Positions 1 to 53,512 of a stretch of 53,512 nucleotides of DNA are shown piece after piece. A model generated the notes under the pieces. It saw only the letters and a list, made by a program, of their open reading frames with translations, was not told the origin of the DNA and did not search any database. The stretch spans positions 1 through 53,512 of the forward strand of contig JYFJ02002635.1 in assembly GCA_000934665.2 (NCBI GenBank). The letters are read 5' to 3'. A program made the translations under genes and the position numbers. The stretch's first letter is position 1, and each line of letters starts with the position of its first letter. The DNA is from Catajapyx aquilonaris. Its lineage: Eukaryota.

Positions 1-13369: not shown

Positions 13370-13423
13370 GAAAAGAGGTAAGTAGAAGACATCGTCTGGA
13401 TTCGTGTAAAGAAATACAAGGTC

Positions 13424-13565
13424 CTATGGGGCTCAAATTGTTTTGGCCACTTTATCCTGATCTTGAAGCAACCCTTCACACACACACACCTGCTCAACGT
13501 GGGGCCTGTGCGAAGGGTTGCTTCAAGACCAGGATAAAGTGGCCACAACAATTTGAGCTCCATAG
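13424..13565. repeat. Hairpin, 59-bp arms with 4 mismatches, 24-nt spacer
   Basis: CTATGGGGCTCAAATTG...CCCTTCACACA pairs with TGTGCGAAGGG...CAATTTGAGCTCCATAG. Confidence 0.92.
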
Positions 13566-14989
13566 TACGTACACTACAGAAGGTATGGAATCTCCGCGTC
13601 TTTCCGAGCCTCATGTCGCCCTCGGTTATTGCGGTGGGTTGTCCGGAGTGGGTGGCATAACCAAATCTACAGAGGGGGTGGCCGCGCGATGTGAGTGAAG
13701 GGGGTATGAGTGCAAGGTTCATAGCTGGCCTCCTGTCTTTACCATCCTGCTATAGTCTTAAAGACGTCCCTAAATTTGAGCCTAAAAAAACTGCTCACTT
13801 GAAGAGCGCCAGAACTTCTAGCCTTTTTATTTTGTCCCTCCTCCCATTCATGGGCTTCAACTTAAGTCCACGTCTTTGCATCACGAGTCTTTTCACAACT
13901 CTGATATATGAACAGAGTAAGATATTTCTATGCAGAATCTCCAAAAGCCTCATTTCTGGGCAGTGAATGGGTCCTCTTGTATTAAAGGCGTCCAAACCAA
14001 AGTAGTTTGTAGAGACTTCTTGTTGTATGCAGGTTCATGAAAAGTATAATAGATGTACTATGTACAATACAGTAGTTAAGTATTTTTTTGCAAATATTAC
14101 GCACTCCCACAGTTGGTGTAGGCTACTTACCTCTGCGGTAGTTTCTTGTTGAAAAAATGCAACGGTGTAAATCTGCACAAATATTGGAATACAAAATTGG
14201 AATTGGAATACAAAGTTGGGTTGGCAATCTCGTATTTTATTATAGTATAGTCTACAAGTTCCAGGTAATTGGTAACTATAGGCTACAGATAGGCTAATAA
14301 AATAATTTTTGATAAGTAACATGTGATTGGTATAATTTTGTAATTTTTGATTACTGCCCAAATGGCTTGTTATCTCTAGAGGATAAAATAATATACATAT
14401 TGGGGAGTCGTAGGTGCTGATAAAGGCCTAATGGGGGTAGTGGTACAGTACGACTACTCTGGTGCTATTATGGAAATATCCGAAAGCGTGTAATAGACTT
14501 AAAATGCTCAGATTAGGTTTGTTTAAGGACCATTTACGTGCTAGTGAACAATGCATGCTGGCCAAGGTGTTTATCAGTGGAAATCAAGTAGGTGCATTTT
14601 CCTGCAGCAAGAGTGTACACGTGATATATTCAAAATGATTTGGTACAATATTTTAGTATGATAAATTCAAATCAGCCACATCATGTTTCCAAACGTAGCT
14701 GATATGGACTGACCCTAATGATGATAATGATGATGTAACTCATTTTTTATTAATTCAGTATTCTGATTCCGCTGATTTTGTCGAGGGAAATTTTGTTCCA
14801 ATCGATACTTCAATTTGACTTAACTGGCATATTATCCAGACTGCTGAAGTTGTTGGGTCCACATCCCCATCAGATTAGTATGTTGAATCACTTGAAGAGA
14901 ACATTACTTGACACTTCATCAGTGCTCATCGCTACGGCTTATTCCCTAGATAAAATACCAGATGGTGCACTCATGTCAATGCCTTTTCC

Positions 14990-15116
14990 CTCTGCCCATG
15001 CTATCTTCCGGGTTCAAGGGCCACTTTCCGGTGGATGTGGCAAAAATGATGACACAAATTATCTCAACAAGTGCAACTCATTTCATGTTCCACAATTGTT
15101 GTCATAAGGCAGTGAA
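14990..15116 (-). pseudogene. Possible SWIM zinc-finger relic of a MULE-type transposase
   Basis: Minus strand reads HEMSCTC*DNLCHHFCHIH, close to the SWIM CxC...CxH pattern; it contains a stop. Confidence 0.3.
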
Positions 15117-17009
15117 TCTATGACAGAAAAGAAATAATAGTTTTAGCCACTAGGAGTAACAGAACGTGTTTTTCACAATAGTTGGTAAGGGCAAGGAATT
15201 TTATTATCGATCATTTGTCCTGTCGTAAGTGATACGTCAGATGGCACAAGTCGTCGGAAGTTCATCCAAATTTGATACTGTCCTCAACCGCTAAATCATT
15301 AGGGTAGTCATCATTAACCTGAAGATCTGCCATATCATATCACCTCATTGGCAATGGCATTATACTGACACGTACGCCTACGGACGCAATTTGTTTCAGT
15401 AAACCTGCCCATAAATTAATCACTATTAATACCTTATATCCAGTTAAGTGAAAGAAATTATATTACCACAATCAGCTTAAACCATAAGCACTTCATATGC
15501 CATATTGTATATGCCAATACGAACTAATTGCCTATTTTATCAACATTGTAGTCCAGTTACACATCGTCTTGACAATCAGAGAAACTCATTTTACTTAAGG
15601 GTCATGACATATCAGTATAACCGATGGTTTTTTTTTACGTGGGCAAAAGTGCTTCGAAATTGACCGCATCTTGCTCTCTTTGGGTTTCCGAACCCTTGCT
15701 AGTAGGCCTCATCAAGGCCTAACGACCAGAAGTTATAATTGACTAGATATTCATTACGTTGAGTAGTTCGAGACTTGATTACTCCATTTCGCTTCATATT
15801 CGGCCTAACTAGGTGATCATTCTTGCAGAATAAACTTTGACATTCGCATCTTCATGCGCACTCGGCATGTCAAGATGAGGTCAGACTCAAGACCACGATC
15901 AAGCTTCATGGCCTCCAGAACTAACGAAGTAAGTATGCCACATCCGGTAATCATTATGCAATTTGACATTTTTAACGAGTAATGGGTGGGGTTCCATATA
16001 GTGCCGTCATTTTATTCTCGCTTACACGAGCTTTGTAATAAATATTGTGTTCATTACTGTACCATTATTTTCACCTATAGTATTTTCCTGCTTTCCACAT
16101 TTTTTTTTCTTGCATGAAGCAATACACCATCCGCACTGTTGAAAAATGCAAGAAGTTTGCTGTAGATTTATATTCGTGATTAGACGATGTCGCAGGGGCC
16201 ACCAATGCATGTCATCATTCCCACTAACCTTGACTAATAATATGTAACTCTGCATACTTTTCATTTCCTAATTGATAAATATGGAGACAGCGTCAAGCGA
16301 TTATATCGCTTAATGTCCCTGCGAAGCCACCATTCAAAGCGTGGTCACATTATGAATAAGTTATAGGAACGACTGGCTGTGTTATTCTTCTCTGCCTAAT
16401 TCGTGCCTTTTCTACTGTCCGGGCTTCAGGGGGGAAACATATCTATAGGCGAATTCATATCAACATAATTATTATTCTATAGCAATATTGTGCACATCGA
16501 TAAAAATGGTGTCGACCATAATTGCGGCAAAAATATGCTAGGCGCTTGCCAGGAAAAGGCTACAGAATTTATAGAATCTGGAATTAATGCAGCGAGCCGT
16601 GTGCACATGGGATATTACTTTCTTGGCATATTAATCTAGCTCACAAGCCCGTTGCATAAGCAAATCTATTAATTTATAATTAATATGTAACTTATTCGTC
16701 AATCCCTGCACTGAAGGTAAATGGACTGAATTCTTGAAAAAGTCGTCAAGGGTTTTCATGACGTCATAATATATGCAGGATGCCATGGAGTCATGGAAAC
16801 CGATAGGGCAATGATAGGAACGTCCCCAGACAGATTTAAAATGAGTACAAGCAGAAAGTTGTGTGCAGATTATGCAAATTATGCTATGCATAAAGTATAA
16901 AGGACAGTCCACTCGCCGTCGATGTCCTTGAATCTATAACATTTCTCTTATGCAGGATGTTGCAAAATGTGCACACATCCTGTCGGATTTAGGTAACAAG
17001 ATGCAGTTA

Positions 17010-17156
17010 TACACGAGGGGCGTTCGAAAAGTAATGAGCTTTATTGCCATGTACGGCAACAGGTAGGTAATCAGATAATTAGGTTTTGTTTTTCAACATA
17101 ATTATTCCCCTTTCGTGTTGATGGACTTGGTCCAGCATTTCTCAAATGTTCTAGCC
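17010..17156 (-). pseudogene. Mariner 3' end (transposase C-terminus + TIR), interrupted by a SINE
   Basis: TA-CACGAGGGGCGTTCGAAAAGTAATG TIR; the minus strand encodes EKCWTKSINTKG / NYVEK, like the mariner RWxKCIxxxGDYVEK end. Confidence 0.7.
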
Positions 17157-17530
17157 CGGGGGAGGTGTATAGATGGCAGAGATGGTAACGTCTCAACTTG
17201 CTGAGTGAAAGGCCCCAGGTTCGATCCCCGCCTGGGGAGTTCCCTTTCACCTGCGTCAAGAGGATCTCTAACCTGCACCTTGGAGGTGTCTGGCAACCTA
17301 ACCTCTTGGGGAACAGCACATGGCCCATTATTCAGACATTGCGCTTGCACCAAAATGTTCCCTCCCCAATAATCCCTATCCCTACCCTACAATCCTTGAC
17401 TCCTTGCACCGGAGATTGAAGTTAATCTAGAAAATGGAGTGAAATGGTGGTATTCCACCCCCCTGAAAGAGCCTATGGGCTACGGGGTAAACAGCAAAAA
17501 TTAAAATAAAAAAAAAAAATATATATATAT
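17157..17530 (+). mobile_element. tRNA-derived SINE family B
   Basis: A-box TGGCAGAGATGG, B-box GGTTCGATCCC, body homologous to 33247-33413, 3' CCCC..GGGGTA motif and A-rich tail. Confidence 0.88.
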
Positions 17531-18458
17531 AGCTTCTGGAACCCCCCCGTCTCCTCGTGCCATAACGTCATCCTTGTCGCGGAGAAAAATTCCAAGTTGG
17601 TCAGCCACATCTCAAATCGTTTCACTGACTAATTTCACCTTACAACTCATCAAATGTTATGTACCGGTATTGAGCTAGTGCCTATGTTTTAATTGATGAA
17701 GTCGTTGTTGACAAAGGACAAAACATTTGCAAAGCGCACGCAAAAAGGTTGGAGTGCCCGGACCTTACTCTGTGTAAGACCATGGATACAACTGAAAATA
17801 TCCTGTGAGTTAGACAACCCTTCTGGTAAGGCTGTTTGAAGGATGGCACAATATCAGGATTAACTCTGTCATTAATCTGCTCTAACAGTAAGTGATGGCA
17901 CAATAATAGCATTCTATTATCTCACTGTAATGAAACCGAAACCGCTTCTCTTAATTAGAGTAATCATTTCTATTTGGAAATAGGCAAGGAATATAAAACA
18001 GAAAATGTGCACACCATTTGCACTATACACGTACTGTACTGTACAGTACAGTACAACCTAAAATGTGATTTGAAAAGTGTATCCCCCTTCAATAACATAC
18101 CTCTCTTCCATTGTACAGTATACCTTGCTTTCAGTTCCTGGATATTGTTTTAAACTTTTTTTCAAACGCCCATATTTACTTGACATCACCGGTGAATATT
18201 GCACGCCGGTTTGTAGTCCTGATGTATACCGAATAACGTTAAGCTTATGTTGAGGGCATGTTGCCAATATCAGAATATTGGCAAAGCACACTAAGATACG
18301 TTTGGATGAATTTTCAAGTCTTTTAACCATTACTAATTTTTACACCGAGACCATACTCGAGGTTACGCACTTACACCAAAAATTAGCGTTCTATGTAGAG
18401 CAAACAACAACTGTATATTTTTTGTATCAGTAAGGAGAGTGTACTGTACTGCAATCAA

Positions 18459-18526
18459 GGGCGACACGGTGGCCGAGTGGTTAGCGCCGCAGCCTTCCAC
18501 CTCTAAGGTCCCGAGTTCGATCCCGA
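18459..18526 (+). mobile_element. Isolated tRNA-like SINE head
   Basis: GGTGGCCGAGTGGTTAGCG (A-box) and GAGTTCGATCCC (B-box); no acceptor stem or body. Confidence 0.65.
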
Positions 18527-20705
18527 TAATGTAACGAAGCAATTGAATTGTGATTATAAATAATCTAAAATTTAGGTATATCAATCATTTCTGGCCAATT
18601 TGTAATTATCTTCAGACACAATGCGTGCGGTTCTACAGCAGAGGTTATGCTCACAACACAACCTCACTTGTTCAAAATAATACGACGTTCACTGTTCAGT
18701 TTTGTAATTGATCGAGGGTGGGTGAGTGAGGCCAATAAAAATCAGCACACCAAGTTGCAAGTTGGTGAAATCTGCCGGTTACAATATCGCGTCCGGAAAT
18801 TAAATTGTCCTGCCATATCAGTAAGTTATTTACATTTCGGCTTCCCTTCCGGCAGTAACTGCCTTCCACCATTCCCCCAGGAAGCTTCCACAAAAAAAAG
18901 TATGTGCACTACTGACGACAGCTTCCCAATTTTAGGCATACATCGATTATGTAAAGTGATTAAAAATTGATTTTCCAAAAAAATTCCTAGAACCAATCAA
19001 CATGTTACAATATACTTATGCGGAATGCTGACGGTTGTATTGAGCCTGACTTAAAAAAAGTTTCTTGGTTTTTATGCATATATTTTTCACACACAAAGCG
19101 CGTGACCTCGCTCGTTACAGGTAATATACTGACGCCCCCGAAAGAGGGAGCTGTGCAAATCACAGGTGTGGTAAATTCCACCCCCCCAGCATTTATTTTT
19201 CCGAGATGTTAATGGGCTGAGGAAAGGGGTTGCTTATGGCTGAATATAAACTTCCTTCGTGCCAGTAGAGCCAGCCACAAAAAAGGGAAGGCTGGCCCAA
19301 CTGAATGCTTAACAGCGTGCTAATTATCATTTTACTGGTCATGTTTTAAAATCCTAGCCACAAGATATGTAAGAGAGGAAAGTTGATAGTACGCCAGTAA
19401 AAAAAAGGGGGGGTGGGGAAAGGGTTTCTCCATCATTACCTTTGATGATTGCGATAACGGATATATTAGGACCGGTTGAATATAAGCTTCTGTCTGATAG
19501 AAAGAATCACGCAAACTGTGCTAAGAGGTAAAAGACCTCTCCCCCACCTTTTCTTCCCCCTTCTTCTTCACGCCTCCCACCACCCACATTTTGACCTCAG
19601 CTTTTCTTTCCAGGCCTAGGATTAATCATGGAAGTTTTAAGTGCACACCATTTAGTCATCAAGTCTCAAGTGCTAGTGGGAAGGGGCTTTACGTCGCCGG
19701 AGATTTTGCTGGAAGATGCGTGTATCTGGGGACTCAATGCTACAGTAGGCAATAAGTCACATCTGGTAGGAAGTCGCTCATTAAGCTGGAAGTGAAAGGT
19801 TACGGGGCGTCATCTTCATATAGAGCATTAGCTTCAGGTGAGGTGTTCTTGAGAGTGCTTGGTTAGGAAAGAACAATTAAAAGTGGGCGGTGCTGTGGTG
19901 GAAATTGTTCATGTCGGAGTATTTTCGAATGAATAATAAAGTGGATCGTATGTTTTCATTATTTTCTGTTCGATATGAAAAAAAAACGATGTTTAATGAC
20001 TTGCTTATTATCAGCGACCGCCTACCTATCTAGAAAGTTCAAGGTTGATTCATTAAATGAGCAGACCCTTCGATTTTAGGTCTTCTCTTATCAGGGAGTG
20101 GTTATGTAACCTGCAGGTATTTAAGGCGATAGCTGGTTGAGGATTGTGGTTCGTATAGTTAGTCAATTTATTAATTGGTATTGCTGGCTCTGGTAACTTT
20201 ATGTTTGGCAATTAAGTAGTTTAAATGTAAATAATGTGTCAGGGCTGCCATTTCCCATACCAGGGATTGACTCACACAAGCCGAGTTGAATGTTCACAAT
20301 AGTCTCTTGTCACTGGTGTCCCACAAACGGGAATGTCCCAAACCCCCTTGTCATATTAGTATTTCAAACCGAACTTGGACCTCTTGAAAGGGCGACTTTA
20401 ACCCATTCAACCGGTTTGAATGGAAAGCTGTTGTGTTCTGGTCTCCTTCGAGAGCTGACACTCAACCTGCCTGACAGAGCGAAGATTGCTTCATTCAGCT
20501 AATATTAAGGCGTGCGTACTTGAATATTAGAACTCCCATTTAAGGTTGTCTCCTGTCTGTTTCTGGCATGGTATGGGGCTATTGCAGACAAAAGAAACAT
20601 CCACTACCATAGCGAGAAAAATGACAGAAATTGGCGTCTGCAGGATTATTGAGCAAATTACAAATGGATAACAAGTTTACAGAGTAAATCTGGCGACAAG
20701 AATAA

Positions 20706-21796
20706 CACTTGGGAACTGATTCTAAATAAGTATTTCTTAAACGCTGATTTCAAATCGGAAATCGGTTTTACTCTACATGCTCTAGTTTTCATGCAATTTG
20801 AAACTTGTTATTTTCGGGCGGGAAAGGGCACCCATTGCTTTACACTGGGGATAGCTTTAGAATTAGGCTTAGAGCTACCATATCAAGCTCGGCTTGATGA
20901 AACAGTTCGTGAAGGCATTAATGATGGTGAATGTTTTCAAGCATCACATTATGCATTACAGTTTGAAAACAGAAAAAAAATTCGTAAAAGAATGTTCCAA
21001 TTTTAAAACCCTATAAGTCGAAAACTTGTAGACATATCTAAATGATTTAAGGTAAGCGCCCCAGGGATTGACACGTCAAGAAAATATTTTTTACATCGGA
21101 CATTCTTTCCAGGTGAATTGCTTTAAGAATTCCTCGAGAAAAATATCGTTCGAACCGCCGAGAGTTGCTCTTTCATCCAATGCACACACGTGCCACATTA
21201 AACAGGCTAATTTTGCGTAAAAATGTTTTATAATTATGCAAGTGTGCAAATGCTCCAGTTGTGAACAGCCAATATGATGGCTGTTCTAGTTATGGACACC
21301 ACTCACGGTATCTCCATCACGGCATCAGCTACGGGATAAGATTGCAACGGTAACGCGAAAGACAAGATACAGGTATATCTGAGCTGGTTAGGCACGACAC
21401 CAATTACCATATTTGCATTTGACAAGCCAAACTACGGTGATACCATTTCTGAGCATTTCAAAGCTTAAATCATAAGATATGTCTACAAGTTTTCTAGTTA
21501 TATGATTTTAAAATTGGGGCATTCTTTTTCTATATTGTTTACTTTTTTCAAACCTACGACTTTTTGTGAATAAAAAATTAATATATCTTGTCTGTATGAC
21601 CATACATTCCTCAGAGAGATCATATGTCATCATGCGACAGGCGTCAAAATGTCGCAAAATCGAAAAATTTTGAATTGTAGAAAATCTAGAGCTTACAGAG
21701 AAAAACTAACATCAGATTTGAATTCAGCACACTCAAATTAAGTACCGGTAAGAACAAGTGCTTGTATTAATTCGACCAAAAATTTGTTCCCCAATT
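20706..21796. mobile_element. Chapaev3-like non-autonomous DNA transposon
   Basis: Left end CACTTGGGAAC...GCTGATTTCAAATCGGAAATCGGTTTTACTCT; right end CATCAGATTTGAATTCAGC...AAAAATTTGTTCCCCA; additional internal inverted repeats at ~21001-21050 and ~21465-21515. Confidence 0.6.
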
Positions 21797-22250
21797 ATTA
21801 TTAATGGGCCTGTAGTGGACCCCTTGGCAGCATCAGCAGGGAGAATGATGGAAGAAGGCAGCGATTTCTTGAGTTTTGGGACAACGCGTCTGTTCTATCA
21901 AATTGTTTATTCCAAACGAAACTGTCACTATGTATTCTACGTCATTCCCCTGTTGCTGTTCATGTAAACAACAATGTGGCCAACTGGGCCACTACACTGC
22001 CTTTTAGTTCGTTGGAGTTGCAGCTGGAGCTAAAGCGAGAGCCAGAGTGCACTTTTTCAAGCTTAAGCTTCTTTGGAAGCGGGCCTTTTGGGTCCAGTGA
22101 CAGTGAGTGCATGAAGCATGTGATCAGACCAGCCTCTCAGTTCTCTCATAAAACGAATATTACAACCGGAGGCGGGTTGGCTACCCTGAAGCGAGTGAAG
22201 TCTTTTTCTGAGCGATAACTATGCGATATGTGCCAAACAAAGGTTGTAGA

Positions 22251-22471
22251 TACGGTGGTCATTTCCAAATCTTCAGAAAGAATGACACAGCTGGTAGGTA
22301 TATCGTAAGTAGATATGCGGGTAGGTATATCGATATATGCTTTATAGAGTACAATACAGTGTGTGACCCCTGACTAGCTCAGTAACGCAGGTTCAGTTGG
22401 AGAAAGGGAGAAAAGGGTGGAAGAAGTGACGGGGAAAACTGGAAAAGCCGGGAATATAATTGTTTCTGATA
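22251..22471. mobile_element. hAT-like MITE fragment; inverted homolog at 32042-32268 and a short end at ~25975-26011
   Basis: Begins with a TAGGGTGACCA-like end (TACGGTGGTCATTTCCAAATC); GACTAGCTCAGTAACGCAGGTTCAGTTGGAGAAA is reverse-complemented near 32120-32155. Confidence 0.6.
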
Positions 22472-22734
22472 AGTGATAACTGATAAGCCACATTATTTTA
22501 CTTAACACACTAATAAGGCAAAAAAAATGTAACCGAAATAAAACATTTTATGGTGATTGTTGATTGTATAAATTCCCGTAGAAAATATACTTATAGACCT
22601 ATATATAGCCGAATATATATATATATATATATAATGAGAATGTATTTGGCAATTGACGCTACATTGAGATTAACGTTATTTTGTGTCACCCTTTCTTTAC
22701 AATAAGTACATGTGAGAGGTAGTGTGAGTATCGA

Positions 22735-23013
22735 GGTAGCGCAGTGGTCTAATGGTTAAGACTCTCTCTTCGAAACCTGAAGGTTGAAGGATCGAATCCT
22801 GAAAGGAAGACGTCGCGCGTCGTTTCTTTTTATCGCTATGGACCTTTCCCGCTGTTACTTCATCTCTCATTTCACGTTTATTTCTCTTTCAAGTGCATCT
22901 GGTAAATAGGCTAGACCCTTCCAACACTCACACTCTCGTTGCAGCATAGCGTGGCTGTGTGGTAACGCATCAGACTCTCAATCGGGAGATGTGGGTTCAA
23001 ATCCCGTGTCTCC
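22735..23013 (+). pseudogene. Two tandem tRNA-like units (22735-~22806 and 22941-23013)
   Basis: Each has an A-box (TGGTCTAATGG; TGGCTGTGTGG) and a B-box-like motif (GGATCGAATCC; GGTTCAAATCC), but the acceptor stems do not pair. Confidence 0.55.
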
Positions 23014-23156
23014 TTGGTTGAGAGTCAGAAAAAAAAATTTGCAGCCGACATCTCTGGCCAAGATGGCGACTGTTCCTTCGCAGTTTCCCAAACACTTCTT
23101 CAGAGGTGTTAGAGGAGCAGTGGAGAGGAGCAGTGGAGAGGGGGAGGGGGGGAGAA

Positions 23157-24442
23157 ATTTTTTTTGGAAATTTTTAAGACACCTGCTTAATGGGAGGGGG
23201 CGGTCACTTTTTTCGAAGATTTCGAAGAAAAAAGTCAAAAATATAAAGTCATCAAAATTATCAAGTGGCTTCGCTTGTGTTGTCCATCCCGGCAGCCCCC
23301 ACCCTACGCACCCCATAGTCCCTACATTTGTCTTATACCAGGGAGTTCCATTGTCAAACCTATCACCCCTCCAAATATTTAAGCCTAAAATTTAAACTAT
23401 AAGGTCCAATAAAATCACAAGCACATGCAAATGAATCGGCACAATTTTTAGGTCATTTCCAATGTATTGTTGCAGCCTGACCTTTGACCTGAAAGGCCCT
23501 AGTATTCGGTTTTTGGTCTGGGGCCAGGCCCTACCTCGGTCTCCATCTGTCGGAGCTTTCGTAATGAGACTGTACAGTACAGAGCACTACAGTACTTAGA
23601 TATACAGTATATGCATATCTCTCGGTGTGAGGTAGTATGCCCCTAGCCAAACGTAGTTGGCAGGTATCAGTATGAATGTGACGTAGGCGAGTGGTCACCT
23701 CCTTGGGGTCATCAGGACGGACATGCGGCATCACTGTTTCGTGGCATTGCGCTATGGATTAATAAAATAATAAATCCCCAGCACTCGCTTCTGCTGTGGG
23801 TGGAGATGCGCAGATCGCGTCGACGCGGTTTTAGATAGGCAAATTTTTGTGTAGGCTTGGTGATCTTCCTGTCTCTTTGACCATACATATTCCCCCTTTC
23901 CACCCCCGCCCCGCTTCCCAACAGGACAGGCGGACTGCTATACATTTAGCTAGCAGGCTAGGGGCCTACTACCTCACACCGACGAGAGATATGCATATAC
24001 TGTATATCTAAGTACTGTAGTGCTCTGTACTGCACAGTCTCATTACGAAATCTCCGACAGATGGAGACCGAGGTAGGGCCTGGCCCCAGACCAAAAACCG
24101 AATACTAGGGCCTTTCAGGTCAAAGGTCAGGGTGCAACAATACATTGGAAATGACCTAAAAATTGTGCCGATTCATTTGCATGTGCTTGTGATTTTATTG
24201 GACCTATAGTTTAAATTGTAGTATTAAATATTGGGGGGGGGGGGGTGNTTTGAGAATGGAACTCCCTGGTATAAGACAAATGTAGGGACTCTGGGGTGCG
24301 TAGGGTGGGGGCTGCCGGGATGGACAACACAAGCGAAGCCACTTGATATTTAATTGACTTTTGATTTCTTTGACTTTTTTCTTCGAAAAAAGTGACCGCC
24401 CCCTCCCATTAAGCAGGTGTCCTTAAAAATTTCAAAAAAAAT
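23157..24442. repeat. Fold-back inverted duplication, ~480-bp arms, ~330-bp spacer
   Basis: 23157-23637 is the reverse complement of 23967-24442 with scattered substitutions and indels. Confidence 0.95.
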
Positions 24443-24463
24443 AAAAAAAATAATAATAATATG

Positions 24464-25510
24464 ATGCACATTTAATGGGAAGTTCCTGGTTACAATTGAG
24501 GGGGTGAAAATCAAAAACCGACAGCTCCGTCATAAACGTAACGGAGAAAAACGAGAAAAACCTACAGTTTCGCCGTATGTCAACGTAGACACCTGAATTT
24601 AGCGGCTATAGATTCCTTTACTAGCAACTCAACCATTGGTAAGTTATTATGAAATCATCCGCCATTACCCAATGAGCTGTGTACCGTCCATTTTTCCACT
24701 GGCCGGTTTTTGATTTGCAACAGGCTGGAGTTGGCGCTTTTTGATGCAAAATTGAGTGAGGGAAACATGAAACACAGGTTTATCCGGCGTGTAAATGTTT
24801 AAATTTATTCCACGCTTACATACCAACGTTCCATTACATTACGCAAGGTGTTCTGTTAATTCGCATCTCATTCGCACCGTCGTTATCCGTACGAGCTTCG
24901 CAGTATGTACTGTCTCCGCATAGTCCCATGTCAGCTTTAGTTTCGTGGGAGCTGGCGGTTTTTGATCTGTGATTTTCTGCGAGTGGGGATGGAGCTGGCG
25001 GTTTTTGCTGCGGAGGTCACTTTTCACCCCTGAATTTGACCCCTTTGTTGTAGGGTTTTAAATACCATATTCAGGTATTATGTACTCCATGGCATGAGGA
25101 ATGCATTTCCGGCGCTAACTCATTTTTTTTGGTTTTTGGAGCTGTCGGTTTTTGATTTTCACCCCCTCAATTAAGCATTGCGAATGGTTCAACGAGATTG
25201 ATAGTATCTGATGCAGTTGTGAACTGGGTTGTCTGAAAATCAGGTATGATACACATTTTCTAGATTCAATTTTTTTTTGCCATTATTAGCTCCATATTAA
25301 CCACTAGATCAATGCAACACATGAAAAACATCTATTGCATATGCGGGTAATTGGCTAGTACTGTAATACAGGTCAATGTTTAACTCGAACGAATACTTGA
25401 GTAACGTATTTGAATGTTTAGAGGCAATCACATGCTATAATAATTGAAGCCTTTTTGATTCGAAATTGCCATAATAATATACTGTACTTACCTCTCTGAA
25501 GACCTGGCCA
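24464..25510 (+). repeat. Duplicated segment (direct copy at 32873-33251), here split by a transposon
   Basis: ATGCACATTTAATGGGARGTTCCTGGTTACAATT...AAGCATTGCGAATGG...GAAGACCTGGCCA is present at both loci. Confidence 0.9.
24498..25168. mobile_element. Sola-like non-autonomous DNA transposon, 671 bp
   Basis: Perfect TIR GAGGGGGTGAAAATCAAAAACCGACAGCTCC and 4-bp TSD AATT; the empty site GGTTACAATTAAGC is present in the paralog near 32900. Confidence 0.85.
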
Positions 25511-25664
25511 ACCTCCCTCTGCACACCGTAATTACTCGTAATTGACCAGGAATCTCAATAAGGAAGAATTTATTGAGGGATAATTAAGGTTCTTTATTAG
25601 CAAGCTTGTGTTTGTTTTTTTCCAATCCACAGATATGGGCACAACACGCATTATATGAAAAAAG

Positions 25665-25801
25665 TTAATCTGCATAATCCCACACAGATGTAGATTCTGC
25701 TAGGTATGACGGTGATGATGGTGCTGCAATATTCCTTAGCTGCCTTCGAGCGTTCTTCTCTGCATTTCTTGCTCCTCCTCCAGGCGGTTTATGTCCTGCA
25801 T
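25665..25801 (-). CDS. Putative terminal coding exon of the minus-strand host gene
   Basis: Acceptor TTCTCTTTCCTCAG; phase-1 frame (D)AGHKPPGGGARNAEKNARRQLRNIAAPSSPSYLAESTSVWDYAD*; two AATAAA signals downstream (25598-25593 and 25574-25569); phase matches exon 42500-42401. Confidence 0.55.
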
Positions 25802-26094
25802 CTGAGGAAAGAGAACAGATAAATGTGAAACTATTGGCCATCACTCACTTTATAGAGACAGACATTAAATATATACGACATTTGAAATTGTAGATTCTGT
25901 TATGATGAAGTAAAAAAGGTGTATTTATTAGTATAATATTGTGTATTGTACACAGCCTACACAGAGCATCTATGCCCTTCTTTTTGGAGATTTGGAAATG
26001 GTGTCACCCTACATGAAATTATAATTATTCAACATTATGCGTTATGAATAAGTTCATAGATCCCCTCCTAATGAAGCAATAACTCCTACGAAGT

Positions 26095-26166
26095 GGGGGT
26101 GTAGCTCAATGGTAGAGCATCTACTTTGCATGTGAAAGGTCCCGGGTTCGATCCCTGGCACCACCA
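26095..26166 (+). tRNA. tRNA-Ala(TGC), probably a pseudogene
   Basis: 72-nt cloverleaf GGGGGTG-TA-GCTC..GAGC..TTTGCAT..GGTTCGATCC..CACCACC-A followed by a T-tract; G3:A70 mismatch and a mismatch in the anticodon stem. Confidence 0.75.
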
Positions 26167-26427
26167 TTATTTTCTTCTATTTTCGAGTGTCTTTTTTCCC
26201 CTTCCTGCGCTACCTCTTACAGGTTATTCAACTTGTCATTTCTATGTTGGAATTTAAAAAGTGAAAATAATGTAGTGAATGTAGTTTAGTAACCAACTGC
26301 TGGTAATACAGTATTTGAGGTTTGGGGAACTTGCACTGCCAGTGGGAGGCCTACCAATAATTGTGAAAGTACTAGTAAATATTGCATGAGGAATGCTGGT
26401 AAAAAATTTCCCATTGAATTTCATTTG

Positions 26428-27075
26428 AGGGGGTACTCACTCGACTGTAAAGTGTACACCGGGTTACCAAATTCAAGGAGTTATGTGCAATCTGAGAAAT
26501 AAGTCGTCACCACTCTGGGTCAAGGGTTTTACGATAAGGACAAGCGACGAAGAAATATGTCAGCTTTGTAACATGGGAGACCCATTTATGCTTCACCACT
26601 TAATGATGGAGTGTAAACAAACGAGATTCCTCTGGAGAAGATTTCTAATAAACCTGCCTACAGCACCACCGGACAGATTACACTGGTTGGTTGCAGCCCC
26701 AACTGTTGAGTCATCATATGCAATATACTGTTTCATTCTGCAGGTCTCAAAAATCCTGGACTTATATGAAGTGAGATGAGTTATCCTGGTCTAGCTATAC
26801 AAATTGGATTGTGACAAATGTTATTTATTTATTTATTTATTTATTATTTTTTCTTCATTCTTTTGACAAGTAGTTTGTAAATATATTGTTGGGTTTAAAA
26901 AGAGCTCAGTTATGTAATAGTCATGTAACAACAGAAGGAGGTCCCCCAAAGGGGCCAATATGGCCCAGAACGGGGTAAGATAAATAAAAAAATAAAATTC
27001 AAGGAGTACCGAACCGACGAGTACCAAAGAGTACAACTGCAGGTGTACACCAGAGTACCGAAGTGAGTACCCCCT
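26428..27075. mobile_element. MITE (TIR AGGGGGTACTCACT) hosting a LINE insertion
   Basis: Inverted termini at 26428 and 27075; a related uninterrupted sequence lies at ~39553-39605. Confidence 0.7.
26482..26994 (+). mobile_element. 5'-truncated non-LTR retrotransposon (ORF2 C-terminal zinc knuckle + 3' UTR)
   Basis: ORF 26483-26779 has CQLC-x9-H-x4-C (CQLCNMGDPFMLHHLMMEC); A-rich tail; 13-bp TSD AAATTCAAGGAGT at 26469-26481 and 26995-27007. Confidence 0.88.
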
Positions 27076-27669
27076 TGGATAATACGATGTATTGCATCAG
27101 AAAAAGTATTGCAACCAAAAAATCAAGCATTAAAAGACGTGATTAACCAATACCACTGAAATTATGAGGTTCTCTCCTTCACCTTCGACTGAAAATGTCC
27201 CTGGGACTGTAACTCGACATGCTAAACTCTTTTTGAGCAGAAGTGAAATGGTTTATAAACCTGTACGGTCAACAGTTGTGGGCAGTGATATACACCATTC
27301 ATTTCAAGATGTAATTCATTTTCGAATTAACTATTTCAGATGAAATGTATGGAATGGAAATGAAGGCAATTGGGAAGATTGGGGAGGAAATATTGATGGA
27401 AAACAAAATAATAGGACTGGAGAATATGGTAAATGAATACAAAAGAATCAATCCATTTTCAAATGAGTGATGCCAATCTCTGGTTAGGGAATTTTGGAAT
27501 TACTTTGATCACAACTCCTCCTAAAAGCTACTGTTCTCACTGATCAAGCACTAGCTTCCAATATCCACTGGCTTTCATATTTATTGCCTAATGTATGGAC
27601 AGCTTCAGCACTTCAACACAACATGAGGTGTACTATTGTAATAATGCTCACCATGTCCAGGATAGTAGA

Positions 27670-27950
27670 TATGGCAAATGAAGGGTTGAGGCATCTGCTG
27701 ATGACAGCACCTCGCATTGCTTGATTCCAGAAGTTGATTTGGATGCGGCCAAAGTGGTTGTGGGTTTCGCAGAATCAGGCAGGTGATGTCATGAACCAAT
27801 CAGACGCACCATCATTCTGCAAGGTGTAATGAGTACAGGTCATTGAGAGTGCTCATTGCCTCTTTGTGGCAATTATACATACTTCGCCATGCAGTGACTT
27901 TTGCACAGTTACATGTAGGCTAATAGTTGTTATCAAAAGAATTAGCTAGG

Positions 27951-28033
<83 letters not shown>

Positions 28034-28990
28034 TCTTGGGTATAGTGCCTGACCCTATAGAGGGTATGCGGCACGGACCTTTATTGTAACTTGTAGCTAG
28101 TACATAGACCATATTTTTTAAATGCCCGGGCCCACGGGCAGGATGACAGGAGGGGATGTGCAAGGTGGAGTGCAATGTCTTAAACGTGGCCATTTTTAGT
28201 GAATTCCCCCGGGTGGTTTAGTCTGTTGGAAATACCACCCGAGACGAAGCCAGAGGTGACCCTGAACTCTGCACGAGATTGAGCCCGGGCTGGGATCGAA
28301 CCCGGGACCTTAACATCCGTGGGCGCATACGTTACCGCAGCACCACTCCACCTCCCCGGCTACTAATTATAGGTTGCATTGCCACACAATCAAGTGCTTT
28401 GTCTTAGAACTTTTAATGCCATTAGCAGACTACAAATTCCACCAAGATGTTTGATGCCTGCAAATAACCTAGAACCTTCACATAAATGAGACTGGATGAA
28501 CTTCTGCAAGATCAACATCTTTGTCACCAATAATAATAATTGTGGGCAGTCTTGAACTACTGTTCTTCAAATCTTGCAATTAAGTTATCGTCACTGATAC
28601 AATCAAGGTCACAGCTATTACCAAACACACAATTTCAACCCAATCAGTTCAGCAGATATATGTGTCAAAGAACCTTTCATTTGACTTAATTGGCAAATTA
28701 ATTCACTATAGCGAACTGAAAACAATGGACGTAAGACAAATAGGAAGTTAATGGCGAATGAAAACCGATGGATCCAGTTACGACTTGTATTGAATTAATA
28801 ATTTGCCAATTAGGTCTAATGGGCTTAAAGTGCTCAAGAACTGAAAAGATCGACATATTGAATGTGTGTCAGCCAAATACATCTTCACTTAAATAGTTAC
28901 TTTTAATACCTTCAACACTACACATTAAGTTGCCACTATTCACATCTGTGAATAATATATGATTCATTTCTGCTGTAGTATGACTTGGCA
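27670..28990 (+). repeat. First unit of an old local tandem duplication (second unit ~31015-31740)
   Basis: Blocks GGCATCTG.TGATGACAGC...TTGATTCCAGAAGTTGATTTG... and TGTCAGCCAAATA...CACATCTGTGAATAATA recur in the same order. Confidence 0.85.
27957..28357 (-). mobile_element. tRNA-derived SINE family C with compound (CTA)n(ATA)n tail
   Basis: B-box GGGTTCGATCCC on the minus strand; homologous to 48420-48754; TSD GGCTACTA; empty site in the duplicate near 31310. Confidence 0.88.
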
Positions 28991-29016
28991 TATTATTATG
29001 GGATCATTCAAGCTCA

Positions 29017-30279
29017 CAAGGGAAGTGTAAGTGTTGTCCGTGGAGTTTCTGAAAGAAACTTGGCACAGTAATATAGGCAGGTAAGTTATTAAAGAAAATG
29101 CAAACAATTTAGGCGGATGCCCACAAGGTCAAAAGCTATGACCTCTAGAACTCACAAGGGACACTTTCCAAGGTCTCCCGATTTTCTTGAAATTCGGTAC
29201 ATTGGTAGGCCACCCCAAGGGATGAAAAACACACATAAAGTGACCCGCTCCAAATGACCTGGTGACCCCTTTTTGTGGGGCAGAGGTCAAGTCTTAAATG
29301 CCGAAAACTCACCCATTTTCTTGAAATTCGGTGCATTGGTAGCCCCCAGTCATTTTGAGCAGTAGTTGACGTTAGGTGCGTTTTTCATCCCTTAGGGTGG
29401 GCTACCAATGTACCGAATGTCAAGCAAATCGGTGAGACCTTGGAAAGTGTCCCCTGTGATTTCGATAGGTCATAACTTTTGACCTTGTGGGCATCCGCCT
29501 AAATTGTTTGCATTTTCTTTAATCACTTACCTGCCTATATTACTGTGCCAAGTTTCATTCAGAAACTCCACGGACAACACTTGAATGACCCAGTATGGAA
29601 AGGGCATAAGTCCATGAGACCTAATTTTACAGGGGAGACAAAAAACTGAAATGCGGCATTGTAAATTCGTCAAGGTGGTCGGACTCGCGGGAATGTTGAT
29701 CTTAGTCGACATTGGCATCTTGTTGAGCAGAGTTCGGTGGAAAACGCGTCATGACAGATGCGTGAGAGCGATTTAAAGGGACGGGACTTACGTCCTTTTC
29801 ATTCTGAAAGATGGCAGGATGAGAAAATCTGTGCCGTTCTGTCACATGATAACATAACACACAATAATACATGTATTATTGTGTGTTACTTATGTTATCA
29901 TGTGACAGAACGGCACAGATTTTCTCATCCTGCCATCTTTCAGAATGAAAGAGACGTAAGTCCCGTCCCTTTACTTCAACATTTTCCTGAATACATGTAG
30001 GTATTTACCGGATAATGACACGATGGACTAAGTGCATTTTCATTCCGAAGCAGCAATTTCAGCATGCAAAAGGTGTAAGTCTAGATCTTCCCCCTTTGCC
30101 ATTCTGGAGGCAATTCTGACATGCTAAAATATAGCATATGGGTGGGGACTTTCGCTCCCTCTCATACTGGATCTTATGCCCTCCATGCTGAAGAGTTTCC
30201 TTCCGCGAAAAAGTCATTTTGACCAAAAGGTGGACTTATGCCCTTTCCATTCTGGGTCATTCACTTACACTTCCCTTGT
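29017..30279. mobile_element. Fold-back element (~220-bp inverted arms) with a Sola-like element inserted in its right arm
   Basis: 29017-29238 pairs with 29372-29582, and the pairing resumes at 30267-30279 (ACACTTCCCTTGT) after the insertion. Confidence 0.85.
29583..30262. mobile_element. Sola-like non-autonomous element containing a 200-bp palindrome (29774-29973)
   Basis: TIR GAATGACCCAGWATGGAAAGGGCATAAGTCCA; 4-bp TSD ACTT (29579-29582 and 30263-30266). Confidence 0.8.
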
Positions 30280-30578
30280 CAGTTACATGAGCACTTATGT
30301 AGTGGAGCATTGTAGTATAGAAATGCGAAAGCTTTCAAACACTCTTACAAGCTTTTGATGCCAGAATGCCATTACATATGCGCCCAATAAATAGTTGCTC
30401 ATCTCTTAGCATCAATTTTTTCATGAAATCTCCGGCCTGTATTAGCCTTAGAATAGAACTGACATCACACAAGTACGACTGGCAACTTTATCAGAAGCGT
30501 AACTAACAATTAAAGTCTTATGACTCAAAGGGCAAAACTTGGAAAATAAACTTGACAATTTTTGTTGCAAAATGATTT

Positions 30579-30830
30579 GAGGGGTGTGGTGGAAAAAGGT
30601 GATAACCCCCATTTTTGTCATTTTTAACCTAAACACAGGTCTACCAACTATGTAAAAGACATGACAAATAGTTTGGCATACTCCAAGTTCACGTATCATG
30701 CACGGCAACACGGACTAGACGTAAACCCTTATTCTGTATGATTTGTGAAAAGAGTGCAAACTTCAATTAACTTAGCTCTCCAGAAAAATTACCCTTTTGT
30801 GGGTTATCACATTTTTCCACCACACCCCTC
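30579..30830. mobile_element. Sola-like MITE, 252 bp (partial second copy at ~42189-42310)
   Basis: TIR GAGGGGTGTGGTGGAAAAA; TSD ATTT. Confidence 0.82.
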
Positions 30831-33246
30831 ATTTCTGGAAAGTAACATCTGTTTGGCACAGACTGTCGCAATAGCTAGAATGTAATTTACTTCCCAGCCA
30901 TAATCTCAACAGAAAAAATTAGCATCGAGAAACATTTTTCCATGTTTGTACTGGCCAATATTTCAACAATGCTTACCATGTGCATGTCTGGTCTGCCAGA
31001 ATAGTAGGCTAGATGGAAAATGAGGGTTTCAGGCATCTGATGATGACAGCCCCTCACATCACTTGATTCCAGAAGTTGATTTGAATGAGGCCAAAGTCAT
31101 TGTTGGTTTGGCAGAATCAGACAGGTGATTCCAGAGACCAATCAATCAGATGCATCATCTGCAAAGTGTAATGAATGAGCATAGATCACATGAGAGTAAT
31201 ACTGCAACTCTTGTTGAGGGTGATCATTGCCTCTTTGTGGTACTTGTATGCTTTTATTGCCATGCAGTAACTTTTGCACAGTTACATTTAGTGGTTATCA
31301 AAAAGAATAAGCTACTAATACTAGGTTGCATGTACCCATCCTTAATAAAGGCTGCAAAAATGAATTCAATCATTCAAGGTCGATGCCAATTTTTGCATTC
31401 AGTCATTTTGCAATAGAAAATTCATTGCTTTGAAATTCTGAGCTTGGACATGTGATTCCATTCGGACTAATATTAGCAGCTAGTGCTTTTGATAACCATT
31501 ACGAGTAACTTTGTAAGAGTAACTGCCTAATAATAAGCAGCTTAGTGCAATAGAGCTGCAACAGTAATTGGACAAATATTTCTGTGAAAAATTGAAACTC
31601 AGTTTTTCAATATGTCTTTGAATTGTCAGCCAAATATCTTCATTTAAATAGTTACTTATATTGCCTTCAACACTGCACATTAAGTTGCCACTGTTCACAT
31701 CTGTGAATAATAATACAAATTTCTGCTGTAGTGTGGCTTGAAAATAATAGGCCTATATTAACTGGGAGCATGGAATGCTAAATTACATGATACAAATTAC
31801 ATGCTGGCATAGTATTACAGAAATGTTATTGTTTGTGAAGGAAATCTTGCAAACTGACATATTCTGAAGTCAAAATGGCACTACATGACATTGTACAAGA
31901 CATGATGCAATGAGAAAGTCTCGTGAGAGTTACACCAAGTACAGGGAAGTGTATCATCGAAAACAATTCTCCGGCCGCGTATATATATTGAGGGGGATTG
32001 GTTTCTGAGGTTGGCCATCAGCATATTCATTATACAGTATGTTATCTGAAACCATTATTTTCGCGGCTTTTCCTGTTTTCCCCGCCACTTCTTCCACCCT
32101 TTTCTCCTAGTCTGACATCTTTTCTCCAACTGAACCTGCGTTACTGAGCTAGTCACGGTGTGACCCGAGGTCAAGGGTCACACAATGTATTGTACTGTAT
32201 AAAGCATATACGACATACCTACCAGCTGTGCTTGTCCTTCTTTCTGAAGATTTGGAAATGGCGACCCTATACCTGCTACAGAAGCCATAAAAAGGGACAT
32301 GTCCACTAGAGCATCGACTCTCACACTCGTCAAAAACAAACAAAAAATGATAAGAAACTGCGTATGTTACCAAATTATTCTGTCTGCAATACGCCACCCC
32401 CATCATCACAGGATGTTACTCTCGAACTGATACTTCAAGGGGTACTCTCTCAAAAGCAACGTGTATCCATTGTACACAGCGTTGCGATTTTTAAAAAATG
32501 CACACTGTGTACTGCATTATGTACATTAGTTAGTACAATGCAGTACACAATTTGCTGTGTATACCATGCATACACATTGTTTTTAGAGCGCTTAAAACTT
32601 GTCATAGATAAACTCCTGCTCTATTGAAAAAATACTTGTGGATCGCTGCGAGAGCCAATAATAAATGGATATGAAGAAATTAATATGAAGAAAATCTAAC
32701 TAACTCTGTTCGAGTATATGTGCAGGAATCGCTCACCTACAATCCTGTAGTGTTGACGAGTACAAAATGAAGGATTAAAAATTGTCAAAAAACATTATCT
32801 AAAAATATGAACGTGGATCAGTTAAAAGAAAACATAATAACTTAATAATGCCGACTGTTTGAAACATTTATTATGCACATTTAATGGGAGGTTCCTGGTT
32901 ACAATTAAGCATTGCGAATGGTTCAACGAGATTGATAGTACCTGATGCAGTTGTGAACTGGGTTGCCTGAAAATCAGGTATGACGCACATTATCTAGATT
33001 CAAGTTTTTGCCATTAATAGCTCCATATTAGCCAAGCCACTAAACCAATGCAACACATGACAAATATCTACTGCATATGCGGGTAATTAGCTAGTACTGT
33101 AATACAGGCCGATGTTTAACTCGAACGAATACTTGAGTACTGGTAACGTATTTTAATGTTTAGAGGCAATCACATGCTATAAAATTGAAGCCATTTTGAT
33201 TCAAAATTTCCTTAATAATATACTGTACTTGCCTCCCTGAAGACCT

Positions 33247-33413
33247 GGCCATTGTGCAGTCCCCCAGAAGGTTAGGTTGCCAGACACCTCCTTGGTGCAG
33301 GTCAGAGACCCTCCCGACGCAGGTGAAAGGAAAGTTCCCCAGGCGGGGATCGAACCTGGGGCCTTTCACTCAGCAAGCCGTGACGTTACCATCACGGCCA
33401 CCACACCTCCCCG
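33247..33413 (-). mobile_element. SINE family B, 3'-deleted
   Basis: Reverse complement of 17157-~17325, with A and B boxes. Confidence 0.88.
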
Positions 33414-33464
33414 AAACTACAGAAATATGAAAAAGTCAAAGGGAAACAGCATGTATGAGCATAA

Positions 33465-33630
33465 AGGCCATTTCACCAAAAAAATGTCGCGCGGCAAACG
33501 GCGCGACTTGCGGCAAATTTTTGTTTTTTGTTTATTTATTGTTGCCAACAATTGGCAACAATATATATAAATAAAAATTTGCCGCAAGTCGCGCCGTTTG
33601 CCGCGCGACATTTTTTTGGTGAAATGGCCG
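33465..33630. mobile_element. PIF/Harbinger-type palindromic MITE, 166 bp
   Basis: GGCCATTTCACCAAAAAAATGTCGCGCGGC... is inverted at both ends; TAA TSD at 33462-33464 and 33631-33633. Confidence 0.85.
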
Positions 33631-33763
33631 TAACACCTTCGAGGTAATTCTGACACCTAAGCAGCCATAGTGATACAAGTTGAAAGGTAAGGCATCACCA
33701 TGTGATTTGACTTAAAGAATGCAGTAAATAGTGAGATCTTTGGTCCAATAATCGAGCATAATC

Positions 33764-35187
33764 GGACATATTAGCCGTCACCGAATTTTTTTTTCCGTCT
33801 GCGACGGCGCTGCGTTACCTAGAACCCCGTCCGGCGGGCCAATTAAAACATCAGCATGTGGAGAGTGCTTCCATTGTTGTCACTGTTTACAAATCGAGTG
33901 AGTGACGCGGACGACCCAGCGACTGGTCTCTTCTGCCTGCTCGGCTGCTCAAACATTGAGTGCGTTTACATGGGACTAAAAATCGGCCTAGCCTATGCTA
34001 GGCGAACCGGTTTACTCCCATGTAGCCGCTGGGCCTACGATAGACCGGCCTTATCTGATCCGTTGTCGGGCGCAGCCCAAGCCTTTTGGATCGGGTGGTC
34101 TACCTAAGGCGATGGCCTTGCTTAGGAAGCCTGGGTCAGGCCGATTTTTAGTCCCATGTAAACGTACTCAGTATCTGCAGGGATACGCAGGGAAAAACGG
34201 GAAAATAGTGATGTTAGAAGCAAACCACATTGGAAAAATATTATCCCTGGACTCAAAGAAAGGTTTTCGTCCACAGCACACGAAATACAATATTCCACCC
34301 CTGAGGAGGGGGTGTCAATGATTAAGATCAGGGGTGTGCTAATTCAAAGTGCGTCAACTGACGTACGGATTCTTTCGGTTTTTGTGTCTTTTCCGCGTAA
34401 TTCGACACCTCTAAGACGAATGGAGACCATGCCCCGTATGTCAGACACCACGTCAGTCTCGTAATTTGTCCCCAAAGACGTCATATCTCAAAATGGCTTC
34501 CGCTGTTCCGCATATACGAGTACGTGTCGTTCGCGTCATATTCGCGCCAGGAAGAGATACACGACTAACGCTTGTTGCAGGTGTTCATATTATTGTGTCC
34601 AACCCCTGTACGTGTCATGTTAGTCGTGTACTCTCCTGGTGCGAATATGACGCGAACGACACGTACTCGTATATGCGGAACAGCGGAAGCCATTTTGAGA
34701 TATGACGTCTTACGAGACTGGCGTAGTGTGACATATGGGGCATGGTCTCCATTCGTCTTAGAGGTGTCGAAGTACGCGGAAAAGACACAAAAACCGAAAG
34801 AATCCGTACGTCAGTTGACGCACTTTGAATTAGCACACCCCTGATCTTAATCATTGACACCCCCTCCTCAGGGGTGGAATATTGTATTTCGTGTGCTGTG
34901 GACGAAAACCTTTCTTTGAGTCCAGGGATAATATTTTTCCAACGTGGTTTGCTTCTAACATCATTATTTTTCCGTTTTCTCCTGCGTATCCCTGCCGATA
35001 CTGTGTAAGCAGGCAGAAGAGACCCGTCGCTGGGTCGTCCGCGTCACTCACTCGATTTGTAAACAGTGGCAACAATGGAAGCACTCTCCACATGCTGATG
35101 TTTGAATTGGCCCGACGGACGGGGTTGCCAGGTAACGCAGCGCCGTCGCCGACGGAAAAAAAACATTCAGCGACAGCTAATTTGTCC
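33764..35187. repeat. Largest fold-back: ~570-bp arms, 49-nt spacer
   Basis: 33764-34569 (minus the insertion) is the reverse complement of 34619-35187. Confidence 0.95.
33958..34169. mobile_element. 212-bp MITE (TIR GAGTRCGTTTACATGGGACTAAAAATCGGCCT) in the left arm only
   Basis: Inverted termini with ATT/AGT flanks; absent at the equivalent position of the right arm (~34998-35010). Confidence 0.85.
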
Positions 35188-36179
35188 AGCACTGTAGCCT
35201 ACTTAGCAGAAAAGAATGCGATGATTCACCCTAGCTTACACTTGTTTTTGCAACCAGTGAGTTAATTGCCATCATTGACAGTTATGCTCCTTCCATACCA
35301 TTGCGAGGCAGCTCTTCATTGCTGACTCGATGTTGGATCCTCCCAAAGCAGATCTAACACCTCTCAAAGTTGCTGGGGAATTTGGACACAATCAGGAGGA
35401 GGCACAAGCTGTGCTCGTTCAGGTCAGCTCTCAATTGGAAGACCTCTGAAAAAAAATGTCCAAATGTGTTAACTGCGTTGTACTGAGCATTACACAATCA
35501 CATCAAATTTAAACAAAGCATGGCCAGAGGATGAGACAGTCAGTTTTTAATAATGTGCTCCCCATTACTGCCTGCTCATAAGTAACGTTTAATTAGGATT
35601 AAATTATTCAAAATCATGAGGACTGGATATTCAGCACTTGGCATTGCATGGAATACAAAATGTTGCAAAAAAAAACTGCACAAAATTATTGGCTGTCATC
35701 CATACACTTGCCTCACCTAGTGCCTTACTGCCCTCTAAAGCTACAAGCAGACAAAAATCTTGCAATTTCACCTGGGAAAACACAAAATAATGTCTATTAG
35801 TCGCACCCGCATGTTGTAACGATTTCAACTGGAGGCCATCATGGAAAATTTCAAACTGGTCAAGGTTGCCAGACGAAAAGAACGAAGAGAAGGTAGAAGG
35901 TTGCAAATACAAATCGTTGTTGGTTCTCTGCTGCTTCTGCTGGTGTTGTTTTTGTTGTTGCTGTTTTAGTATGCCACGAATAACTAGCGCAACGAAATGA
36001 GGCAGATAAGTTGGCATCCTGTCGCTTGTTGTTGGTTAGGTTGCTACGTGGGTTGCTACATCAACTGTTGTCATGGTGAACCCCCCAGCTCACAACAGGC
36101 AGTCAACAAACTTGGTCACTTCACAGTTTGTTCTGCTTGGGACTAGTCGTGTCTTTACAACCCTCTCAGAAACAAAAAG

Positions 36180-37412
36180 ATGGGTATGTCATCTTTTAAG
36201 TGTATTTATTTCTAAACATTGTATAACCTGATTCTGTGTCACATATTGCCTTATTCTGCAGCTCCCCAAACAAAGCAAGTCGTCGAAGGTGACTCTCCTG
36301 ACTACCTCATCTTCAAGAATGAGCTGTTGACTAAGCTGTCCAAGCAGGAGGTCAAAGCCGATGGAAGCTGGGGCTCATTTGCCTGGCACAGCTGGCAGAA
36401 CCTTCCAGAGAAGAGGAAGACCAGGTTCTGGCATCTGGCCATCAAGGCCTACCGCCACAGGGAAATGCAAAACGCCGCAGACGAGATCAGGCCCCTGGAC
36501 GTGCCCGACAACATCCGCATTTTCTACGTCAAGATGCGAAGGGTAATTAATTAGCATACTTATTTTGGAATGCACGTGACCATGGCAATCAAAACTAATT
36601 AAACGAATTCGTGGGCTTGTTATGTTCGGAGTTATTGTTTTATTTGCTATGGATACGCCACAACAGGCCTTTAAACAATAAATGTCAACAATTTGACCAA
36701 AAACTATTGAAGGCATTTGATGCCAATGTTGTTTAATTTTGCTGACTGATTTTCCCCCTGTTACCAGCACTACAGGTTGAAGTTTCCCCGGTGCAATGCT
36801 TCCTACTGGATCCTTCAGGCCCTGATCGAATGGGCCAGCCTGGACGAGCGCAAGCGAGCCAAGATCACCAGGAGGGTGCCCAGGGTACTGAGTCAGAGGG
36901 TCCTCCAGCAAGGGACCGAGGGCGACTCTCAACCAAAGGCCGGTCGCTCTAAGACCAGCGTCGGTACCGAGGCGAGGCCTGCCAAGAGGGGAAAGGGCCG
37001 CCCACCCCACGATGCTGCTGGAAGGAAGAAGCAGCAAGGCAGGAAAGAGTCCGGCCTATCGCGTAGGGAGGTGTCCGCCATCGCCCTGGCTCTGGCCAAG
37101 GCCTCTGGGAGGAAGTACTCTTCCGGCAAGGCGGGCACGAGGACTCTTGAGGATGTCGCCAAGAAGGTTGCCAAGAGGGGGGTTGCAGCTGCACCCAAGA
37201 AGGTTGCCAAGAGCGGGGTTGCAGCTGCACCCAAGAAGGTTGCCAAGAGGGGGGTTGCAGCTGCACCCAAGAAGGTTGCCAAGAGGGGGGTTGCAGCTGC
37301 ACCCAAGAAGGTTGCCAAGAGGGGGGTTGCAGCTGCAGCCAGGAAGATGCTGGCTAAGGTGGCCCCCATGTTCAGGGAGGAGGAGGAAGCCCCTGATGAA
37401 CCTCAGGCTTAG
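36180..37412 (+). CDS. 3-exon gene (36180-36183, 36262-36542, 36768-37412), 309 aa: tandem divergent HMG-box-like domains, AT-hook-like motif and H1-like Lys/Ala repeat tail
   Basis: ATGG|GTATGT..TTCTGCAG and AGG|GTAATT..GTTACCAG give a continuous 930-nt frame; GC-rich exons and AT-rich introns; motifs YLIF..WQNLPEKRKTRF...A and F....R.......P...WASLDERKR; AATAAA at 37582. Confidence 0.85.
37159..37338 (+). repeat. Coding minisatellite, 5 x 36 bp (KKVAKRGVAAAP)
   Basis: CCAAGAAGGTTGCCAAGAGGGGGGTTGCAGCTGCAC repeated five times with only two substitutions. Confidence 0.97.
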
Positions 37413-37581
37413 GACTTCCACAGAGTCTTTGGCTGCTCAGGAGCAAGTGGAGGGGGGCAACTATGCTGGCGAGCCCCCGGTTGATGTGTAAAGCAGGCAG
37501 CAAGTGAGAAGTAGCCAGCTTACAAGCGCATTTTAAAAATGTACAAATTCTAAAACACTTGGGCGATTATTTTTTTAAAAT

Positions 37582-37587
37582 AATAAA
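37582..37587 (+). promoter_or_regulatory. Polyadenylation signal of the HMG-box gene
   Basis: AATAAA 170 nt after the stop, followed by a T/GT-rich stretch. Confidence 0.65.
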
Positions 37588-39617
37588 CATTTGTTTCAAA
37601 CTGGCAGTAATATATTATTAAACCCTATTCAGGCAGGCAAACTGTTCCCTATCTCAAGCAGCCCAGGTCTGACAGATTCACTCAGGTGGGTACAGTTGTA
37701 TGTACTGTACTACAGTACTAGCCAAGGTATGACTGCATTGGCTGAATTGTTTACTAAGAGAGCAATCAACAACAAGCCATGGGTACATGCATTGACTCCC
37801 ATTCTTGAACTATTGTTGAGTGACGCTTCCAGGTTGGCAGGTGTGAGGAGAGGCTGGTGTGTCTGGTTCATTGTTTTCATGGACAACAACAGGCTGTCTC
37901 ACCTGCACCGCAAGATCTGATGGATATTATTTCAACAGATGTACTGTAACGTAATTGTGTGCAATAATAATGAATGGGGTGTACAATAATGAGTGCTCTG
38001 CAACTGGGACAGCCTTTATTGGCTCAACACCTACATTAAAAGACGCATTCTGTAAAAAAAAATGAAGTCAGGTATATTATTCAGACATACACTGTGTATA
38101 CCTTATGAACACTGTTTATAAGACTTTGGAGTAAAATGACTTGTACAAAATCAAGTTAAAAAAAGAGAAACAACAGAATTGTTCCAGCCTTTCTTCGTAC
38201 ATCGTTCTCATCACACTTGGCACGTTATAAAATCTGTTCCATATGACCAACAATGAACACTCCCTAATCTCTAAGCAGTTGTTACAAATAACGTCACCCC
38301 ATAAAAATATCATTGTGTAATAATAATAATATTAATTTTTTTGTCAGTTGATTATCAAACTCCTGAAACTACGATATTTTCGTGTCAGATGTGGCACTAT
38401 CACCGCTCACGAGGCAAAGGCACAAAACTAATCTTTTCTTGTGTCGGTTGCCTTATACACTCTGCTTTCTCACTGAAAATTGCAGCAGTCACCTATTCTC
38501 ATTGGCACGTTTAAAAATTCTCCACAGCCCGCTTGCTTCCTCTTTTTTGGGGGGTCAACAACACATATAACGTCGCGCACACACACATAAATTGCGAATT
38601 GTCTGATAAATAAATGCACTGGATCCTTGATTTATACCCTGTACGGCGGAAAACATTGGGTGGGGGTTGATGTTGTGTTAATGTAACCATCATCACACGG
38701 CAATGGTGAAGTCGTGCATCATCCTTTCCCTGTCCCTGGTCCTCCGAAAGGGCGAGTGGTGTCCTGCTCTCTTGATCCTCCTCAGTGTGTCCATGTCACA
38801 TTCGGCCTCGCTGAGCTCGTGTCCGAGAATCCGCTGGGCGGTTCCAGTCTACTCGGGTATCCAAAGCTGGTCTCCTCTGATGGGACATAGGAGGATAGGG
38901 AGTAGTCTCCAAGGGATCCTTGGCTGCAGCGTGATGTCAGTAGGCTCCTTGTTAATATACACATAATAAAATGTGTCAGCACCTGACTTGGACACGAGTA
39001 GGACTACGTTGCTCAGAATATGCAGGACAACTCGACACTCGGCCACGACATATACCTACAGTGACCAACACTCTCCATCTGGCATGACTTTTCCTGGTGG
39101 AATGTGGGCGGGCACTTGGTCTCATCCGACAGCTGCTGTGCCTGTGCATAGGCTACAAGATGGCACCTACCTGTCCTATATATAAAGTACTGGAAGGATA
39201 GCCATCTTTGCTCATGTCCGTGCCATGGCTAGCTGGAAACTGTAGCATTAAGAAACATACTTTCTGACTGACCCTTGTCGTTCGATGCCTATAATTATTG
39301 TCTCTGAATTACCAAATTTTATTAGAAATCTCATGTAAATATTATGCAATAAATATTTATCAAACATGCTGAGATCTTGCATCACCCAGCACGCATCTGT
39401 GGACTTGCCCGTTTCACCGGCAATTAAATAAGGTTGTTTATACGGCGGCGTTGGCGGCATTCTTAAACTAATTAACGGACTGGCCGTGCCAGGAAACATA
39501 GTTGGATACACGGAACAAATATCTAAACCAAGGGGTTATTAACCACTCGAACGCACTCGACTCTGTCAAGTGTACACTGGAGTACCAAAATTCAAGGTGT
39601 ACCAAAAGGTAAGGAAG

Positions 39618-39820
39618 CAGGGGTTTCCAACCTGGGAGTCGTGGCCCCCCAAGGGGGTCGTGGAGCAGGTCCAGGGGGGCCGTGAGAGGCATTGTACCAT
39701 ATTTGGTAAATATATTTCTTGTATTGTTTGGCTGCTTCATTAAAGATTTATGTATGTTACTTTTGCAAGGGGGCCGTTGAGAAATTTTAGGTGATTTGGG
39801 GGGTCGGGTCGCGGTGAAGG
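39618..39820 (+). mobile_element. hAT/Charlie-like MITE fragment
   Basis: Starts CAGGGGTTTCCAACCTGGG with repeated GGGGGTCG/GGGGCCGT motifs; the right TIR was not found. Confidence 0.55.
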
Positions 39821-40852
39821 CGATATACCTATTTTTGCTGTATGTAGCCAAATGGCATAGAAACATCTTGTAATATATTACCAACTGTATGTTTACGAAA
39901 AAGAGTGGAGTCCCTCACTATGATTATATATAGGGAGGTTAAAATAAAATTGAAATTGAATTGAATTGATATACCAGGTTTTGTTCGAAAAAAAGGCATA
40001 ACTGGATTCACTCTGAGCCTGATGAGTAATTATATAATGACGGGAGGAAGCTTCTGTAACTAGTTTATTAATCGGATGGGACTAAGCTTACAATCGACAG
40101 ATAGAAACCTGACCTTGCTCTGCACTAATCCAAATATTTGCCCTGCCCATTGGCCCCGGGCTCAGACTTTGTGTGTGGTTAAAATACGCCCCGAAGTTGA
40201 CGTGTTTATCTGCCTAAAATGAGAGTCCTTTTCGTTGGAACATTTGTGAGATTTCGATTGTTTCTGTAGGGTATATTAGAAGTTACAAAGTGATTTGCAA
40301 ATAATGTTTAAAGCCAATATTCTAAAATTCATCATCTTATCTTTACAGGAACAACCGATGAGCTGACCTCCAGATGGAGTCGACGAGTGCATTGTGTCAT
40401 TGTTTTGGTCAATCACCTGTCACTTGGAGGCTTGCTAATAAACAACATTTCCCCCCAATACCATATGACTTGAAAAATTCATTATTGTTCAGATTCCGGG
40501 GAGTAATAATTGCATTGGGGAAGGTAGGAAGTTGTGGATTGAACCTTCTTGGAGGAAATTATAATAATGATACCATATTTAATGGAACACAGATTGGAAG
40601 TTGCACCTAAATGCCTGTTTTTGCCCCCAAGCGGACTACCTTGATGGCCTTCATTTGGAAATTACTATCGGAAACTTTTGCCCCGTAGACATCTATTTTT
40701 CTCAGAAAATTTCCTCATGATAGGCCAATGCCCCGCAAGGTGTGACCCCTCCATACAAGTCGACTGTCCGATCATGACACTGCACCGCGCCGATGCATTT
40801 TGCACCGAAGTAGGCCTAAATCTCGTGTGCTTTTGTCGTAATGTTCGATGCC

Positions 40853-41160
40853 ACCGAAGCAGCAGTGGTGGAGTGGATAGGGTGTCCGACTGCTAATCGG
40901 GAGGTCCTGGGTTCGAATCCCGGAGGCCGGCGACCCTGACCATGGTTTTCTGTGGTTTCCCATGGTCCTTGCAGGATAATTCCGGGGTCGTTACCGTAAT
41001 ATAGGCCACAGCCGCTTCCTTCCTTCCCTTTCCCTGCTTCATTCCGAAGATGAGAAAAATAGTAAAAAATGGAAGAGTTCCAGACAAAAAAACTGGGAGA
41101 AATCCCCCCCTAGGAAGGCCCGTAGGCTGATAATGGGGTATCAAATTATTATTATTATTA
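40853..41160 (+). mobile_element. Full-length SINE family A (tail type 1)
   Basis: A-box TGGTGGAGTGG, B-box GGTTCGAATCC, (ATT)n tail; 14-bp TSD TAATGTTCGATGCC at 40839-40852 and 41161-41174. Confidence 0.93.
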
Positions 41161-42400
41161 TAATGTTCGATGCCTCGGGTTGGTGTTGGTTTTTTGAACA
41201 AGATGTCAAACTTTTAATTCATCGTTTACCAGTTTTCCATGATTACATACCTATTGCTATAAATAACTATGGTGTAGTTTATTCTGCGAGTTTCCAAACC
41301 ATCATCGGCACGTCGTGTCGTCCTTGGCCTTTTATATTATCATAATGTGATAGTTGCTCATCATGACTTAGCATCACATGCAATCTGGAAATCTCCCCAA
41401 TCAGCCTTAGAAAGTTCAAATACAGTAGTAATGGCATCACATTTAACTTGTAACCATGAAAATGCTCTTAACTGATCATGGCAGCTAACAACACTGTACT
41501 GACATTGCCAACTATTAATCAGGTGAATTTGGAACAGTAAATGTGTGACCCTACTTCAAAAAATTCAAGGATATTCCATGGAGATAACAATGTAAAAGAT
41601 TCAGCAAAATGTCCACGCACTTGACTTATTGCAGCCTAGTAATTAATCCAATGACATGCAAAAGCAAAATTTCAATTTTGAGGAACTAATCAAGCTTAGG
41701 CAATCTTTCAAAGTCTTCATAATGACAGTTATTTTCTGGCTCCAGTCCAAAATAACATAATGCAAAGATAATGTCTGGCACTTGGAATATAACTGTATAT
41801 AGGGCTCCTGCAATGCAAAAGGAGGTTACAGCTGGAATGCTCACCAAGTAATTGCTCTTAGACTAGGTGAAGGGCAGTCAAGGTTGGAGCATCTGATGTA
41901 TGAAATATGCAGTTCATCAGTCGGCTAGGCAGAAGACCACAGTGAGGACCTGAGGACAGCTCCTGTAGAAGAGTTAAAAGATTTGGAATTCAGGTCACTG
42001 GCCAGGACATCCAATGGCAGTTGACACTTCAAGCAAGTGGGTGCTGTGTCCCCCATCCGTTTTGCAGTGAAATAATTAATCTGCAAATTTTGCAACATTC
42101 CCAGATGAATTTAAGTGAATGGAAAACACCTCAATTTGCTGGCAATGTGAGCCAATAATAACGGGCAGTCAAATAATAATGCAGAATTGAGGGGTGTGGT
42201 GGAAAAATGCAACAACACACATTTGTGTCATTTTTGACCTGAACACTTAGCAACCATGTAAAAGACATGACAAACAGTTTGGTATGCTCCAAGTTCACAT
42301 ATATCATGCATGATATGGCAAGCTTGGTCAGAAAGAAGTGACACTTCTTGAGCTAACTCCAAATAATTAGGAATGTATAGATGCATTGTAGCCTACTCAC

Positions 42401-42500
42401 CTGAATAAATTGTTTTGTGCAGCACACTCTGCAGGCTCTCTCCCAGGCAGGAAGTCATATCAAAGTAGTGGTAGGCTTCATCGGAGTCATGATAGCGAAC
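42401..42500 (-). CDS. Internal coding exon (100 nt) of the minus-strand host gene
   Basis: CTTGACAG|GTT...TCAG|GTGAGT; open frame VRYHDSDEAYHYFDMTSCLGESLQSVLHKTIYS(+G). Confidence 0.7.
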
Positions 42501-43857
42501 CTGTCAAGCATAAATCAGTCAGTACAAGGAAAAGCAGAAGGTGACAAAATTCAAATAATTTTATTGTGTATTAATCGTTAATCATGCCAACATACGAACT
42601 GAAACTTATTTCTTCCATAAGCTGACTTGCAAATATTGTTCAGAGTAGCCTAGGTGTGATGAGTGATGACTTTCCAAGAAAATCGAAATACTTGACACCT
42701 TGTATAGGCCTATGTATTTTGGTCACATTTATATAAATAAAATTAAAATGTTTAAATAATTTAGTCTGTCATTATATAGTTTCAGTTTGAGAAAGCATTT
42801 AAACAAAAATAGCGCAAGCAGCAACATTTTATGGCCTACAGTTCGCAATTTTTTTGAATTTCCAAAATGACGGGCATTTTTCAAAATTAAAGTCGGTTAC
42901 CCAGCCCGGATTTTTTTAGGACTTTTCACTGGATGTATATGCCGCAACTCACTGTTAATTGCAGTTACATCAAAGGTCACCGAGCCTCATCCTTGTCCAG
43001 GGTGCCTTGCGACTACCAACGTGACTGCAGTGGCCTACGTTCCTGGTGTCAACGATGGTGCTTACAAGTATATAGTTGTATCCCAGAAGTACACCACAAA
43101 CCCATCCTGCATCATAAAATGCATTTAATAGGGACATTATTATTCTGCAATTAAATAAATTCACCCCAATTTGACTGTCCCCCATTGGCACACATTCTAG
43201 GGCAATTAAAGTCCTTATATTCTCATGGATAAGTCTACTTAATGTACCTCATGAAAATGTATGTTAGTTCTATTATGACATACCGGTACGTCGACTTGCT
43301 GTCCTTGCCAAGCCATCAGCTGCACACTCATCCCCTAGCTGGCAAATGGTCGCCATTGGCCGATTTGCACCCACCCCCTCAGGACGTGGTGATACGTGGC
43401 CCAATAGTGCCAACATAAATGGGGGTGTGATTCCTGTGAATATGACCTTGGACAAAAAAAGGCCTTACCTGTATCTATATTTTTCCCCTAAATGTTTCAT
43501 TCACAAAATGCCATGTTTTAAAATGTAAGGTAATTTTAGGCGAAATGCGGTAATTTTGACTCTAGTGGTACGGTAGCTTCTACGGGTCAGGTTGGCAACG
43601 CTGCTGCATGGTTGCTCATTACATTAAACCATTGCGTTGCTCTCTAGGTACAGTACACGCGTCTATACTCAGTGCTGTGGGTACTTGACCCAAGAAGAAT
43701 GAAGATAGATTGCAACGACACTTGTCAGATGAGGCCCAAGTAGTGCTGCAGGCGAAGTAGCAGCTGGTAAGGGGCTTTGCTCTAGGGTAGCCTACTTGCA
43801 TATACTTGCATGGAGTCATACGCCAATAACTCACTGCACTATAATGAAATGAAATGA

Positions 43858-43947
43858 AATTTTAAGTAAATTGATGTATATATGTGCTTTGAGCATTAAA
43901 GCTCGAGCTTTAATACTCAAAGCACATACATCAATTTACTTAAAATT
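43858..43947. repeat. Loopless palindrome, 90 bp, centred on CTCGAG
   Basis: AATTTTAAGTAAATTGATGTAT...TTAAAGCTC|GAGCTTTAA...ATACATCAATTTACTTAAAATT with one mismatch and a 4-nt indel. Confidence 0.92.
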
Positions 43948-44428
43948 CTTCATTTATCCCAAAGTAACACCCAGCAGCCAGCAGGAGCTCATCTGCAGTG
44001 TGCAGCATAAACTGAATTTCTAGACTAGCCAGAAAGATCTGGGCTGATGCTCATATGACTCATATTAGTAATATATGACCAGACAATGTAGTACATGTTT
44101 GGGGAGCTCAACTTATAATAATATTGTACCCAGCATGGGTCCAAGATCATAGGAAGGATCACACATGTGAGCCTGGCTTAATAAATTAGCGTACTATTTC
44201 TGCAGTTGCCATACACGGCAAATTGAAATACTGGAGTACAGTAACATCGATTTATTATGCAATAAGGTGTGTAAGGTTTTGTGACTTTTTACCACAAGTA
44301 ACTGGTTTTTAAACATTTGCAACTCATTTTAAACTCATTTTTATGGCCATGTGTGTTAATAATATATTGTAAATCACATATTTACAGCATATTTAGCAAT
44401 AATAACGTTACACTTTCGTGTGTTACAG

Positions 44429-44480
44429 CCTCAAGGGGATACGTGACAACCTGCCCAGCCTTGCTTTCTGCACATAAGCA
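44429..44480 (+). other. Candidate 5' UTR exon of the LRR gene
   Basis: TGTTACAG| 52 nt |GTAAGC; the next strong acceptor, TTTCTTCAG, lies 3 nt before the LRR ATG. Confidence 0.45.
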
Positions 44481-44926
44481 GTAAGCAACTTTTTCTGTAT
44501 TAATAATATGAGAAGTCATATCAAGTCATATGGTAATAAGATCTTTCTCACCCATACACAAAGAAGTCTTCCCCAAACTGCACAAACCTCACCCTTCCCT
44601 TCCCATTATTTTTTAAGAGTAGACATCTTGGTGTGCTTAAAATGCAGGAATTCTGCATGATAATCAACATTAGCACAGGGTATGGTATCAAAATTTCTGA
44701 TTCTTGTGCAACCTGTTTAAATAGCCAAGTTAAGGTCTGCACAAATATTTCTGATTTAATGTACAGGAGGTTTCACTGTTTTGAAATTTATTTTGCCCCT
44801 ACAAGAAATAAAGTTCTACTTTCAAGCTAGTACCACCATGTAACAGTCAGTTCAGTTTTCACACCCTGTTTAGTTTAGGAATATGAAATATAATGTACAA
44901 GTGCATACTTTTGGTTTCTTCAGATC

Positions 44927-46420
44927 ATGGTCAGAAGTTCGCAGCCCAAGAGTTTGAGGAAACTAAGCATGAATTCCATGATCAACACAATTTTGAAGGA
45001 ATGCCAAGAGAGTGATGGCAAAGACGTGGAGCACATCTGGAAGAAAGTGCATGATATTCCATACCATTTTGCCAATGAATACGTGCATGATCTCTTGATG
45101 ATAGCCTCGAGACATTGTGGAAAGATTAAATTACGTGGTGCATTTCATTTATACTGCACTGAGATAGACTTAGAGAAAGCAACATTTGAACTTTCACCTG
45201 GTGTGTTCAACCAACTTTTGGTCAATATGGATACGCTAAGGAATCTGGAAGTGCTGAAGACTGGTCATCCTAGCATGTTAAATGGAGTAAGATTCAATTT
45301 CCCAAGAATGCCGAAACTCAATTGCCTCCATACGTCGTCTCCATTACATACAGACACTGTGAGAAATATTATCCGAAACTGCCCAAGGTTGGAGGATATT
45401 CGTTTGAGATACATGTCTATGAAGGAACTGAAGTCCCTACCGTTCCAGTGCAAAAAGCTGAAGAAAATCGAGCTTAGGCAAGAGGAAACATTTATCCCTG
45501 CTAGTACTACCATGCATCTGCTTGAGACCCTTGAGAATCTCGAATCAGTGCGAATTGATAACATGGTTGGGGTCCTGGAATTGTGCACAGATTCATATTC
45601 TTTAAAGGACTTTGTCGAAGACTTTCATCCAAGAGACTCAATGATGCTGATTAAGTTAGTCTACCACTTCCCAGAACTTCATCGCCTGTCACTGCAACTG
45701 CACTACAGGAATATGGACCTCGCACCTATAAACCAGCTGGTCAACCTCCAGAATTTGGAGGTTTCACATGGATCTGCTACCAGCCTGATTTGCCTGATTG
45801 AAGTCTGTTTCCCTCGTCTGACTGCTTTCAGTTGCAAAGGAGTAACCGAACTTCACTACCTCTTTGGACCAGACATGAACCTACCAGGTGTTAAGTATCT
45901 CAAGTTACAGCAAACTGGTCTAGTTGACTTGCCTACCATTGGTCAGATTTTCTCTAGGCTGGAAAGAATACATTTTGATGGTAATGTGTACACTACACTC
46001 CCACACAATTTGGGACCCATGTTTCCGCATTTGACATCTCTCAAGGCCTCTTCATTGCTAGTGAGGCAAATGTGCAGCCTCATGCCTTCTGGCCAAAAGC
46101 TTAAAACACTGTATGTGCATGATGAATCTTATGATGAGGATTATTTCCTGGATCTCCTTCAGGCTCCTTCACTGCAAAAGTTGCATACATTAAGCTTAAC
46201 CTCTGATCGAGTCACACAGGCATCATCAACAGCATTTCATATTCTTGAGTCACTTGGAGACGATTATTTGTACAAGATTAAATTAACTAGCACAAACATA
46301 CGTATGTCACGTAATGAGTATTTAGCACTACAAAGGGAGCTACAGAAGTACGACATGTGCTTTTATGTGAAGTGCGGTCATTGGCCTCGCACATGTATGT
46401 GCATTTGGAGAGGAGAGTGA
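44927..46420 (+). CDS. 497-aa leucine-rich-repeat protein (RNI/F-box-LRR-like repeats, BC-box-like N-terminus), single coding exon
   Basis: Long intact ORF; repeated LxxLxL motifs (CPRLEDIRL, CKKLKKIEL, FPELHRLSL, LVNLQNLEV, FPHLTSLK, LQKLHTLSL); N-terminal PKSLRKLSMNSM. Confidence 0.88.
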   Translation: MVRSSQPKSLRKLSMNSMINTILKECQESDGKDVEHIWKKVHDIPYHFANEYVHDLLMIASRHCGKIKLRGAFHLYCTEIDLEKATFELSPGVFNQLLVNMDTLRNLEVLKTGHPSMLNGVRFNFPRMPKLNCLHTSSPLHTDTVRNIIRNCPRLEDIRLRYMSMKELKSLPFQCKKLKKIELRQEETFIPASTTMHLLETLENLESVRIDNMVGVLELCTDSYSLKDFVEDFHPRDSMMLIKLVYHFPELHRLSLQLHYRNMDLAPINQLVNLQNLEVSHGSATSLICLIEVCFPRLTAFSCKGVTELHYLFGPDMNLPGVKYLKLQQTGLVDLPTIGQIFSRLERIHFDGNVYTTLPHNLGPMFPHLTSLKASSLLVRQMCSLMPSGQKLKTLYVHDESYDEDYFLDLLQAPSLQKLHTLSLTSDRVTQASSTAFHILESLGDDYLYKIKLTSTNIRMSRNEYLALQRELQKYDMCFYVKCGHWPRTCMCIWRGE

Positions 46421-48419
46421 TACTTATTTCTGATAAGGGGAGGAGAGTTTACTTGGTCTTGATATTAATGATATATGGTATATCATGGATTGCCATTGGT
46501 CCAAATACAATATATTTGTATTCTAATCTAGTCCTGCTATAAGCATAAATAGTTTGGTGGAGTTTGCAAATCTTGCTGAATTTATTGATATTAATTTTGA
46601 ACTTCTCATAATTTCATAACCAGACAATATCTTTTGCTCTCTGCTGCCCTTGTGAATTTCCCCTTTTTTGGCCATCTGTGGACAAACATTCTGTGAACAC
46701 CTGTGCACCTGTTTCCTTCCAGTTATTCCATGAAATCTTCTAATTCTGTTTCATGGATAATGAGAGGTTATTTGGGGTTACTGGCAACATGTGCAAATGC
46801 TGGTGATAATGGAGCATAGCCTGGCTGACCAAGAAAGGTTTCTGCTAAAGAAGACAGAAGCCTTGTCACAGTAAGATGTGACAAGGTGGCCATGAGGCCA
46901 CTCGATTGAAGCAGACCCCCATCTAACCACCTATGCCTATTCATTTTCACAGGCACTTCCCCATGCTATCATGGATCCCAACCAACCTTTCCTGGGAAGG
47001 GGAAAATGAGTAAGAAAAGAGATCCAGTTTGAGTTCTGAAAGAGTGGTCGCAGCAGTTGAGCTGCAAGTGATCAGGAAAGGGGGCAGATGTCCAGTGCCA
47101 CACCGGCATTAGGTATCTGGGTGGACATACGGAGGGACATCAGGACAGGGTAGGAGGTAATCCCCAGGGGCATCGGCCACCTGACGAGGGGGACATAATC
47201 CCGTGTGCTGGCCAGATCCGGTGGAAGTAGAAGTCAGAGCACCCTATTCGGAAGGGAGAGGTCGGAGGACAGATCCGAGAAGGAAGGAGGAGTACAGTAC
47301 AAGCCATAGCAACAGTGACAGGATGTCTGACGCCGCTGGGGGAGATGAGAGGCCATCCACAGAGGTCCGGTACCAGAGGAGTCCTGAAGGAAGCCCCAGA
47401 AGAAGGTTGAGTCTGTTGAGAGTGTCGCAGCCAGACAACAGACGGACAAGTGACCTGGAAGCAGCCGGCCACTTGGTGTTGACGCATTGAGGGACCAGCC
47501 CTGCTGGCGAGGGTCGGCTTATGGTGTACTTCGAGCTAGAGACTGATGGCATCTAGGGAGGGCGTGAAGTCCGAAGAGCGTAGCAGCCAGGAGGGATGAG
47601 TGTACCAGACCAGTGGTGAACAGCTGTGGTCATATGGCGTGGGTTGCAGCATAGCAGCCAAGGATGAAACTCCCTTTTGATGAAAGCGATAGCAGCAGTC
47701 AAGAGGAGGGGCGAAAGGGAGGGTTGAAGGACCTTGAGGAAGGAGATGAACCGTTGTACTATATCGCTCAAAAAGATGAGATGATTTTGCATTAAAACCA
47801 AATGCAAAAATTGTCTGTATCTTTTTGAGCGATATAGTACATGTTGGGAGAGGAAAGTGTGATAATCGATTTAGGCACTCGACTTGAACTTGGCGATGTA
47901 AAAGGGTGGTATTGCAACACATGTTAATGAACAGATTGAATCAAAATGCTTCCACTGTAGTGATTCTCTTGGGGATACCTGACCATGGACGTCCCGACAA
48001 TAACCTAATTCACAATCCCTGTGACAAGCCTCGTTGTCAGAAGATGAGACAAAGGCTAAGTCTTGGTAAGTACCAGGTGACAAAGAATTTTGCAAATTTT
48101 TTTCTACTAAGCTTTCTTTTACTAAACAGCTATTATTGCATAGCCACTTTTAGTGGTTCATTATTAGATGTTAATATTAGGCCGAATAGAATCATTGATC
48201 CAAGCTCTGAATTTATGGCAATGATTTTCTGAATTTGAAAGTAGGACCATTCTTTATACAGTCTGCTTACCCAAACCCTCGCACTGTGTTGCACCTTGAT
48301 ATTTCACATTCATGATTTGCCTATTGCAGAATTTGGGGTAATACCAAGCTCAATAATATTTGCATACTGGTACTAAAAAATAATAAATAGATTTCCTATG
48401 AAGTTAATTCATTAAAAAT

Positions 48420-48754
48420 CAGGTAAGGCGGAGTGGCGCTGCGGAAACGTAAGCACCCACTGATGGAAGGGTCCCGGGTTCGATCCCAAGCCCGGGCTTT
48501 CCCGCTTTCATCTCGTGCGGAGTTCGGGGTCATCTCCGGCTTCGTCTAGGGTGGGATTTCCGATAGACGAACCACCCGGGGGAGCTCACAAAATGATCAT
48601 AGCTACAACATTGCACTTGCACACTGCACATCCCCTCCCAGTCACCCTGCCCTGTGACCAGGACTCTTCGTTGACCAAACTAATGTACTATCTTGGCAAA
48701 TAAAGTTCCGTGCGTAACATCAGATGAGGTATGGCACTATACCCATTATTAATG
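48420..48754 (+). mobile_element. Full-length SINE family C
   Basis: B-box GGGTTCGATCCC; TSD CATTAAAAAT at 48410-48419 and 48755-48764; homologous to 27957-28357. Confidence 0.88.
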
Positions 48755-49069
48755 CATTAAAAATATAGAATAAGGCAACCATATGCATGCTCTCTCATGT
48801 GTGACAGTGTGAGCATTACTCAAATTGGTTATACTCTGGTATTGGTTATTTTTAAGGATTAGGTGTAGCAGTTAAAAACATGCCTGCTCAGTTAGCCTGG
48901 CAGGCAATGTTAAATCCTTTTGTACACAAGGAATTTGTTGACCTGTTTTTCTCAGAACTAAAAAAAAAAAAAATACTGATGGTTACACCATAAGGTGTGT
49001 AACATTGACTATAAAAAGCATGGTGGTTGCATTAGAATCCAAATGCAACCCACTTAATTTGAATATTCT

Positions 49070-49570
49070 CTGCCAAAAATGCTTGACACACTGAACACTC
49101 CAGCTCTCCATTACCACATTAGGTCAGTGATGGTGAGACAACTCTCAATCAGGATTTCCAAGTCCGGACAACAGGTGACAGATATTATGAAATGCAACAA
49201 GGTTTTGAATTGGCGGGTCAGTAGCAATTATGGATACCGCAAATGAATATAAATTTTGCTGGATGCAGCCTTGGAACTCTCTCTTGGGCTGCCCAGATTA
49301 GAGGAGCCATCTCATGATTTACAATAAGAATTAATGACATTCACGATTTTTACCAAATTCTCTTCTGCAACTCATTACAACTGGATAACAAACAGAAACT
49401 CTTGTGGTAGGTGAGCTGTAATGTTCCTTGGAAAGCATGGCAGACCCGGGCACAAGTAGCAATTCAGTATTACTCTGGTACCTTTCTGTCACCTCACACC
49501 AGAAAACCTTGGTCACCGTCAAACAGCCTCATTTGCGAAATTTTTGTGCACGTAGCAAATGAAATCCTGC
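49070..49570 (-). pseudogene. Possible decayed LRR-protein coding sequence
   Basis: Minus strand has an acceptor-like TTTGCAG and the peptide CCPDLEILIESCLTITDL (cysteine-containing-LRR-like) amid stops. Confidence 0.3.
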
Positions 49571-50255
49571 AAATCTAGCTAACTCCTGTCATTCCCATTA
49601 CGTCATTCCCATTACGCTGTCAAGAGAAACAGATACACACACAGCCTGTAAAGCGTGAGAAATGAAGAACAGTTTTGTAACAGCACGTTGTATTCATTCA
49701 CCACATCTTAAAAATCTAAATGCGCGTAACAAAGCAACAAAATGGCATATCATTTCTAACAAAAATAATACTTGGCACTATATTACAATCGTACAATATG
49801 CATATAAATCTCGGCTACACCTCATGCGTTATTTCCATGTCACTGCACCTAAGGACTAAATATAGCTGGGCTGGCTACATATCTCAGATTTTCATTAAAT
49901 TTGGTCAGGTGATAAGCAATCAGTAATGAGAGACATATTTTGCAACTATTCAAGTCATGGGAATGAGAAGTTGCAATATATCAACAATGCTGGATATTAC
50001 CAACATTTCCATTCCATGCCTGTATATTGAGCATTATACTTGTAAACTTATAGATACATCATGGGCTTAAAGGTACGAATATAGACGAAAGAAACCATGG
50101 GAAAGTAATGACAATCAGTTTAAAAGATATCAAAAGTTGCATGATAATAGCTTATACAGGAGGGCAGCACAATATAACTAATACATACAGGTGTCATATA
50201 AGACCCAAAAGGCAATAAAATATCTACCTAGCTTGGAAATTTCCAAAATATCAAC

Positions 50256-50392
50256 ACATCTAAAGTCCATTAAACGAAAGAATGATCTGACATCATTGTT
50301 TTGTTTACCGACTCCTAGTCAAAGGATATCAAAGAAAAGGTAAACAAAACGATGATGTCAGATCATTCTTTCGTTTAATGGACTTTAGATGT
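50256..50392. repeat. Hairpin, 54-bp arms with 1 mismatch, 29-nt spacer
   Basis: ACATCTAAAGTCCATTAAACG...TTGTTTACC pairs with GGTAAACAA...GACTTTAGATGT. Confidence 0.95.
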
Positions 50393-51366
50393 ATAATTTG
50401 CAGAAGCATGAAGAATTCAGCAAGTGCTGAATGTCAATGTGTGGCTTTTAAATGAGCAAGTAATATGGGAATGCTCCCTGTCATGATTACAAAAGGCATA
50501 ATGTATAGTTGTGTTGTGGCAGCTGGGTGAACGGGTATTGCTGCCAGTTGGGCCTTGCACTGCCACACCAACAGTGTACATGTGTCATTGTGTGTGAGTT
50601 TCTCTCTCTCTCTTTTTTCTCCACTTCTCAACATCTTATTTTACCCTACCAGACTATCCTAAGTTACGCACTTTGGTTGACTTCCTACATGATTCACCAG
50701 TTCAGTTTCATCAGTTATTCACAATTATTGATAGCTCCATTTTACTGCTTATAATTTGAGATCAGATAGTTATGAATGACACTATGCAACACGATATTTG
50801 TCCATGGAAACTCATCGCTATTTTCATATCACTTAGGTCACTCATAATCAGTGCCGGATTTATCCCCTCGGCAGCTCCTAGGCAGTTGTGACCGATGGAA
50901 TACCACACACGTTTTTCTGGTTTAATTTTTGAGGAAAACAAATACCGTAGGAGCATTCTCCTTGTGTTTCTCTTTCATTTGATGAATATGTTGATTGGGT
51001 TTTGACCACTTCCACTAACCGAAAAAAAATTATCCAAAATAAGGCCAAATTTCCAAATTTTCGAGATTTTTTCCCTCCCCACAAGATTTTGCAATTTAGC
51101 TGAAACTTGACATGCAGTGTTATGGCATAGGTGTGTACAGCTGTGATTTTTTTCAGCAAAATCTGATATGAAGACCTCGGGAGAAAAACGATCAAGGTCC
51201 ACTTTTTGTCAAAAATGAGTTACATATCTCAAAAGATAAAGTCACTAGTGTAGAATATGATGGTTTGGTCGTGGTTGTGAAGTAATGATCATAGGTCACT
51301 GTGGAAGGGGGAAAGTGAGAGTTACAATGGAGCCTTATGGGCCTTCGAAATTTAAAATGGCAATAT

Positions 51367-51947
51367 CTGACAAGGGAAGGTCATGGGGTGATAATGACGG
51401 ATCTTGATGAAATTTAACATGCTAATACAGGACAATATATGATACTCAAAAATGAAATATTTCGTGCGGAGGCCCATATTTGCAAAAGTTCTGACGTCTT
51501 AAAGTTCCAAAAATAATACATTTTCATTCATAATGGGATTACATTAGCGACCACATATAATGACATTGAAGTGTGTAATCAGTTTCTACACTTTTTGTCA
51601 TCTGAAAAAAGTCCTACAGAACGTCTCTGTCTGTCCATCCGTCTGTGGACAGGTATCAAGGCCTAAACCATAAGAGATACAGAGCCATTATGTAGGACTT
51701 TTTTCCGATGAGACAAAGTGTAGAAACTGATTACACACTTCAATGTGGTCTTATATGTGGTCGCTAATGTAATCCCATTATGAACTCAATGAAAATGGTT
51801 TTTTTAAAACTTTAAGACGTCCTAACTTTTGCAAATATGGGCCTCCGCATGAAATATTTCATTTTTGGGTATCATATATTGTCCTGTATTAGCATGTTAA
51901 ATTTCATCAAGATCTGTCATTATCACCCTGTGACCTTCCCTTGTCAG
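51367..51947. repeat. Fold-back (~250-bp arms) within a HINE-like element
   Basis: 51367-51618 pairs with 51691-51947; the spacer has TCTGTCTGTCC..GTGGACAGGTATC as in 11990-12020; 51960-51995 also pairs with ~51166-51201. Confidence 0.9.
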
Positions 51948-52351
51948 TTTCACCTTAGCTGGACCTTGATCACGTTTCTCCCAAGGTCTTCATATGGTCT
52001 AGCAACATTTAGGCCCACTTAATTGGGAAAAACCCATATATTTGAAGTTTTGGTTTTTTAGCTGCCCAGAGGTCACAAACAAATTGAAGACAAATGAATG
52101 GTTATTATGGGTTACTAGTGAACTAAGAAACATGGAAAGAGCGATGAATTCCCATGGACAGAAAAAAAGGTGATTTTTGTTGCATAGTGTAATTAATGAA
52201 AATTATTTCAAAAAAATCCACAAAATATTTGCTAATATAATTAAACTTCCCAAATCTATGTGATGTGCCTATGGAGAATAAATATTCACAACGAATCCCT
52301 TCAGATAATAACTGATCAAACATATCAGACACTCCAGAAAATTTCAGAAAT

Positions 52352-52521
52352 ATGACACAGTGAAACCTGCATGTAGTTGAAACTTGCCTGTTATGTCACT
52401 TCTGTTTGGTCCCAGTGCACGACATGCAATGCCTTTCTGTGACCTATAACACAAACCCGTTCAGTATGGAAAATTTTTCCAGATGGAGCAATTCCGCTAT
52501 ATACAGGTGTCACTGTGTCAT
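52352..52521. mobile_element. Tigger/pogo-like MITE
   Basis: ATGACACAGTGAAACCTG...CAGGTGTCACTGTGTCAT inverted termini. Confidence 0.55.
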
Positions 52522-53064
52522 GTGGCAAAGTCTGTCAGACCCATTAAATTACTGAGTGAAGGGCAAAAGGAAGGCAACAACAAGACTTCCATCCTTATTT
52601 CACAAAATACATATTAATTGCTTCAAGTTTTCATATGCAAAACAAAGCAGAAGTTACGTCACATCATCCAGAGTAATGTTAGTGTCCTGATTGCCAAGTC
52701 AAGGGATGTGCATGGGAGAGACTGCACCCTTGGTTCTCTTACACAGATCTTACTGGGCAGGTACAGAACTAGCAACTTCATTCAGGAGAACCCTCACTGT
52801 AGATGATGATGTACTGGACAGATCACAAATCAAACCTCCACTCTATGAAAAACACTGGATTGCTTGCACAGCAAAATGAGAAAAATAAAAATATTAAAGC
52901 ATGAATAAAGCATTCTGATGCATGAAATACACTACTGGAAAAATTGCCTTGTACCCTGGCAAGCAGAGCTAATGTGGGTGCGAGTGGAAATGTCCACCAG
53001 TGCTCGCATTTGCCACTGCTTTCCAGGAACAACCCAATTTTTTCCAATATGTAGAGTCAAAAGA

Positions 53065-53232
53065 CATCCTAAAATGCACTCCTAGAACCTCCCACTTTTC
53101 ATGTCCATGGAGATGCCCTTATGCTACAAAAGGAGTAAAAAATGTCAAAAAAAGAGCATGGTTTACTCCTGAATGAGGGCATCTTCATAGACATTTAAAA
53201 AGTGGGACGTTCTAGGAGTGCATTTTAGGATG
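53065..53232. repeat. Diverged hairpin/MITE, ~60-bp arms
   Basis: CATCCTAAAATGCACTCCTAGAAC.TCCCACTTTT pairs with AAAAGTGGGA.GTTCTAGGAGTGCATTTTAGGATG. Confidence 0.85.
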
Positions 53233-53377
53233 CCCTTCAACTATACAGCTGACCCACTGCCTTATCTTAATCCTACCCACAAGTGGACAGTTGTAGCTTT
53301 CAGTTGTATATAATAAAATTTATGGGGGTTCTTTGTAGTTTTTCTAATGTAAAAAAGGAAGTTACTTTCCAGATTAC

Positions 53378-53418
53378 CTTCGCATTGCATGCATTTGACA
53401 CAAGGTACTTGCCCAGAT
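53378..53418 (-). CDS. Candidate 41-nt coding exon of the minus-strand host gene
   Basis: ATTTTCAG|AT CTG GGC...GCG AAG|GTAATC; encodes xLGKYLVSNACNAK and ends in phase 0, matching exon 42500-42401. Confidence 0.5.
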
Positions 53419-53512
53419 CTGAAAATATTGGGACACCCCCAAAAAATGGAGTGGTGGGGTTATACACAGGATGTGATAAAAAGTTTCCATTAAGATTATC
53501 TGGACTTTAGAA

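Follow-up and report, generated by a model that had tools for sequence, protein, structure and literature searches.

The HMG-D protein of Drosophila is composed of an HMG box, a basic region that raises the affinity for DNA, and an acidic tail of 12 residues that occludes the box, as described in PMC4207994. Drosophila also possesses basic sperm proteins with two HMG boxes. Most of its sperm nuclear basic proteins (SNBPs) contain either one or two such boxes, their pI mostly exceeds 10, and they tend to be shorter than 200 amino acids (PMC9917458). The locus described in this study is located on contig JYFJ02002635.1 of Catajapyx aquilonaris (assembly GCA_000934665.2). The whole stretch of DNA that was analyzed, which we call the window, is 53,512 nucleotides long. 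An earlier reading, made from the letters of the DNA and referred to here as the sequence-only reading, had proposed that positions 36180 to 37412 of the forward strand hold a spliced gene in which two divergent HMG boxes, an AT-hook-like motif and a tail resembling that of histone H1 are joined. We estimate the probability at roughly 50% that this locus is a real, lineage-restricted spliced gene for a nuclear DNA- or chromatin-binding architectural protein of 309 residues with a pI of about 10.8.

The features of the locus are listed in Table 1. The proposal that two ORF fragments and a piece carrying the ATG are joined through GT-AG sites into a frame of 309 amino acids was borne out by the DNA. 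That is, when the three pieces were joined by their coordinates with a script, a sequence of 930 nt was obtained, which consists of 309 codons with a single stop codon at its end (TAG, 37410-37412). The first donor reads AGATGG/GTATGT, where the coding part of exon 1 ends at 36183, and the first acceptor reads ...CCTTATTCTGCAG/C, where exon 2 begins at 36262. The second donor is CGAAGG/GTAATT, with exon 2 ending at 36542, and the second acceptor is ...TTTTCCCCCTGTTACCAG/C, with exon 3 beginning at 36768. In intron 2, the sequence CTGAC lies about 22 nt ahead of the pyrimidine tract and the CAG. The translated products of exon 2 and exon 3 have lengths of 93 aa and 214 aa, respectively. The piece that had been described as a 4-nt ATG exon does exist, as ATGG followed by a GT donor at 36180-36183, but it is better called the coding end of a first exon that may extend further 5'. 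An out-of-frame ATG is located upstream at 36073, and if transcription begins further 5', a short ORF would open there. We rejected an alternative acceptor at 36774, because the reading frame to which it leads ends at a stop codon just before 36892.

Table 1. Features of the predicted gene, with positions counted from the first letter of the window.
Feature	Position	Strand	Basis or remark
Exon 1, 3' end (ATG and first base of codon 2)	36180..36183	+	AAAAAGATGG context, then GTATGT donor
Intron 1, 78 nt, GT...AG (predicted)	36184..36261	+	GC 0.308; each of the three frames contains stops; CAG preceded by a pyrimidine-rich tract
Exon 2, 281 nt, residues 2-95, comprising box 1 and the beginning of box 2	36262..36542	+	Open frame, GC 0.548, GC3 0.763
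Box 1 (residues 11-77), domain predicted to have three helices, weakly HMG-box-like	36288..36488	+	AlphaFold, VIA-align
Putative box 2, exon-2 part, residues 78-95	36489..36542	+	PD..I.F motif, the counterpart of PDYLIF in box 1
Intron 2, 225 nt, GT...AG (predicted), splits putative box 2	36543..36767	+	GC 0.351; 4-5 stops per sense frame
Exon 3, coding part, 645 nt including stop	36768..37412	+	Open frame, GC 0.619, GC3 0.701
Putative box 2, exon-3 part, residues 96-148, including WASLDERKR	36768..36926	+	Aligns without gaps to box 1 helices 2-3
AT-hook-like motif KRGKGRPP, residues 168-175, in basic linker	36984..37007	+	Read directly
Five tandem 36-bp units, each a 12-residue K/A/V-rich repeat	37161..37340	+	Codon register
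Sixth repeat unit, degenerate (37341-37376), then the short acidic C-terminus (37377-37409)	37341..37409	+	Acidic end: EEEEAPDEPQA
Candidate polyadenylation signal AATAAA	37582..37587	+	170 nt 3' of stop

The base composition of the region agrees with this gene model. Exons 2 and 3 are richer in GC than introns 1 and 2 (0.548 and 0.619 versus 0.308 and 0.351), the flanks having values of about 0.40-0.42, and when the GC content was followed in bins of 60 bp, its steps coincided with the proposed junctions. In the joined frame, the GC contents at the third, first and second codon positions were 0.763, 0.516 and 0.366 in exon 2 and 0.701, 0.612 and 0.547 in exon 3. The order GC3 > GC1 > GC2 is common to both exons, and this is so only when they are joined as proposed. 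Stop codons were found in every sense frame of the introns, numbering 1-2 per frame in intron 1 and 4-5 in intron 2. The whole window contains three stop-to-stop ORFs of at least 200 aa, two of which are located in the gene region. Taken comprehensively, several independent signals, namely the GC steps at the junctions, the codon-position GC pattern, the stops in the introns, the AATAAA behind the stop codon and the long ORFs, exceed what chance would give; the splicing is a prediction from the sequence.

The GC-rich exons also leave other frames partly open, and over parts of the region this applies to the three sense frames and to several antisense frames. An antisense ORF of 226 aa overlaps the gene and crosses intron 2. 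Its openness over intron 2 was matched by 49 of 20000 shuffles. We do not regard this ORF as a real gene; it is without a Pfam match, its first ATG appears near residue 113, and its composition mirrors that of the sense strand.

Searches for relatives gave negative results. No homologous proteins of the exon 3 product were found at E<=0.01, and for the exon 2 product one candidate was obtained at E<=10, with none being scored. When the exon 2 product was compared by phmmer with 1.84 billion representatives, neither a true relative nor an HMG protein was found; the two hits obtained were long repeat proteins of bacteria, in which the similarity was limited to 4-6 short stretches, and we judged them to be spurious. 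Scans with back-translated patterns yielded 246 pattern matches in metagenome contigs and 161 in genome contigs, and none of either set was confirmed. The joined protein had no paralogue in the window by tblastn. Across all of the collections searched, the gene remains an orphan. Since no relatives were found, conservation cannot support either the gene or the fold.

With respect to the surroundings of the gene, no Pfam family was matched at E<=0.01 by any of the 85 other ORFs of the window. The window contains a gene for tRNA-Ala(UGC) at 26094-26167 and a near-perfect inverted repeat of 1.4 kb at 33787-35163. It also contains an intronless ORF of 508 aa at 44894-46420, which showed weak leucine-rich-repeat matches in the PDB (best E 6.8e-06) and for which neither a Pfam match nor relatives were found.

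The predicted protein consists of 309 residues, with a mass of about 34 kDa and a pI of 10.76. In its successive thirds, Lys and Arg together number 27, 19 and 25, against 15, 6 and 8 for Asp and Glu. Nearly all of the aromatic residues are located within the N-terminal 120-135 residues or so, and the remainder of the protein is hydrophilic. The region that follows the N-terminal modules is probably disordered and strongly basic. The canonical core of an AT-hook is R-G-R-P flanked by basic residues. This core is absent from the motif in the basic linker, which reads K-G-R-P-P, and both G-R-P and the basic flanks are present. The expression AT-hook-like is a fair one for KRGKGRPP in view of its G-R-P with basic flanks, and neither exon product matched AT_hook of Pfam at E<=10.

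The most regular part of the protein is its tail. Tandem Repeats Finder detected a unit of 36 bp in 5.2 copies with 97% matches at 37159-37346. Three of the five units in the codon register are exactly KKVAKRGVAAAP; one has S in place of R, and one ends in A. Among the 180 bases of the five units, there are only 2 differences, each of which alters the encoded amino acid. Because the units are nearly identical, we think that the repeat expanded or was homogenized recently. Each unit of 12 residues contains 3 Lys, 1 Arg, 4 Ala and 1 Pro, and the 72 residues of the tail include 23 Ala, 17 Lys, 11 Val, 6 Arg, 5 Gly and 5 Pro. The net charge over the repeats is +4 to +6 per 20 residues. As for the tail resembling histone H1, the K/A/P-rich five-fold repeat on which that claim was based is present, and the likeness is one of composition only. 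The winged-helix domain Linker_histone gave no Pfam match at E<=10 in either exon product.

We compared the N-terminal region with known HMG boxes. In the numbering of the 309-residue protein, the motifs PDYLIF and WQNLPEKRK of box 1 are placed at 14 and 46, and the motifs IRIFYVKM and WASLDERKR of box 2 at 86 and 117. The spacings of 27 and 28 residues from Phe to Trp, which had been pointed out in the sequence-only reading, were found at F19-W46 and F89-W117. In the HMG consensus, helices 1 and 3 each carry an aromatic residue and helix 2 carries Trp. When compared by eye with this consensus, box 1 offers Y16/F19, W46 and F57/Y65, and putative box 2 offers F89/Y90 and W117, its third helix being without an aromatic residue. 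Judged in this way, the aromatic positions and their spacings seem compatible with the consensus. The residues ahead of helix 1 are acidic in both boxes (EGDSPD in box 1 and PLDVPD in box 2), whereas canonical HMG boxes have a basic strand, P-K/R-R-P, at this place. Binding to the minor groove may therefore be weakened.

A Pfam search for the HMG box and a structure prediction had been named in the sequence-only reading as ways to check the two boxes. When the two exon products were scanned separately with hmmscan, no match to HMG_box was obtained at E<=10. The sole Pfam match at E<=10 was DUF4716 (PF15837) at residues 38-74 of the exon 2 product (16.7 bits, E 0.0074), which falls below the gathering cut-off of 27 bits, and a full-text literature search for DUF4716 or PF15837 found nothing. 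Among PDB chains there were no matches at E<=10, either by phmmer with the exon 2 and exon 3 products or by hmmsearch with a two-row profile. In a features search of the protein atlas, HMG_box clusters ranked 5 (0.85) and 26 (0.79) and CHDNT ranked 30, all of them under 0.9; the search is below its own mark of reliability, and we treat the HMG_box ranks as a lead only.

The structure of the region was predicted with AlphaFold in two forms. The model of the untrimmed exon 2 product had a pLDDT of 49.7, with helices at 12-26, 35-45 and 49-70. The trimmed model, for which box 1 (36288-36488) was placed in a two-row alignment with the exon-3 part of box 2, had a pLDDT of 75.6, with helices at 4-18, 27-37 and 41-66. 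The models were compared with known structures by Foldseek and, independently of it, by VIA-align, in which 48,161 PDB representatives were searched and the best 50 were listed. For trimmed box 1, the chain ranked first by VIA-align was the HMG domain of SSRP1 (Z 5.3, rmsd 4.5, 63 aligned), and the second was an HMG protein of Plasmodium (Z 4.9, rmsd 3.9, 67 aligned). The other HMG boxes among the 50 listed were those of Abf2p, LEF1, Sox11, BAF57, HMGB3 (box 2), capicua, MLL3, Sox9 and HMGB1. The named HMG boxes thus number 11 among the best 50 of 48,161 chains, or 13 together with 9rn2_W and 9mn4_A, which are probably SOX2 and TFAM as judged from chain length and numbering. These HMG rows span 57-67 of the 67 residues and show the highest identities in the listed 50, up to 19%.

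Foldseek returned three rows at E<=10 for the trimmed model, and the best of them was again an HMG protein, Abf2p (E 3.9, query TM 0.54, 66 columns). This protein ranked 7 in VIA-align with a Z of 4.6, and its Z was 4.8 when the three Foldseek rows were re-scored. For the untrimmed model, none of the 50 rows listed by VIA-align was an HMG box, generic helical proteins with Z 5-6 being found instead; Foldseek also gave generic helical rows for this model, with Abf2p at rank 3. In the viral structure library the trimmed model had no Foldseek match at E<=0.001 and no informative rows. A Z of at least 5 was reached by one chain only with the trimmed model, and all structural scores are in the middling range of the tool, for which a Z below 8 can reflect merely a common arrangement. 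Because of that single chain and of this caution, the models lend moderate and not decisive support to an HMG-like fold of box 1, which we regard as weakly supported. Box 1 is thus predicted with moderate confidence to adopt an HMG-box-like fold, its sequence having diverged beyond the reach of every family profile. In other words, what can be kept of the claim of two divergent HMG boxes is box 1, weakly and by way of its predicted fold, but not membership of the HMG-box family by sequence, as neither a Pfam HMG_box match nor a PDB match was obtained. The structure prediction likewise did for box 1 a part of what had been hoped; it gave three helices with HMG neighbors at ranks 1 and 2, but with a Z of 5.3 at most and a Foldseek E of 3.9.

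The case of box 2 is different in that the splice junction lies inside it, and it was scanned against families as two separate pieces only. The Smith-Waterman score of box 1 against box 2 was 33, over 38 ungapped residues (38-75 versus 109-146), and 77 of 2000 shuffles reached this score; on the sequences, the similarity between the boxes seems marginal. The pattern W..L.E with three basic residues occurs twice, at a distance of 71 residues, and the two occurrences can be aligned in register without gaps. A prediction of packing between the end of exon 2 (30 residues) and the start of exon 3 (56 residues) gave a score of 0.02, the mark being 0.34, and it weighs neither way. When the atlas was searched with the first 110 residues of the exon 3 product, only a DUF6434 cluster came up, at 0.78.

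We think that the product is most likely a lineage-specific chromatin-binding protein. The N-terminal 135 residues or so would form two tandem, weakly similar three-helix modules. We speculate that these modules would attach to DNA through their helices, and that true HMG boxes would do so in the minor groove, while the GRP motif and the repeat tail may neutralize phosphate charge and bridge or compact the DNA. Such an action of the tail can be likened to that of the C-terminal tail of linker histone or of the HMG-D basic region. By folding back on the basic regions, the short acidic end may reduce the binding, as has been shown for HMG-D and HMGB1.

Other explanations have to be weighed against this one. 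The locus might not be a functional gene at all; that is, chance open frames might lie in a GC-rich island with a minisatellite, or the transcript might be decayed or never translated. We consider this very unlikely, since the GC steps fall at GT-AG sites, the two exons agree in their codon-position GC pattern only under the proposed joining, the start codon has a good context, and a poly(A) signal follows at a sensible distance. The aromatic and hydrophobic residues, moreover, make a domain-like N-terminal region and not a uniform stretch of low complexity. A non-gene would be in keeping with the lack of detectable relatives, with the partial openness of all three sense and several antisense frames in the GC-rich region, and with the overlapping 226-aa antisense ORF, but the antisense openness over the exons mirrors the sense GC3. 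A doubtful alternative accepts the gene and takes the protein as a basic, repeat-tailed orphan, of which the N-terminal helices are a generic three-helix domain, the HMG-like neighbors then being a by-product of a low-information model. The absence of an HMG signal from the Pfam and PDB sequence searches is consistent with such a domain, as are the matches of the poor first model to unrelated helical proteins at Z 5-6, the best Z of only 5.3 for the better model, which is in the range below 8 where a common arrangement can be meant, and the lone Pfam match to DUF4716 (E 0.0074), which is under the cut-off. It speaks against this alternative that HMG boxes account for 11-13 of the best 50 among 48,161 chains over 57-67 of 67 residues with identities up to 19%, and that Foldseek placed Abf2p first for the better model and third for the poor one.

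By analogy with the HMG-box protamine-like proteins of Drosophila, the product might be a sperm nuclear basic protein, as put forward in the sequence-only reading, which would be expressed in spermatids, replace histones and condense sperm DNA. The pI of 10.76 is above 10, as in the Drosophila SNBPs, and the possible two-box layout recalls proteins that mostly have one or two HMG boxes (PMC9917458). The lack of detectable relatives is consistent with fast evolution, and the near-identical coding tandem repeat suggests recent change. We nevertheless consider this role unlikely; the predicted protein has 309 aa, against the tendency of the Drosophila SNBPs to be shorter than 200 aa reported in PMC9917458, and the same features suit an architectural protein of the HMG-D kind that acts in the soma or in the embryo. 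A further step, which seems quite unlikely to us, would be that the lineage independently invented a DNA-compacting protein of sperm chromatin or of the early embryo, made of two extremely diverged boxes of the HMG type, an AT hook and an H1-like tail whose repeats expanded recently. If that is true, it would be a second, non-Drosophila form of HMG-based genome packaging, and the number of repeats may vary within the species. Our preferred explanation is still the lineage-restricted chromatin-binding architectural protein, and we regard the locus as a well-formed orphan gene of which the predicted function is plausible but unproven.

If this protein is expressed and its modules have true HMG folds, it would be an architectural protein that diverged past sequence recognition and acquired, by fusion, a tandem repeat that is young and H1-like. 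Such a protein would serve as a case for how chromatin-packaging proteins are reinvented, for the tolerance of the HMG fold to sequence change, including the loss of the basic N-terminal strand, and for the building of DNA-condensing tails by coding minisatellites. If it is specific to sperm, HMG-based sperm packaging would be extended beyond Drosophila.

Comparing the predicted protein with known systems, its tail resembles the C-terminal tail of linker histone H1 in being K/A/P-rich, probably disordered and strongly cationic. In contrast to H1, the winged-helix globular domain is absent here (no Linker_histone at E<=10), the tail also holds Val and Gly, and a recent exact tandem repeat takes the place of a degenerate tract. 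Proteins of the HMGA type share with it a G-R-P core amid basic residues (KRGKGRPP here), but the motif of our protein is present in a single copy, and Lys precedes G-R-P in place of the canonical Arg. Two tandem boxes are also the layout of Abf2p and TFAM, which package mitochondrial DNA, and Abf2p was the best Foldseek neighbor of box 1 with scores that are not significant. By eye, the N-terminus of our protein, which contains Glu and Asp in its first 15 residues, is unlike a mitochondrial presequence, and to our knowledge Abf2p and TFAM possess neither a long basic repeat tail nor an AT-hook-like motif.

The HMG-box SNBPs of Drosophila (for example, the two-box Tpl94D, Prtl99C, Mst33A and CG42355) are similar to the predicted protein in their high pI, in their one or two diverged boxes and in being fast-evolving and lineage-restricted (PMC9917458). 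The boxes of those proteins are recognizable there as HMG boxes, whereas the boxes of our protein were unrecognized by Pfam, and a repeat tail is not among the features described in the consulted passages of PMC9917458. In view of these systems, it was an overstatement to call the protein a novel hybrid of HMG boxes and an H1 tail. The succession of a box, a basic region and a short acidic tail has been described for HMG-D (PMC4207994), and two-box sperm proteins are known from Drosophila (PMC9917458). Because the overall layout is already known, the hybrid is not wholly new.

By analogy, the closest worked-out counterpart seems to be HMG-D. The predicted protein shares with the type of HMG-D, HMG-Z and Chironomus cHMG1 the order of a helical box, a K/A-rich basic region and a short acidic end, which has about 11 residues here and 12 in HMG-D (PMC4207994). 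It differs from this type in having two modules in place of one, in boxes without detectable sequence similarity to HMG boxes, and in the strand before helix 1, which is acidic here and basic there. Finally, the basic region of our protein is a five-fold, near-perfect repeat of 12 residues accompanied by an AT-hook-like motif, and this distinguishes it from the basic region of the HMG-D type.

A near-perfect large inverted repeat, which forms a single nested structure of about 1.4 kb, lies approximately 1 kb from the predicted three-exon gene, on its upstream side. The coordinates of this repeat, the lengths and complementarity of its arms, and the positions of the other features are shown in the table. 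A cluster of overlapping ORFs is seen on both strands at this position because the inverted repeat is located there, and no Pfam match was obtained with the ORFs within it. One possibility is that the repeat is a mobile element of the foldback type; another is that it is a hairpin-RNA locus.

Features observed in the window, in order of position
Feature	Position	Strand	Details
154-aa ORF	10053-10517	-	
tRNA-Ala (anticodon UGC)	26094-26167	+	Rfam 52.3 bits; ARAGORN
Inverted repeat	33787-35163		arm lengths (complementarity): 282 nt (96%), 119 nt (97%), 85 nt (95%), 42 nt (90%)
134-aa ORF	35631-36035	-	
CTG/GTT-rich tract	35915-35975		
Upstream ATG	36073-36075		
226-aa antisense ORF	36375-37055	-	
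508-aa ORF	44894-46420	+	

Closer to the gene, about 200 bp 5' of its start codon, there is a simple tract rich in CTG/GTT that is poly-Q/K-like on the minus strand. The tract is contained in the 134-aa minus-strand ORF, for which Pfam gave no match. The start codon is also preceded by another ATG, which lies in a different frame from the main coding sequence. As read from the sequence, this ATG would open a short upstream ORF ending early in exon 2, if it is transcribed and the same splice is used.

The 226-aa antisense ORF spans the whole of intron 2 of the gene. Over the exons, its open stretch reflects the GC3 of the sense strand. In the AT-rich intron, one given frame was open in only 49 of 20,000 shuffles. 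The first ATG of this ORF appears near residue 113, and no Pfam match was found for it. We think that the antisense ORF is probably due to chance.

Farther from the gene, the tRNA-Ala gene was the sole Rfam match in the window. The 154-aa ORF includes a stretch which may resemble the helix-turn-helix of mariner-type transposases; this ORF had no Pfam match at E<=0.01. As for the 508-aa ORF, which is intronless and was defined from stop to stop, its GC3 is 0.464 and differs from that of the three-exon gene. Pfam assigned it to no family at E<=0.01, and the search of the protein collection returned no relatives. Its weak matches were to leucine-rich-repeat chains in the PDB, namely 4u09_A (E 6.8e-06), 4u08_A, 4r5c_A and FLRT2.
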